NCBI GenBank assembly: GCA_963756875.1
Contig: CAVWPA010000001.1
Location: 480,001-544,000, forward strand
DNA: 64,000 bases
Direction of reading: 5' to 3'
Source: an uncultured Verrucomicrobiae bacterium
GTDB taxonomy: Bacteria > Verrucomicrobiota > Verrucomicrobiia > Chthoniobacterales > UBA10450
Numbering within the stretch: position 1 is the first letter of the stretch; each line of letters begins with the position of its first letter. Below are positions 1 to 64,000 of the stretch, piece by piece. Made by a program: the position numbers and the translations under genes. The notes beneath the pieces were generated by a model that did not search any database, was not told the DNA's origin, and saw only the letters and a program-made list of their open reading frames with translations.

Positions 1-525
1 CCGGTTTGTGAGAAAAGCCTTCTTCGCCGCTTCGGCCGCCGCGTCACGGTCGAACCAATGACCGATAAGCACGTAGGAAGTGAATCCGACAAGCTCCCAG
101 AAAATGAACAACATGACGAAGTTGTTTGAGAGCACGATTCCGAGCATGGCGAACATGAAGAGGGAGAGGCCGGCGAAATAGCGCGATTTGCCAGGGTCGT
201 CCCGCATGTAGCCGAGCGAATAAATGTGAATGAGCGAGCCAACCCCCGAGACCACGAGGAGCATGGTCCTGCTCAGTTGATCCAAAACGAAACCGAACGG
301 AACGGTGAAAACCCCGCGCGCATCGATCCAATTATGCTCCGGCGCGGAAAGGTCCAGTCGTCCGAAGATCAGACAACTGCAGACAAAGCTTCCGAGAACC
401 GCGCCGACTGAAATGTAACTGCTCAATGTTTTTGCCCGACCGGTCAAAACGGTGATGATGCCCGCGGAAAAAAGCGGCAAAAGCAGCGCATACCAGGGAA
501 GCAGGGTGTTGGTGGTAAAGTTCAA
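1..525 (-). CDS. nuoL: NADH-quinone oxidoreductase subunit L, 5' part (runs off window)
   Basis: Reverse translation from a probable TTG at 525: LNFTTNTLLPWYALLLPLFSAGII...VHIYSLGYMRDDPGKSRYFAGLSLFMFAMLGIVLSNNFVMLFIFWELVGFTSYVLIGHWF, typical of NuoL; follows nuoK. Confidence 0.9.
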   Translation of the reverse strand, partial: MNFTTNTLLPWYALLLPLFSAGIITVLTGRAKTLSSYISVGAVLGSFVCSCLIFGRLDLSAPEHNWIDARGVFTVPFGFVLDQLSRTMLLVVSGVGSLIHIYSLGYMRDDPGKSRYFAGLSLFMFAMLGIVLSNNFVMLFIFWELVGFTSYVLIGHWFDRDAAAEAAKKAFLTNR

Positions 526-569
526 GGTTTTAGAATTCGTCCGCTAAACACGCTAAAAGACGCCAAAAT

Positions 570-989
570 TCAGAGATAAATCGGTTCATCGGATTCGACG
601 TTCCGGTGCGTTTTTGCGATCCGCTCATATTGCAGCTTTGGATAATGGCCAAAGTTGAGAAGCAAGCCGAGGTCGAAGCTTCCAGCCTTGAGATAGTTCA
701 AAACCTGCGCGCGGTGCTCGTCTTTTATTTCCGCAACGGCTTTTAACTCGACTACGACTTTTCCAAAGCAAACGAAATCGGGAAAGTAACTTTGAGTGAG
801 GACCTGGCCGCGATACTCAAGAGATAAGCCGGGTTGTCCAATTGCCGGAATGTGGCGATGCGCGAATTCAATACCGAGACATTCTTGATAAATTGGCTCG
901 TGAAAGCCGCATCCTTTGTCTTTGTAAACTTCAAAGCACGCGCCAAGAATCGCATAGCATTCATCCTTTAAGATTAAATCCGGTGCCAT
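570..989 (-). CDS. GxxExxY protein (PD-(D/E)XK-like small nuclease family)
   Basis: GCGFHEPIYQ (GxxExxY), PDFVC..VVVELKAV, AQVLNYLK..GLLLNFG; start taken as MAPDL at 989 (track ORF extends to 1028). Confidence 0.9.
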   Translation of the reverse strand: MAPDLILKDECYAILGACFEVYKDKGCGFHEPIYQECLGIEFAHRHIPAIGQPGLSLEYRGQVLTQSYFPDFVCFGKVVVELKAVAEIKDEHRAQVLNYLKAGSFDLGLLLNFGHYPKLQYERIAKTHRNVESDEPIYL

Positions 990-1024
990 TTTTTTTGGCG
1001 TCATTTGGCGTGTTTGGCGGATAG

Positions 1025-1345
1025 TCAAAATTTCAGTGAGTTAATGTCTTCGACGTGTGTGGTTTGGCGGATGCGATAGAGGGCTACGATGATGGCCAGG
1101 CCGACGGCCACTTCCGCGGCTGCAACGGTGATGATGAAAAAGACAAAGACCTGGATGTTGTAAGCGGGCATGCCCGCGGCATCGACATGAAACCTGGAAA
1201 AGGCGACCAGCGACAGATTGGCCGCATTCAACATTAGCTCCAGCGACATGAAAATAATGATGAGATTGCGCCGGAGCATGACGCCTGCAAAGCCGATCGC
1301 GAAAAGCGCGCCACTGACAATGAGATAATCGCCGAGCGTGATCAT
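1025..1345 (-). CDS. nuoK: NADH-quinone oxidoreductase subunit K
   Basis: [32 protein letters not shown]. Confidence 0.95.
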
Positions 1346-1481
1346 TCTATTTTTCTTTGCCCACGAAACACGCGAAAGGACGCGAAAGGACGCGAAAGAT
1401 TCGGAGAGAATCGGACGGCTTTGCAAATCGGCCGCATCTCTTTTCTCTTTCGTGTCATTTCGTGTGTTCCGTGGGTTGAAA

Positions 1482-1985
1482 TCATCGAAGCTCGCGCCTG
1501 CTTAGGACAACGACGCCAATTGTGGCGACCAAAACGACCACGCCGATGATCTGGAACGGCAGGGTATAATGCGTGAAGAGCAAAATGCCGATCTGATGGA
1601 CGTCGTCGGTCGTCGGTTTGGCCAATGGAGGCATCGATCGGTGCGCGGCCTTGAAATTACCGATCACGTAAAGAATCTGGACGAAAAAAGCGAGGGCGAC
1701 GGCCACTCCGCCGGCTGAAGCAACCCAGTTGATCTTGCGCAGTTCTTCCGCCCGCAAATCGAGCAACATGATGATGAACAAGAACAGGACCATGATGGCT
1801 CCGGCATAAACGAGCACCTGAATGATTCCGATGAAATAAGCGTCAAGCGACATGAAAAGGACAGCCAGACACAGAAATGAAACCACCAGGCTGAGTGCGC
1901 TCGCCACCGGATTGCGGTTGATGACGACCGCCGCGCCGAACACCAGCATCATCAAAGCAAAAATCCAGAATAGAAAAGCAGGCAT
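1482..1985 (-). CDS. nuoJ: NADH-quinone oxidoreductase subunit J
   Basis: [28 protein letters not shown]. Confidence 0.95.
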
Positions 1986-2073
1986 TTTATTAGGCCACCG
2001 ATGAACACAGATGAAACACGGATACGGAATTGAGATCAAAAAAATCTGCGATCATCTGTGTCAATCTGTGGCT

Positions 2074-2604
2074 TTACTTTTTTTCGTTCCATTTGAGCAC
2101 GACGCCGTGCATGACGCCGCCCATCTCCAGCAATTTGTCCTTGTGATGCATCATCTCTTCACGGGTGAATCCGGTGATGGCGTAGTCTTTTCGTAGAAAA
2201 ATTGCCTGTTCGGGGCAGACCTCCTCGCACATTCCGCAATAAATGCAGCGGACCATGTCAATGTCGAATTCCTCGGGATGCTTCTCGACTTTGGCGAACC
2301 GGTTGGTTGAGGGAATTTCGCCGGGAATGATTTTGATGGCGCGTGGCGGACAAATGAATTCGCAAAGCTGGCAGGCGACGCAACGGACGCGGCCAGCGGC
2401 ATCGCGCACGAGAGCAGGGGCGCCCCGATAATAATCGGGCAGGTTGGCGTCCCATTTCTCTTCCGGGTACTGCATCGTCACTTTCGTGCGACCAAGAATC
2501 ATGTTCTTGAAGTGCTTGATGGTAATGAACATGCCCGCAACGATCGCGGGCAGGTACATGCGCTCGCGCCAGTTCAATTTCGGACGTGGAACAGTGATCG
2601 CCAT
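2074..2604 (-). CDS. nuoI: NADH-quinone oxidoreductase subunit I
   Basis: TMQYPEE and two CxxCxxCxxxCP 4Fe-4S motifs. Confidence 0.95.
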   Translation of the reverse strand: MAITVPRPKLNWRERMYLPAIVAGMFITIKHFKNMILGRTKVTMQYPEEKWDANLPDYYRGAPALVRDAAGRVRCVACQLCEFICPPRAIKIIPGEIPSTNRFAKVEKHPEEFDIDMVRCIYCGMCEEVCPEQAIFLRKDYAITGFTREEMMHHKDKLLEMGGVMHGVVLKWNEKK

Positions 2605-2702
2605 TTTGCTTTAACTCCTGCTCTTGCTCCTGATCGTGATCATGATCGATCCGCCTCGATCAAGAGCATGATCACGATCACGATTAAGAATAGGCGCCGC
2701 GA

Positions 2703-3764
2703 TCATTGTGGAAAATAAGCGATGACGATGGCGGTGATAAAAATGTTAACGAGCGCGATTTCAAAGAAGAAGAGCCAGCCCAAACGCATCAACTGATCGT
2801 AGCGAAAGCGGGGCAGCGTCCAGCGTACCCACATGAATATAAAAATCAGGGCCGCAACCTTTGTGAAAAAAACCGCGATATTGATAAGTCCGAAAATCCA
2901 GCCATGCGAGCCGTCGGGAATTCCCGGAAAATGCCAACCCCCCAGGAAAAGCGTAACAATAACGGCCGAACCGGTGATCAGGGCCGCGTATTCGCCGAGA
3001 AAAAAAAGAGCGAATTTCATCGAGGAATACTCGGTGTGGTAACCGCCGGCCAATTCTTGCTCGGCCTCCGGCAAATCAAAAGGCAGCCGGTTCGTCTCGG
3101 CGAACATCGCAATCATGAAGACGAGAAATGAAATGGCCATGGGAATGGCCAGGAGCCATTTGCCGAGATTGGACCAGTCGCCGACGAACGGCACGATCAT
3201 CCACCCGTGCTCGATTTGATAGCGGACCACGCTGGTCAGGCGCAAATTTCCGACGACGAGAAAAACCGGGATAACTGCAAGCGCAAGCGAAAGCTCGTAG
3301 GAAATCATCTGCGAACTGGAACGAATGCCGCCGAGGAAAGGGTATTTGGAATTTGACGCCCAGCCGGCCAGGACGATGCCGTAAACGCCTAACGAAGCGA
3401 TGGCGAACACAAAAAGAATGCCGACATTGACGTCGGCGATGACCATTGGTACGCCAAAAAGCGTGCTGCCGAATGGGACCACGGCGATGGTGGTCATCGC
3501 GGGGATCATGACGAGGCACGGTGCAAGCCAGTAATAAAAAGTGTTCACGCTCGCGGGCGTGAAATCTTCCTTGAGGAGAAACTTCGCAGCATCTGCGATC
3601 GGCTGGAATAACCCGGCTGGTCCCACCCGGTTCGGCCCGAGACGGTCCTGAATCAGCGCGCTCACGCGTCGCTCCGCATAAACGGCGTAGGAAACCATCG
3701 GCAGAATCACAACGAAAATGATGCCGATGATTTTCAGGAGCGACGTTGCGATGAAAAAGATCAT
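2703..3764 (-). CDS. nuoH: NADH-quinone oxidoreductase subunit H
   Basis: ERRVSALIQDRLGPNRVG, AETNRLPFDLPEAEQEL, PRFRYDQLM. Confidence 0.97.
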   Translation of the reverse strand: MIFFIATSLLKIIGIIFVVILPMVSYAVYAERRVSALIQDRLGPNRVGPAGLFQPIADAAKFLLKEDFTPASVNTFYYWLAPCLVMIPAMTTIAVVPFGSTLFGVPMVIADVNVGILFVFAIASLGVYGIVLAGWASNSKYPFLGGIRSSSQMISYELSLALAVIPVFLVVGNLRLTSVVRYQIEHGWMIVPFVGDWSNLGKWLLAIPMAISFLVFMIAMFAETNRLPFDLPEAEQELAGGYHTEYSSMKFALFFLGEYAALITGSAVIVTLFLGGWHFPGIPDGSHGWIFGLINIAVFFTKVAALIFIFMWVRWTLPRFRYDQLMRLGWLFFFEIALVNIFITAIVIAYFPQ

Positions 3765-3777
3765 GTCGGTTGCGCGG

Positions 3778-5508
3778 CTAACGTCCTGGTGGTCTTTTGG
3801 CTTCCGCCCTTTCGATTTCGTGCATTTCCGGATCGACAGGCGGAGGCGGCGACTTACTGGCCCGGATCACTTGCACACCGCGGTCGCCGATTTTGCTCAA
3901 GCTCAATCCCGCGAACTCCGGAATGGCTTCGCTCATTTGCCGAAAAACGTCCTCGATAGAATAGATTCCATCACTCCCCGTGAGCGCTTGCAGCAGGTCG
4001 CGCAAAATTTCCCAATCGTCGCGCGCGTTCCCGGGCCCGCGGACCGCGCGATTCAAGCGTTGCACCCGTCCGTCGCCGTTGATCATGGAGCCGCGCTTTT
4101 CGGCGAAGCCAAACGAAGGAAGCACCGCAGTCGCTTTCTCGGTCGCATCGTTCGACAAAATGTCCATAACGACGAACGCCGGCAGTCGTGTCAATTGCTC
4201 CTCCGAAATTCCGAATGAAGTTGGATTTTCACCCAGGACGACCAACGCCTTCACTTCTCCCGACCGGATTGCCTGCACAATGCCCGGCAATTTTTCACCC
4301 GGATTGGCATTCAACGCCAGGACCAGGCGCGCGCCGTTTGCGTTGGGATTACGGTCTTCGCTCAGCAAAATGTCATCGAACGGCCCGTGCCGGGGCACGA
4401 TGTCCATCCATTGAACGCCGAGCGTTTTTGCGATCTGTGAAGTCAACCAAAGCTCTTCATTCGTCATTCTTCCGGATGCCACGACGGCGATTTCCCAGCC
4501 GGAAAAGTGTCGCAATTGCAGAGCCACGTTTGTAATCGCCGTCTTCCAATCTGCGGGAACCAGTTTGCCGTCTGAAAAAATGCGCGGCTCGAGCAATCGG
4601 CGCTCCGATTCGAGATAAGCGAAATTGAGCCGGCCGTAATCGCACATCCAGCACGAGTTAACGTCGTCGTTTTCGCGCGGGGTCTGGCGGTAGATCACGT
4701 CCTCGCGGGAGCCGATGATGGTGTTGCAACCGGTCGCGCAACTGGTGCAGATGCTTTTGGTTTCCTTCAAAAACCAAACGCGCATCTTGAAACGAAAATC
4801 GGTCGAGGTCAGCGCACCGACCGGACAAATGTCGACGGTATTGAGCGAGTAGTTGTTTTCCAACCGCTTTCCGGGGTGCGCGGTAAGGACCGTGTGACTG
4901 CCGCGATCGACAAAGCCGAGCACGTCGTCATGGGCGATTTCCTGGGAAAAACGAATGCAGCGCGAGCAAAGAATGCAACGCTCGTCGTCAAGCGTGACAC
5001 GCGGTCCCAGCTCCACGTTTTTCGGCTTCTTAACCTTGTTATCGAGAAAACGGGAGGCGGCCGCGCCGTACTCGACGCTGAATTCCTGCAGCTCGCATTC
5101 ACCGGCCTGATCGCAAATCGGGCAATCGAGAGGGTGATTGATCAGCAGGAACTCCATCACGCCGCGCCGGCACTCCTGGGCCAGCGGCGAATTGGTGCGA
5201 ACGCCCATTCCTTCGGCGACGTCCTGCGCGCAGCAAATCTGGGGACGCGCCATCCAGTTGATCACCGGTTTGCCATCGGGGCCGAGCTCCGGTTTGCGGT
5301 CGGGGCCCATTTTCGGCATGCCCATTTCGATCAAGCACATCCGGCAATTGCCCGGGGAGCTCAGTTCCTTGTGATAACAATATCGCGGGACATAACTGCC
5401 GGCCTCCGCGCACGCTTCGATCACTCGCGTGCCCTTGGGAAATTGATGCCACACGCCATCAATCTGGACGTTGAACATTGGCCCTGGAGGCTCCCCGGCG
5501 GCGCTCAT
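3778..5508 (-). CDS. nuoG: NADH-quinone oxidoreductase subunit G
   Basis: CYH..GNCRMC, NHPLDCPICDQAGECELQ, CILCSRCIRF, CTSCATGC. Confidence 0.95.
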   Translation of the reverse strand: MSAAGEPPGPMFNVQIDGVWHQFPKGTRVIEACAEAGSYVPRYCYHKELSSPGNCRMCLIEMGMPKMGPDRKPELGPDGKPVINWMARPQICCAQDVAEGMGVRTNSPLAQECRRGVMEFLLINHPLDCPICDQAGECELQEFSVEYGAAASRFLDNKVKKPKNVELGPRVTLDDERCILCSRCIRFSQEIAHDDVLGFVDRGSHTVLTAHPGKRLENNYSLNTVDICPVGALTSTDFRFKMRVWFLKETKSICTSCATGCNTIIGSREDVIYRQTPRENDDVNSCWMCDYGRLNFAYLESERRLLEPRIFSDGKLVPADWKTAITNVALQLRHFSGWEIAVVASGRMTNEELWLTSQIAKTLGVQWMDIVPRHGPFDDILLSEDRNPNANGARLVLALNANPGEKLPGIVQAIRSGEVKALVVLGENPTSFGISEEQLTRLPAFVVMDILSNDATEKATAVLPSFGFAEKRGSMINGDGRVQRLNRAVRGPGNARDDWEILRDLLQALTGSDGIYSIEDVFRQMSEAIPEFAGLSLSKIGDRGVQVIRASKSPPPPVDPEMHEIERAEAKRPPGR

Positions 5509-5517
5509 TGTTTGGTC

Positions 5518-5964
5518 TTACTCTTTCTCTTGCTCATGCTCTTGATCGCGCTCGTAACCGAATTCAAAGTCCGACTCCTCGCGTGCCATTGCCGTTCTCG
5601 AATCAAAGCTGTAGCCGAGTCGTTTCAGCAACCCCATAAGCATATTTACGATTTGTACCAGCTGCTCTTTCGCTGCTGCAACGTGAGCCTCTGTCGTTAG
5701 TTTGCGCGAAACCAAAACGTCCAGACTCGCTGCTGATTCCAGTGCCGATCCGCGTGCAATATCAAAAAAGCGCGCGCGATCTCTCGTAGAAAACTTTCCG
5801 TTTCCTTCGGCGATATTCAGCGGAACACTTGTTGCAGCGCGATCAAGCTGATCTTTTGCCGCAGCCTTTGCATCGATCGAGGAAAGGAATTCGCCGACCC
5901 ACCCATTAAAGGCGAGTGATACTTGATAGACATTCAATTTTTCGTGGTCGAAGTAAGCTTTCAT
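5518..5964 (-). CDS. Four helix bundle protein (23S rRNA IVP / bAvd-like family)
   Basis: FDHEKLNVYQ, DQLDRAATSVPLNIAEGNGK, FFDIARGSALE. Confidence 0.9.
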   Translation of the reverse strand: MKAYFDHEKLNVYQVSLAFNGWVGEFLSSIDAKAAAKDQLDRAATSVPLNIAEGNGKFSTRDRARFFDIARGSALESAASLDVLVSRKLTTEAHVAAAKEQLVQIVNMLMGLLKRLGYSFDSRTAMAREESDFEFGYERDQEHEQEKE

Positions 5965-6013
5965 TTTCAGATTGAGCATGAGCAAGAGCATGAGAAAGAG
6001 TAGGAATAAGGGT

Positions 6014-8008
6014 CTAAATCGTTCCTGCCGCTCCGGCTCTTTCCCAGCCGGGATCGTGGGCCAGTGGTGCGGTGGGGATTTGTTTTTCCTTGATCAGTTC
6101 TTCCGGCGTGTATTCGGGCGGTAACGGTGGCGGTACCGGTTTTGTGGCGTGCGCGGCGAATTCCTCAGGAAATTTTTCGACAAAACTTTGGGTCGGCCAG
6201 GCGCAAGCTTCGCCGAACGCGCAAATGGTGCGTCCGGCGATGTTGTCGCCGATTGTTTTCAATGTTTTTGGATCCTCGACTACGCCACCGCCGCGCAGCA
6301 TGCGTTCGGTGATTTTTTTCATCCAAAGCGATCCTTCGCGGCACGGAGTGCATTGTCCGCACGACTCGTGCGCGTAAAATTCATTGATATTGTTCAGCAC
6401 CCAAACGACATCGCGCGAATCGTCGAGTACGATCACTCCACCCGATCCCGCCATCGAGCCGGCCGCCGCCAGCGAATCGAAATCCATGGGAATTTCATCG
6501 AGCGACATCTCTTGCTCGGCGGTCGATCCGTCAGGTTGCTTTTGTTTGATCTTAAATCTTTCGTCCGCGCGCAAAACCTTGGCCGAACTGCCGCCTGGAA
6601 TTACCGCCTTGAGCGTGCGACCCGGTCTCAAGCCGCCGGCCATGTCGTAAATGAGCTGTCCCATGGTCACCGCGCCGAGCTCGATTTCGAAATAACCGGG
6701 GCGCTGGACGTCGCCGCTGACGCAGACGATGCGTGTACCGGTGTTGTTAGGCCGGCCTAGTTGCGCGTATTTTGCGCCACCCATCGCGATGATGTGCTTC
6801 ACGGCGCAAAGCGTTTCCACGTTGTTCACGATTGTGGGACACATGTAGAGGCCAAGAACGGCCGGGAAATAGGGCGGCTTGATCCGGGGATAACCGCGCT
6901 TCCCTTCGAGCGACTCGATCAGGCCTGTTTCTTCGCCGGAAATGTAAGTCCCCGCTCCGCGATGAATGTAAACCTCGAGATCGAATCCCGTGCCAAGAAT
7001 GTTGCGACCGAGAAAATTGTGTTCGCGCGCCTCTTCGATGGCGCGTTCGAGGATTTTCGCGCCGTGAGGAAATTCTCCTCGTATAAATATGTACGCCGTT
7101 CTCGCGTTCACAGCGAAGCAGGAAATTATCATGCCTTCGAGCAGCTGATGTGGATCTTCGTGAAGGATGTAACGGTCTTTAAACGTGCCCGGCTCGGATT
7201 CGTCGGCGTTGGCAATCAGGTAGATCGGTTTCTTTTCCTCCGGTTTGATGAAACTCCATTTTACTCCGCACGGGAACCCGGCGCCGCCGCGGCCGCGCAA
7301 TCCGGAGGTTTTGACTTCGTTTACAATGTGCTCGCGCGACATGGTGAGCGCTTTGCGCAAGTCCTCGTAGCCGCCGTCGCTCAGGTAGCTGTCGATATCG
7401 GTGTTCCAATCGGAACGCCCGATGTTTTTGAAAATGAGGCGGTGCTCGAGTGGATGTGGAGGATTGCGGTAGGGCTTCTCCGGCGGTTGCGATAAGATCG
7501 ATTCCGCATTTTCCGGCTGCACCCTTTCATGCAATTCGTCGTTTACCATGCAGACTGGCGCGGTGCCGCAGCTGGCCAGGCATTCGACGAACTCGATGCT
7601 GTAATTTCCGTCCGGACTCACAGAAATGGGGTTGTGCATTCCATTGGAGCCGTTCTCGCGATTGGATTTGCGTTGGATCCCGGTTGCGGCGCGCAAGCTC
7701 TCCATCAGCTGATAACCGCCGGCCATGGCGCAGCTGAGCGTCCGGCAAACGCGGATGTGCGTTTTGCCCGCGCGCTGATGGCGAAACATGGGATAAAACG
7801 AGACCAGCTCGAGAATGTTAATTGGCTGCAGCCCGAGCTTCGCCGCGATCCAGGTTATCGCCTCATCATCGATCAGACCGAAGTGCTCCTGCCATAGATG
7901 CAGCAGGGGCATGGCCGCGCTGCGTTTGTGATCGGCCGGGTAACGCCCGATGGCCTCGTCCATTTTCCGCTCTAACTCGGCGGGAACATTTGTGCTCGTC
8001 GAGTCCAC
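6014..8008 (-). CDS. nuoEF: Fused NADH-quinone oxidoreductase subunits E and F
   Basis: N-terminal NuoE (VCRTLSC, ECLASCGTAP) in frame with NuoF (GLRGRGGAGFP, NADESEPGTFKDR, HESCGQCTPCREG, TICAFG). Confidence 0.93.
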   Translation of the reverse strand: MDSTSTNVPAELERKMDEAIGRYPADHKRSAAMPLLHLWQEHFGLIDDEAITWIAAKLGLQPINILELVSFYPMFRHQRAGKTHIRVCRTLSCAMAGGYQLMESLRAATGIQRKSNRENGSNGMHNPISVSPDGNYSIEFVECLASCGTAPVCMVNDELHERVQPENAESILSQPPEKPYRNPPHPLEHRLIFKNIGRSDWNTDIDSYLSDGGYEDLRKALTMSREHIVNEVKTSGLRGRGGAGFPCGVKWSFIKPEEKKPIYLIANADESEPGTFKDRYILHEDPHQLLEGMIISCFAVNARTAYIFIRGEFPHGAKILERAIEEAREHNFLGRNILGTGFDLEVYIHRGAGTYISGEETGLIESLEGKRGYPRIKPPYFPAVLGLYMCPTIVNNVETLCAVKHIIAMGGAKYAQLGRPNNTGTRIVCVSGDVQRPGYFEIELGAVTMGQLIYDMAGGLRPGRTLKAVIPGGSSAKVLRADERFKIKQKQPDGSTAEQEMSLDEIPMDFDSLAAAGSMAGSGGVIVLDDSRDVVWVLNNINEFYAHESCGQCTPCREGSLWMKKITERMLRGGGVVEDPKTLKTIGDNIAGRTICAFGEACAWPTQSFVEKFPEEFAAHATKPVPPPLPPEYTPEELIKEKQIPTAPLAHDPGWERAGAAGTI

Positions 8009-8019
8009 GGAAAGGAAAA

Positions 8020-8310
8020 TTAGTCCGACAAAGTGCTCTGCTTCTCCGTGACCTTGTCGTCTTTAAAAACGATCGTCACCGTATCATTGTCCTGGCGGTA
8101 AACGTAGGTCGTCTTTTTCATGACAATAAAGTCCTTGTTGTCGATCGTTGTCGGCGGCCCCAAGATCGATTCGACCTGCTTTTTCGACATTCCCTCCGCT
8201 ACTTCGTCCACGTTCGCCTTGCTGAGTCGCCTGCCGGCGCAGGAGACCGCGAGCACGACCAGAAGCAGGAGAACGAATCGCGAGATGGTTCGCAAAATCG
8301 GCATGTTCAT
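8020..8310 (-). CDS. Small lipoprotein, BamE/SmpA(DUF3862)-like
   Basis: Lipobox LAVSC; GMSKKQVESILGPP; ATG overlaps the nuoD stop (ATGA). Confidence 0.7.
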   Translation of the reverse strand: MNMPILRTISRFVLLLLVVLAVSCAGRRLSKANVDEVAEGMSKKQVESILGPPTTIDNKDFIVMKKTTYVYRQDNDTVTIVFKDDKVTEKQSTLSD

Positions 8311-9563
8311 CTGTCGCATTCGCCCATGACAAAGTCCAGACTTCCGAGCACGGCCGTTACGTCGCTTACCATGCAACCCGGCAGGATTTCCGGCAAGATG
8401 CTCAGGTTCACAAACGACGGCGAGCGAATCTTCAACCGGTACGGAACGCCTCCGCCTTTGCTGTTGATGTAAAAGCCGAGCTCGCCTTTTGGATTCTCCG
8501 CCGCGAAATAGACTTCACCGGGCGGCGCGTCGAGGCCTTCCGTCACAACGATGAAATGATGGATGAGCTCCTCCATCTTCGTCATCACCCGCGATTTTGG
8601 CGGCGTCATGTTTTTCCAGTCCGTCAAATTAATCGGGCCGCCTGGCAATTTGTCGATCGCCTGCCGCAAAATTCGAACGCTCTGCCGCATTTCTTCCATG
8701 CGCACCAGGTAGCGATCATAACAATCGCCCGCGCTGCCGATGACGACGTCGAAGTCGTAACGGTCGTAATCGAGGTACGGATGTTTACGCCGCAAATCGT
8801 GCTCGACGCCGCTTCCGCGCAGGTTCGGCCCGGAAAGCGCGTAGGCAATCGCGCGGTCTTTCGAAATTATCCCCACGTCTTTTGTGCGATCGACGAAAAT
8901 GCGGTTCCGGCTCAGCAGTTTGTCGCATTCGTCGAGGCTTGGCTCAAAATCGTCCAGGAACTTTTGCAGTTGCGGAATAAACCGTTCCGGCAGATCGCGG
9001 ATCTGCCCGCCGACCCGCGTGTAGGAGGTGGTAAAGCGCGCTCCGGTTAGCAGCTCGAACAGGTTGTAGAGCTTTTCGCGTTCGGTGAACGTGTAAAGAA
9101 ATACTGTCATGGCGCCGAGATCGAGCGCCATGGCGCCGACCCCGATCAGGTGCGACGAGATCCGCGATGTTTCGCAGCAGATGGTGCGGATGGTCTTGCC
9201 GCGCGGCGGAATCTCCCAGCCCATGAGTTTTTCCACAGCAAGCGCGTAGGCGACATTGTTTGAAAGCGGTGCGAGATAATCGAGCCGGTCGGTGTACGGC
9301 ACGAACTGGTTGTACTGCATGTTTTCAGCGATCTTCTCGTCGCCGCGATGCAAAAACCCGACGTCGGGTGTCGCCTTGGTGATGGTTTCGCCATCGAGTT
9401 CGAGCACCAGCCGCAAAACACCATGCGTCGCGGGATGGGACGGGCCCATGTTCAAGACCATCTTCTCGCCGATATCGTCGTCGGCGTGACGCAGCTTCGC
9501 ATCGGCCGCAACCACTCGCGTCACCGGATCAGGCGATTCAATTTCACGCACCGTGAAAGCCAT
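8307..9563 (-). CDS. nuoD: NADH-quinone oxidoreductase subunit D
   Basis: LNMGPSHPATHGVLRL, GFLHRGDEK, ENPKGELG, GECDR. Confidence 0.97.
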   Translation of the reverse strand: MAFTVREIESPDPVTRVVAADAKLRHADDDIGEKMVLNMGPSHPATHGVLRLVLELDGETITKATPDVGFLHRGDEKIAENMQYNQFVPYTDRLDYLAPLSNNVAYALAVEKLMGWEIPPRGKTIRTICCETSRISSHLIGVGAMALDLGAMTVFLYTFTEREKLYNLFELLTGARFTTSYTRVGGQIRDLPERFIPQLQKFLDDFEPSLDECDKLLSRNRIFVDRTKDVGIISKDRAIAYALSGPNLRGSGVEHDLRRKHPYLDYDRYDFDVVIGSAGDCYDRYLVRMEEMRQSVRILRQAIDKLPGGPINLTDWKNMTPPKSRVMTKMEELIHHFIVVTEGLDAPPGEVYFAAENPKGELGFYINSKGGGVPYRLKIRSPSFVNLSILPEILPGCMVSDVTAVLGSLDFVMGECDR

Positions 9564-9782
9564 AGGAAGGTTAAATGCTAAAAGGGTTACAACGTTAAAA
9601 CGAAACTGGCGATTGCTTTTACGCTGGCGAGTCAACCACCGCGTGCAAGCAAATTTCGATTTTACCGGGTAGCGTACGCGTCGGCGCTTTTCTGATCTCT
9701 GGGGAACATGGGCTGGCAGCCTGTGCTCCCCGGAAACACGATCCTGCTCGCGCTGGTAAAAGAACGCGATTAATTAATCGGC

Positions 9783-10709
9783 ATGCAAAAGAAGATCGGT
9801 CTGCTCTTTGCCGGGCAAGGTGCGCAAGTTGTCGGGATGGGAAAGGAGTTGGCGGAAGAGTTTCCTGTCGCCGCGGAATTGTTCAGGCAGGCGGATGAAA
9901 TTCTCGGCCGGAAGCTGAGCGAGATCGCATGGAATGGGCCGATTGAGGAGCTAACCAAGACCTCGAACTGTCAGCCGGCATTGTTCGTACACGGCCTTGC
10001 TGGTCTTGCGGTCTTGCGCGAGCTGGCGGGTGAATTCCCTATTGCCGGCGGGGCGGGCCTGTCGTTGGGCGAAATGACGGCGCATGCCGCGGCTGGAACG
10101 TTTGATTTTGCAAACGGACTGACGCTTGTGCAAAAGCGCGGCCAATTCATGGATGAAGCCTGCGAGAAAACTTCGGGAGCCATGGCTGCGATGATCGGGG
10201 CTGATGAAAGCGCCGTACGGGCGCTGGCCGCGGATGCGGACGTCGATGTGGCAAACATCAACGCACCGGGACAGATCGTGATTTCAGGGGAACGGGCAAA
10301 AGTGGAGATTGCTGTCGGTCTCGCCAGGGAACACGGGATTCGACGCGCGACTTTATTGAATGTGGCGGGCGCTTATCATTCGCGTTTGATGGAGAGCGCG
10401 TACGGAAAATTGGGCGAAGCACTTCGCGAAGTGCCGTTGCAGACCCCGCGATTCCCAGTTGTCAGCAATGTCACCGGCCGCGAAGTAAAAACGCCCGAGG
10501 AAATCCGGAGAACGTTGCAAGATCAAGTGACAGGCACGGTGCGTTGGACTGATTGCATGGAGCGATTGATCGCTCTCGGTTGCGACTTCTTCGTCGAGCT
10601 CGGGCCTGGTGGCGTGCTGGGTAGCTTATTGAAACGCATTCGAAAAGATGCCGATATTGCCTCGGTGAGCGACCCCGGGTCGGTCCGCGACTGTATCGAA
10701 CGGATTTAG
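9783..10709 (+). CDS. fabD: Malonyl CoA-ACP transacylase
   Basis: FAGQGAQ, GLSLGE, VAGAYHS, ELGPG. Confidence 0.95.
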   Translation: MQKKIGLLFAGQGAQVVGMGKELAEEFPVAAELFRQADEILGRKLSEIAWNGPIEELTKTSNCQPALFVHGLAGLAVLRELAGEFPIAGGAGLSLGEMTAHAAAGTFDFANGLTLVQKRGQFMDEACEKTSGAMAAMIGADESAVRALAADADVDVANINAPGQIVISGERAKVEIAVGLAREHGIRRATLLNVAGAYHSRLMESAYGKLGEALREVPLQTPRFPVVSNVTGREVKTPEEIRRTLQDQVTGTVRWTDCMERLIALGCDFFVELGPGGVLGSLLKRIRKDADIASVSDPGSVRDCIERI

Positions 10710-10767
10710 CATGCTACGAAATCCGACAGGTAATTCAGGTTGGTGACCGGGAGGTCCCGTTTTCCTT

Positions 10768-12555
10768 GTGCGAGTGGCGCCTCTCACGACCCAGGTTTCA
10801 GATCCGGAATCTTCTGCTGCATTCTGGCGTTGCTCGCCGCTCTTGCGACGTGGCCGCGATTACTTCGGCGTGCCGGGGTCGTTGGAGTTCGTCCTCGCGA
10901 TGACGCTCCTCCTGTTCCTGATCGCGATAAAGATTCTGAACCTTTTTCATCAACGCTTCGACAGCGATGAACCGCAGCATCTTCACGTCATTTGGGGCTG
11001 GACGCAGGGACTCGTCCAATACCGGGACACCTTCGATAACCATATGCCGCTGTTTCAGATCATGCTGGCCCCGATCGTTGGATTGATTGGTGAACGGGCG
11101 ACGATTCTCTACTGGGCGCGGTTCCTCGTCTTTCCGATGTATCTCGTCGCGGCCTGGTGCACTTACCAGATTGGGACTGTGCTTTTTTCCCGGCGCGTGG
11201 GCCTTTGGTCGTTTATCGCGGTGGGCTGCTATCCAGCTTATTACTCCGTTACGTCGGAGTTTCGTACCGATAATCTCTGGGCACCTCTCTGGTTGCTGTG
11301 TGTGCTGGTCCTGATCCGTGGCGCAATGAACGTGCGCCGCGCACTCGTCGCGGGTCTTCTTCTGGGGTTGTGCTTCGGCGTTTCCATGAAATCGACAGTT
11401 TTCCTGCTGGCATTGCTTGTGAGCGTTCCTTTGGCACTTATTTTGGTCGGCCCCAGGAGATTGAATGTGTCCGGAAGTTATCTTGCCCGGTGCGCCGCGG
11501 TGTTTCTTGCCGCGACTGTTCTGATTCCCGCGGTGATTGCCGCCTTCTTCGCGCTCAAAGGAGTTTGGCGCGATTTTTGGTACGGCGTTTTTGGACACCA
11601 GCTGACCTCGAGTCTTTACGAGAAGAAACAGATCGTGTTTTTGATCCTCTCCCTGGTTCTGTTCCCCGCGGTTGCTTATGCAGCGCGCCGGGTGGCCATG
11701 GCCACCTCGGATCCTCATCTCGCTTTTCGTCGCGGGTTTATCTTACTGGTCGCTTCTTCTTATTTTCTGATTCTAAGAGGCTTCTGGCCCGTACTCTCCC
11801 ATGACGACTATCCGCCACTCCATCCGCTGGTCTTTGTCCTGTTGGTCGGTTCTTTGTTTGCCTTTTCCGACAAGCTGCTCCGCTCCGGTTGGCGCGTCGG
11901 GAGAATGTTTCGGTCAGTGCCGGCGGCCGGATTCATCGTAGTCGCGGAGTTGCTGCTCCTGATAGGGATGCGGCCGTTCTGGGTCGACAAAACCCGGGAT
12001 GAAATCAATCTGGTTCGCGACGTCCTCGTGTTGACGACACCTCGCGATTACGTTTTCGATTGCAAAGGAGAAACAATTTTCCGCCAGCGATGTTTTCGTC
12101 CCGTTCTGGAAACGATCACCATAAAGCGCATCCAGCACGGACTCATGCCGGATACCATTGCGCAGGATTGCATCAGAACCGGCACCTGCGTGGCTGCGAT
12201 ACTGAAGACAGAGACCTACAGATTACCGACTGGTGCGCTCCAATTCATAAAGCGAAATTATTTACCTGTGGCGGATAACCTGCGCGTCGCCGGTATGGTA
12301 CTGACACCATCAACGAATAATCCGCGCCGGTGCGATTTCGAGGTGGTCATTCCTGCCAGCTACGAGATCATTTCCCAGGGCCAGGCTGTGTCGGGAACGC
12401 TGGATGGCTCTCCATACAACGGCGCACGATTTCTGCCCGCGGGTCCGCACATGCTTGAGACAAACATGGGAGCGAACGATCTCGTTCTCTTATGGGCGCA
12501 GGCAGTCGATCGGCACTTCACGTCATTTTACCGTCATACTTTGTCTGACAGGTAA
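10768..12555 (+). CDS. Polytopic membrane protein, GT-C (ArnT/PMT-like) glycosyltransferase
   Basis: DSDEPQHLH..YRDTFDNHMPL and many TM segments; start uncertain (could be 10900). Confidence 0.65.
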   Translation: MRVAPLTTQVSDPESSAAFWRCSPLLRRGRDYFGVPGSLEFVLAMTLLLFLIAIKILNLFHQRFDSDEPQHLHVIWGWTQGLVQYRDTFDNHMPLFQIMLAPIVGLIGERATILYWARFLVFPMYLVAAWCTYQIGTVLFSRRVGLWSFIAVGCYPAYYSVTSEFRTDNLWAPLWLLCVLVLIRGAMNVRRALVAGLLLGLCFGVSMKSTVFLLALLVSVPLALILVGPRRLNVSGSYLARCAAVFLAATVLIPAVIAAFFALKGVWRDFWYGVFGHQLTSSLYEKKQIVFLILSLVLFPAVAYAARRVAMATSDPHLAFRRGFILLVASSYFLILRGFWPVLSHDDYPPLHPLVFVLLVGSLFAFSDKLLRSGWRVGRMFRSVPAAGFIVVAELLLLIGMRPFWVDKTRDEINLVRDVLVLTTPRDYVFDCKGETIFRQRCFRPVLETITIKRIQHGLMPDTIAQDCIRTGTCVAAILKTETYRLPTGALQFIKRNYLPVADNLRVAGMVLTPSTNNPRRCDFEVVIPASYEIISQGQAVSGTLDGSPYNGARFLPAGPHMLETNMGANDLVLLWAQAVDRHFTSFYRHTLSDR

Positions 12556-12617
12556 TTGTGTTGCCGCCCGTCCTTGTTTCCATCTATTAACGGGAGTTGC
12601 GGCGTATAAAACTTACG

Positions 12618-13721
12618 ATGTTTCAATCAACCTCGAGATTACTGCTGGTTGCGCCGCACCCGGATGACGAAGCGCTTGCTTGCAGCGTCGTTTTGCAACA
12701 GGCGGTTCGGGCCGGAGCTGCTGTGTGCGTGGTTTATGCCACGGACGGAGACGACAATCCCTGGCCACAGCGGGTTTTGGAACGCAAGTGGCGATTGAAT
12801 TCAGTTGACCGCAGGCGATGGGGAAGGCTGCGGCGTGCAGAGGCGCTCGCGGCGCTGCGCGTCCTCGGCGTGGATCCATCAACGACTTGCTTTCTCGGCC
12901 TGCCGGACCAAAAACTGACAGCTTTGCTGGTGCGAGATTGCGAATCGGTTCTTCAGAGGCTTTCGGAAATCATCGGCGAATTTGGTCCCACCCATCTTCT
13001 CGTTCCTTCGATTTCCGATACGCATCCCGATCACAGCGCCTTGGCGGTGATGCTTCGGCTGGTTTTGGGCGAGCTCTTTTCAGACGAAGCGGTCATGTCC
13101 ATATGGAGCTATGCCGTGCACGGCACAAGTTCCGCGTTCCTCGATCGCGCGCATGCGGTTCGACAATCAGACGTTGAAACAGCGACCAAGATTCGGGCGA
13201 TTCGTTGTCATAAAACCCAGATCAAGTTATCGAACAAACGCTTCCTTGGTTATGCCGCGCGGCCTGAGCGCCTGGTGAAGTTAGGCAGATTGGAAGCGAT
13301 CGTGTCCGATGGTTGCATTCGCTCACTCTCCAGGCAATCGCACATTCTTCGCCTGACCCTTCGGCTTTCCGTGAAGCCGACTGCGACGGAGCCGGAGCTT
13401 CTTGTTCTGGGCCACGATGAAAGCGGCGCGTTGCGTTGTGCCACGCTGCAACTGCCCGCGCGGCCTTCGCGTGTTGAAATGCGGGATTGCATTACTGGAA
13501 CGCGGCTCGGGATTGCGCGATATCGCGGAAACGCGTTCGCCGCCGAACTCTCAATTCCTGTCGAAATCTTTTCACCTGCTCGCGAGCTTTTCGTTAAACT
13601 CAAGCGACGCGCTTGGTTCTTTGACGAGGCCGGTTGGCTGGAAGTTCCGGCGGCTCGCGTCGAACGGGTCGCCACGCCGAGACGCGGTCTGGTCGAAGAA
13701 AGCCCGCTGGTTCTTCGTTAG
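12618..13721 (+). CDS. PIG-L/LmbE family deacetylase
   Basis: APHPDDE, RRAEA, DTHPDH, HKTQ. Confidence 0.88.
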   Translation: MFQSTSRLLLVAPHPDDEALACSVVLQQAVRAGAAVCVVYATDGDDNPWPQRVLERKWRLNSVDRRRWGRLRRAEALAALRVLGVDPSTTCFLGLPDQKLTALLVRDCESVLQRLSEIIGEFGPTHLLVPSISDTHPDHSALAVMLRLVLGELFSDEAVMSIWSYAVHGTSSAFLDRAHAVRQSDVETATKIRAIRCHKTQIKLSNKRFLGYAARPERLVKLGRLEAIVSDGCIRSLSRQSHILRLTLRLSVKPTATEPELLVLGHDESGALRCATLQLPARPSRVEMRDCITGTRLGIARYRGNAFAAELSIPVEIFSPARELFVKLKRRAWFFDEAGWLEVPAARVERVATPRRGLVEESPLVLR

Positions 13722-13848
13722 GCTGTAGCCGTTCGCTCTGCGAAGCGTTGCGCCAATGTATTTGGGCAGCCGCCAGTGTAGTGTTGTGTTGCGGCGAGGC
13801 GATGCCTGCAATATCGACAACCGCATTCGGACGTTTTAACTTCTGCGC

Positions 13849-14301
13849 GTGAATCTTTCCCAACGTATTGATGAAGACCTGAAGGAGGCGATGCGTGCGA
13901 AAAACGCGATCAAACTCGGCGTTCTCCGCATGCTCAAATCGGCGCTCAAATATGCGGCGATCGAAAAATCGGGCAGCGAAGCCGATCTGAACGACGCCGA
14001 AGCCACGCAAGTCCTCCGCAAACAGGCGAAGCAACGCCAGGATTCGATCGAAAGCTTCGAGAAAGGCGGTCGCGCCGAACTGGCGGCAAAGGAAAAGGAA
14101 GAACTCTCGATCTTGCAGTCGTATTTGCCGCAGGCGATGAGCGCGGAAGAGCTCGCGAAGGTTGTCCGCGAAACCATTGCCGAAACCAGCGCTACTTCAA
14201 AAGCGCAAATGGGTGCGGTCATGAAAGCATTGCAGACAAAAGTTGCCGGCCGCGCCGATGGCAAGACGCTGAGCGCGGAAGTACAGAAACAGCTGCAATG
14301 A
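13849..14301 (+). CDS. yqeY: GatB/YqeY domain protein
   Basis: DLKEAMRAK, KQRQDSIESF, YLPQ, MGAVMK, GRADGK. Confidence 0.92.
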   Translation: MNLSQRIDEDLKEAMRAKNAIKLGVLRMLKSALKYAAIEKSGSEADLNDAEATQVLRKQAKQRQDSIESFEKGGRAELAAKEKEELSILQSYLPQAMSAEELAKVVRETIAETSATSKAQMGAVMKALQTKVAGRADGKTLSAEVQKQLQ

Positions 14302-14407
14302 AGCAAAGGCCGAACGCCCAACGCCGAACGCCCAACGCCCAACTCAGACGATCCGGGTTCGAAATTGGACGTTGGACGTTGGACGTTCGGCGTTTGCTTT
14401 GTTCCCC

Positions 14408-15094
14408 ATGCTAACTGCCATCCTCGTCGCCGCAGGCAGCAGTCGCCGCATGGGTTTCGACAAGCTCTTTTCTGTCATCGCCGGCAAGCCGGTAATCGCG
14501 CATACCATTGAGGCCTTCGAACGCACTCAGTCTGTAGGCGGTATCATCATCGTCGCGCGCGAAGATCGGCACGGCGAATTTGAGCAACTCGTGCGCGACC
14601 AGAAATGGCGAAAGATTGAAGCGCTGGTCGGCGGCGGCGAGCATCGTCATGATTCGGTACGCGCAGGCCTGAAACGACTGAACGCTGACGCGATGTATGT
14701 TGCTGTGCACGATGCCGCGCGTCCGCTGATTACGCCGGAACAAATCGAGCGCGTTTACGAGGCCAGCCGGAGTAGCGGCGCGGCGACACTTGCCGAGCCG
14801 GTAGCCGACACGCTCAAGCGCGCCGATGTAAATCTCGTGGTAAGCGGTTCGGTTGATCGACATCAGCTCTACGCGATGCAAACCCCGCAGATCTTCGAGC
14901 GCCAGTTACTCGAGAAGGCTTATCGCGCCGTCAGCGAGAAGAAGATTTCGGTTACCGATGAAGTCTCCGCGGTCGAGCTTCTGGATCACAAAATCGCCCT
15001 GGTCGTGAACGACGATTTCAATTTCAAGATCACCTACCCGCGCGACCTGGCATTGGCCGAATTTGTTCTTCGGCAAAGGACGGCCGGGGGATAA
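14408..15094 (+). CDS. ispD: 2-C-methyl-D-erythritol 4-phosphate cytidylyltransferase
   Basis: AAGSSRRMG, HDAARP, QTPQ, TDE, KITYPRD. Confidence 0.95.
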   Translation: MLTAILVAAGSSRRMGFDKLFSVIAGKPVIAHTIEAFERTQSVGGIIIVAREDRHGEFEQLVRDQKWRKIEALVGGGEHRHDSVRAGLKRLNADAMYVAVHDAARPLITPEQIERVYEASRSSGAATLAEPVADTLKRADVNLVVSGSVDRHQLYAMQTPQIFERQLLEKAYRAVSEKKISVTDEVSAVELLDHKIALVVNDDFNFKITYPRDLALAEFVLRQRTAGG

Positions 15095-15103
15095 AATTCC
15101 GAC

Positions 15104-17089
15104 GTGTCGGATCAAATCGACAAGCTGCTTCAACGCGCCGCCTCTGCCGGCCTCGCGGAATTAATGTCGATCTGGCGGTCGTGCGCTTCGGAGGAGGGAT
15201 CGCGTTCTCCAGAGTTGTTTCGGCGCCTGGGCGAACGCGTTCTCGCGCAGGGGGAACCGTTGCTGGCTTACGACATTGTAAGCGCTGGATTGGCAATCTG
15301 GCCGAAAGATACGCGCTTGCGAGAACTACAAGGCCTGGCCCTGGCACGCAGTGGAGCGGCAGAACGCGCGCACGCTATTCTCGAAGATTTGCGCAGGGAA
15401 GGACACGCGACCGAAGAAACGCTCGGAATGCTGGGACGCACTTACAAGGATCTGGCCGCGGCGGCCGCGCCGGACCGCCGCCAGGAGTACTTGAAACGGG
15501 CCGCCGAAACTTATGGAGAGGCCTACCGAACGACCGGCGGTTATTGGACCGGAATCAACGCCGCGACGACGAATTTGCTCGTCGGCGAAACGACCCGCGC
15601 GCGCGAGCTCGCCGGAAAGGTGCGCGATCAATGTCTGCCAGGGGTTAAAGAGCCGGGCGGCGATTTATATTGGAAGCTCGCGGCCCTTGGTGAAGTGGCC
15701 CTGATCTGCCGCGATCTGACGGAGGCGGGAGAATGGTATTCGCGCGCGGCCGGGGAGGGGAAGAACCGGTTTGGCGATCTCAACTCCAGCCGGCGCAATG
15801 CGCGGCTGATTCTGGAACATTGGAACGAGGACCCGGGTTGGATCGACAAATATCTGCGGGTTCCGAGCGTGATCGTTTTTGCAGGGCACATGATCGATCG
15901 GCCCGACAGAAAAACGCCGCGATTTCCAAAAGAACGCGAAAGCGTTGTCGCGGAAGAGATCCAACGGAGGATCGAAAAGTTGAAACCGGGCTTTGGCTTT
16001 GCGTCAGCCGCGTGCGGCTCGGATCTTTTATTTCTCGAGGCGATGCTGGACCGCGGCGCCGAAATCTCGGTGGTGCTGCCCTACAGCGAGGAAGAATTTA
16101 TTCGCGACAGCGTCGAGTTCATTCCTGATTCCAATTGGCGGGCGCGTTTCGATCGCGTTTTGACGCGAACCGCCCGCGTGGTCACGGCGTCGAATCAACG
16201 GCTTGATATCGGCGGCGTGTCCTACGAGTTCTGCAACCAAATGCTTTTGGGTCTTGCAACGATCCGCGCGCGTCAGCTCGATACGACGCTGGTGCCGATG
16301 GCGGTCTGGGACGGGATGTCCGGCGACGGTCCCGGCGGCACAGCGAGCGTGATCGAAACCTGGCAATCGTTGGGTTACGGTCCGGAGATTATCGGTCTTA
16401 AAAAAGTGGAGGGACGCGCGCCGTCGCGTCCCAAATCGAGGGCGCCGACAGCGCGGACGCCCTCCAAAGAATCTGGATTCCGCTCGCGCATCGTAGCGAT
16501 CCTTTTTGCCGACGCGGTCGGCTTCAGCAAACTGAGCGAACCGGAGGTGCCGCGGTTTGTGCAGCATTTTCTCGGTGGAATCGCGGCGTTAACCGAAAAA
16601 TTTCGCGAGAAGATCATCGCGAAAAATACCTGGGGTGACGGCCTCTATTTTGTGTTTTCCGACGTCGATTTCGCCGGCAAGTTCGCGCTCGAGCTGGCGG
16701 ATTCGATCGTCGCGACAAGATGGGAAGAGAAGGGGTTGCGCGCCGGGTTGAATCTGCGGATCGCGCTCCATGCCGGGCCGGTTTACGAATTTGACGATCC
16801 GATCACCGGGAACCGGAGCTACAGCGGCACGCACGTAAGCCGGGCGGCGCGGATCGAGCCGATCACTCCGCCGGGTCAGGTTTACGCGAGCGAAGCCTTC
16901 GCGGCCCTGGCCGCAGCCGAACACATGCACGCTTTCACCTGCGATTACGTTGGTCAGACGCCAATGGCCAAAGGCTACGGATCTTTCCCCACCTACCACG
17001 TGCGACAAAGTCCTTGGCGTCGAACATCCGAACACGCTCAGGACCCGTTACAATCTGGCCCGCACGCTGGCAGGCAAAGGCGACTATGA
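15104..17089 (+). CDS. TPR/DUF4071-like sensor + Rossmannoid domain + class III nucleotide cyclase
   Basis: EETLGMLGRTYKD / YWTGINAAT (DUF4071-like), FAGHMID..SAACGSDLLF, C-terminal ILFADAVGFS..WGDG..RIALHAGPV..RAARIEP. Confidence 0.8.
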   Translation: MSDQIDKLLQRAASAGLAELMSIWRSCASEEGSRSPELFRRLGERVLAQGEPLLAYDIVSAGLAIWPKDTRLRELQGLALARSGAAERAHAILEDLRREGHATEETLGMLGRTYKDLAAAAAPDRRQEYLKRAAETYGEAYRTTGGYWTGINAATTNLLVGETTRARELAGKVRDQCLPGVKEPGGDLYWKLAALGEVALICRDLTEAGEWYSRAAGEGKNRFGDLNSSRRNARLILEHWNEDPGWIDKYLRVPSVIVFAGHMIDRPDRKTPRFPKERESVVAEEIQRRIEKLKPGFGFASAACGSDLLFLEAMLDRGAEISVVLPYSEEEFIRDSVEFIPDSNWRARFDRVLTRTARVVTASNQRLDIGGVSYEFCNQMLLGLATIRARQLDTTLVPMAVWDGMSGDGPGGTASVIETWQSLGYGPEIIGLKKVEGRAPSRPKSRAPTARTPSKESGFRSRIVAILFADAVGFSKLSEPEVPRFVQHFLGGIAALTEKFREKIIAKNTWGDGLYFVFSDVDFAGKFALELADSIVATRWEEKGLRAGLNLRIALHAGPVYEFDDPITGNRSYSGTHVSRAARIEPITPPGQVYASEAFAALAAAEHMHAFTCDYVGQTPMAKGYGSFPTYHVRQSPWRRTSEHAQDPLQSGPHAGRQRRL

Positions 17090-17363
17090 CGCTGCGGAAG
17101 CGGAATTTCGCGACGTTCTCGCGCTCGACGAAAAGGTACTCGGGCCCGAGCACCCGGACACATTGCGAACATGTTTAAGGTTTGCCGATTGCCTTGCCCG
17201 TGCCGGAAAAATCGAAGAGGCCAGCAGCTTTGCGTCGCGTGCGCTGGAAGGCATGCAAAAAGTCTTTCGCCCGGGACATCCCACCACGCGGGAAGCTGAA
17301 AAGCTCCACGAAGACTTGGAAGCGAAGCGAGCATCGGGTCGACATGCACGATCGGGCGAATGA
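16950..17363 (+). CDS. Tetratricopeptide-repeat fragment (kinesin-light-chain-type TPR); possibly a pseudogene or frameshifted tail
   Basis: KVLGVEHPNTL, EKVLGPEHPDTL, KVFRPGHPTT repeats; weak TTG start inside the cyclase gene. Confidence 0.55.
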   Translation: MVRRQWPKATDLSPPTTCDKVLGVEHPNTLRTRYNLARTLAGKGDYDAAEAEFRDVLALDEKVLGPEHPDTLRTCLRFADCLARAGKIEEASSFASRALEGMQKVFRPGHPTTREAEKLHEDLEAKRASGRHARSGE

Positions 17364-17507
17364 GTTTGGCCAGGTGGATGTGTTCCGAACGCTTTCGGGG
17401 GCGTTACTGGTAATCTGGCTTCACCGCCTCATTTATCATCGAATTCGCCACGGAGCGAATCCGTCCGCAGACGGACAAGGGACTGCTCGATCCACCTGCA
17501 ATCGAGC

Positions 17508-18491
17508 TCAAACCAGCATCGGATCGATCGGCACGAGGGGGCGGATGAGTTCGACCAGCGCGGGCACGTCTTTCGCCTTAAAAGCGCGGCCGCGTCTTTT
17601 TAACTTTGTGGTTTCCAACTCGCTGACCCGAACAATTTTTGCGTGCTTCCAAGTCCAGGCGTCGGGGTTGTAGGGGCCGACGCGGCGGGGATCGGTCCAG
17701 GTGTGGATCGATAACAGCCGATCGTTGACCGCCGCGGCGATGTGCATCGGGCCGCTATCGACGCTAATGACAAAACGCGCCACCCGGATTAGGCGGATCA
17801 ATTGCAAAAGCGATGTCTGGTTTGTGAGCTCGACGCAGTTGTCAGCGACGTCCAGTTTGCGCTTCGATTGGCCGACGACAACGACCCGTGTCGGTGCGAA
17901 AGCGCGGCAGATCTCCTGGATCACTTTGTTCGACAGCGATTTGCCGTCGCCGCGCGCGAACGGATGTAACAGGATAAATGGGGGATACTCATCGAAACGG
18001 GGCAGGGCGTCGCCGGTTGGAAGCGGACACCGCAAAGCGTCGCCAATTTTCGCTCCCGCAAGTTCCGCGAGTTTGAGATAGCGTTCGACCGCGTGTTCGC
18101 GGCGATTGACTTTCGCGGTGCGACTGTAAAGGAGACGCGATCCTTCGCGAGCGTCGCTCATTCCGAAAACCTCCTTTGCGCCGCTGATTCTTGCGATCAA
18201 TCCGCTGCGTAGAAGGCCTTGAAAATCGAGCGCAAGATCGGGACGGATCTCCCGTGTCTTTTTTATCCACGGCCACAGGCTGCGCGGCGCGCCGAGACCG
18301 CGGAATTCACCGCGCGGGAAAATGTGAATATGATCGACATCGGGATTTCCGCGCAGGAGCGGTATGAATTCGGGATTAATGACCCATGTAATTCTGGCGC
18401 GTGGGTGTGCATCGCGAACCGCCGCCACCGCGGGCAGGGTATGGACGATGTCGCCGAGGGAGCTCGGTTTGATGATGAGAATGGAGTTCAC
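17508..18491 (-). CDS. Glycosyltransferase family 9 (LPS heptosyltransferase)
   Basis: IKPSSLGDIVH, DFQGLLRS, DSGPMHIAAA. Confidence 0.9.
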   Translation of the reverse strand: MNSILIIKPSSLGDIVHTLPAVAAVRDAHPRARITWVINPEFIPLLRGNPDVDHIHIFPRGEFRGLGAPRSLWPWIKKTREIRPDLALDFQGLLRSGLIARISGAKEVFGMSDAREGSRLLYSRTAKVNRREHAVERYLKLAELAGAKIGDALRCPLPTGDALPRFDEYPPFILLHPFARGDGKSLSNKVIQEICRAFAPTRVVVVGQSKRKLDVADNCVELTNQTSLLQLIRLIRVARFVISVDSGPMHIAAAVNDRLLSIHTWTDPRRVGPYNPDAWTWKHAKIVRVSELETTKLKRRGRAFKAKDVPALVELIRPLVPIDPMLV

Positions 18492-18598
18492 CGGAAAGTA
18501 GAAAGTAGAAGTTAGAAAGTAGAAAAGCGGAAGCCAGAAGCGGAAATCAAACCTTAAATCCGTTTTCCAATTTCTATTTTAGAATTTCTACTTTTGTC

Positions 18599-19321
18599 TC
18601 ATCTTCCGATCGCAAGCCGCTCCGCGAGCAACGGTGGCAATCCCGCTTTGACGATTTTCTTTTGCGCCGTGGCCAGGTCGTATTTCACCCGCCGCTGTTC
18701 GACCACGTTGCTGTCGATGTGATAAATGCAATAGGCGGCGTGCCAGTCGCCATCGCGCGGCTGGCCGACGCTGCCGGTGTTGATAAAGTATTTCTTGCTC
18801 GGCTCGATCCGGAGCCGCTCGATCTTTATTCGCTTTACGCCGTCGTCCCGGACAAACGCCATCGGCACGTGCGTATGGCCGAAAAAACAAACGGTGGTGT
18901 GCTGATAGGTGAAACTGGCAGCGGCATCGAGATTATTGAAGACGTATCCCCATTGCTCCGGTGTATCGAGGGTAGCGTGGACGATTGTGAAATCGCGCAC
19001 CTGCCGTTGCAAACGCAGTTCGCGCAGCCATTTCTTGTCCTCTTCTGTCAAATTATCGCGCGTCCATTCGATCGCCTGTTCGGCCATTTCGTTGAAATCG
19101 CGCGACGACTCAACCAGCGACGCCTGCTCGTCGTGGTTGCCTTTCACGATTGGGCAATCCATTTCGCGGACGCGCTCGGCGCACTCGTGCGGATTGGCGT
19201 TGTAACCGACCACATCGCCAAGACAAACAAAGTGGGTGCATTTTTGCTCCCGCGCGTCTGCCAGCACGGCGTCAAGCGCCTCGAGATTGGAATGAATGTC
19301 ACTAAAAACCGCGAATCGCAT
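18599..19321 (-). CDS. Metallophosphoesterase (calcineurin-like)
   Basis: SDIHSN, LGDVVGY, GNHD, GHTH, NTGSVGQPRD. Confidence 0.92.
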   Translation of the reverse strand: MRFAVFSDIHSNLEALDAVLADAREQKCTHFVCLGDVVGYNANPHECAERVREMDCPIVKGNHDEQASLVESSRDFNEMAEQAIEWTRDNLTEEDKKWLRELRLQRQVRDFTIVHATLDTPEQWGYVFNNLDAAASFTYQHTTVCFFGHTHVPMAFVRDDGVKRIKIERLRIEPSKKYFINTGSVGQPRDGDWHAAYCIYHIDSNVVEQRRVKYDLATAQKKIVKAGLPPLLAERLAIGR

Positions 19322-19423
19322 GGCTTAAGAGTTAAAACAGTTACAAAAGTTACAAAGTTAAAACGAAATAGGAGGCACGCTTCAACCTTTAAACAATGTA
19401 ACGCTTGTAACGATGTAACTCTT

Positions 19424-20212
19424 TTAACGTCCGCTGTCGCGAATGCGTTGCCCTTGGGGGATGTCCAGTTTCTGTTCGAGAAACTTCAGCCGTTTGATCA
19501 AGGTGGGCAGCCGCTCCTTTTCGCCCATTTCGTAAAGTTGATGCAACCGTTCATACGCCTCGCGCTCGTGGCCTGGACAATAAGAGAGCTCATAAGCGGC
19601 AAATCTTTTGTCGTAACTGGGCGCGCCCGGTAATGCCGCTGCTTTGGCATAATATTCCGAAGCCCGTTCGGGGTCCTTGTATTTCTGTTGGTACAGCCGG
19701 GCAAGCGACTCATAAAGCTGCGGCTTGTCCGGGTTGTTTTTGATTCCGCGTTCCAGAAAATCCTTTGCCATGGCAAAGGATTGGCGCTGCGCTTTGATTC
19801 GCAAAGCAAGGCGCGGTTGCGTCGGATCGTTCAATGCGGCGACGCTTGCGTTCCATCCCATGTGCCAGGCAGCCATGTCCCAAAAGAGGACTGAGCGCGG
19901 TTGCAACGTTGTGACCTGGCGGAACAAGAGAAGAACGCGGCCCCATTCCGTTCGTTCCCACGCCACGTGCGCTTCGATGAAGAGAGCGTCGGCGACGATT
20001 GCCCGGAATCCGCTCAACGCCGCGACGAAACTGAGCTGCCCGATTTGTTCGCGCAAACTGAGATTTAATTCGACTTTGCGGAAATGGAGTTGCTGCCGTT
20101 GCCGGAAGAGCGCGCGCTCGGCCGGGAGTTTGATCGCTCCGAAGAGAAAGATCGCCCCGACCACAAGCACCAGTTTTCGGAGGGCCACGGTCTGGAAGGC
20201 AAGGCGCATCAT
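19424..20212 (-). CDS. Conserved hypothetical TPR-like protein in an ABC operon
   Basis: Long ORF translationally coupled to the permease; N-terminal TM and helical repeats. Confidence 0.65.
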   Translation of the reverse strand: MMRLAFQTVALRKLVLVVGAIFLFGAIKLPAERALFRQRQQLHFRKVELNLSLREQIGQLSFVAALSGFRAIVADALFIEAHVAWERTEWGRVLLLFRQVTTLQPRSVLFWDMAAWHMGWNASVAALNDPTQPRLALRIKAQRQSFAMAKDFLERGIKNNPDKPQLYESLARLYQQKYKDPERASEYYAKAAALPGAPSYDKRFAAYELSYCPGHEREAYERLHQLYEMGEKERLPTLIKRLKFLEQKLDIPQGQRIRDSGR

Positions 20213-21096
20213 AGCTCTTTGCCGTAGAAGGCGAACGCTGCCAGCGACGTATAAAACGCGATGTAAAATACTCCAAGCGCCGCCGTTTTCACGAACAGGA
20301 CCGAAGGAATCGCTGTGCCCGCAACGATATCGTCGACGAGGTTAAACGCCTGCAGGTCTGGGAAAGCCAGCGCAACGATTGCCAGAAAGAAGCGTGCGAT
20401 CCAGCCGGCGGCTTTTTCCTGCAACCAATACTCGCGAGCCGTCGCCTCCAGGTGGCCGATGAAGTAAATACAAAACATGACCATCACGGTGAAAATATTC
20501 GTGCTCGCGAAAGTGGAAATGAAAAGGGTGAGGGCGGCGAGCAAACACGCTTTCAGGTAAATGATGGTGATGCCCGGGAACAGGTCGATGGTGATGGCGG
20601 ACGAGCGCACCGCGCGCAATGCCTCCTCGAGTTGCGCGCGCGGAGCATGCGCGAACTGACGCGCTGTTTCGCCCAGCACCGTTTGCTCGCGCATATAAAG
20701 AACGGCAATAAACATGGCGCTCATGAGCAGGATGCTGATCCCAAGCAGCAGGAGCACGCCGGCAAGTTTCCCGAGCAGATACTCAAATCGCGGCACCGGC
20801 TTGGCGAGAATCGTGTAGATGGTCCGGTCCTCGATGTCTTGTGGAATCAGGCGCGCTGTCCCGAGAATCGCCAGCAGCGAGGTAAAGATCGACATGGCCC
20901 CAAGCGAAATATCTTTGAGGATCTGAAACTCCTGCTGAAAGCTGAAGCGCGCCATGAACACAGAACTGCCGATCAGGAGCAGGGCGAAAATGAGCAGGAA
21001 GTAGAAAACCCTCTGCCGCGTTAGCTCAGTCAGTGTGTTGGACGTGATGGCGCTGATCCGCGCCGGCGAAAAAGCACGATGCTGTTGTGCAGTCAT
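20209..21096 (-). CDS. ABC-2 type transporter permease
   Basis: EDRTIYTILAKPVPRFEYLLGK and TM segments. Confidence 0.85.
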   Translation of the reverse strand: MTAQQHRAFSPARISAITSNTLTELTRQRVFYFLLIFALLLIGSSVFMARFSFQQEFQILKDISLGAMSIFTSLLAILGTARLIPQDIEDRTIYTILAKPVPRFEYLLGKLAGVLLLLGISILLMSAMFIAVLYMREQTVLGETARQFAHAPRAQLEEALRAVRSSAITIDLFPGITIIYLKACLLAALTLFISTFASTNIFTVMVMFCIYFIGHLEATAREYWLQEKAAGWIARFFLAIVALAFPDLQAFNLVDDIVAGTAIPSVLFVKTAALGVFYIAFYTSLAAFAFYGKEL

Positions 21097-21242
21097 AGAC
21101 TGAATGACGAATGACGAATGACGAATGACGAAGGAACTCCGAATGACAAAAACAGAACTCGCGCATGATACGTGGTGCAGTAGTTCGTCATTCGCCTGCC
21201 GCGCCGAAGCTGAGCGAAGGAGGGAGCTTCCTCATTCATTCG

Positions 21243-22106
21243 TCATTTGTCCTTTTGAGCTCCGTCATTCCCCGTCGCTTCCAGAAACAGGCGTTCCAGT
21301 GTGGTGGTCGATCTTCTTCGCTCGATCAATTTTGCGTTGGATCTGGAGGCGAGCTTTTCGATTTCACTCACCAGTGCGTCCGAAGCATTTTCAAGGATTA
21401 GTTCTGTTCGTTGTTCGATCGCGATCAATTCATCTAGACGGCCCTCCCGGACGAGAGCGCCATTCGCCAGGATGCCGACCCGGTCGCATACTTCCTGGAC
21501 CTGCGCGAGTAAATGCGACGAGAGCAGCACTGTGATTCCGCGTTGTTTTAAATCGATAATCAAATTTCGAATCCGATGCGATCCCGCCGGATCGACACCT
21601 GCGGTCGGTTCGTCCAACACGATCACTTTGGGCTCGTTAATCAACGTCTGGGCGAGCCCGATCCTTTGCAGCATTCCCTTGGAATAAGTGCCGAGCCTGC
21701 GGCTGCGAGCATTCGTTAGGCCGACCAGATCGAGCAACTCGTCGATTCTTTTTTGCAGGCGCCGGCCGCGCCATCCGCAGAGCTTTCCAAAAAAGCGGAG
21801 CGTCTCTTCACCGCTGAGAAACTTATAAAAATAGGGGTTCTCGGGTAAAAAGCCGACCGCCTCACGGCTCTCCACCAGTCGGCTGTCGCAGCCGAAAATT
21901 TCCGTGCTGCCGCGCGTCGGATAAACGAGGCCCAGGATGATTTTGAGGGTCGTGCTTTTTCCAGAGCCGTTCGGGCCGAGTAATCCGTAAATTTCGCCGG
22001 CCTCGACGCGCAGATCGAGGTCGCGGACGGCTGTAATCGGTTCTCGATGAAACGGGACCGGGAAGACCTTGGTCAACTTGTGGACCGCAATCGCAGCTTC
22101 AGTCAT
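21243..22106 (-). CDS. ABC transporter ATP-binding protein
   Basis: GPNGSGKST, YSKGMLQR, LDEP, SSH. Confidence 0.95.
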   Translation of the reverse strand: MTEAAIAVHKLTKVFPVPFHREPITAVRDLDLRVEAGEIYGLLGPNGSGKSTTLKIILGLVYPTRGSTEIFGCDSRLVESREAVGFLPENPYFYKFLSGEETLRFFGKLCGWRGRRLQKRIDELLDLVGLTNARSRRLGTYSKGMLQRIGLAQTLINEPKVIVLDEPTAGVDPAGSHRIRNLIIDLKQRGITVLLSSHLLAQVQEVCDRVGILANGALVREGRLDELIAIEQRTELILENASDALVSEIEKLASRSNAKLIERRRSTTTLERLFLEATGNDGAQKDK

Positions 22107-22374
22107 GGCGAATCTCGAATCCTTGCGCCGCCATCGGTTCCGGCAATTTCGATTCGGTCTGTTTGCGAATGTAGGCGCGCAACTCGCTTTGCCCGATCGC
22201 CTCCAGAAATGCGCGCACTTCCTCCTCTTCGCCGCTTATTTGCATTTCAACGCGACCATCGATCAAATTCCGCACCCAACCGGTGACGTCGAAACCCTTG
22301 GCGATGTGTCGCACCGACCACCGGAAGCCGACGCCTTGGACGCGGCCCTCGTAAAGTACCTGGAACGAGATCAT
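22099..22374 (-). CDS. acyP: Acylphosphatase
   Basis: GRVQGVGFR, GWVRN. Confidence 0.92.
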   Translation of the reverse strand: MISFQVLYEGRVQGVGFRWSVRHIAKGFDVTGWVRNLIDGRVEMQISGEEEEVRAFLEAIGQSELRAYIRKQTESKLPEPMAAQGFEIRHD

Positions 22375-22714
22375 GCAAATTATGGCAACGAAAGCGTTCC
22401 GTGGGCGGGCGATAAATGCAAGCCGGAGAGTGGCTGCTCTCTCTTCCGTTGATATTAGCAGGTCGACAAGATGACCGACGGGCCGTTTGGAAACAACCGC
22501 CGTGGAAAAATCGTCTGAAGCTCTTCGTGCCATCGTCTGTCACCGGATTTTGTGGATCAGACCGTTAACTGACGCACGGTGTTATCTGTAGCGGCGGTCT
22601 GCGACCGTCGCTCGAATTCATCTGCAGCATGATATTTGCGACGGTCATCCGCCTTCGCTCGGCTACGGCGCGACAGGTAGACCGCCGCTACAGCTGGTGC
22701 GTCGATCAGCCTGA

Positions 22715-23173
22715 CTAATTACCCAGCGGCAGCGGAACCGGAATCGGTGTCGGCTCGATCGTTGGATCTGAAACCGGCGCTGGTGACGTTCCTGATCCCG
22801 AATCGATATCACCAAGCGCCGACGGCGCTGGCCGCGACGCTTCCGAAGATGCAGTTTTGGCGCTGGCGAGCAATCGTGCCGGCGCGGGCTGAATGTCGTT
22901 GGCTGCGACGTAGCCTTCTTCTCCCGTCTCCAATCTTACCTTGCACAAGCTCCATGAAGCGCGGGTCAGCGTCATGAGGGTGTCTTTTGGCAAAACTCTG
23001 TTTGGGCCGCTGGCTTGCCGCGGTCCGTAGTAATAAAACGCGGTCGAATCCGTCGCTACCGCATACGATTTCGCGCTGTTCTCCGCGCTGAGGGAACTCA
23101 GGGCCGAGCACCCGCACAAAATCGATGCCGTGGCGACCGATGACAGGATGACCAAAATCATTCTCGCTTGCAC
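22715..23173 (-). CDS. SH3-like domain lipoprotein
   Basis: Lipobox LCGC; KVRLETGEEGYV; Pro-rich tail. Confidence 0.6.
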   Translation of the reverse strand: MQARMILVILSSVATASILCGCSALSSLSAENSAKSYAVATDSTAFYYYGPRQASGPNRVLPKDTLMTLTRASWSLCKVRLETGEEGYVAANDIQPAPARLLASAKTASSEASRPAPSALGDIDSGSGTSPAPVSDPTIEPTPIPVPLPLGN

Positions 23174-23209
23174 CCAGGCGAGTAAAGCTTAAGCCGTTCC
23201 AGGGTGCGT

Positions 23210-23728
23210 TTACTTGTACGAATAAACGAAGCAAACGCTGCTCTCGTCGCCTTCGCTCAGCGAAACCCGGATGTAATACTGCCCGCTGTTGGCGGGTGAA
23301 AATCCGGCTGCGGCTTTTTGGTCCGCATTGTAACTCTCGGTCTGGACACGTTTCCCAGTCTCGTCGTAAACATCGACCGCGAGTTTTTTCGCCGTGGGGG
23401 TGGCGCCTACCGAAAACCAATATTGATTGCCCGCGTATAGATTCACGGCGATGAGGGCATGTTCGTGCGGTTTGATGACGCCGCACCAGTGGCCGTCCCG
23501 GGTTTTGAAACCGTCGTTTGAAAACGCGCCCGCAAGATCGAGCGCCACTTTGCGTGCCTCGACTTCCTGGTCTGTTTCGGCGGCCCTCACAAGCATCGGA
23601 GCGGCGATTACGAACAGCATCGACGATAACGAAATCAACGCCGGCATCGATCTGCCCCGGACAATCTGCACTGCGGAGCGGGAAAAGGTTGACCAGACGG
23701 AAGGCGAACTAGTCCGGCGCCGTTTCAT
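23210..23728 (-). CDS. Secreted hypothetical protein
   Basis: Signal-like segment, LYAGNQYWF; overlaps the upstream gene stop. Confidence 0.65.
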   Translation of the reverse strand: MKRRRTSSPSVWSTFSRSAVQIVRGRSMPALISLSSMLFVIAAPMLVRAAETDQEVEARKVALDLAGAFSNDGFKTRDGHWCGVIKPHEHALIAVNLYAGNQYWFSVGATPTAKKLAVDVYDETGKRVQTESYNADQKAAAGFSPANSGQYYIRVSLSEGDESSVCFVYSYK

Positions 23729-24543
23729 TTCTTTGCGTCCGTCTTGCTTTGGATCTCGTCCATCATTTTGCCGACTGCTTGATTGACTTTGCGCACGTCA
23801 TCAGCGCTCGGCGCCTTGCCCGGAGGCAGCGAGACGAGTTTCTCGACCCCATTCAACTGTTCGCTCACTTCTTTCACCAGCGGCTGGCTTTGCACTTCGG
23901 GCGAAATGTCGGTCATCTTTGAATGGATGTAGGCGACCAGCGCCGGTTGTCTCAACACCTTCGCGCTTCGCTCGTCGTAATTTTGCATGATCGACGCGCT
24001 CACCACTTGCGTGCCGCGAATCCATCCGCCCACGCTCACCAGAATGATCAGGTCCTGGTCCTGGTGCGATTTCATCGACGACTTCACCTCGTTCTGGGTG
24101 GCTTCGAGTTCTTCCTGAAGCGCGTCCCAATCGTTGTCTTCCGCGAATTCGTTGATGCTCTTGCCGCGACTCAGAACGTTCTCGCTCACGCCCAGGGCCT
24201 TGGCGAGCTTGATGACATCGCCGCCGATATTTTTAACTTGCTGGCTGTCCTGCGCTTCGACTGCGATGAAGCCATCGGCGATCAGCCCGCCCAGGTTGAG
24301 CGCGATCTGGGCGCGATTGCTGTAGGTCATGGAGATGGGACCGCGATATTGGCTGGTCCAGTTTGGCTTGCCCGGTTTCTCAAGCGCCGCGAAAAGTTCG
24401 CCCGGAGTCGGGATCGTGATCGAATCGCTACGGATCGCGTCGGTCAGTTGATGTGTTGTTAATTTTGGCGACTCGGCACCGGGCGCCGTTGCGAGCAACG
24501 CGAGCAATAGAATCGGAAAGGCGACACGGCCCCAAGCAAACAT
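23725..24543 (-). CDS. Secreted hypothetical protein
   Basis: Signal peptide; 272-aa helical ORF. Confidence 0.7.
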   Translation of the reverse strand: MFAWGRVAFPILLLALLATAPGAESPKLTTHQLTDAIRSDSITIPTPGELFAALEKPGKPNWTSQYRGPISMTYSNRAQIALNLGGLIADGFIAVEAQDSQQVKNIGGDVIKLAKALGVSENVLSRGKSINEFAEDNDWDALQEELEATQNEVKSSMKSHQDQDLIILVSVGGWIRGTQVVSASIMQNYDERSAKVLRQPALVAYIHSKMTDISPEVQSQPLVKEVSEQLNGVEKLVSLPPGKAPSADDVRKVNQAVGKMMDEIQSKTDAKK

Positions 24544-24722
24544 AGGCGCAAAATTAACCTGCCCGGAAAACTATGCCAGCGGGAATCATCGGCCAAGCTA
24601 ATAATAATTTACGGGAAAATCGATAATTTCTATCTTGACCTGGCGGGTGGAAATTTGGTAACGACTATCTAATGGCGCCCCAGGGGCGTGGCTGCAACCG
24701 CAAGTCATGGTATTCTTCCGCC

Positions 24723-25058
24723 ATGACACTCAAAGCTTGGATTTTGTTGCTCGCGGTTTTCGGCATGGTATCACTCGCGCCCATTTCTTTCGCTCAGGAG
24801 GTAGATGGCAGCGAACTGCGTCGAGAAGTACGCGAACAAAACGAAAGAGTCAGCAAATTGTCGATTGAGGAGCAGCTCAAACTGCGCGCTGCGGAACAAA
24901 AGGCGGCGGAAGATCCGGCTGTAAAGGCCGCGTTGGAAAAACGAAACAAGGCGATCCAGGAATTTCGCGCCACGCTGCGGACGAGCATGATCAAGGCCGA
25001 CCCGACCGTCGAACCGATTCTGGCGAAAGTGGCGATCCGCGCAAAGCGGAACCCATAA
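24723..25058 (+). CDS. Small secreted helical hypothetical protein
   Basis: Signal peptide MTLKAWILL..SFA. Confidence 0.6.
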   Translation: MTLKAWILLLAVFGMVSLAPISFAQEVDGSELRREVREQNERVSKLSIEEQLKLRAAEQKAAEDPAVKAALEKRNKAIQEFRATLRTSMIKADPTVEPILAKVAIRAKRNP

Positions 25059-25151
25059 AGCGTCATCCTGTGACCGTCTCACTCTGCGAACCGCGGCGGT
25101 GCGATGATTAAAGTCGAAAACTTGATTGTCAGCGCGCCGCAACTGCACTAA

Positions 25152-26444
<1,293 letters not shown>

Positions 26445-26447
<3 letters not shown>

Positions 26448-26722
26448 TGTTGTGCAACCGGTATGGCTTGCCAATCGTTGAATTCAAAATGGCCCGCCGC
26501 CAAGGCGCGACGAGAGAGCATGTCTTCTGCGACCTGTGATCGAGGAGCAACGCAGGTGCCGGGGCATTTTCAATTCAACCCTTCGGGCCGCAGTTCTTTG
26601 AACGAATTTCTACGTCGCTCGCTTGGCCTGTATCGCAGCGGATACAGGCGCTTTGCTTGCTTCTCGAAATTCGCCCAAACTCTTCGCGGCGATTGGCAAG
26701 CCATACCGGTTACACAACACTA
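26445..26722. mobile_element. MITE-like element, 33-bp TIRs, TA-flanked (copy 1)
   Basis: tagtgttgtgcaaccggtatggcttgccaatcg (26445-26477) versus the reverse complement of 26690-26722: 32/33 identical. Confidence 0.85.
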
Positions 26723-26724
26723 AA

Positions 26725-27084
26725 GTGGATCAGACCTACGGTGATTTCCGTGCGCGCCGCGAGGCCACAGTTTGGCAGCGCATGAACCGGCTCCTTCGAG
26801 TTCTGCTCGTTCTTGCGGTCTGGTTGGTAATGATGAGTCTGTTCGCTCCGCCTTACAAAAAATTGAAGCAGAGTCACGCTGAGATCGATCGCCTTCAGTC
26901 GCGGGTGAACGAGCAGAAAACCTTGCTGGCCAGGCAAACCCGGGAAGTGAGCCTGCTGAAGACGGATCCGGCTTATCTCGAAACCATTGCGCGTGATCGT
27001 CTCGATTTGATGAAGCGGGGCGAAACGATTTTTCGCCTCGAGCCGCCGCGGGATGTGGCCAAGGGAAATCCCGCGAGGAAATAA
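26725..27084 (+). CDS. ftsB: Septum formation initiator FtsB/DivIC
   Basis: TM + coiled coil + DPAYLETIARDRLDLMKRGE; eno-ftsB synteny; GTG start. Confidence 0.85.
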   Translation: MDQTYGDFRARREATVWQRMNRLLRVLLVLAVWLVMMSLFAPPYKKLKQSHAEIDRLQSRVNEQKTLLARQTREVSLLKTDPAYLETIARDRLDLMKRGETIFRLEPPRDVAKGNPARK

Positions 27085-27089
27085 CTTCG

Positions 27090-27201
27090 GGGTAGCGCAC
27101 GCGTCTCGCGTGCTGGCGTCGGCGCCTCGCCGACGCGGACTTTTGGGAAAGCTTGTTTCCGCGAGACGCGCAAACCAGCACGCGAGACGCGTGCGCTACC
27201 C
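27090..27201. repeat. REP-like palindrome family A, copy 1
   Basis: gggtagcgcacgcgtctcgcgtgc...gcacgcgagacgcgtgcgctaccc; related copies at 33695, 37142, 50597. Confidence 0.85.
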
Positions 27202-27278
27202 AGAGATAGCATGCGCGTAGCCGCCACGGAAGTCGCGTTGCTTTTGCATGCGGCGCCTGGTTCTATTATCTTCCTCAC

Positions 27279-28416
27279 ATGCCAACCGAAATCTCCACCA
27301 TCGACGCTGAAGGCTTGAAGTCGCGCCTGCACGAGCTGCGGAGGTTTCTTTGACCTGCCCAAATTGCAGGAAAAGTTAGGCGCGCTGGAGGCGCGGATGA
27401 GCGCGCCGGATTTTTGGAGCAATCGCGAGCGCGCACAGCAGGATGTGGATGAAGTTTCGCGATTGCGTTCGCTCATCAACCCGTTTCGTGAGCTGGAAAG
27501 CGAGGTGGACGATTTCGAAGCGCTGCATCAGCTGGCAGCCGAGGAAAAGAACGAAGCGCATCGCGCGCAAGCCGAGCGTGAGGTCGCGACGGAGCACGAT
27601 CGGCTTCTTCATAAGGTGGAGGAATTCGAGCTGCGCCAGTTTCTCGCCGGCGAGAACGACCGCGGCAACGCCTTTCTCACGATCCACTCGGGGGCCGGCG
27701 GCACAGAGTCGTGCGACTGGGCCGATATGCTGTTGCGCATGTACCAACGCTGGATCGAGCGTAGCGGTCTCAAATCGCAAATCGTCGATGTCCAGACTGG
27801 TGAAGAAGTTGGAATCAAGTCGGTCACGCTGCTGGTGAGCGGCGAGTTCGCCTACGGCTATCTCCAGACGGAGCGCGGCGTTCATCGGCTGGTGCGCATT
27901 TCACCATTCGACGCGAACAAACGGCGGCATACATCGTTCGCCAGTGTCGATGTTGTCCCGGAAATCGCCGAAACAACACCTGTCGAAATCAATTCTGCTG
28001 ATATTGAAGTCGGCACCTTCCGCAGCGGCGGGAAGGGCGGACAAAACGTCAACAAGGTCGAGACGGCCGTTCGCATTTTGCACAAGCCAACTGGCATTGT
28101 TGTTGCCTGTCAGGCCGAGCGCAGCCAGGGACGAAACCGCGAGCTCGCGCTTAAAATGTTAAAGGCGAAACTTTATCAGCTCGAGGAAGACAAAAAGCGC
28201 GCGGAAATCGATCGACAATACGGAGAGAAAGGCGAGATCGCCTGGGGCAGCCAGATTCGATCTTATGTTTTTCAGCCATATCAAATGGTGAAAGACCACC
28301 GTACCGGCGCCGAGACGAGCAACGTTCAGGATGTAATGGACGGGAACATTGACATGTTCATTCAGGCAAAATTACGCGGGCAGAAGAATACGAAAGGCGA
28401 TAAAGACGAGCTGTAG
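27279..28416 (+). CDS. prfB: Peptide chain release factor 2 with programmed +1 frameshift
   Basis: ATG 27279, 24 codons to CTT TGA C (27348-27354) with an upstream GGAGG; +1 frame carries SPF and GGQ. Confidence 0.97.
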
Positions 28417-28471
28417 CGGCGCTCCATGAGCGTCGGACGAATAATGCGACGGTCACAGACCGCCGCTACAG
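28411..28471. repeat. GTAG-type REP family B (ctgtagcggcg...cgccgctacag)
   Basis: Related copies at 22586-22693 and 58255-58322; this copy contains the stops of both prfB and the SprT-like gene. Confidence 0.8.
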
Positions 28472-29172
28472 GGAAGCACCCGTAACCGAAACCGCGCGTC
28501 GAATTTTCCCCGGTTATGCGCGCGACAACACGCCAGACAGGCGACCGCACGCCGCACGCGACGCACTCGCGGGAAAATCTGGCGACAATTCGGGCAGCGA
28601 TAAATAAAGCGCGCCGCATAAGTACGCTTTGCGAATGGAAGATTGTGACAGCGCTTTTCATTGCCGATTCCCAGGTCCCGGCAGGCCTGGCGCCATTCAT
28701 TCCCGTGCGGCAAAATCCGGCGCCGCCCGGCGCGGAACTGCGCGAGGAAATGAGCGAGTTCGTGTCGCAACGTGCGATCGATTTCATCGGCGTGATGAAT
28801 CAGCTGCGGATTTAGCGTGATCAGTTTCTTCCGATAATCGGCGCGTCCGGCGCACGTTTTCAAACGTGAGTTCCACTCGACGCGAATTTCATTTGCGATT
28901 CGGCGCGCGCCGTTGGCGTGTAAAAGCTGGCGCACTGTCGACTCCAGCTCCGCGTCGCGACCATGAAATTGTAGGGCAACCGCCTCGGTTGCCGTTTTTG
29001 AGGCCGGCAGGCGGAGCGCCCGCCCTACAACAACAGCATCGCCATTGTGTGATTGGCGCTCGACGCTGCCCTCGCCGTGCGACTCCGTCGTCCGCCTCTC
29101 CCTCAGGGAGAGGACTGAGGTGAGGGCTTTCGAGTTTACAAATGCCAACTCAAGTTGCTCAGGCGACCGCAT
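28453..29172 (-). CDS. SprT-like zinc metalloprotease
   Basis: WNSRLKTCAG, TLRHELAH, HGNEW, YRCPNC..CLAC. Confidence 0.88.
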   Translation of the reverse strand: MRSPEQLELAFVNSKALTSVLSLRERRTTESHGEGSVERQSHNGDAVVVGRALRLPASKTATEAVALQFHGRDAELESTVRQLLHANGARRIANEIRVEWNSRLKTCAGRADYRKKLITLNPQLIHHADEIDRTLRHELAHFLAQFRAGRRRILPHGNEWRQACRDLGIGNEKRCHNLPFAKRTYAARFIYRCPNCRQIFPRVRRVRRAVACLACCRAHNRGKFDARFRLRVLPCSGGL

Positions 29173-30328
29173 GTTCGGCGCTTTTCAGTTTTTCAAGTCG
29201 ACCAAGAACGCGGCCGATGGCTTCCCCGGCACGATCGATTTCTTCCGTCGACGTCCATTTGCCTAACGAAAAACGGACCGCCGATCCCGCCCGTTCCATT
29301 GGCAGACCCATCGCGAGCAGGACATGCGACGCAACCACTGAGCCGACCATGCAGGCGGATCCGCTCGAAGCGCAGAGGCCTTCCACATCGAGCGCCATGA
29401 GCATTGTTTCTGAGTCGATCCCGGGAAAACTTACGTTTAGCGTGTTCGCGAGGCGGCGTGGGACATCGGCGTTTTGCCGTGCTGCCGGGAAACGCTTCGC
29501 GATGCCGGTCCACAATTTGTCGCGCAATTGCGCTTCGCGGTCCTGTTCGATCTCATGATCGCGCAGTACCCATTCGGCAGCGGCAGCCATGCCTGCGATT
29601 GCGGCGACGTTTTCCGTCCCGGGCCGCCGCTCGTTTTCATGCGCGCCGCCGAACAGGATTGGTTGAATCGACAGTCCGCTTTTCAAAAGAAGGAATCCCG
29701 CGCCTTTCGGTCCGTAAAACTTGTGCCCGGCGAAACTGGCCGCATCGACCAGTCCCACGCTTTCGGGATCGATATCGATTTTTCCGAACGACTGCACCAT
29801 ATCGCTGTGCAGAGGGACGCCATGTCTGCGGCAGATTTCCGAGATCTCGCGGATCGGCTGGATCACTCCGGTCTCGTTGTTTGCCGTCATAATCGAAATA
29901 AGCCGCGTCTCCGGCCGGATCGAGTCGTCGAGCTGATCGACATCGACAATTCCATTTTCCGAAACATCGAGCCAGGTCACCTCAAATCCTTCTCGCTTTT
30001 CCAGATGTTCGACCGCGTTGAGAACCGCGTGATGCTCGGCCTTGTTTGAGATCACGTGACCGCCGGGTGACGATCCGTTTCGCGCCAGGCCCAGTACGGC
30101 GAGGTTGCACGACTCGGTGCCGCCGCTCGTGAAAATGATTTCGCTGGGTTTGGCGTGCAGAAGCGCGGCCAGCTTATCGCGCGCGTTGTCAATCGCCGCG
30201 CGCGCCTCCCGTCCTGCGGCATGAACACTCGAAGGGTTCCCGAAGTATCGCTCCAGATACGGCAGCATCGCTTCGCGCGCCGCATCGCAAAGCGGTGTCG
30301 TCGCGTTGTAATCGAGGTAAATCATCAA
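29159..30328 (-). CDS. iscS: Cysteine desulfurase (IscS/NifS family)
   Basis: YLDYNATTP, GNPSSVH, GHKFYGPKG, SSGSAC. Confidence 0.92.
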   Translation of the reverse strand: MMIYLDYNATTPLCDAAREAMLPYLERYFGNPSSVHAAGREARAAIDNARDKLAALLHAKPSEIIFTSGGTESCNLAVLGLARNGSSPGGHVISNKAEHHAVLNAVEHLEKREGFEVTWLDVSENGIVDVDQLDDSIRPETRLISIMTANNETGVIQPIREISEICRRHGVPLHSDMVQSFGKIDIDPESVGLVDAASFAGHKFYGPKGAGFLLLKSGLSIQPILFGGAHENERRPGTENVAAIAGMAAAAEWVLRDHEIEQDREAQLRDKLWTGIAKRFPAARQNADVPRRLANTLNVSFPGIDSETMLMALDVEGLCASSGSACMVGSVVASHVLLAMGLPMERAGSAVRFSLGKWTSTEEIDRAGEAIGRVLGRLEKLKSAEHAVA

Positions 30329-30395
30329 CGCGTCTTCTTACTCCTGCTCCTGCTCCTGCTCATGAGCTTTGTCACGGCGCGTCCGACTGTCGCGC

Positions 30396-31322
30396 TCATT
30401 CATGAAACTCATTTTCTTGTGTAGCGGTCTCCCCATCTTTCCGTTTCGGCACGATTCGCAATTGTTTTTCTTCGTAGTAAGCAAGCGAATCGGGCGGCAC
30501 ACTTTGCATTAGGAAGACGTTGCCGCCGATTGTCGTTCTCGCGCCGATGACCGTTTCGCCGCCGAGGATGGTCGAGTTGGGATAGATCGTGACGTCGTCT
30601 TCCACGTTTGGATGGCGTTTACCGCCTTTCTTAATCTTGCCGCGCTCGTCTTTTTGGAAGCTGCGCGCACCGAGAGTCACGCCGTGATACAATTTCACAT
30701 GCGAGCCAATTTCCGAAGTCTCGCCGATCACAACGCCTGTTCCATGGTCGATAAAGAAATGTGAGCCGATTTTTGCGCCGGGATGAATGTCGATCCCGGT
30801 ACGGCTGTGTGCCCATTCCGTCATGATGCGCGGGATCAGCGGCACTTTTTCATATAAGAGATGCGCCATGCGGTAAATGGCGATGGCTTCCAGAGCCGGA
30901 TAAGCCAGAATGATTTCCTCGTAGCTTTTTGCCGCAGGATCGCCTTCATAGGCGGCGTCGATATCTGTCCAGAGAACGCGGCGCAGGCGCGGCAGTTCCG
31001 CCATAAAAAAGGAAAGAATCTGTTCCGCCTCGGCCTCAGTGGTTTCGTTAGGCGGTATCTTGCCGAGGCTCCTGCAAATCTCGGTTTTGAGCCGGGCATG
31101 CAGATTTCGCACCCGGATCCGCGTTGTCTCGGCCAGATCTTCGGAGCTGACGAGCGCCTCGCTGCGGAAGCCAGGAAACATCAAGCTCATCAGTTCGGCG
31201 CAAGCCGCCTCGATAGCCAGCCGCGAGGGCAACGTGGCTGCTGCGTCGAGATAATTGATTCCCCCGGTTTCCCCGTAGGTTTCGAGCAGATCATCGACTG
31301 CGTCTCGCGCGGTTGTTTGCAT
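30396..31322 (-). CDS. cysE: Serine O-acetyltransferase
   Basis: GDPAA, TGIDIHPGA, FIDHGTGVVIGET, KRHP. Confidence 0.92.
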   Translation of the reverse strand: MQTTARDAVDDLLETYGETGGINYLDAAATLPSRLAIEAACAELMSLMFPGFRSEALVSSEDLAETTRIRVRNLHARLKTEICRSLGKIPPNETTEAEAEQILSFFMAELPRLRRVLWTDIDAAYEGDPAAKSYEEIILAYPALEAIAIYRMAHLLYEKVPLIPRIMTEWAHSRTGIDIHPGAKIGSHFFIDHGTGVVIGETSEIGSHVKLYHGVTLGARSFQKDERGKIKKGGKRHPNVEDDVTIYPNSTILGGETVIGARTTIGGNVFLMQSVPPDSLAYYEEKQLRIVPKRKDGETATQENEFHE

Positions 31323-31450
31323 CAGAGGCAAAAGTACGCGACGCAGAAGGAGCAATCAAAGTGAATCGTTGCGTCGCTTACACGCAGCGGTAACCGGATT
31401 GAACGATAGAATCAAGACGATGGAACAACTTAACCGTTCACGAATGCCGC

Positions 31451-33685
31451 ATGAAACCTTTTGAAGTAGCAGGCCTGCCTCCGGATGAATTGAACAGCTT
31501 TCTCTCCGGCACGCATGCCGATCCGTTCCGTATCCTCGGACCGCACCGGGTGGCAGACGATCTTACCGTTCGCGTTTTCCGTCCCGACGCGAAGAAGATC
31601 GAGGTGGTGCGCGGCCAATCTTCTTCAAGCGGATCGGAGGCAGGAGCCGGGACGGCTGCGATCGAAGCGGAGAAGATTCATCGCGACGGTTTTTTCCAGG
31701 CGACCGTTCCAAATGCCACGCGCGATCTCGATTATCATTTGCGCATCACAAATTGGGACGACTCCGAGTATTCGATGCGCGATCCGTATCAGTACGGGCC
31801 GATCATGGGCGAAATCGATCTGCATCTTTTCGCCGAAGGCCAGCACTGGCAGATCTACGAAAAACTTGGGGCGCACCTCCGCACGATTGGCGATGCGACC
31901 GGTGTTTACTTTGCGGTCTGGGCACCGAACGCGCAGCGCGTGAGCGTGGTCGGCGATTTCAACGGCTGGGATGGCCGCGTCAATCCGATGCGAAAACTTC
32001 TCGGCGGCGGTGTGTGGGAGCTGTTTTTACCGGGTGTGGGCGAAGGCGCGCATTACAAATTCGAAATTCGCACGCCAGCCGGCGCGCTGTTGCTGAAAAG
32101 CGACCCGTTTGCGCTTTTCAATCAGCACGGAATATCGACCTCATCGCTCGTTTATAATCTGGAGCGGTACAAATGGAGCGACGCGGAATGGATGAATCAT
32201 CGGCGCGCGCGCGATTGGCCAAAGAGCCCGATTAGCATTTACGAAGTGCACCTTGGTTCATGGCGTCGCAAAGCCGACGAGGACAACCGGTTTCTCAGCT
32301 ACGTCGAACTCGCCGAGACGCTGCTGCCGTACGTGCTCGAAATGGGATACACGCACATCGAGCTGATGCCGATTGCCGAGCATCCGTTCGAAGGTTCCTG
32401 GGGTTATCAGGTCACAAATTACTACGCGCCGACCAGCCGCTACGGAACGCCCGACGAGCTGCGCCATTTCATCGACAAATGCCACCAGGCCGGCATCGGT
32501 GTCATTATCGACTGGGTCCCGGCGCATTTTCCGAAGGACGCGCATGCGCTTGCGGAGTTCGACGGGACCGATCTTTACGAGCACATGGATCCGCGCCAGG
32601 GCGAGCACCAGGATTGGGGCACGCTTATTTTCAACTTCGGTCGCAACGAGGTGCGCAATTTTCTGATCGGCAACGCGCTTTTCTGGCTGGAGAAATATCA
32701 TATCGACGGGCTGCGCGTGGATGCCGTGGCGTCGATGTTGTACCTCGATTATTCGCGCAAGGAAGGGCAATGGATCCCGAACGTCTTTGGCGGCCGCGAG
32801 AATCTCGACGCCATTTATTTTCTGAAACGCTTCAACGAGGTTTGTTACGAGCGTTTTCCCGGCATCATGACCATCGCCGAGGAATCAACCGACTGGCCCG
32901 GTGTGTCCCGTCCGACTTATCTGGGCGGTCTCGGTTTCGGATTCAAATGGAACATGGGCTGGATGCACGACTTTCTCGAATATATGTCGCAGGACCCGAT
33001 TTACCGGCGTTTCCATCATGGCAACATCACGTTTTCATTGCTGTACGCCTTTCAGGAAAATTTTATTCTGGTGTTGAGCCACGATGAAGTTGTTCACGGC
33101 AAACGATCGTTGCTTTCGAAGATGCCGGGTGACGAATGGCAGAAATTTGCGAATCTGCGGATGTTCTTTGCGTGGATGTACGGTCAGCCCGGTAAAAAGC
33201 TTTTGTTTATGGGCGGGGAGTTCGGGCAGTGGAAGGAATGGAACCACGACCAGAGTCTCGACTGGCATTTGACGGAGTTGCCGCGGCACGACGGTCTGCG
33301 CCGGCTGGTGCAACATTTAAATTACATTTACAAAAACGAACCGGCGCTCTGGCAGCAGGACGACACCCCCGAAGGGTTCGAGTGGATCGATTTCCACGAC
33401 GCGGACAACAGTGTGGTTTCATTTCTCAGGCGTTCGCGCGATGGGGAGATCGTTGTTTTTGTAATTAACGCCACACCCGTGGTGCGGCACGATTACCGGC
33501 TGGGCGTGCCTGAGCCTGGATTTTATCGCGAGGTCATCAACACCGATGCGGAAACGTACGGGGGAAGCAATGTTGGGAATTACGGCGGCATGAAAAGCGA
33601 TACGCAACATTGGATGGGTCGCGAGAATTCCATTCTCATCCAGTTACCGCCGCTGGCGACCGTGGCATTCAAGCTGGAGCGCTGA
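31451..33685 (+). CDS. glgB: 1,4-alpha-glucan branching enzyme
   Basis: [42 protein letters not shown]. Confidence 0.97.
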
Positions 33686-33694
33686 TTTCCTTCC

Positions 33695-33832
33695 GGGGAG
33701 CGCACGCGCCTCGCGTGCACATTTCGGCGCCTCGCCGAAATGCCTCGATGGCTAGGCCGATTAGCTTTAGCAGGGGAAGATTGGCGATCGCGGGGGCGCG
33801 ATCGCCAGCACGCGAGGGCGCGTGCGCTCCCC
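33695..33832. repeat. REP-like palindrome family A, copy 2
   Basis: ggggagcgcacgcgcctcgcgtgc...gcacgcgagggcgcgtgcgctcccc with inner hairpins. Confidence 0.85.
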
Positions 33833-33907
33833 AGAGAATGATTACCCTGATCTCTGCTTGACCATTTACGCGTTTCTCGCAATTATTGCCTCCTTCATCC
33901 CGACCCC

Positions 33908-34606
33908 ATGACCAAGAAAAACTCCGCTGCCTTCACTCTTATTGAAATGCTCGTCGTCATCGCGATCATCGCGACCATTGCGGCATTCGCAGTTCCCGCC
34001 CTGACCAACGCGCTGACCAAAGGTCAGATGACGGGAACCATGAACAACGCTCGGCAATTGTATCTGGCCGGTTACCAAATGGCGTTGGATGGGTCGAGCA
34101 ACTCAGACGCGAACCTGGCGTGGCCCGGCGATTATGCGACCGGTACGCTCGCCAAGCTACAAGACTACTGTAACAAGCTTGTGCAAAACGACTATCTCAA
34201 GGCCAGCGATCTTCCGAAGATCTTGAGCGCCCCAGGTGCGAGTTGCACCGTTACAAGCACGACGGATAGCTCCGGTGTAACGACGGTCACTCTGGCCGGG
34301 ACAAAAGCCGCACTGAAAGTCTATCCCGTTAGGGATTCGGATCCTTCCAACACGATCTTTACCGTGAGTTCGAACTACACGTATGACACCGCATTTCCAG
34401 CGCCTGCCCCAAACCCTTACGGTGACAAGGGTTTCATAGTTATACATAAAGGCGGTGACGGCGCCGTTTTGCGGAAGAGCAACGCGGTGGCCACCAGTGG
34501 CGGTACCTCAGCGTTCGAGTCAACTGTGGGCAAAAAGCCCAGCGAAGCCGAGGGGACTGTGACGCCAGGCGACCCTACAAACCCGCCAACGTTAACGTAT
34601 CCTTAA
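33908..34606 (+). CDS. Prepilin-type N-terminal cleavage/methylation domain protein
   Basis: AFTLIEMLVVIAIIA. Confidence 0.88.
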   Translation: MTKKNSAAFTLIEMLVVIAIIATIAAFAVPALTNALTKGQMTGTMNNARQLYLAGYQMALDGSSNSDANLAWPGDYATGTLAKLQDYCNKLVQNDYLKASDLPKILSAPGASCTVTSTTDSSGVTTVTLAGTKAALKVYPVRDSDPSNTIFTVSSNYTYDTAFPAPAPNPYGDKGFIVIHKGGDGAVLRKSNAVATSGGTSAFESTVGKKPSEAEGTVTPGDPTNPPTLTYP

Positions 34607-35895
34607 GGCTCCACTTCCGATCCAAACTCGCCGTCGCTGACCCGCGTTCGAATTCTCATTTTCGGACGAACTGCGGAAACGGTTCGAATTAATTTGCCGG
34701 CTTCATCCGTGGTAATGCTGTAGCCGCGGCGAAGCGTTGCCTCGGGGCCGAGTACCCGCAGGATTCCCTCTGTCTCACGAAAACGGTGCCGCGCATTCTC
34801 CAGGATTCGCAGCGGCAACTCCACGAAACGCCGGCGAAGATCGACCAGCCGGTTGCGCCGAAGAACTAACTCCCCCGAAAGCTTTCGGGGCTGCAGCGCC
34901 GCCGCGATGTGAGCAAGCCCGCGCCTGTAACCGTCGATCTTGTGAGCGAGACAACGATGCAGCGTTTCACGCGCGTGATCGAGCCGCTGCTGCCCATCGC
35001 GCATCCGGCTTAGCAATTCGCGTCCCAGTCCGCGCACGCACGCGTCGATGTGCCGGCGAAGATCGACAATGTCGGGCACGATCAATTCCGCCGCCGCGCT
35101 CGGTGTCGGCGCCCGAAGATCGGCGACGAAATCGGCAATGGTGAAATCGATCTCGTGCCCGACAGCAGAGACAATGGGGACTTCGACATCGGCGATCGTG
35201 CGCGCCACGATCTCTTCGTTGAATTCCCAAAGGTCTTCAATGCTTCCTCCGCCGCGAGTGACCACGATGAGATCGAGAGGCGGCCACTTTTCGTTAGATG
35301 TTGCCAGTTCGCGAATGGCGACTGCAATTTCCTGCGCGGCTCCCGTTCCCTGGACGCGCACAGGATTAATCAGGATTTGCAGCCACGGGGCACGCCGGCG
35401 CAAAACATTCAACATATCGCGAACCGCCGCCCCGCTAGGCGAGGTGACGATCCCGATTCTTCTCGGAAATTTCGGCAGCGGACGTTTTCGATCGATTGCA
35501 AACAAGCCCTCGGCATCGAGTTTGCGTTTGAGTGCTTCGAATTTCGCCTGCAAAACGCCGAGACCGCGTGGCTGGAGGATTTGCACGCTCAGCTGGTATT
35601 GTCCCCGTGCTTCGAAAACCGAGACATTGCCATAAACCTGCACCTGAGTTCCATCCACCAGCGGCTGCCGGAAAAGCGGTATGGTGTTGCGAAAGATGAC
35701 GCAGTTGATCTGGGCGCGTTGGTCCTTGAGCGTGAAATATTGGTGGCCGCTCGGATGCAGTTTGTAGTTTGAAATTTCGCCCTGCACCCAGACCGCACCG
35801 AACTTGGTTTCGAGCGTGCCGCGAATTTGTCGAGTCAACTCCGCGACGGTGAACACCTTGGAGGTTTGGGGGAAGAGGTCGCCGGAGAGTTGCAT
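34603..35895 (-). CDS. xseA: Exodeoxyribonuclease VII large subunit
   Basis: GEISN..SGHQYFTLKD, RGGGSIEDLW, SAVGHEIDFT, PTPSAAAE. Confidence 0.96.
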   Translation of the reverse strand: MQLSGDLFPQTSKVFTVAELTRQIRGTLETKFGAVWVQGEISNYKLHPSGHQYFTLKDQRAQINCVIFRNTIPLFRQPLVDGTQVQVYGNVSVFEARGQYQLSVQILQPRGLGVLQAKFEALKRKLDAEGLFAIDRKRPLPKFPRRIGIVTSPSGAAVRDMLNVLRRRAPWLQILINPVRVQGTGAAQEIAVAIRELATSNEKWPPLDLIVVTRGGGSIEDLWEFNEEIVARTIADVEVPIVSAVGHEIDFTIADFVADLRAPTPSAAAELIVPDIVDLRRHIDACVRGLGRELLSRMRDGQQRLDHARETLHRCLAHKIDGYRRGLAHIAAALQPRKLSGELVLRRNRLVDLRRRFVELPLRILENARHRFRETEGILRVLGPEATLRRGYSITTDEAGKLIRTVSAVRPKMRIRTRVSDGEFGSEVEP

Positions 35896-36048
35896 GATTC
35901 TTCTTGCCCGCGAATAACGCCAATATACGCGAATTAAGAAACGTCAGAAGTTTGAACGGAAGACGACAAAGGGAACAAGAACCTTGATTGTGTTCGTTTT
36001 CTTCTGTGGATTTTAAATTCGCGTCTATTCGCGTGATTCGCGGGTTGA

Positions 36049-37068
36049 TTACAACAATTCAGCCTGCGCGCCGGCAGGTGGTTTGAGGCCGAGCTTTTTG
36101 TACACGTTCACGGTGGCGACGCGTCCTTGCGGCGTGCGTTTAATGTAGCCTTCCATGATCAAGTAAGGCTCGTTTACTTCTTCGAGCGTCCCTGCTTCTT
36201 CGCCGATGGCCACCGCGAGCGAATTCAGGCCGACCGGGCCGCCGTTGAATTTATGGATTAACGTTTCGATGATGCGTTTGTCCCACTGATCGAATCCGTC
36301 GCGATCGATCTCCAGCATGGCGAGGGCGCGATCGGCCAGCTCTGCGGTAATTTTGCCTTCCGCTTTCACCTGCACGTAATCGCGAACCCAGCGCAACAGA
36401 TTGTTCGCCGTCCGCGGCGTGCCACGGGTTCGCGTGGCGATCTCAACCGCGCCTGCCTGATCGATCTCGACACCGAGAAGGCGGGCGCTGCGCAGGATGA
36501 TCTTTTGCATTTCCTCCGCGTTGTAATAATCGAGGCGCGCGGTCATGCCGAAGCGCGAACGAAGCGGCGCGCTCACCATTCCGGCGCGCGTCGTTGCCCC
36601 GACCAAAGTGAATTTCGGCAATTGCAAACGAAGACTGCGTGCCTGCGGGCCCTGGTCGATGATAATATCGAGCCGGTAATCTTCCATGGCAGGATAGAGA
36701 TATTCCTCGATTGTCGGTTGCAGCCGATGGATCTCGTCGATGAAAAGAACGTCGCCCTTTTCGAGACTGGTGAGCAATCCGGCGAGTTCGCCGGCTTTTT
36801 CGATGACCGGGCCGCTGGTATTTTTGATGTTCACGCCCATCGCGTTGGCGATGATGTAAGCGAGAGTCGTTTTTCCCAGGCCGGGCGGGCCGCTTAACAA
36901 AATATGTTCGAGCACGTCGCCGCGCCGTTTGGCCGCTTCCACCATCAACTCGATCCGCTCGCGCACTTTCACCTGGCCGGTGAACTCGCTGAACGCCGGC
37001 GGCCGCAGCGAGATTTCGAATGCAGCATCTGGTTCGGGCGGTTTCATGGCGGTCGGCGCAGATTTCAT
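36049..37068 (-). CDS. ruvB: Holliday junction helicase RuvB
   Basis: [28 protein letters not shown]. Confidence 0.97.
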
Positions 37069-37141
37069 AACATTAGCGAGAAGCTTGTGCACGGCATGAT
37101 TTTAACGCGCAAAATGCGTGGGAATACGCTGGAGAAAAATC

Positions 37142-37289
37142 CGGGGAGCGCACGCGCCCCCGCGTGCCCGTTTCGGCGCCCTCGCCGAAACGCGCCTTTG
37201 ATAGTGCTTACTCGACGAACTTGCGTGCCCCGAAAAGTCCGCGATCGCGAGGGCGCGATCGCCAGCACGCGAGGCGCGTGCGCTCCCCG
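37142..37289. repeat. REP-like palindrome family A, copy 3
   Basis: cggggagcgcacgcgc...gcgcgtgcgctccccg. Confidence 0.85.
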
Positions 37290-37310
37290 AAGCCTGTGTC
37301 CTCTCCTTCG

Positions 37311-37712
37311 TTATTCCAAGTTCTTCGTGAGCACGAGCTCCGTGCCGCGGGGTTTCAAGATATAATCCACTTTGTCGAATGCGTTTCGGATCAGATTCAA
37401 ACCAAGGCCGCCGGGCCTGAGCTCGGTGTGCGGGCGGCCCTTCATCGCGTGCATCGGCGTTTTCCTGCCGTAATCGCGCAATCGCACCCGGACCGATCCG
37501 CGCAGCCCTTCCATGGACAAGGTAATCACCGCGTCGTCACGCAGCTCGTAGGCGTAACGAATGATATTGGTGCAGGCTTCATCCACGCCGAGCACCATGA
37601 GGAGGCGCTCTTTTTCAGAAAAGGGATAGTCGTCGAGAAATTTTCTCACGTATTTGCGCATCAAAGCGAGATTCGCGGTGTGACTGCTGAACTCGAGCCT
37701 CCTTTTTTTCAT
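37311..37712 (-). CDS. RsbW-like anti-sigma factor / HATPase_c protein
   Basis: DEACTNIIRYAY, RDYG, GGLGL. Confidence 0.85.
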   Translation of the reverse strand: MKKRRLEFSSHTANLALMRKYVRKFLDDYPFSEKERLLMVLGVDEACTNIIRYAYELRDDAVITLSMEGLRGSVRVRLRDYGRKTPMHAMKGRPHTELRPGGLGLNLIRNAFDKVDYILKPRGTELVLTKNLE

Positions 37713-37917
37713 TCAGGAAAGGGAATGCTGAGCCCGGTCCGGTGCTCATTCAAGGGCGCGAGACGGAAAAGATTTCGGATCGAGCAGACATGTCCCCGCC
37801 TTGAAAAGCGATTTGGCGGCGGCGGAATTGCCGCATGCCGGTCAGAAAGCGGTATGTCATTGATCACCATTCGCAAAACCGATGGACAGTAGCCGAAACC
37901 GGTTGTTCAGTTTTAGC

Positions 37918-38922
37918 ATGGGAAAAATAGTAGAACGCATCTCACAAATAGAGAACGGGTGCGTTGCCGGAGATTTGGTGCTGCGGCAAGGCGCGAGGAG
38001 GGAGAATATCCCTTTGACCGAGGAGCAACGCGGCCGCAGCGGCAAAGATCGGCAACCCTTCGGGCCAGACTCTGGCCCCGACGCGTCGGGAGCGACGTTG
38101 CTCCTCAGTCACAGAGCGCTTCGGCTATGCTCCTTTGTCGCGCCTTGCCAGCAGCCCGCCAGAGTCTGGCGCACCCATTTCCTATTTGTGAGATGGGTTC
38201 TAGTAGCGCTGCTGCTTTTTGCAACGCCGGTGCTGGCACAGGACAATGCCACAGCCTATGAAGCTTTGCGCACGGTCGGAGCACACTTCAATCGCGATTC
38301 TCTGAATCACGTAATCTCTGTGACCGGCGTGGACGGTAGTCCTCGGCCGGCGAGATGGAAAATCCTGTTCGAAGACCCGCATGCGCGCGGCGGCGTGCAC
38401 GAGGTCGAAGTCGCAAACGATCGCATCGTTTCGGAACGCACTCCGGTGCGTCCGGTCGTTGGATCGGCGGAAGGTTCGACGATTAACACGTCGCGGTTGA
38501 ATCTCGATTCGAGCGGGGCCTATGCGGTAGCCAGTCACACCGCCGAAAAGTCCCACACAGCGTTTTCGACCGTTAGTTACACGCTACGAACAGACGAGCA
38601 CGGCGATCCTCTTTGGATCGTGACTCTGGAAAATCAATCGCGCCGGCCGGTCGGCACAATTTATATCGGAGCAAACAGCGGCAATGTTACTCGGACAGAG
38701 GGGATGTTTGCCGGCGCCAGCATGCAGGACGTGCAGGTAGCGCGCGATGAGCAGCAGGGCGACAACGACAATGACAACGGCAACGGAGATGACGAAGATC
38801 GCGGCATCTTCAGCGGGCCGAAAGCGCGCATCAAGGACGCGTTTCATCGCACCCAGGATGAGGCGCGCGGCATGTTTCAGCGCGTGCGCCGCTCCTTTTC
38901 CGATTTTATCAACCGGGGCTGA
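37918..38922 (+). CDS. Secreted hypothetical (PepSY-like) protein with an in-frame MITE in its signal peptide; alternative GTG start at 38188
   Basis: Removing the element gives MGKIVVALLLFATPVLAQD; the frame stays open through the element. Confidence 0.7.
   Translation: MGKIVERISQIENGCVAGDLVLRQGARRENIPLTEEQRGRSGKDRQPFGPDSGPDASGATLLLSHRALRLCSFVAPCQQPARVWRTHFLFVRWVLVALLLFATPVLAQDNATAYEALRTVGAHFNRDSLNHVISVTGVDGSPRPARWKILFEDPHARGGVHEVEVANDRIVSERTPVRPVVGSAEGSTINTSRLNLDSSGAYAVASHTAEKSHTAFSTVSYTLRTDEHGDPLWIVTLENQSRRPVGTIYIGANSGNVTRTEGMFAGASMQDVQVARDEQQGDNDNDNGNGDDEDRGIFSGPKARIKDAFHRTQDEARGMFQRVRRSFSDFINRG
37931..38202. mobile_element. MITE-like element, 33-bp TIRs, TA-flanked (copy 2)
   Basis: tagaacgcatctcacaaatagagaacgggtgcg versus the reverse complement of 38170-38202: 29/33 identical; shares core motif with copies 1 and 3. 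Confidence 0.85.
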
Positions 38923-38957
38923 AGCTCACGCCCGGATCAAGGAACCGGCCTGGTCTC

Positions 38958-39911
38958 ATGGAGGATAAGACAAGGGAGCAATTCTGGCCGGCGCTCTCAT
39001 TTGCCGATTGGGGAGAGACCTGCGCAACGCTGCACATGTGGACGCAGATCGTCGGCAAGATCCGGCTGGTGCAGACTCCATGGATAAATCATTCCTGGCA
39101 CGTCACGCTTTATCTCACATCACGTGGCCTAACGACTTCCCCGATACCACACGGCCTCCAGGTTTTCGAGATCCGTTTCGATTTTATTGATCACGAGTTG
39201 CGCATTCTGAAAAGCGACGGAAACACGCGAAAAATAAAACTGCAGCCGCAGTCCGTTGCGAAATTCCTTATGATGGTAATGGAAGCGCTGCGCGAATTGG
39301 AATTGCCGGTCGAGATCGAAATGTTGCCCAACGAGATCGAAAATCCGATTCCGTTTGACCGCGACGAAGAGCATCGCAGCTACGACGGCGCATACGCAAA
39401 TCGGTTCTGGCGTGTGTTGCTCCAGGCGGACCGCGTTTTTAAAGGATTTCGATCGCGTTTCTGTGGCAAATGCAGCCCGGTCCATTTTTTCTGGGGCAGT
39501 TTTGATCTTGCCGTGACGCGCTTCTCGGGGCGTGCCGCGCCACCGCATCCGGGCGGCATCCCGCATCTTCCGGATGCGGTCACGCGCGAAGCCTACTCAC
39601 AGGAGGTGAGCAGTCTCGGTTTCTGGCCGGGTAACGCCGCTGTGCCCACGCCGCTTTTTTATTCTTACGCGTATCCCGAACCGCCGGGGTTTGCGCAGGC
39701 AAAGATCGAGCCGCAGACGGCTGCGTATAACGCCAAAATGCGCGAGTTTACACTCTCGTATGACGAAGTCCGCAACGCTGCATCACCCGATGAGACTTTG
39801 CTCGCATTTGCGCAAAGCACGTACGACGCAGCATCCAAGCTTGCCAAGTGGGACCGCGCTGCGCTGGAAGAAGTGAAACCGTCCTTGCATTTTCCGCGGC
39901 ACCGCCCCTAG
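38958..39911 (+). CDS. DUF5996-family protein
   Basis: TLHMWTQIVGK, NHSWH, SPVHFFWGSFDLAVTRFSGR, YSYAYPEP. Confidence 0.85.
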   Translation: MEDKTREQFWPALSFADWGETCATLHMWTQIVGKIRLVQTPWINHSWHVTLYLTSRGLTTSPIPHGLQVFEIRFDFIDHELRILKSDGNTRKIKLQPQSVAKFLMMVMEALRELELPVEIEMLPNEIENPIPFDRDEEHRSYDGAYANRFWRVLLQADRVFKGFRSRFCGKCSPVHFFWGSFDLAVTRFSGRAAPPHPGGIPHLPDAVTREAYSQEVSSLGFWPGNAAVPTPLFYSYAYPEPPGFAQAKIEPQTAAYNAKMREFTLSYDEVRNAASPDETLLAFAQSTYDAASKLAKWDRAALEEVKPSLHFPRHRP

Positions 39912-39922
39912 TTTACACGACA

Positions 39923-40861
39923 ATGATCTCGAAAAACGCAACGCTTGGCGAGCGAGGTGCGTGGCGCGATGTGCAGGACGGATGGCGGCCTCTTTATGGG
40001 GACGTGGACGATCTTGGAGTCAGCGTGGAGTGGCACGATTTTCAGATCGAGCGTTCGCTGGACTGGGGGCTAAGTTTTCATCCGCGCAGCGTCGAGTTTT
40101 GTCTAAATCTCGACGGCCGCGGAGCCGTCGGCGCCCGGTCAAAACGCGATTATCTTCCGGGCACATCGGGCTTTTATTCTCTGGCTGACGCTCCTTTGAG
40201 CGCATCGCGTCGGGCGAACGATCATCATCAATTCGTGACCCTCGAGTTTTCTCGAAAACATTTGCAACAAGAGCTGGAGCAATGCGAAGGAGACCTCGAT
40301 CCTCAAGTCCGCGAGGCGGTGTTCCCGGAGAAGGACGAAACGATCGTCTCGATCCCGCAACCAATCACGGTGGAGCAGCGCAACGTGATTGGGACATTGT
40401 TACAGCCGCCCGTTCCGAAAGCAGCCCAGGCACTCTGGTACCGGAGTAAAGCGCTTGAACTGATGGCGCATTTTCTCTTCGCGCCCAAGGACCCTGAGTT
40501 TTTCTGCATGCGCCAGAAGCGAGTCGCCCGCGAAAGGGTGGAGAGAGTAAAGGAATTGCTCGCGCGCGACCTGGCCAATCCGCCCACACTTGAAATGCTA
40601 GGACAGGATGTCGGTTGCAGCCCGTTTTATCTAAGCCGGATTTTTTCGCGAGAAGTGGGCTTCACCATTCCACAATACCTGCGAAACCTGCGGATGGAAC
40701 GCGCGGCCGAGTTGCTGCGCACCGGTCGCTACAATGTGACCGAAGCGGCCACCGAAGTCGGTTATTCGAGTCTGAGCCATTTCAGCAAGGCATTTTGCGA
40801 AACGATTGGCTGTTGTCCGGTCCTTTATCCCGCAGCCAGGAATGTCATCCTGGATCGCTGA
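39923..40861 (+). CDS. AraC family transcriptional regulator
   Basis: C-terminal HTH: LSRIF..RMERAAELL..VGYSSLSHFSKAF. Confidence 0.9.
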   Translation: MISKNATLGERGAWRDVQDGWRPLYGDVDDLGVSVEWHDFQIERSLDWGLSFHPRSVEFCLNLDGRGAVGARSKRDYLPGTSGFYSLADAPLSASRRANDHHQFVTLEFSRKHLQQELEQCEGDLDPQVREAVFPEKDETIVSIPQPITVEQRNVIGTLLQPPVPKAAQALWYRSKALELMAHFLFAPKDPEFFCMRQKRVARERVERVKELLARDLANPPTLEMLGQDVGCSPFYLSRIFSREVGFTIPQYLRNLRMERAAELLRTGRYNVTEAATEVGYSSLSHFSKAFCETIGCCPVLYPAARNVILDR

Positions 40862-40950
40862 CGCGATCCGGTTACAACGTTAAAAGAGTTACATTGTTAC
40901 AACGTTTTCCTTTTTGACTTTGTAACCCTTGTAACCTTTTCACCCGCCCA

Positions 40951-42474
40951 ATGAAAATCACGCGCGCACTCATCTCTGTTTCCGATAAAAGCGGTGTCGC
41001 CGCGTTCGCGCGCGCGCTGGAGCGCCAGGGCGTGGACATCATTTCGACCGGTGGCACCGCCGAATTGCTGCGCAAGGAGAAGATCCCGGTGCGCGAGATT
41101 TCCAGTTTCACCGGATTTCCAGAAGTCCTGGAGGGCCGGGTCAAGACCTTGCATCCGCGCGTGCATGGCGGTCTGCTTTTCAAACGCGGCAACCCGAAGC
41201 ACGAAGCAGAAGCGAAGGAATGCGGGTTCGAACCGATCGATCTCGTGGTGGTGAACCTTTACCCTTTCGAGGCCACGGTCGCAAAACCGAACGTCACGCT
41301 GGCTGAAGCGATCGAGAACATCGACATCGGCGGGCCATCCATGATCCGCAGCGCGGCGAAAAATTATGAGTCGGTGACGGTGGTTGTAGATCCGGCGGAT
41401 TACGATGCCGTGCTGGAAAACATGCGGGACAACGATGGTGAGACCTCGCTGAAATTGCGCGAGCACCTTGCCATCAAAGCGTTCATCAAAACCTCGGATT
41501 ACGATCGCGCCATCGGCAATTTCCTGAACAAAGAGCAAATTACGGACACTTCATTTTCACTCTCGCTTCCGCTTGTAACGCGTCTGCGTTACGGAGAAAA
41601 CCCGCATCAAACCGCCGCGCTGTACGGCGATTTCGAAAAATATTTTGAAAAGCTTCACGGAAAAGAGCTCTCCTTTAACAACATTCTCGACATCAGCGCT
41701 GCGACCAACCTGATTGCGGAATTTAACGAGCCGACGGTGGCAATTTTGAAACACACCAATCCGTGTGGCGTCGGTTCCGATTCCAACCTGGTCGAGGCCT
41801 GGGGGAAAGCCTTTGCCACGGATAAACAGGCGCCGTTCGGCGGAATTATCATTTGCAACCGGTCGATCGACGAACCGTTGGCCAAGACGATCAGTGAGAT
41901 TTTTTCCGAAGTGATTATCGCGCCCAATTTCGAGGCGGAGGCGCGTGCCGTTTTGCAAAAGAAGAAAAACCTGCGGCTGATTCGCCTGGCTGCTCCGGCG
42001 GCGGATGCGAGATCGAAAACCGACATCCGCTCGGTTTGCGGGAGTGTGCTCGTGCAAGACTCAGATATGGCAAGCGAGCATCCGCGGAATGTTGTTACAA
42101 AACGGCAGCCGACCAAAAAAGAGCTGGCGGCGATGGTTTTCGGTTGGCGCGTGGTCAAGCACGTCAAGTCGAATGCGATTGTTTACGCCGCACCGGATCG
42201 CACAATGGGAATTGGCGCCGGTCAAATGTCGCGTATCGATGCTTCACGCATTGCCATTTGGAAGGCGGAGGAGGCCGGGCTTTCGCTCAAAGGAAGCGCA
42301 GTCGCGAGCGACGCCTTTTTTCCGTTTCCCGATGGTCTCATTGCCGCCGCGGATGCCGGCGCGACATGCGCCATTCAACCCGGCGGATCGGTTCGCGATG
42401 AGGAAGTGATTGCCGCCGCGAATGAGCGCAAGTTGGCGATGATTTTCACCGGCGTGCGCCATTTTCGGCACTAA
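40951..42474 (+). CDS. purH: Bifunctional AICAR transformylase/IMP cyclohydrolase
   Basis: [36 protein letters not shown]. Confidence 0.97.
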
Positions 42475-42507
42475 AAACAATAGTTGAGCCGGCGAGGCGG
42501 CCTTTCA

Positions 42508-43671
42508 TTACCGTGTCCGGAACGTCATCGGAACGATCAATCTCCATTTCCTGCCCGGTTCCGCTCTCCATCGCCGCAGTGCTTCCAGAGCTGCCTGGTC
42601 GAGAACGGGTTGGCCCGTCGATTTGACAACTTGCACATCGATTGCCCGGCCGCTGGAATCAAAAGCAACGCGATAACGCCCCGAACCTCCCAAGCGCCGC
42701 CCAAACATGGCTCCAGAAGGAAACTGGGGCGCCGGAGTGTAAACCAACTTGCCTCTCCGGTTCTCCTCTGGTTTCGGCGAAGGCTCCGCAGTCGGAATGG
42801 GGGAGAGTGAAGAGGAGGGCGACGGAGACCCTGTGGCCGCAGCGGCCGCCCAACGAGCTTCGGAGCTCGATTTGGCATCGGCCAATAATTTTTCGAAAGC
42901 AGCGGCCGGGCGCACAACCGTCTGGCCTGGTTCACGCCCTGAAGCCACGATGCCCACGACGTCGCCGCTTTCGTCGACAACAGGCGCGCCGCTCGCGCTG
43001 GCCGCAATTGGACTTGAGGTTTCAAGCCGTTCTCCCTGAGGGCTGGATTGCGGCGCGGTGATTGTCTCGGTCGCGAGCGGTTCCGCGTGGACGGTCAGCA
43101 AGCTCCCCACGACTGCGACTTGCGTGTTGTTTGGCGGTTCGGAAGCTTTGCTCAGAGAAAGGAACGGGACCCCTGTCGTCGTTTCGGCTCGCAGTAAGGC
43201 AAGATCGAGTTCGATCGAAGACGCTAAAATACCGGGGATGTTGCGGATCTTGCCGTCTGAGGATTTTGCCACAGCGTGGGCGCCACCTTCCACAACATGC
43301 CAGTTGGTGATGAGTCGACCATCCCGGGCAACGAAGAAGCCAGTGCCAGCGCGAAGCAGAGCACCGGAGGAATCAAAGACACTGATCAGAATCACTGCGG
43401 GCTCGGCTTTGCGGGTGGCTTTTCGAAGATTTACCGAAGGAGCCAGAGTCGGTGCCGGCGTGGCGGAGGCCTGAGCCAATGTTGCGGATGGAGACGCGCT
43501 CGGTGTGGAAACTGGCTTTGCAGTTGCGAGCGGCGAAGGCGTTTGAGTAGGAGTTGAAGCCGAAGGTTGAATCGGACTCACTTTGGTCTTCGGTGGCCGC
43601 CCGCACCACGAGACCGCAAGGATTACCAAAAGTATCAGGCCGGAAATGAGCGCGAGATGTGACTGTTTCAT
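42508..43671 (-). CDS. Trypsin-like peptidase domain + TonB C-terminal domain protein
   Basis: GTGFFV..TNWHVV..DLALL..SGAPV; C-terminal VVKSTGQPVLDQAALEALRRW. Confidence 0.8.
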   Translation of the reverse strand: MKQSHLALISGLILLVILAVSWCGRPPKTKVSPIQPSASTPTQTPSPLATAKPVSTPSASPSATLAQASATPAPTLAPSVNLRKATRKAEPAVILISVFDSSGALLRAGTGFFVARDGRLITNWHVVEGGAHAVAKSSDGKIRNIPGILASSIELDLALLRAETTTGVPFLSLSKASEPPNNTQVAVVGSLLTVHAEPLATETITAPQSSPQGERLETSSPIAASASGAPVVDESGDVVGIVASGREPGQTVVRPAAAFEKLLADAKSSSEARWAAAAATGSPSPSSSLSPIPTAEPSPKPEENRRGKLVYTPAPQFPSGAMFGRRLGGSGRYRVAFDSSGRAIDVQVVKSTGQPVLDQAALEALRRWRAEPGRKWRLIVPMTFRTR

Positions 43672-43722
43672 TTTCGACTCGCCGCCATGATAATATCGAA
43701 TGTCGGCCGCCTTAAAAGCTGG

Positions 43723-43923
43723 TCATCGGCCGCCGCCGGCCAGTCGCCACATCCAAATGCAGAGCACGCAGGCGACGACAAGGGCCACCCAGCTCACTCC
43801 CATTGGGATCGAATGAGTCGCTACGACTACCTTGGCCCGGGTGAAAAGCCGGATCGCATGGCCCAGTGCAAAAATTGCGAGAATCAGCGCCGCCACATAC
43901 AGTCCAGTTTGTTGTGAGTTCAT
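43723..43923 (-). CDS. Small membrane protein
   Basis: 66 aa with two hydrophobic segments. Confidence 0.6.
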   Translation of the reverse strand: MNSQQTGLYVAALILAIFALGHAIRLFTRAKVVVATHSIPMGVSWVALVVACVLCIWMWRLAGGGR

Positions 43924-44019
43924 GATTGCATTTTTGATGTCGATCTTTGTTTTGTCATTAAAAATGCGTCTCCGGTAACCAGTAGGGGAGGAGGCAGTCG
44001 TCTCCTTTTTCTCTATTCG

Positions 44020-44541
44020 TCAGACCGCGCGCCGGTCCCGCATGATTGCTCCCTGGACGATGATGCCAACAGCGGCGAGGACAATAAACAGAATGGTGCT
44101 TCCCGATGGAGGGAGCGCGATTGCGCCTTGCACCAGATGTGCGCCGACTACCGATGATAGAATAATTAGCGCCCAATCGAACAAACTCAGCAAAAGCAAC
44201 GCGCCAACAATTCCGCCGATCAAAAACGTGATACCAAAGTAGCTGGCATGTTGCACGAAGAACGCTGCTGCGATTGCAGTCGCCAGCTTGCCCCCCGTCA
44301 AGAACCCGACAACTCCGATAGCGACCTTTTGTAAAAACATGGCAAGCAATGCCCCGGCAAATCCAAGGAACAGCGCAAGCATCAGAACAAAAAGAGTTGA
44401 TGAATTGTGAACCAGATGCGGGGCGACTTCCAAACCTGCCGCAAATCCGACGGCGGCGACGCACAACCAAAATAGTTTGCGACCGAAAAACAGAATGATC
44501 ACGCCCAGGAGAGCGCTTGCAACGGGGATGGAGAAATTCAT
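44020..44541 (-). CDS. DUF4203/TMEM198-like membrane protein
   Basis: FFGRKLFW, Gly-rich TM helices, SSVVGA. Confidence 0.75.
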   Translation of the reverse strand: MNFSIPVASALLGVIILFFGRKLFWLCVAAVGFAAGLEVAPHLVHNSSTLFVLMLALFLGFAGALLAMFLQKVAIGVVGFLTGGKLATAIAAAFFVQHASYFGITFLIGGIVGALLLLSLFDWALIILSSVVGAHLVQGAIALPPSGSTILFIVLAAVGIIVQGAIMRDRRAV

Positions 44542-44552
44542 GCGATTGCCTT

Positions 44553-44830
44553 TAGAAGCCATCTCATAAATAGGGGTTGGCCGCGCAAGAGCAATTTAGG
44601 GCGGATGGCAAGGCGCGAGCGACGAACATACCCGTTGCGGTCTGTAAGGAGCCGAGCAACGCTGCCAGACGCCCTAAAGGGCTCTTGCCCTTTGGGTGGC
44701 GTCGCTTTTCGGTTTGAACCGCGTTGCTTCTCGGTCACAGATCCATTCGGATATGCTTCCTCGTCGCGCCTTGTTCAAACCAAAAATTCAACAGCCACGC
44801 GGCTATCCCCTATTTATGAGATGGCTTGTA
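44553..44830. mobile_element. MITE-like element, 33-bp TIRs, TA-flanked (copy 3)
   Basis: tagaagccatctcataaataggggttggccgcg versus the reverse complement of 44798-44830: 30/33 identical. Confidence 0.85.
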
Positions 44831-44945
44831 CACTTTGTGGTTCTTTCTCTTCACAATATTTGATATCGGTTGTGGCCGCTGGATGCAATGCTTCGCAAGG
44901 TGGGCGTGGCTGTTTCGCAGCGACGGCGACAGAGAGCGCCCTGCT

Positions 44946-45851
44946 TTGAATCAGAATCCTTCCAGCTCAAATCCGGCCGCGCCTGTCGTAATCGGTGGTG
45001 TCGGTGGCAGCGGCACCCGCCTTTTTGCCCGGATTTTCGTGCAAGCTGGACTCTTCCTCGGTTCCGACTTGAACCTGGAGAACGATAATCTCTGGTTTAC
45101 GCTCCTGTTCAGAAGGCCCCGTTGGTACCGGAAGCTCGCGGCCCAAAAGGAACGCCGCATTTTTACCGGACTGAACCTTTTAACCAAGGCAATGCTGGGC
45201 GCGGAAGGGGTGACTCTGGACGAGCTCGCATTCCTAACGAGGGCTGCGTTCGAAATGAGCGTCAATTTTCAAGTATCCAACAAAACGATGCGTGGCATTT
45301 GGCCGTTCGAGCGAGCGCGTAACATGCTGCGCGCCGCGAAGACGTCGCTCCCGGGAAATTATCGTGGCTGGGGTTGGAAGGAGCCAAACTCGCACATCTA
45401 TCTTCCCTATTTGTTCCGGCATTTTCCGGCATTGAAATACGTCCACGTGATTCGAAACGGGCTGGATTTAGCCTTCAGCATTAACCAGGTGCAACTTCAT
45501 AACTGGTCGTTTCTGTTTGGAATGGAGCGCCCGAAGTCAAAATCCAGCATTCCGGCTGCATCCCTGAAATACTGGGTGCGCGCCAACCAGCGCGCCGTCG
45601 AACTCGGCAAAAGTTTCCCGGACCGATTTCTCTCTGTAAATTTTGATGAGCTCTGTCGTTCGCCGGCGCAAGAGACCCGGCGCATTTTTGACTTTGCCGG
45701 TGTAGAAATTTCGGCGGATGAATTTGCGCGCCTTTGCGAGCTCCCCCAAAAACAAGCGTCCTCCGGGCGTTACTTACAGCGCGATTGCAGCGTGTTCGAC
45801 CCGGAAGATGTCGAAGCGGTGCGTCGATTTGGCTTTGAAGTGAAAATTTAG
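44946..45851 (+). CDS. Sulfotransferase family protein
   Basis: GGVGGSGTRL, WGWKEP, HVIRNGLD; start uncertain. Confidence 0.8.
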   Translation: MNQNPSSSNPAAPVVIGGVGGSGTRLFARIFVQAGLFLGSDLNLENDNLWFTLLFRRPRWYRKLAAQKERRIFTGLNLLTKAMLGAEGVTLDELAFLTRAAFEMSVNFQVSNKTMRGIWPFERARNMLRAAKTSLPGNYRGWGWKEPNSHIYLPYLFRHFPALKYVHVIRNGLDLAFSINQVQLHNWSFLFGMERPKSKSSIPAASLKYWVRANQRAVELGKSFPDRFLSVNFDELCRSPAQETRRIFDFAGVEISADEFARLCELPQKQASSGRYLQRDCSVFDPEDVEAVRRFGFEVKI

Positions 45852-45858
45852 CGGAGCC

Positions 45859-46758
45859 TCACTCCATATAACCAAGTTCGGCAAGCAATGGCCCCGCGAT
45901 TTTTTCAAACTGCTCGCGGTTGGCTGCGGACATCTCGGTTTTCCAGCGGCCGATGCGGCTCGTCTCTGGCGGCTTTTTTGTCAAAGCATGAATGCTCAGA
46001 CGCTGCTCGGCTGTCGCCCACAGGTTTCCCTCGGGACTGTGGATATCGCGCGATATCTCGGAAAGCCGCTCCTCCGCGCTCTGATGATATTGGAGTAACC
46101 GCGGTTCCCACGGCAAATCGATAAACTCCAGGATCCTCCTTAATATCGGCTCGGTATCGCGCACCAGGTCCTCATATCGAACCTCCGTATAATTGGCCAA
46201 CTCAGTGGACTGCTTGCGCGCAGACCGAATGCGCCCGACCCAGGTCTCCGCTGCCTCGGCGATGGAGCGCGGCCCGAACCAAAGATCCTTGATCGAGAGG
46301 GCGACATCACGGCCGTCTCGGATCAGGTGAATGAAGCACGCCTCGGGAAGGAATTCTGCGATCAGTTGCACTTGCGTGAGGTAGGTGGGCGTTTTGTCGC
46401 CCCAGCGTGTTTTCCCGAATCGCTCGGCGTAAAGCCGGTAAAAAGCTCGCAAAGCCGGGCCGATCTCAAATGGCGCGAGCGCATTGATCCGTTTTCGAAA
46501 TTCGTCAGCATCGAGCTGAAAATCCGTCCACCAGCGGCTCGAAAGGAGCACGTGGATAAATGCCGCGCGCGAGTCTTCTCCTGGTTTGCGGCAAGCATTC
46601 GCAACTTCAGGGATGAAATGCGTTTCGGGCGGGATGGCCAGTTGCGGGTGCGCATCCAGCATCATCCGCAGTAGTGTTGTGCCCGAGCGGCCGACTCCAA
46701 CGATGAACGGAGCCGCTGTCTGGTCGCCAACGATCTCCTTCCGTTTCGACATCAGCAT
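45859..46758 (-). CDS. Sulfotransferase family protein
   Basis: VGVGRSGTTLL, WGDKTP, IRDGRDV, RYEDLV. Confidence 0.9.
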   Translation of the reverse strand: MLMSKRKEIVGDQTAAPFIVGVGRSGTTLLRMMLDAHPQLAIPPETHFIPEVANACRKPGEDSRAAFIHVLLSSRWWTDFQLDADEFRKRINALAPFEIGPALRAFYRLYAERFGKTRWGDKTPTYLTQVQLIAEFLPEACFIHLIRDGRDVALSIKDLWFGPRSIAEAAETWVGRIRSARKQSTELANYTEVRYEDLVRDTEPILRRILEFIDLPWEPRLLQYHQSAEERLSEISRDIHSPEGNLWATAEQRLSIHALTKKPPETSRIGRWKTEMSAANREQFEKIAGPLLAELGYME

Positions 46759-46771
46759 AGAATTCGCTTGC

Positions 46772-47572
46772 TCATGCGCCTGTAGTGCCGGCCGGATCAA
46801 TTTGCCACCAAAGCGCATCCGTCGCCGCGCGGATCTTCTTTATTTCCCGCTTATTCAGCATCGACGACCAGCGCCCGACGCTCTCCCCGTGAATTCCTGT
46901 CGTGGCTGCGATTTTGCGATCTTCCAGGCCGTGATCGGACGCCCTCTCCTTGTTAAAATCGAGCTGACCGGCTTCAAATTCCTCACCAAGCCACGTCATC
47001 AATTCTCGCAATGCGGATTCGGGCGAGCTCACCAGCTTTTCGTAAGTCAGGCGGTAGTAGCGCTCGCGATTTGTTTTTCCGAAATCGAGCCCCGCCCTTG
47101 TGTACTGCTGGTAGAACTCGATGCGACCATCGAGCGTTTCTGGCAACGACAGAGGAAAGCTTGCCTCTTTCATCGAAGCCAGCGTGTCGAGCGGGTTGCG
47201 CATTACGTGAATCATCAGCCATTCATTGCCAAGCAGCCGCTGCCATTGCGGAAGATAAAGGACATTTTCGGGGTTCTTGTCCGCCCACCGCGCTTTGCCG
47301 GCCAGCGCGGCAGCACTCTCGTGCAGTGCGATGAATGCCTTGCCGAAAATGCCCAGTAGCTCTTCCTCGGAGAGGAGGGCGCGCGCGGTGTTAAAAAAGC
47401 GAAGGTGTCTGATCGGGTCCTCTTTGTAATTTGCGTAAAAGTCGCGAAAAAACTTTACCTCAGGCCCGCAAAAAATTCGTGAATGCGCGTTCAAGAGGCG
47501 CCGGACCAGCGAAGTGCCCGATCGATGGCATCCGCCGACAACGATCGGCCAGGAGCTACGCAGCGTGCTCAT
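46772..47572 (-). CDS. Sulfotransferase family protein
   Basis: GGCHRSGTSL, WADKNP, RNPLD, YEKLV. Confidence 0.9.
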   Translation of the reverse strand: MSTLRSSWPIVVGGCHRSGTSLVRRLLNAHSRIFCGPEVKFFRDFYANYKEDPIRHLRFFNTARALLSEEELLGIFGKAFIALHESAAALAGKARWADKNPENVLYLPQWQRLLGNEWLMIHVMRNPLDTLASMKEASFPLSLPETLDGRIEFYQQYTRAGLDFGKTNRERYYRLTYEKLVSSPESALRELMTWLGEEFEAGQLDFNKERASDHGLEDRKIAATTGIHGESVGRWSSMLNKREIKKIRAATDALWWQIDPAGTTGA

Positions 47573-48392
47573 CGGCTTTTTGTTGCTGCGCTGCGGCCCA
47601 GATTTCTGCGAGGTAATGCCGTTTGCGTGGCTCTGATGGATCGAGTCGATCGTCGGAAATATAAACGCGCAGTTCCTTTTCCGAAGGGAGCTTCAACATT
47701 TCTTCGGTCAATCTCGAGCGCCAGCGATGCCATCCTTTTTTGACTTCGTCGGGATCGTATTTTCGAGTCAGGAACTTTTCCATTGCGTGCGGAATCGAGA
47801 GAAACAAATAGTGCCGCATCGGAAAAGACTGCGGATACATCTTCAATTTCCGGAACTGGACGACGTGGCCGCCGGAACTTGCAAGATCGACGCGGCGCGG
47901 CTGCCGTTTCCACGCGTTCAGGCGATGCGGGAAAGAAGGCAACATCGGGTAATACCAGCGCATCGTTTTCTGAAAATCCGGATGATCGTGGTCCGGCGAT
48001 TCCTGCGTGGGCACAAAAGCAAACTCCATGAAATTGACGGCATTGTAGCCTTTGGCATCGGCGTCCGCCAACGCCTGTTGCAACGTCGTGCCCGAGTGCG
48101 GCGGCAACCGGATCTCATCCGCATCGATATGGATAAACCAGTCGGCGTCCAGGGTAGCGGCCAGTTCCTCTTTGCGCCGGCATTGTTCCGTGAGGGAGAA
48201 AAAACCGGGCCGCCGATATTTCTCGATATCGACCAAACCGCGGCCGCGGTAGCCCTCGGCAATTTCCACCGTGCGGTCGGTCGATGAATCGTCGAGCAGA
48301 TACGTTTCGACGCCTTGTCGCGCCAGATGCTCAATGCAGCCGCCGATGAAACGCTCCTCATTATAAGTGGCCACTAACGCGATTACGCGCAT
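47556..48392 (-). CDS. Glycosyltransferase family 2
   Basis: TYNEE, DDSSTDRT, IDADE. Confidence 0.85.
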   Translation of the reverse strand: MRVIALVATYNEERFIGGCIEHLARQGVETYLLDDSSTDRTVEIAEGYRGRGLVDIEKYRRPGFFSLTEQCRRKEELAATLDADWFIHIDADEIRLPPHSGTTLQQALADADAKGYNAVNFMEFAFVPTQESPDHDHPDFQKTMRWYYPMLPSFPHRLNAWKRQPRRVDLASSGGHVVQFRKLKMYPQSFPMRHYLFLSIPHAMEKFLTRKYDPDEVKKGWHRWRSRLTEEMLKLPSEKELRVYISDDRLDPSEPRKRHYLAEIWAAAQQQKADEHAA

Positions 48393-48441
48393 CGGGATGA
48401 AAGCTCTATTCGCGTAAGTGCGAAATCGAAAAGGAGTCTCC

Positions 48442-48792
48442 TCATTTCCTCATCATCGCGTCCCGCCGGGCTTTTCGCGTAAAAGGCTGCGCCTCACGCG
48501 ACTCGTTAAAAGGCTCCGGGCCTTTAGTTCGGAGGGGATATTTCGCGAAATAATTCCGCAGTTGCGAGCGCAAGAATCTTCGACTTCCACCGCTTTCTAA
48601 GTATCGCTCGCGACCAAATGCATCAGCTTCTTCGGTATAGGCCTCATAATGGATCAGATTCCATGGACCTCGAAAGCTCGTAGCCTGCACTGCTCCGCTT
48701 TTATGTTCGTTCAGCCGTCGTCGCAAGTCGGTCGAGAATCCGATGTACAGTCCCGCATCTCGTGCTGAATGAAGCAAGTAGACGTAAAACAT
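48442..48792 (-). CDS. Small GIY-YIG nuclease, bracketed by 25-bp inverted repeats
   Basis: FYVYLL..LYIGFSTDLRRRLNEH..YEAY..RERYL. Confidence 0.9.
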   Translation of the reverse strand: MFYVYLLHSARDAGLYIGFSTDLRRRLNEHKSGAVQATSFRGPWNLIHYEAYTEEADAFGRERYLESGGSRRFLRSQLRNYFAKYPLRTKGPEPFNESREAQPFTRKARRDAMMRK

Positions 48793-48798
48793 TTTTCT

Positions 48799-50463
48799 TC
48801 AATCGCCGCGTGAGGTGGAGCCTTTTACGCGGAATTCGAAGCCCGGTTTCCACTCGGGAAATTTCTGGCCATTGGCGACCTCGTAGCCGACCTCGAACAA
48901 AAGATCCACGTCCTGCACCGCGCCCGTCAGGTCCCAGTCCGGTTTCACTTCATCGGTGACCTGGTGGTAGTCGTGCAGGTCGTACTCATCAGAACGCAGA
49001 GGTCCGTTAACAGGGCGTGAAACCAGATGTTCGTCCTTGTTGATGTAAAGCGATGGGATGCCTGCCTTCGAAAACTCGAAACTGTCGGCCCGGTAAATAG
49101 AACCTTTTTCCGGCCGACTGTTCGGGATCGTGGCACGGCCCCGCCGTTTTGCCGTCGCAACCAGCAGGTCGTCGAGTGTGGACATTCCGTAGCTCACGTC
49201 TTCGATGTCGCGCGCCTTTCCCCATACGTTCATGGTGTCGATATTGATGTCGGCGAGCGTTTTGTTCAGCGGATAAAGCGGATGCTCGACATAAAACCTG
49301 GCGCCGAGCAGTCCGGCCTCCTCCGCAGTCGTGCACATGAAGAGAATCGATCGTTTCGGCGGCGGATCGACTTTTGTGAACGCTCGCGCCAATTCGATGA
49401 CCGCAGCGTCGCCCGAAGCGTTGTCCACTGCGCCATTGAAAATCTGGTCGCCTTTCAACTCCGGGTGTCGCCCGAGATGGTCCCAGTGCGCCGTATAAAG
49501 CACATACTCGTCCTTCAATTTCGGGTCGCTCCCTTCAAATTTTCCAATGACGTTGTGCGATTTAAACGGGCGCAGCGTTTGCTTGATATAGAAATTCGCT
49601 TTCGCATTTAGTGCAACGGGCCGAAAATCCTTCGAAATCGCGGATTTCTTTAGTGCATCGAAGTTTTGGCCGCAGTCTGCGAGAAGCTTCTTCGCGGCGT
49701 CCAGCGTGATCCATGAGCTCGCCGCAACCACACCCATGTTTTTGTCCGGCGTATCGAGTTCGAAATTTTCCTTGGCCCAGCTCGATTTCACGACGGAATA
49801 GGGGTAAGCGGCCGGTCCGGTCTCGTGGATGATGATTGCTGCCGCGGCGCCTTTTTTCGCGGCGATTTCGTACTTGTAAGTCCAGCGCCCGTAATAAGTC
49901 ATCGCCTTTCCCTTGAACATTTTCTCATCGAGCTTCGACGGGTCCCCGGGATCGGGAATCGGCGGATCGTTGATCAGCATCAACAGGGTTTTGCCGCGGA
50001 CATCGACGTCTTTGTAATCGTCCCATCCGTACTCGGGCGCGACGATCCCGTAGCCGACAAAGACAATGCCGGAGTTGTTGACTTTGATTTCGCCTTTCAA
50101 TCGCGACGACCAGGCGACGAAGTCATCCGGGTATTTAAGGTCCGTCGTTTTTCCATTAACGATCAGCGACATGCTTGGCTGGCTGGTGATTCCCGCTAGA
50201 GGAACTTCCTGGGTGTAGGTGCCGTCCGGATTGCCAGGCTCCAGTCCGATTGTTTTGAATTGGTCGGAAATGTATTTAACCGAAAGATCTTCGCCCTCTG
50301 TCCCCGGCGACCGCCCCTGGAACGTATCCGCTGACAGAATTTTAATGTGAGCGAGTAGCCCGTCGGGCGTGATCGAATCCAGCGCCGGCTTGAGTTTCTG
50401 TTCCGGGGCCGCGGCAAAGAGCGACACCGCGCTTAGCGCCAAAACCACGAGGGTTGTTCTCAT
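48799..50463 (-). CDS. M28 family peptidase with PA domain
   Basis: TAHWDH, NGAVDNASG, AEEAGLLG, NIDT, YHQVTD; signal peptide. Confidence 0.9.
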   Translation of the reverse strand: MRTTLVVLALSAVSLFAAAPEQKLKPALDSITPDGLLAHIKILSADTFQGRSPGTEGEDLSVKYISDQFKTIGLEPGNPDGTYTQEVPLAGITSQPSMSLIVNGKTTDLKYPDDFVAWSSRLKGEIKVNNSGIVFVGYGIVAPEYGWDDYKDVDVRGKTLLMLINDPPIPDPGDPSKLDEKMFKGKAMTYYGRWTYKYEIAAKKGAAAAIIIHETGPAAYPYSVVKSSWAKENFELDTPDKNMGVVAASSWITLDAAKKLLADCGQNFDALKKSAISKDFRPVALNAKANFYIKQTLRPFKSHNVIGKFEGSDPKLKDEYVLYTAHWDHLGRHPELKGDQIFNGAVDNASGDAAVIELARAFTKVDPPPKRSILFMCTTAEEAGLLGARFYVEHPLYPLNKTLADINIDTMNVWGKARDIEDVSYGMSTLDDLLVATAKRRGRATIPNSRPEKGSIYRADSFEFSKAGIPSLYINKDEHLVSRPVNGPLRSDEYDLHDYHQVTDEVKPDWDLTGAVQDVDLLFEVGYEVANGQKFPEWKPGFEFRVKGSTSRGD

Positions 50464-50596
50464 TCTTCTTTTGTAAGGGCGCTCGGCGACCGCTGCAAAT
50501 GTTTGGAAGGGCCGGCGTTCGAGGCTGCGTGTTGCCACGCATCGGTTTCGGGCCGATGAGGACGCCCGCGACAGGGCACAAGCCAGGCGTAATAAT

Positions 50597-50746
50597 TCCG
50601 GGGAGCGCAGGCGCCTCGCGTGCGGGCGACGGCGCCCTCGCCGTTGCGAACCTTCATCATTCGAATGTTGCTGCTACGTCGAATACGCAAGATCGTTTGT
50701 CGCGAGGGCGCGACAAACGGCACGCGAGGCGCGTGCGCTCCCCGGA
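50597..50746. repeat. REP-like palindrome family A, copy 4
   Basis: tccggggagcgcaggcgcctcgcgtgc...gcacgcgaggcgcgtgcgctccccgga. Confidence 0.85.
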
Positions 50747-50821
50747 CCAGGGAGGCCAAACTCTCGTCGATGCGCAGCCGGGCGAGATGTCCCTCGCTTC
50801 GTTTGCGGTGACCGCAAGTGG

Positions 50822-52966
50822 CTAGCCACCGGCATGGGACGGCCCGGCCGGCACTTTCTTTTTTGCCGCGGCCTCGATGCCGAGCCTTTTCAGAAATGGC
50901 TGGACCGATTGAGGACGGCCGAGGAATTTTTCGATCGACACCTTAACGTCGCGCGAGCTGCCCTGCGCATAAATCTCGCGGCGCAATTTCATGCCGGCCT
51001 GCTTATCGAGGTAACCATTCTTCGCTTTTTCGAAAACCGTTGCCATGTCGGCGGCGATCGCATCGGCCCAGGCGTAACCATAATACCCGGCATCGTAGCC
51101 ATTCAGGTGGCCAAAATAGGTGACGAACGTTGTGCTCGGATCGATCGGCAGAAAAACCTTTTCCAGAATTGGATTGGAAATGCCGACACAATCGTACGGC
51201 TGATTTTCAGGATGTTGATCGTGCAGCGCGAGGTCGAGCGCCGCGAATGCGAATTGCCGCCGATAAAAAACGCCAGCCGTCGCTTTCTTGGCATCGTTCA
51301 TTTTCTTGATTGTTTCCGCGGGAATTTTTTTGGATGGGTTGCGGTAATCCGCTGCAAAAGTGTCGAGCACCTTCTTGTTCCAGACCCAGTTTTGAAGCAT
51401 TTGCGACGGCGCTTCAACGAAGTCGCCGGGCACATTGGTTCCGGCGAAACGGGCGTACCTTGCGCGTGTAGTGATGGCATGGAGCGCGTGACCGAACTCA
51501 TGAAACAGCGTCTCCACATCGGTATGCGTCATCAATGACGGTTTGTCCGCGCTCGGCGGCGGGAAATTGCAAAGCAGAGCGACTGTCGGGCGTTGATATT
51601 TCCCGTCTGGAAGCACCTTGCCGCCGATAATATCGAACTCGGCGAAGTGATTAAACTTTCCTTCCCGGGGAAACATGTCGAGATAGAACATGCCCAGCGG
51701 CTCGCCGGTGACCGCGTCGGTCACCATGTAGAGCTGGAGATCATCGACCCATTTGTACGGCGCCGCGATTTTCTCAAACTTCAGGCCGAAAATGCTCTGA
51801 TAGATATTGAACATTCCCTCGAGCACTTTTTGGAACGGGAAGTAAACGCGGAGCGCTTCGGTATCGACGGCGTATTTTTGTTTCTTGAGCTCATTGGTGT
51901 AATAACGCCAGTCCCACCAGTCGACAATCGCCTTGGGATTGTGCGTATTCGCCGCCTTCATTTTTTGGAACTCGGAAACTTCGGCCGCGAATTTCGGCTG
52001 AATGCCGGAGATGAGGTTGTTGATATACGATTTCGCGCCGGCGCCGGTCTTGGCCAGTTTGATTTCGGTCTGGTAATCGTCCCACGATTTGTAACCGAGC
52101 AGGAGCGCGATCTTGTTGCGCAAGGCGAGCATTTGATTGAGCACGGAAACATTGGTGTCTTTGGCAAGACTGCTGCGCGCGACGTAAAGCTTTTTGCGCG
52201 TTTCTTCGTTCCTGGCGTTTTCCTCGACGGTGACGTATTGCCACGTGACGTTTGCGAGCACGGTGTAGGCATCGTCTCCGGTTTTGACTCCCGGCGCGGC
52301 GAGAAAGCTTTCCGGCACGCCATCCAGCTCCGCTTTGGTGAAAACGAGCGGCGCTTTGGCGTTGACTATATTGGTGTCGAAATCTGTCCCCAGCTTCGAC
52401 AGTTGCTTCCGTAATTCTTCGACTTGCTTGCGTTTGTCCGGCGGAAGTTCCAGACCCGCGCGCCGGTAATCGCGCATCGTTTCGTCGAATAATTTTTTGT
52501 CTTCGCCCGACAGTTTCGGATGCGTCTTGGCGAAAGCTTTGAGCGCCTTGTAAACATCTTCGCGATAATTGATGCCGACTGCCCAATCCTGGAACTCTTT
52601 CACCGCGTTCTCAGCCGCGGCGCGCATCTTTTCGTTCGTGTTGGTTTCCTTGATGATCGTCGCCTCATTTGCGGCGTTTCCAGCCTGGTATGTCAGGTCA
52701 TCCAGGGCGACGATTGTGCTCTTGAACGTGACTTTGGCCGCGTCCTGCGCACCGATCTGGTCGAGCGCCTTGTTCGCCTTCGCGATGGCGTTCTTCATCG
52801 CCGCATCCACGGCCTCCGGTGTCTGCTCCCACTCCGGAAGCGTCAGGACATCGTTTGCCTTTGCGCCTGCAGCCCGAAAATTGTCAACGGTCTTTAGATC
52901 TGCCGCGGACAACGACCAAACGGACGTGGAAAGAGCAATCGATAGAAAAACGAGTAAGGATTTCAT
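50822..52966 (-). CDS. M3 family (thimet-like) oligopeptidase
   Basis: LFHEFGHALH, DFVEAPSQMLQ, GYYGYAW. Confidence 0.92.
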   Translation of the reverse strand: MKSLLVFLSIALSTSVWSLSAADLKTVDNFRAAGAKANDVLTLPEWEQTPEAVDAAMKNAIAKANKALDQIGAQDAAKVTFKSTIVALDDLTYQAGNAANEATIIKETNTNEKMRAAAENAVKEFQDWAVGINYREDVYKALKAFAKTHPKLSGEDKKLFDETMRDYRRAGLELPPDKRKQVEELRKQLSKLGTDFDTNIVNAKAPLVFTKAELDGVPESFLAAPGVKTGDDAYTVLANVTWQYVTVEENARNEETRKKLYVARSSLAKDTNVSVLNQMLALRNKIALLLGYKSWDDYQTEIKLAKTGAGAKSYINNLISGIQPKFAAEVSEFQKMKAANTHNPKAIVDWWDWRYYTNELKKQKYAVDTEALRVYFPFQKVLEGMFNIYQSIFGLKFEKIAAPYKWVDDLQLYMVTDAVTGEPLGMFYLDMFPREGKFNHFAEFDIIGGKVLPDGKYQRPTVALLCNFPPPSADKPSLMTHTDVETLFHEFGHALHAITTRARYARFAGTNVPGDFVEAPSQMLQNWVWNKKVLDTFAADYRNPSKKIPAETIKKMNDAKKATAGVFYRRQFAFAALDLALHDQHPENQPYDCVGISNPILEKVFLPIDPSTTFVTYFGHLNGYDAGYYGYAWADAIAADMATVFEKAKNGYLDKQAGMKLRREIYAQGSSRDVKVSIEKFLGRPQSVQPFLKRLGIEAAAKKKVPAGPSHAGG

Positions 52967-53100
52967 GGCTGTGAAAAACGTGGCCACAGATTTGCACAGA
53001 TTCCCACAGATGACAGAAGGAATTTTGCTGAATCTGTGCTTAATCCGTGTTCATCTGTGGCAATAAAATGCAGGCTAAAAGCGTCTCTGTCGGAAAGCCA

Positions 53101-53208
53101 TGTCATTTCGAGCGGAGTCGAGGAATCTCTCATTGTTGTCGGTGGACCCGGGTAGCAGTAAGAGATGTCTCGGTCCGAGCCGGACTGGCATATTCGCTCG
53201 ACATGACA
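53101..53208. repeat. Palindromic repeat (tgtcat..cgagcg type) with a 20-bp insertion in the right arm
   Basis: tgtcatttcgagcggagtcgaggaatctc ... gagatgtctcg[gtccgagccggactggcata]ttcgctcgacatgaca. Confidence 0.7.
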
Positions 53209-53256
53209 AAAAGCAGCCTTTCAACAGAACCAGTAAAAGCGTTGCCCTAAGATTCC

Positions 53257-53829
53257 GTGATCGAAAAATTTCTGCTCACGTTCATTCCGATTTTTGTCGC
53301 CATCGATCCGATCGGCCTGGTTGCGCTTTTCATGGGACTCGGAACCGGCGCTTCATCGGAACATCGCCAGCGACAGGCGTTTCTTGGGATACTGACCGGA
53401 TTGTGCGTTGCGGTCGGGTTCATATTTCTCGGGAAAATCATTTTTGCGGCGCTGGGGATCACCGTTGCCGACTTTCAGGTCGCCGGCGGGTTGATCTTGC
53501 TCGTCCTCGCCGTGCGCGAGCTGGTGGGGTTTGGTCCGCATGATCGTGGCGGCGGCGAGGAGTTTGGAGTTGTGCCGCTTGGAATGCCATTGATCGCCGG
53601 CCCGGCGTTGTTGACCGCGCTGCTGATCCTTGTCGATTCGGTGGGGCTGATTTACACGCTTGCGTCGCTTCTGGTGAATCTGGCGCTGGTGGCGATCGCC
53701 TTGTGCAATGCCGAGCGTTTCGCCCGCTGGATGGGAAAACAGGGTTTGCGTGGGGTTTCGAAGATTATCGCTCTTCTTCTGGCCGCAATCGCCGTAAGCC
53801 TGATCAGACGGGGATGGAAGGGAATGTAA
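53257..53829 (+). CDS. MarC family membrane protein
   Basis: FVAIDPIG, FQVAGGLIL, VPLGMPLIAGP. Confidence 0.92.
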   Translation: MIEKFLLTFIPIFVAIDPIGLVALFMGLGTGASSEHRQRQAFLGILTGLCVAVGFIFLGKIIFAALGITVADFQVAGGLILLVLAVRELVGFGPHDRGGGEEFGVVPLGMPLIAGPALLTALLILVDSVGLIYTLASLLVNLALVAIALCNAERFARWMGKQGLRGVSKIIALLLAAIAVSLIRRGWKGM

Positions 53830-53949
53830 GGCAAAACCCGACCCTTGCGACAGGGTTGACTCGTATTGTATAAAGCTCTAGTACTCTCCTCACATCCTGA
53901 GGGGGCTCCTGTTGACACGTCCGAGACCCTCGTTACTATCGTCCGCTCT

Positions 53950-55254
53950 ATGAGATTTCCGCTCGCCCTAACGACGAAAATCGCCGGCTACCTGATCGGC
54001 CAGAAGCTTCGTGGCACGAAAAAGTTTGCCACGGTGCTGCAACTGGAGCCGCTCCACACCTGTAACCTCACGTGCACGGGGTGCGGGCGGATCCGGGAAT
54101 ACTCTACCTCGCTCAAAGACATGATGGATCTGGAAGATTGCCTGGGCGCCGCCGAGGAATGCAACGCGCCGATGGTCTCGATTTGCGGTGGCGAACCGCT
54201 CATTTATCCCCACATCGAAGCTCTGGTGAAGGGATTGCTCGAGCAGGGCCGGATTGTTTACATCTGCACGAATGCGATGTTTATGCGCAAAAAAATGCGG
54301 GAATGGCTCGCCAAAGAATTGCGGAATGCGGATCGCGAATCGCGGATCGATTTGGAAGGCAAGATCGACAAGCTGGTCGCCAACGGGCTCGTGAGCGAAA
54401 AAGACGCGGCGGCAATCCGCAATCCGCAATCACCAATCCGCGATTGCACGATTGGACCGAGTAGATGGATGTATTGGAACGTGCATTTGGATGGGCTGGA
54501 GCGAATCCACGATCTGATTGTCGAGCGTGAAGGCGTGTTTAAGGAATGTATTCTCTCCATCAAGATGGCGAAGATCCTCGGTTACCAGGTTGCGACGAAC
54601 ACGACCATTTACAAGGAAACCGACATGCAGGAGGTCGAGCAGATGTTCGATTATCTCTCCGATCTCGGCGTGGACGGGCACACCATTTCGCCCGGCTACG
54701 AATACGACGCCGCCAAGAAAGACATGATCAAGCGGCTGAATCTGCGCCCTGAAAATTTCTTTCTCACGCGCAAAATGACAGTCGAGAAATTCCGAAGGAT
54801 GGAAGATTGGATGAATCGCTACACATTCTTCGGGACGCCGATTTATTTTGAGTTTCTTGCCGGCAAACGCGATTTGACCTGTTCCGCCTGGGCGATTCCG
54901 ACGCGGAACATTCGTGGCTGGAAAGGTCCCTGCTATCTCATGACGGACGCCCATTATTCGAGTTACGCGGAATTGCTCGAGAAAGTGCAATGGGAAAAAT
55001 ATGGCGTGGTCGATGGGGTGGCCCGCGATGCACGTTGCGAAAATTGCATGGTGCATTGCGGCTACGAGCCGACTGCAACCCTTGGCTTGCAGGCGCAGCG
55101 CGGGGACACCTGGAAGAACATCAAATTCAATTTCGGAGCCAAACCGAAGCCGACCGGAAAAGGAAGCGAAACTGTCGCATTTAACGGCGTGAGCTGCGGC
55201 AACGGACACATTACGGGCAAGCGCGCCGAAGCCGCTGCCGCGCAAGCGTCCTAA
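53950..55254 (+). CDS. hpnH: Hopanoid biosynthesis radical SAM protein (adenosylhopane synthase-like)
   Basis: LEPLHTCNLTCTGCG, GGEPL, CENCMVHCGYE; adjacent to shc. Confidence 0.88.
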   Translation: MRFPLALTTKIAGYLIGQKLRGTKKFATVLQLEPLHTCNLTCTGCGRIREYSTSLKDMMDLEDCLGAAEECNAPMVSICGGEPLIYPHIEALVKGLLEQGRIVYICTNAMFMRKKMREWLAKELRNADRESRIDLEGKIDKLVANGLVSEKDAAAIRNPQSPIRDCTIGPSRWMYWNVHLDGLERIHDLIVEREGVFKECILSIKMAKILGYQVATNTTIYKETDMQEVEQMFDYLSDLGVDGHTISPGYEYDAAKKDMIKRLNLRPENFFLTRKMTVEKFRRMEDWMNRYTFFGTPIYFEFLAGKRDLTCSAWAIPTRNIRGWKGPCYLMTDAHYSSYAELLEKVQWEKYGVVDGVARDARCENCMVHCGYEPTATLGLQAQRGDTWKNIKFNFGAKPKPTGKGSETVAFNGVSCGNGHITGKRAEAAAAQAS

Positions 55255-55322
55255 GATCGATCCGCCTTCGTTATGACTACGGCGTGACAAGCAACCGTTA
55301 GTTCATTTATAAGATCGACATC

Positions 55323-57317
55323 ATGAGTTCGTCCAGAAACGTGATTGCACTGCCGGGCGCTATTCCCGACCGCGCCGAGTCCTATTCCATCGACGATGCG
55401 GAGGTTTTGCAGGCAATCACCCGCGCACAGGAGAATTTGCTGCGGCAACAGCGCCCCGACGGTCATTGGTGCGGCGAGCTTCTGGTGGATAGCACGCTCT
55501 GCTCCGATTTCGTGGTCTTCATGCATTGGCTGGGCGAGGTCGACCCCAACGTGCAGTTGCGGTGTGCGCGTCATATTTTGAAACGCCAGCTTCCCGATGG
55601 CGGTTGGAATGTCTATTACGGCGGCCCGAGCGAGATTAATGCGTCGGTGAAGGCCTACTTCGCGCTCAAACTGGCCGGCTATTCGGCCGATCTGCCGTTC
55701 ATGCGAGAGGCGCGCGCCAATATCCTGCGACTCGGAGGCATCCCCTGCATGAACACTTTCAGTAAGCTTTATCTCGCGTTGCTCGGCCAGTTCCCCTGGA
55801 AATATCTTCCGACAATTCCCGTGGAAATGATTCTGCTGCCGACCTGGGCGCCATTTCACATTTACAAAATGTCCTCCTGGAGCCGGGCCATGCTCGTCCC
55901 GCTTGCGATCATCAATCATTTCAAGCCGACTCGCGTTCTCCCGGGCGAAAAGCAGCTTCACGAGCTTTATCCGCTCGGCACCGAGTATCACGACTTTCGG
56001 CTTCCACGGGACGAGCGTTTTTTCACGTGGCGCAATTTTTTCCTTCGTGTCGATAATGCTCTGAAGTTTTTGCATCCGTTGCGGTTTCGCCCCATGCGCC
56101 AGCGGGCGTTGGAAGAAGCGGAGCGCTGGATACTTGAGCGGATCGGTGAGGGGAGCGACGGCTTGGCGACGGTTTTTCCAGCGATGCTCAATTGCCTGAT
56201 CGCACTGCGTGCCCTTGGTTACCCGAAGAATCACCGGGTTTATCAAAAAGCGACCAAAGATTTTGCCGGGCTCTTTGTAGATGATCCGGAAGATTTTCGC
56301 ATTCAACCCTGTTTGTCGCCTGTTTGGGATACGGCCATCAACGTGATCACGCTGGCCGAGTCCGGTCTTTCGCCGGAGCATCCTGCGTTGCAACGCGCCA
56401 CGGACTGGCTGGTGAGCAAGGAAGTGCGAATTCGCGGCGACTGGACAGTGAACAATACGCATCCGGAAGCGAGTGGCTGGGCATTCGAATACAACAATAT
56501 CTACTACCCGGACGTAGACGATACCGCGATGGTTCTCATGGCGTTGCGACTCGTTAGGCCGCGCGATCAACGCGCACTGAGCGAGGTATTCCGGCGAGCG
56601 CTTGGGTGGCAAATCAGTTTCCAATGCCGGGACGGCGGCTGGGCCGCATTCGACAAGGATGTGACCACGCCCTGGCTTGAAGACATGCCCTTCGCCGATC
56701 ACAACGCGATCCTCGATCCCACCTGCAGCGACCTAACCGCGCGCACGCTCGAATTGCTCGGTTACATCGGGTTCGATCCGAAAGCGCGCTGCGTACGCGA
56801 CGGCATCCAGTATTTGATCGATACCCAGGAGGACGATGGCTCCTGGTACGGGCGCTGGGGAGTCAATTATATCTATGGCACATGGCAGGTTCTGCGCGGT
56901 TTGCGCGCAATTGGCGACGACATGACTCAGGATTGGATTTTGCGAGGGCGCGATTGGCTGGAGAGCTGTCAGAACGATGACGGCGGCTGGGGCGAAACCT
57001 GCGCCACGTACGAAAATCCGTCTCTCAAAGGTATCGGCGAGAGCACCGCGTCGCAGACGGCCTGGGCCCTCATGGGAATTTGCGCTTGCGGCGATCTCGA
57101 CAGGCCGAGCATTCAACGCGGTCTGGGGTTTTTGCTCCAGTCGCAAAAAGCGAACGGCTCTTGGGATGAGCCGCAGATCACCGGCACCGGATTTCCCGGC
57201 GTTTTTTACCTGAAATACGACATGTACCGGCAGAACTTCCCACTGCTCGCCTTCGCCACATACGTGAATTACCGTCGGGGCGTGGTTTCTCCGGGGTTCT
57301 ATCGCTGCGACTCGTAG
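55323..57317 (+). CDS. shc: Squalene-hopene cyclase
   Basis: DVDDTA motif, QW repeats, WYGRWGVNYIYGT, GTGFP. Confidence 0.96.
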   Translation: MSSSRNVIALPGAIPDRAESYSIDDAEVLQAITRAQENLLRQQRPDGHWCGELLVDSTLCSDFVVFMHWLGEVDPNVQLRCARHILKRQLPDGGWNVYYGGPSEINASVKAYFALKLAGYSADLPFMREARANILRLGGIPCMNTFSKLYLALLGQFPWKYLPTIPVEMILLPTWAPFHIYKMSSWSRAMLVPLAIINHFKPTRVLPGEKQLHELYPLGTEYHDFRLPRDERFFTWRNFFLRVDNALKFLHPLRFRPMRQRALEEAERWILERIGEGSDGLATVFPAMLNCLIALRALGYPKNHRVYQKATKDFAGLFVDDPEDFRIQPCLSPVWDTAINVITLAESGLSPEHPALQRATDWLVSKEVRIRGDWTVNNTHPEASGWAFEYNNIYYPDVDDTAMVLMALRLVRPRDQRALSEVFRRALGWQISFQCRDGGWAAFDKDVTTPWLEDMPFADHNAILDPTCSDLTARTLELLGYIGFDPKARCVRDGIQYLIDTQEDDGSWYGRWGVNYIYGTWQVLRGLRAIGDDMTQDWILRGRDWLESCQNDDGGWGETCATYENPSLKGIGESTASQTAWALMGICACGDLDRPSIQRGLGFLLQSQKANGSWDEPQITGTGFPGVFYLKYDMYRQNFPLLAFATYVNYRRGVVSPGFYRCDS

Positions 57318-57536
57318 AGCTGTCGTTTCGTAAAGGCGACGCCCCGCCGTCCGGCATCCGGGAGGGCACCTTGTAGCCACGGCGCTCTGTCGCCGTGTCT
57401 TCACTTCGGGCCTCCGCGATGCGCCCCGACAGAGCCCGTTCGACTTCGCTCAGGGCAGGCTTATTTGGCGGCTGCACTGTTTAACGCAAAAAATAAAACC
57501 TGCCGGCAAACGGAATTCGATCTAACAGTAGAGATT

Positions 57537-58136
57537 ATGGCTTACGAACTACCAAAACTACCCTATCCATACGAAGCGCTGGAACCGCATATCGATGCGC
57601 GAACGATGGAAATCCATTACACCAAGCATCACCAGGCTTACGTCAACAACGTCAACAACGCGATCAAAGGCAAACCCGACCTGGAGAAAAAATCGGTCGA
57701 GGAGCTGATCAGCGATCTCAAGTCGGTGCCGGAAGATATTCGCACCGTTGTCCGCAACAATGGGGGCGGCCACGCCAACCATTCCTTCTTCTGGAAAATC
57801 ATGGGCCCGAACGCGGGTGGCGAGCCAAAGGGCAAACTGGCTGACGACATCAAGTCGACATTCGGCGACTTTAACGCCTTCAAGGAAAAGTTTGCAGCCG
57901 CGGCGGGCGGCCGTTTCGGAAGCGGCTGGGCGTGGCTGATAAAGAACAAAGGCGGCAAGCTGGAGATTGTTTCGACACCGAACCAGGACAGTCCGTTAAT
58001 GGACGGCAACAGACCTGTGATTGGTCTCGATGTCTGGGAACACGCTTATTATCTGAAATATCAGAACCGGCGGCCCGACTACGTCAAAGCCTGGTGGAAC
58101 GTTGTGAATTGGGACGCCGTCGCCAAAAACTACTAA
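57537..58136 (+). CDS. sodA: Fe/Mn superoxide dismutase
   Basis: [30 protein letters not shown]. Confidence 0.93.
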
Positions 58137-58325
58137 GAATGGAGAAATGGAGTATTGGAGTAGGGGAGTAATGGTCTTTCCATTTCTCCTTCACTCCATG
58201 ACTCCAACACTCTATTCCTGATGGCGTGTCTTAAATTGCTGGCGGCGCTTCTTTCTGTAGCGGCGGTCTATGACCGTCGCTAGATTCGCTCGTGTTCCGG
58301 CGGTCGCAGACCGCCGCTACAGGTG

Positions 58326-59561
58326 ATGGCGTATCTAAACGAAAATTATCTCAAGCTTCAGGCGGGATATCTCTTCCCTGAAATCGCGCGGCGCGTGCGC
58401 GAGTTTTGCGATGCGGATCCAGAAGGAGCCGGAAGACTAATCCGTTGCGGAATCGGGGATGTGACAGAGCCGTTGCCGCGCGCGGCAATCGAGGCGATGA
58501 AACGCGCCATCGAAGAACTCGGACATCGCGAAACATTTCGAGGATATGGTCCGGAACAGGGCTACGAGTTTCTCCGGTCGACCATCGCGCAGAAAGACTA
58601 TCGCGATCGCAAAATCGATGTCGCAGACGACGAAATTTTCGTTTCTGACGGGTCGAAATGCGATTTTGGCTACATTCTCGACATTCTCGGCGACCAGAAC
58701 AAGGTCGCGATCACCGATCCGGTTTATCCGGTCTATGTGGATACAAATGTGATGACCGGGCATACCGGTCCGGCTCGAAAAGATGGCAGCTACGAAGGAA
58801 TCGTCTATCTGCCGTGCACCGCGGAAAACAATTTTGTTCCCGAACCGCCCAGGGAACATGTCGATCTCATTTACCTTTGTTTTCCGAATAATCCGACGGG
58901 CGCCGTGGCATCGCGTGAGCAGCTTGCGCGCTGGGTCCATTATGCGCATGAGCACGATGCGTTGATTCTCTTTGACGCGGCCTACGAGGCGTACATTTCG
59001 GAACCGGAGATTCCGCATTCCATTTTCGAGATTCCCGGCGCCCGGGAATGTGCGATTGAGCTGCGCAGTTTCTCCAAGAACGGCGGGTTCACCGGCGTGC
59101 GTTGCGGCTTCACCGTCGTGCCGAAAACGCTGCTCGGCCGCACAGAGTCAGGGAAAAAATTGCCGTTGCATCCGCTCTGGAATCGGCGCTGGAGCACAAA
59201 AGCGAACAGTGTGAGTTATCCCGTTCAGCGCGGAGCGGAAGCATTGTATTCTCCGGAAGGCCGCCAACAGGTGCGCGGACTGATCGACCATTACATGGGG
59301 AACGCGAAAATCCTCCGTGAAGCTTGCGCCGAAACCGGCATGCTTGTTTTCGGCGGGGTAAACGCGCCTTACATATGGGTGAAAACCCCGAGTGGCCGCA
59401 CCAGTTGGCAGGTATTCGACCAAATGTTACGCGAGCTGAATGTAGTCGTTACTCCGGGAAGCGGATTTGGCGCGCAAGGAGAAGGGTATTTTCGCGTCTC
59501 CGCCTTCAACAGCCGAAGTAATGCCGAAGAAGTAGCGCGGCGGCTTCGAGCGCTGGCGTAA
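58326..59561 (+). CDS. dapL: LL-diaminopimelate aminotransferase
   Basis: [33 protein letters not shown]. Confidence 0.95.
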
Positions 59562-59714
59562 TTGTAATCAGGAGCAAGAGCAAGAGCATGAGCATGAGCA
59601 TGAGAAGGGTTTTCCTCCTCCTCCTGCTCATGATCGACGGAGGGTCCGACCGACATCTCCCCTTGCGCTACAGGCTCGGTAGGTAACATTCCCCTTTTTG
59701 GGAAAGAAGTCAGC

Positions 59715-60194
59715 GTGTCCGAATCGAAGCAAAATCTCCTCCAGCTCTATCGCTTTTGTTTTTTGATGCTGGCCGACGCGAGCAAGGCGGAGGAGGTTTT
59801 TCACGCTACGCTGCGACAAGCCGCACAGAATTCAGCGGCGGGCGAACCTCCTCGCGATCGCCTGTGGTTTTTCCGCGATGCCCGCTGGCGATGTCTGGAA
59901 GCTGGCGAACAAGGTCTGCAGGCTGAAGATGTCGAACTGGAGGAGGAGCAGATCGCTCCCTCGGCGTCGGCGCAAATCGAAAAACTTGAGCCGGCACAAC
60001 TCGCGATCTGGATTGCCGCTGCCTCGGATCCCCAGCGAACAGCGCTGGCCCTGTTCTATCTCGATGAATTCAATGACGCGGAATTGCTTTCGGTCTGCGA
60101 ACTGAAACCGGTGGAGCTGGCAAAATTGCTCTCGGAAGGACGCCATCAATTTCAAGCCTGGCTCAATGCGACAATGCCCGTTACCGAGACATGA
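59715..60194 (+). CDS. Degenerate ECF sigma-like protein
   Basis: LYRFCFLMLADASKAEEVF; QRTALALFYLDEF (region 4-like). Confidence 0.55.
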   Translation: MSESKQNLLQLYRFCFLMLADASKAEEVFHATLRQAAQNSAAGEPPRDRLWFFRDARWRCLEAGEQGLQAEDVELEEEQIAPSASAQIEKLEPAQLAIWIAAASDPQRTALALFYLDEFNDAELLSVCELKPVELAKLLSEGRHQFQAWLNATMPVTET

Positions 60195-60958
60195 TTGCCT
60201 TGTCCCGCCGCCACCGTTTGTTTCTCCAATTCGCCCCGATCAGTGAGGAGCGGGTGCGGGATCGCCGCATGCGAGTTGCGTTGCACCGCGCGCGCAAGGA
60301 CGAAGGATTTGCCGCGCAACAGAATTTCGATCGCGCGGTTGCGGCGCTCGTTCGCGCGATTCCGATCCCTCAGCCAATCACAGATTGGGTTCCGGAAGAG
60401 ACGCTCATTTCGGCGCCACAACGCCCATGGAAAAAATACGCGCAACACCCGGCGATTGTCGCCACCGCGATCGCCGTTGCGGTGATTGCCGGTGTCTTCG
60501 TGTTTCATGTGATCGACAATCTGAATGATTTTCCAAACGAAGATACCGCGCGAAAGTTGCTGGGAGTGGCAAGCTCGACACGGTCACTGGTTCTTGATCC
60601 GGTGAAGACGGATGCCGGAGAACTCGGCGATCTCTTCTTCATGAAATATCGGCTGGAACATTATGATGTGCCGCCCGAGTTCGCCGACTTTCGGACATTG
60701 GGTTACCGCGTTTTTCCCGATGAGGAAGCGCAGCGGGTCGCCCAGATCTGGGTAGTCGAGAAGCGCATGCAGTTTTTTATTTTTCGAGCCGAGAAAGACC
60801 CCAAAACAGGCGCGCCGCGGGAATTTTCAGGCTGGCGTTATGTGGAGCAGGAAGGATGGGCCGGCGTGATCGAAGAGCGCAACGGCATTTGTTTTATGGC
60901 GGCCATGCGCGGGCGGGAAAAAGATCTGGCGCCGTATATCGCGAAAAAAAGCGATTAG
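60191..60958 (+). CDS. Single-TM hypothetical protein (possible anti-sigma)
   Basis: ATGA coupling to the sigma-like gene; central TM. Confidence 0.55.
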   Translation: MIALSRRHRLFLQFAPISEERVRDRRMRVALHRARKDEGFAAQQNFDRAVAALVRAIPIPQPITDWVPEETLISAPQRPWKKYAQHPAIVATAIAVAVIAGVFVFHVIDNLNDFPNEDTARKLLGVASSTRSLVLDPVKTDAGELGDLFFMKYRLEHYDVPPEFADFRTLGYRVFPDEEAQRVAQIWVVEKRMQFFIFRAEKDPKTGAPREFSGWRYVEQEGWAGVIEERNGICFMAAMRGREKDLAPYIAKKSD

Positions 60959-61030
60959 ATTCGGCTTTGGGAAAGCCGTGCAGGGCCAACGTTGACTCTT
61001 CGTCATAGGCCATTCAACTTTGTGCCGCCT

Positions 61031-61122
61031 GCCAGGGTGGCTCAGCGGCCTGCTCGCGAAGACTTTCGGAGTAGAGCAGCCCGAAAGTATTCGGGGTTGG
61101 TCGCGCGGAGTTTTGCCTGGTA
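61031..61122 (+). pseudogene. Degenerate tRNA copy with a D-loop insertion and palindromic anticodon arm
   Basis: gccagggtggctcagcgg[23 bp]tagagcag cccgaaagtattcgggg ttggtcg...cctgg aligns to the tRNA at 61142. Confidence 0.75.
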
Positions 61123-61141
61123 TTCTTTGAACGAAATTGTT

Positions 61142-61213
61142 GCCAGGGTAGCTCAGCGGTAGAGCAGGGGACTCATAAGCCCTTGGTCGGGAGTTCAATT
61201 CTCCCCCCTGGCA
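61142..61213 (+). tRNA. tRNA with CAT anticodon (probably Ile2/lysidine type, otherwise Met)
   Basis: Cloverleaf GCCAGGG/CCCTGGC-A, D arm GCTC/GAGC, loop CTCATAA (CAT 61174-61176), T arm GGGAG-TTCAATT-CTCCC; CCA not encoded. Confidence 0.92.
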
Positions 61214-61224
61214 CTTTTTACGCA

Positions 61225-61467
61225 ATGGCTTGGGTTTACATTATTCGCGGTTCGTCAGGCCGACACTACATTGGTTCCACAGTCGATCTCGACGCGCGAT
61301 TCGCCCAGCATTTACGTGGTCATACTGCCACAACCAAGCGACTCGGCGAGATGCTTGAGATCGTCGCAAAAAAAGAATTTCCAACTTTGGCTGAAGCTCG
61401 AAAAATCGAGCGCTCATTGAAACGAAAAAGGAATCCAAAGCTCGCAATTTATCACTTGCGGCAGTAG
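61225..61467 (+). CDS. Small GIY-YIG nuclease, array copy 1
   Basis: WVYII..HYIGST.DLDARFAQH..EARKIE. Confidence 0.9.
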   Translation: MAWVYIIRGSSGRHYIGSTVDLDARFAQHLRGHTATTKRLGEMLEIVAKKEFPTLAEARKIERSLKRKRNPKLAIYHLRQ

Positions 61468-61521
61468 AGCAGCCCCGAAAGCTTTCGGGGTTGGTCGGGA
61501 GTTCAATTCTCCCCCCTGGCA
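61464..61521 (+). repeat. tRNA 3' remnant with anticodon arm replaced by CCCCGAAAGCTTTCGGGG
   Basis: Matches tRNA 61159-61213 except in the anticodon arm. Confidence 0.9.
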
Positions 61522-61533
61522 GGTTTTTGAATA

Positions 61534-61776
61534 ATGGCCTGGGTTTATATTCTCCGCGGCTCCTTAGGCAGACACTACATCGGTTCCACGGTCGATCTCG
61601 ACGCACGGTTTGCGCAACATTTACGCGGTCATACTGCAACAACCAAGCGACTCGGTGGAAAGCTTGAAATAGTTGCCAAAAAAGAAGTTTCAACGCTGGC
61701 TGAAGCTCGAAAAATCGAGCGCTCATTGAAACGAAAAAGGAATCCAAAGCTCGCAATTTATCACTTGCGCCAGTAG
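61534..61776 (+). CDS. Small GIY-YIG nuclease, array copy 2
   Basis: 74/80 aa identical to copy 1. Confidence 0.9.
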   Translation: MAWVYILRGSLGRHYIGSTVDLDARFAQHLRGHTATTKRLGGKLEIVAKKEVSTLAEARKIERSLKRKRNPKLAIYHLRQ

Positions 61777-61830
61777 AGCAGCCCCGAAAGCTTTCGGGGT
61801 TGGTCGGGAGTTCAATTCTCCCCCCTGGCA
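61773..61830 (+). repeat. tRNA 3' remnant, identical to 61464-61521
   Basis: Direct comparison; followed by a truncated third GIY-YIG start (atggcctgggtcgatattcttcgc, 61844). Confidence 0.9.
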
Positions 61831-61984
61831 CTTTTTTCGAACAATGGCCTGGGTCGATATTCTTCGCTTTCGGAGTTCTCCTACCGGGGCTCTTATTGCG
61901 GATCGGCGAGTGTGGATTGCGGATTGCTTTCGGAATTCTCCCCGGTGATTTTTTAATTGGAGCATTCAAAAATAGAACGCGACG

Positions 61985-62012
61985 TTGACAGAGTTCGCAG
62001 CGATCCTATACT
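61985..62012 (+). promoter_or_regulatory. Putative sigma70 promoter for rplI-dnaB
   Basis: TTGACA-16 nt-TATACT. Confidence 0.5.
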
Positions 62013-62065
62013 CGTGACCCTGCGGCCGGCCCCTTAACCAACCGGTTTTTTGCGCGGAAACGATC

Positions 62066-62614
62066 ATGTCTTCGACTGAAATTATTTTAACTGAGAACAT
62101 CCCCGGACTTGGTGCGGAAGCCGATCTGGTAAAGGTGCGCCGTGGCTATGCCCGAAATTATCTGTTGCCGCAGGGCAAAGGTTACGAAGTAACGCCGGCC
62201 AGCCTGCGAGAACTGGACAACCTGAAAAAGAAGCGGGCCGAGCGTGAAGCGCGGGAGCTCAACGACGCCGAAGAATTAAACAGGCGAATCGGGAAATTGC
62301 GGGTGACGTTCACACTGGAAACTGGCGAGACGGGCAAGGCATTCGGTTCGATCACGGCGCAGGATATTGTAACGCGCATTAAGCAGGAGATCGGCCAGGA
62401 CATTGACCGGCACAAAGTTGCGCTGGAGCGGCCGATCAAGGATACCGGCGAGCATGAGGTCGCAATCAAGCTTCATCACGAGGTCACTGCGCAATTTAAG
62501 TTCGATGTGAAATCGGCGGAGGAACCCCGCAACCGGGGAACCGAAGAAGCCGAGGACGAACCGTCTGAAAAGAAGCACCGTTCGTTTTTCCGGAGAAAGA
62601 AAGAAACAAAATAA
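62066..62614 (+). CDS. rplI: 50S ribosomal protein L9
   Basis: VKVRRGYARNYLLPQG, FGSIT. Confidence 0.95.
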   Translation: MSSTEIILTENIPGLGAEADLVKVRRGYARNYLLPQGKGYEVTPASLRELDNLKKKRAEREARELNDAEELNRRIGKLRVTFTLETGETGKAFGSITAQDIVTRIKQEIGQDIDRHKVALERPIKDTGEHEVAIKLHHEVTAQFKFDVKSAEEPRNRGTEEAEDEPSEKKHRSFFRRKKETK

Positions 62615-64000
62615 ATGGCGACTCAACCATCGTCCCCGTGGACGGGTGAGAAGCCTCGTAAAGCAGCTGGAAATGGCGCTGGCCGAGGTTCGGCGCCGCG
62701 AAGCGACGGAAAAGTTCTTCCCAATTCGCCAACAGGTTCTGCGCAGGATATTCACCGCGCGCCGCCGAACAGTGTCGAAGCCGAGCAGGGCGTCCTTGGC
62801 TCGATGCTCATCTCACCGCGGGAGGCGATCGCTGAGTGCGTGGAAAAGATTACCGGCGACTACTTCTATGTTCCCGCGCACCAGACCATCTATGATGTCC
62901 TAGTCGATCTCTGGAATGCAGGGCAAGCGATCGATCTGATTACGTTCACCCAGGTCCTGCGCGACCGGAATTTGCTGGAGGGCGTGGGGGGGCCGGCGTT
63001 TGTCACCAGCCTGTTCACCTTTGTTCCGACAGCCGCGAATGTCGGCTACTACCTCGATATCGTTCGAGATAAATACATTTTGCGCTCCATTATCGCTGCC
63101 GCCACCGAGAGTGTGCGGCGCGCTTACGAAGAGCAGGATGAAGTGAGCAGCCTGCTCGATGAGGTGGAGCAGAAGATCTTTGCCGTGGGAGAAGAGCGCT
63201 TCAAAGGCCAACTCCCGACGATCAAGGAACTCGTCATGGGAACCCTGGAATCGATGGAGAAGCTTTACGAAACCAAGGGCGCGCTCACCGGAATCTCAAC
63301 GGGACTACGCGATTTCGATCGACTGACGAGTGGATTGCACGCGGGAGAAATGATTGTGATCGCCGCCCGGCCCAGCATGGGTAAGACCGCCCTTGCAATG
63401 AACATTGCAGAACACGTTGCGATCAATGAAAAGCTCCCTGTCGCTGTGTTCAGTCTGGAGATGAGCAGCCAGCAGCTTGTACAGCGTCTGCTTTGTTCCC
63501 GGGCGCGCGTAAACCTTTCCAAGACACGGGACGGCTTCCTGAGTCAGCAGGATTTTCCGAAATTGACGCACGCGGCAGCCAAGCTTGCGGAAGCGCAAAT
63601 CTTCATAGACGACTCCGCGGGACTGGACATCCTGCAACTGCGGGCAAAGGCGCGCCGATTAAAGTCCCAGGAAAAGATTCGGTTAATCGTAGTGGACTAC
63701 CTGCAGTTGGTGCGGTCTTTGTCGCGCCGTGCGCAGGACAATCGGCAGCTGGAAATTTCCGAGATTTCGGCTGGCCTGAAGGGTTTGGCGAAGGAATTGA
63801 ACATTCCGATCATCGTAGTTGCGCAGTTGAATCGAAACCCGGAGACCCGCACCGGAAGCGGCAAGGGCGTTCCGCGGCTTGCGGACTTGCGCGAATCCGG
63901 GTCCATCGAGCAGGATGCCGACGTTGTTGGATTGCTGGTGCGCGAGGAATATTATGCCGACACTCCCGAGGAGAAGGAGGATCTGAAAGGCAAAGCCGAG
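62615..64000 (+). CDS. dnaB: Replicative DNA helicase DnaB (3' end outside window)
   Basis: PPNSVEAEQGVLG, AARPSMGKTA, FSLEM, VDYLQL, AQLNR, DLRESGSIEQDAD. Confidence 0.96.
   Translation, partial: MATQPSSPWTGEKPRKAAGNGAGRGSAPRSDGKVLPNSPTGSAQDIHRAPPNSVEAEQGVLGSMLISPREAIAECVEKITGDYFYVPAHQTIYDVLVDLWNAGQAIDLITFTQVLRDRNLLEGVGGPAFVTSLFTFVPTAANVGYYLDIVRDKYILRSIIAAATESVRRAYEEQDEVSSLLDEVEQKIFAVGEERFKGQLPTIKELVMGTLESMEKLYETKGALTGISTGLRDFDRLTSGLHAGEMIVIAARPSMGKTALAMNIAEHVAINEKLPVAVFSLEMSSQQLVQRLLCSRARVNLSKTRDGFLSQQDFPKLTHAAAKLAEAQIFIDDSAGLDILQLRAKARRLKSQEKIRLIVVDYLQLVRSLSRRAQDNRQLEISEISAGLKGLAKELNIPIIVVAQLNRNPETRTGSGKGVPRLADLRESGSIEQDADVVGLLVREEYYADTPEEKEDLKGKAE

Follow-up and report, generated by a model that had tools for sequence, protein, structure and literature searches.

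The window, i.e. the whole stretch of 64,000 nt of DNA analyzed here from an uncultured Verrucomicrobiae bacterium, contains a tandem array of very small GIY-YIG nuclease genes interleaved with edited copies of a tRNA-Met gene. By analogy with the Ssn nucleases, for which single-domain GIY-YIG proteins are described as binding single-stranded DNA at a cognate hairpin repeat and cutting next to it (Nat Commun 2025; PMC11893778), we lean towards reading the array as an Ssn-like module of nuclease and hairpin. Such a module would be embedded in tRNA gene copies, integrase-free, and driven by the tRNA promoter, and it would spread and be amplified by recombination between the tRNA-derived repeats.

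Besides an intact tRNA-Met(CAT), the array comprises two intact GIY-YIG genes encoding 80 aa each, two tRNA remnants, a decayed copy of the tRNA, and more decayed units (Table 1). The nuclease genes recur with a period of 309 nt. A repeat finder returned a 300-nt direct repeat (spacing 309 nt, 89% identity), as well as three copies each of the 40-nt 3′ part of the tRNA and of the ORF start. Each 309-nt unit consists of a short spacer, the gene of a single-domain 80-aa GIY-YIG protein, and an edited copy of the 3′ two-thirds of the tRNA, in which the hairpin motif CAG-CCCCGAA-N4-TTCGGGG-TT stands in place of the anticodon arm. The units lie 10 nt behind the intact tRNA-Met (the ATG of ORF1 is 10 nt past its end) and have no promoter of their own.

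Table 1 Features of the tRNA-Met/GIY-YIG array (coordinates in the window)
Feature	Coordinates	Strand	Evidence
TTGACT, likely -35 box of the tRNA promoter	60992..60997	+	read directly; inference
Upstream pseudo-tRNA-Met, at the tRNA's original place behind the promoter	61031..61122	+	reading, repeat finder, alignment
Intact tRNA-Met(CAT), elongator-like	61142..61214	+	ARAGORN; Rfam RF00005, 67 bits; motif count
GIY-YIG nuclease gene 1 (ORF1), 80 aa	61225..61467	+	PF01541, E 5.6e-14
tRNA remnant 1, with hairpin CCCCGAAAGCTTTCGGGG at 61473-61490	61464..61521	+	reading, repeat finder, alignment
GIY-YIG nuclease gene 2 (ORF2), 80 aa	61534..61776	+	PF01541, E 9.7e-13
tRNA remnant 2, with hairpin at 61782-61799	61773..61830	+	58/58 identical to remnant 1
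Start of third nuclease gene	61844..61867	+	repeat finder, alignment
Two decayed remnant pieces	61866..61941	+	repeat finder

The tRNA-Met(CAT) was the single tRNA called by ARAGORN in the window, and the other tRNA copies there did not score as tRNA with Rfam even at a permissive threshold. Both ORFs end in the TAG of a TAGAGC, and the hairpin follows 9 nt past either stop codon; a hairpin is also present upstream of the tRNA. The remnants are made up of GTAGAGCAG, the hairpin, TTGGTC, the T arm, and the 3′ strand of the acceptor. They match the intact tRNA exactly from TTGGTC on (31-32 nt) and lack the 5′ acceptor strand. Remnant 1 folded into a 10-bp hairpin and a T arm (z = -3.1). The third nuclease gene stops after eight codons, and its deletion runs into the hairpin of its remnant. 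The two decayed pieces, GCTTTCGGAGTTCTCC (61866-61881) and GCTTTCGGAATTCTCC (61926-61941), each join the right half of a hairpin to bases of the T arm, and the array ends before a promoter-like site of rplI (61985-62012).

The upstream pseudo-tRNA matches the 5′ part of the tRNA at 18 of 19 bases. It consists of (i) the 5′ strand of the acceptor with the D arm (61031-61048); (ii) a D-loop insertion of about 21 extra bases, which form a mini-hairpin (61049-61069); (iii) AGTAGAGCAG; (iv) a variant hairpin, CCCGAAAGTATTCGGGG (61080-61096); and (v) TTGGTCG, followed by a decayed T arm and acceptor. The extra bases were also considered as a leftover of an ORF 3′ end. This was rejected, as the mini-hairpin recurs elsewhere: the reverse complement of the 22-mer insert was found inside the hairpin loops of two other loci (L002 and L022).

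No integrase or transposase domain was detected in the five flanking ORFs scanned (an aminotransferase, two ORFs without a family, L9, and DnaB). The initial annotation had listed a degenerate tRNA copy, the intact tRNA-CAT, two GIY-YIG genes with a 309-bp period, a broken third start, nuclease stop codons supplied by the TAG of the remnant D-arm, identical remnants with a palindrome for an anticodon arm and exact 3′ tRNA parts, and the lack of an integrase or transposase nearby. This description was confirmed in every detail, the last point for the five ORFs scanned.

The array is not an assembly artefact, because ORF1 and ORF2 differ at 17% of bases over their first 165 nt and because a 232-nt soil metagenome contig is identical to positions 61405-61636 (end of ORF1, remnant, start of ORF2), although the run behind this contig may be the source sample. 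No public sequencing run held more than 0.15 of the sampled words, and the contigs examined span mostly the tRNA.

In the encoded protein, PF01541 covers residues 1-72 of 80, and the domain search found no second domain, i.e. the protein is a catalytic domain alone. No NCBIfam family scored above its cut-off, and the nearest solved structures in a PDB profile search were only UPF0213 proteins, UvrC, and SLX1. The catalytic-type residues Y5, Y15, R25, H29, E62, and N70 were invariant or at least 90% conserved among 75 family members. The proteins of ORF1 and ORF2 are 92.5% identical. The dN/dS ratio was 0.057 for this pair, and the median of 60 pairs from the family was 0.127; the protein is under purifying selection.

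Divergence between the two genes is unevenly distributed, with a nucleotide identity of 82% over nt 1-165 and of 98.7% over nt 166-240. Over the last 75 nt of the ORFs and in the remnants, similarity reaches 98.7-100%, compared with a dS of about 1 over the first 165 nt, from which we infer recombination within the array. A separate acquisition of ORF1 and ORF2 was unsupported, as each is the closest relative of the other among the sampled genes (5′ part: 82%, next best 79-80%). Very unlike neighbouring nucleases occur in other arrays (70% in L033 and 66% in L100).

Among 41 relatives, a same-strand tRNA lay upstream at 20 of 20 loci of the nuclease family, and species-representative genomes had one directly upstream at 76 of 80 loci (58 Met, 17 Lys-TTT, and 1 Lys-CTT). 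Overall, this gives an association with tRNA-Met or tRNA-Lys at 96 of 100 loci, the related genomes compared not being independent samples. As a control, other small PF01541 genes of the same relatives were tRNA-adjacent at only 6 of 26 loci. ORFs of the family start 5-14 nt behind the tRNA. At 63 of the 76 tRNA-linked loci, the hairpin stands 3′ of the ORF in a fixed place past the stop codon, and an upstream pseudo-tRNA unit (tRNA 5′ half, hairpin, and TTGGTCG) is present at at least 34 of them. Tandem copies were found at 12 of 80 loci. Copy number varies, and some copies are frameshifted or truncated. In the genome studied here, only 3 of 39 tRNAs carry GAGCAG-N15-TTGGT around the anticodon arm, namely Met, Ile2-like, and Lys-TTT. 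The host-site rule is clear: tRNAs with this motif are the kinds that the nuclease family occupies, and the family is strictly linked to the tRNA-Met, tRNA-Lys, and Ile2-like genes that share it.

Comparison of an empty locus (L135 in genome G019) with a filled one (L005 in G001) showed the same upstream and downstream genes, and the filled allele equals the empty allele plus spacer, ORF, and remnant. A unit has hence been gained or lost at one syntenic site, and tandem arrays as well as upstream pseudo-tRNA arrays exist in many genomes. The idea in the initial annotation of a minimal, integrase-free, tRNA-tied element that forms tandem arrays gained support from the 96 loci, the tandem cases, and the empty and filled alleles. 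A strictly nested mode of insertion was rejected. It predicts as many upstream pseudo-tRNAs as downstream units, whereas 1 versus 4 were seen here and 5-6 versus 2 in L033; given these unequal numbers, unequal recombination must act as well.

Hairpins of the form CCCCGAA-N4-TTCGGGG occurred at 37 sites of the 2.69-Mb genome, compared with none for the reversed control pattern. Thirty-four copies lie away from tRNA genes, including copies in REP elements and inside xseA, and nine of the 37 stand in a GTAG-type REP context (GCG[AG]-hairpin-[CT]CGC). With its fixed stem, the motif leaves the 4 nt of the loop free and tolerates loop inserts of 27 nt. The flanks are oriented, with CAG 5′ of the hairpin at 15 of 37 sites (about 3% expected by chance). 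The hairpin has thus been dispersed beyond the array and is found in other stem-loops as well as in a coding gene.

All 16 of the 41 relatives with a strong nuclease match carried hairpins (2-52 each), and 19 of the 20 without any nuclease match were hairpin-free. In the order as a whole, the nuclease is patchy (25 of 151 genomes): 18 genomes have both nuclease and hairpin, seven the nuclease only, nine the hairpin only, and 117 neither. The nine genomes with hairpins alone count against the Ssn-like reading. In five of the seven nuclease-only genomes, the cassette carries a variant of the hairpin, which in four of them (G165, G157, G135, and G050) has a compensated stem, CCCCGAC-N4-GTCGGGG, and in G130 is the imperfect CCCCGACCTTGGCCGGGG. 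Hairpin and nuclease therefore co-occur, and the stem co-varies with the nuclease lineage. Since the variant hairpin is confined to the cassette in the f13 and f12 lineages, without dispersal, dispersal is not intrinsic to the system, a further point against the Ssn-like reading. The palindrome had initially been regarded as an immunity or recognition mark. Recognition is the favoured part of this proposal, as the hairpin is dispersed, tracks the nuclease, and co-varies with its lineage, like cognate Ssn repeats; immunity of a homing target is less favoured. As a whole, the initial interpretation is partly supported.

As the unit lacks its own promoter and lies behind tRNA-Met, it would be read from the tRNA promoter. 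The likely -35 box was not called by the promoter consensus scan; in relatives with an empty site (L134 and L135), the corresponding place ahead of tRNA-Met reads TTGACA. With TTGACT upstream of the pseudo-tRNA, the whole array would be read from there.

How an Ssn-like module might move can be outlined by analogy with SsnA of Neisseria meningitidis, a single-domain protein of 94 aa that is reported to cut only single-stranded DNA, a few nucleotides upstream of the hairpin (PMC11893778). Likewise, the nuclease described here would bind its hairpin in single-stranded DNA and nick a few bases 5′ of it, i.e. where the ORF meets the tRNA-derived sequence. Breaks of this kind would provoke recombination of the tRNA-derived repeats, with duplication, deletion, and gene conversion of units and excised circles as possible products. 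Conserved tRNA sequence on both sides could serve as ready-made homology arms, by which the cassette would enter an intact tRNA gene through host recombination. A working tRNA copy would be kept, and an integrase would be unnecessary. Cutting at its own border does not by itself account for the first invasion of a naive tRNA gene. The module may be purely selfish or partly domesticated.

Tentatively, the 18-23-nt hairpin could itself be a mobile patch that overwrites existing stem-loops by way of breaks made by the partner nuclease and short-patch templated repair. The overwritten sites would then include tRNA anticodon arms, the tips of REP hairpins, a hairpin in the leader of another cassette, and an in-frame stretch of 18 bases in xseA. 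If true, a mobile hairpin patch would amount to a new kind of mobility, in which tRNA genes offer a safe harbour to the nuclease gene.

We consider it rather unlikely that the unit is a homing-type cassette. In that case, the nuclease would cleave an intact tRNA gene within or close to the anticodon arm (between GAGCAG and TTGGT), the break would be repaired from a gene that bears the cassette, and the palindrome would confer immunity by marking copies resistant to cleavage. The anticodon arm is indeed the sole part replaced in the tRNA copies, the target tRNAs share the flanks of this arm, empty and filled alleles exist, and SegB offers a precedent beside the tRNA genes of T4 and T6. However, the intact tRNA of every cassette would stay a target, and neither the 34 hairpins away from tRNA genes, including those in REP elements and xseA, nor the tracking of the nuclease by hairpin number would be explained. 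The initial argument that GIY-YIG domains drive homing also has a weak basis here, as the protein is a bare catalytic domain of 80 aa without the DNA-binding domain of homing enzymes.

An improbable reading is that of a housekeeping nuclease expressed from a tRNA operon, with the tRNA-like hairpin spacers acting as signals for RNA processing, stability, or termination. The short distance of the ORFs from the tRNA, their lack of a promoter, and the strong purifying selection would fit such a host function. In an RNA library from a relative, one contig links a hairpin remnant to tRNA-Met and an ORF start, but the hint is weak, as the library may contain DNA. Patchy distribution, variable copy number, frameshifted or truncated copies, and empty alleles argue against it, and SsnA is reported as inactive on RNA (PMC11893778). 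Nor is the hairpin a canonical terminator, as a scan of 60800-62150 returned no terminator sites. The earlier suggestion that the spacers release individual nuclease mRNAs found no support, given their lack of a 5′ acceptor strand, of an Rfam tRNA score, and of a terminator-like site.

There is still less to suggest that the hairpin belongs to a REP/RAYT system, or is just a favoured stable stem-loop, and is incidental in the tRNA remnants. REP contexts at nine sites, six matches to Y1 transposase domains in the genome, and the nine genomes of the order with hairpins and no nuclease match point in this direction. Nevertheless, a RAYT link was rejected, as Y1 domains (PF01797) do not follow the presence of the hairpin: 36 of 41 relatives have such domains, among them 19 of the 22 hairpin-free genomes, whereas hairpin presence follows the nuclease. 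Moreover, the stem variant switches with the nuclease lineage, where it is found only at the cassette, and the hairpin keeps its fixed place after the stop codon at 63 of 76 loci. Finally, the units are bordered, as islands are, by direct repeats of the tRNA 3′ end, but scars of classical integrase-mediated islands (attL/attR), with the nuclease as leftover cargo, are hardly credible for units of only 309 nt that recur in the same minimal form at about 100 loci, have no integrase domain in the flanking genes scanned, and contain a repeat copy edited by a hairpin, unlike att sites.

The proposed Ssn-like module shares traits with several known systems, and the locus, from a soil bacterium, shows how pairs of nuclease and hairpin may settle and spread through genomes. 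The cassette also accounts for many odd 'tRNA-like fragments' in genome annotations. Integrative elements use a tRNA gene as landing site, duplicate its 3′ part, and keep the working tRNA. All three traits are found here, but without an integrase at the border (five neighbouring ORFs), with a unit of just 309 nt, and with a hairpin-edited copy. Short GC-rich palindromes are also known from fungal mitochondria, as mobile GC clusters and double-hairpin elements. The hairpin resembles these in spreading through a genome and settling in structured regions; they differ in being organellar and in having no dedicated nuclease shown.

SegB of T4/T6 is a free-standing GIY-YIG enzyme encoded beside tRNA genes, inside which it cuts, and it is described as needed for tandem amplification of the tRNA + segB unit (PMC2330249; PMC13096335). 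Both systems thus place a GIY-YIG gene beside tRNA genes and link a nuclease to tandem amplification of a tRNA + nuclease unit with short homologies. By these accounts, SegB differs as a phage enzyme with a DNA-binding part that cuts double-stranded tRNA genes, without hairpin-substituted tRNA copies or a dispersed hairpin. Seg-type homing has a further parallel in the presence/absence polymorphism at one site (empty in G019, filled in G001) and a further difference in the 80-aa catalytic domain without a joined DNA-binding domain. IS200/IS605 and REP/RAYT systems likewise combine a small nuclease gene with hairpins that are recognised in single-stranded DNA and multiply in the genome, but act through an HUH/Y1 covalent intermediate rather than GIY-YIG hydrolysis (as treated in PMC11893778). 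Since hydrolysis leaves a nuclease unable to rejoin the strands, this step must fall to host repair.

The likeness to Ssn, as far as described in PMC11893778, extends over (i) a single-domain GIY-YIG protein of about 80-94 aa (80 aa here); (ii) a gene flanked by its cognate hairpin, with the repeat also dispersed in gene-carrying genomes; (iii) a conserved stem with a few conserved flanking bases and a free loop; and (iv) variant hairpins that go with variant nucleases. That paper reports that the motif flanks 71% of homologous genes, a layout its authors liken to IS, that distant homologues have hairpin sequences of their own, and that SsnA limits transformation in Neisseria; it lists a homologue of the Ssn clade, cd10448, for Chthoniobacter flavus, of the same order as the host. 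In contrast, the hairpins found here replace the anticodon arm of tRNA copies, with the gene right behind an intact tRNA and often in tandem. Further differences concern copy number, which is in the tens here and in the hundreds for NTS/SRM, and sequence, CCCCGAA-N4-TTCGGGG with CAG/TT flanks not fitting the NTS/SRM core ATTCCC-N8-GGGAAT. The term tRNA is absent from the main text of PMC11893778 and occurs only in gene descriptions in the 12 of its 14 supplementary files searched, and literature searches (mostly without subscription journals) found no description of tRNA-linked mini GIY-YIG cassettes. Relative to that text, the tRNA embedding of such nuclease and hairpin pairs is the new part. 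The array may also point to a new hairpin specificity for an enzyme class proposed as single-strand DNA tools. Two questions are posed there as open, i.e. the role of the mini-nucleases outside Neisseria and whether the hairpin-gene-hairpin layout is mobile (PMC11893778). The locus in the window and about 100 related loci supply natural evidence on both, namely a single site where a unit was gained or lost, arrays that have grown in tandem to either side of a working tRNA, tracts of gene conversion, and hairpin patches in other genes, and mobility can now be tested with one small protein and a few oligonucleotides.

The tRNA-anchored array of GIY-YIG nucleases described in the initial annotation was borne out in all points by direct reading, tRNA and domain searches, and alignments. 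In both remnants (tRNA copies lacking the 5′ part), the 18-nt palindrome CCCCGAAAGCTTTCGGGG, a copy of the hairpin CCCCGAA-N4-TTCGGGG, stands in place of 15 nt of the anticodon arm. Alignment confirmed the annotated swap: to the left of the palindrome GTAGAGCAG is unaltered, and to its right no base of TTGGTC, the T arm, or the acceptor 3′ strand has changed.

Features of the array and related elements in G000 (2.69 Mb, three contigs), the genome of the window (C1:480001-544000); positions refer to the window unless a contig is named
Feature	Position	Remark
TTGACT box		first element of the array region, 5′ of pseudo-tRNA-Met (direct reading of 60990-62010)
pseudo-tRNA-Met	61031-61122	followed by a 19-nt spacer
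tRNA-Met(CAT), intact	61142-61214	followed by a 10-nt spacer
ORF1	61225-61467	80-aa GIY-YIG domain
remnant 1	61464-61521	followed by a 12-nt spacer
ORF2	61534-61776	80-aa GIY-YIG domain
remnant 2	61773-61830	
third ORF start	61844-61867	ends after 8 codons
decayed remnant pieces (two)	61866-61881, 61926-61941	
rplI promoter-like site	61985-62012	last element of the layout
hairpin in xseA-like gene	34873-34890	in frame (..LQPRKLSGEL..), minus-strand ORF 34603..35895
116-aa GIY-YIG gene, intact	48445-48792	minus strand, another subfamily
frameshifted relative of the 116-aa gene	G000:C3:436750-437114	behind tRNA-Gln
third cassette type	G000:C1:661641-662100, C1:355580-356150	outside the window; behind Ile2-like CAT tRNA and tRNA-Gly(GCC)
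tRNA-Ala(CGC) cassette	G000:C1:157629-158542	outside the window

Between ORF1 and ORF2, 17% of bases differ over nt 1-165 and 1.3% over nt 166-240; remnants 1 and 2 are identical. The value of dS was 0.59 overall and ~1.0 in the first 55 codons, with dN of 0.034 and dN/dS of 0.057. The two-copy array is thus no assembly duplication. The copies are old, yet partly kept alike, and the nuclease protein is under purifying selection in both. A conversion tract of ~135 nt, which stops precisely at the 3′ end derived from the tRNA, maintains the likeness of the units.

The tRNA-linked architecture is a trait of the family. With ORF1 as query, matches were found in 21 of 41 related genomes, and all 20 loci fetched from these relatives have a same-strand tRNA close upstream, in most cases 5-14 nt from the ATG. 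The host tRNA of this close family is tRNA-Met or tRNA-Lys(TTT); more distantly related small GIY-YIG genes follow tRNA-Pro, Asn, Arg, or initiator Met, and their remnants carry a different GC-rich palindrome in each. The initial annotation had proposed a search for such genes near tRNA 3′ ends. A scan with one genome per species yielded 229 relatives; we kept 80 loci for analysis, and in 76 of these loci a tRNA ends at most 130 nt upstream (tRNA-Met 58, tRNA-Lys-TTT 17, tRNA-Lys-CTT 1). The hairpin follows the ORF in 63 of these 76, and an upstream unit (tRNA 5′ half, hairpin, and TTGGTCG) is present in at least 34. In the four exceptional loci (L088, L091, L092, and L097), remnants or a displaced tRNA are still present. 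The nuclease gene is repeated, in two or three copies, in 12 of the 80 loci, and L033 (89-nt period) and L088 (78-nt period) each have six upstream pseudo-tRNA units. As a control, the best-scoring other small PF01541 genes of the same relatives adjoined a tRNA in only 6 of 26 loci. The motif GAGCAG-N15-TTGGT occurs in 3 of the 39 tRNAs of G000 (Met, the Ile2-like CAT tRNA, and Lys-TTT), the kinds occupied elsewhere by the nuclease family.

Gain and loss were visible at the syntenic site. In two relatives (G005 and G019), the gene upstream of the site is that of the window, and tRNA-Met comes next without a cassette. Both flanks are common to G019 (empty) and G001 (filled, locus L005), and the two alleles differ by the spacer, ORF, and hairpin remnant that the filled one has in addition. 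A third relative, G007, lacks the ORF but has a decayed upstream hairpin unit, with 6 hairpins in its genome. G007 is flagged as unpublished, so both of these observations draw on restricted data, and the same holds for G002 and G014; the latter supplied one of the 20 loci (L006) and one row of alignment A2. Units with a frameshift, a truncation, or no ORF were also found.

Hairpin and nuclease occur together, although the genomes sampled are related and thus not independent, so that the counts overstate the statistics. In the set of 41 relatives, 2-52 hairpins were counted in every one of the 16 genomes that gave a strong nuclease match, none in 19 of the 20 that gave no match, and 5, 5, 0, 0, and 0 in the five that gave weak matches only. 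In an even, order-wide sample of 151 genomes (nuclease called at E at most 1e-10), the nuclease was present in 25 and the hairpin in 27 (both 18, nuclease only 7, hairpin only 9, neither 117). All seven nuclease-only genomes were inspected at the locus level: in four, the architecture is the usual one and the stem is compensated (CCCCGAC-N4-GTCGGGG); in G130 the hairpin is an imperfect variant; and the remaining two have weaker matches behind other tRNAs. The compensated variant is confined to the cassette in the four genomes searched for it (G165, G157, G135, and G050). Y1 transposase domains do not explain the hairpin pattern, since they are nearly universal among the relatives (36/41).

A whole-genome pattern search detected 37 hairpin sites in G000 and none for the reversed control pattern. 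Three copies lie at tRNA cassettes, nine in GTAG-type REP contexts in which the hairpin replaces the distal stem-loop, and one stands in for a hairpin of the duplicated leader that follows tRNA-Ala. Another lies within the xseA-like gene, where, relative to the closest relative, it overwrites 18 nt with 18 different bases at unchanged length; the palindrome is absent from this position in all five relatives compared. That the hairpin is able to overwrite other stem-loops is a tentative and rather doubtful reading. CAG directly precedes the hairpin, in one orientation, at 15 of 37 sites (expected ~3% per site). The loops vary (AGCT 10 times; AGCG, AGCC, and AGCA 5 times each). The GTAG-type REP family (GTAGCGGCGGTCTATGACCGTCGC) occurs in inverted pairs, 27 of which match one pattern; a second REP family (GTAGGGCG...) and six Y1 transposase domain matches were also detected in G000. 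A 27-nt loop insert, itself a smaller hairpin (CTCCGAAAGCTTTCGCGAGCAGGAGC-like), is present in L002 and L022 (upstream pseudo-tRNA) and in L091 (downstream remnant); the same 22-mer recurs in reverse complement at 61049-61070, within the D loop of the pseudo-tRNA of the array.

Cassettes belonging to other subfamilies are also present in G000, behind tRNA-Gln, tRNA-Ala, tRNA-Gly, and the Ile2-like tRNA. The 116-aa gene, at the 3′ end of a protein-coding gene and not a tRNA, is flanked by 25-nt inverted repeats (CGCGTAAAAGGCTCCACCTCACGCG / CGCGTGAGGCGCAGCCTTTTACGCG), which its frameshifted relative shares. In the third type, a two-hairpin leader of ~115 nt separates tRNA and small GIY-YIG gene and is duplicated 3′ of the gene. 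One family's hairpin has landed in another family's cassette, because CCCCGAAGGCTTTCGGGG replaces the first hairpin of the duplicated leader behind tRNA-Ala(CGC). ARAGORN detected no initiator tRNA-Met, tRNA-Ile(GAT), tRNA-Asn, or tRNA-Ala(TGC) among the 39 tRNAs of the whole genome; as the assembly is 87.6% complete, these probably lie in missing parts, e.g. the rRNA operon.

While anatomy, distribution, and selection of the cassette follow from the data, we infer its mechanism of spread. The nuclease would recognize its own hairpin in single-stranded DNA and nick a few bases 5′, which in the remnants would be the beginning of the tRNA-derived sequence. New joints lie near this putative site: the ORF stop precedes the hairpin by 6-8 nt, the D-loop insert of the upstream pseudo-tRNA by ~10 nt, and, in units without an ORF, the ATG|GAGCAG joint by 6 nt. 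This clustering is only suggestive, since joints also occur directly at the stem base. Breaks beside the 40-nt and 26-nt tRNA-derived repeats would promote conversion and unequal exchange and would release 309-nt circles by excision. Such a circle, or a taken-up fragment, would bear tRNA homology on both sides, and therefore host recombination could bring it into an intact tRNA gene, leaving a working tRNA upstream; the predicted product is the filled allele exactly as observed. Other outcomes would be purged by selection for a working tRNA. An RNA-library contig of a relative joins hairpin remnant, tRNA-Met, and ORF start, a weak hint of their co-transcription.

The cassette is real and widespread, and literature searches returned no description of tRNA-linked mini GIY-YIG cassettes. 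The closest parallel is SsnA of N. meningitidis, a 94-aa single-domain GIY-YIG protein (cd10448) that binds its NTS hairpin repeat as ssDNA only and cuts a few nucleotides upstream (PMC11893778). Loop bases are dispensable and loop extensions tolerated; the stem sequence, three upstream bases, and one downstream base matter. The motif flanks 71% of homologous genes (both sides in 42%), variant enzymes are paired with variant hairpins, and the authors compared NTS-ssnA-NTS to an insertion sequence (PMC11893778). The main text of that paper makes no mention of tRNA. The properties measured for the window's family agree point for point, the hairpin sequence excepted, and the cassette probably fits best among Ssn-like modules of nuclease and hairpin, here embedded in tRNA genes. 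A useful second comparison is SegB of T-even phages, an enzyme that cleaves within tRNA genes and on which tandem amplification of the tRNA and segB unit depends (PMC2330249, PMC13096335).
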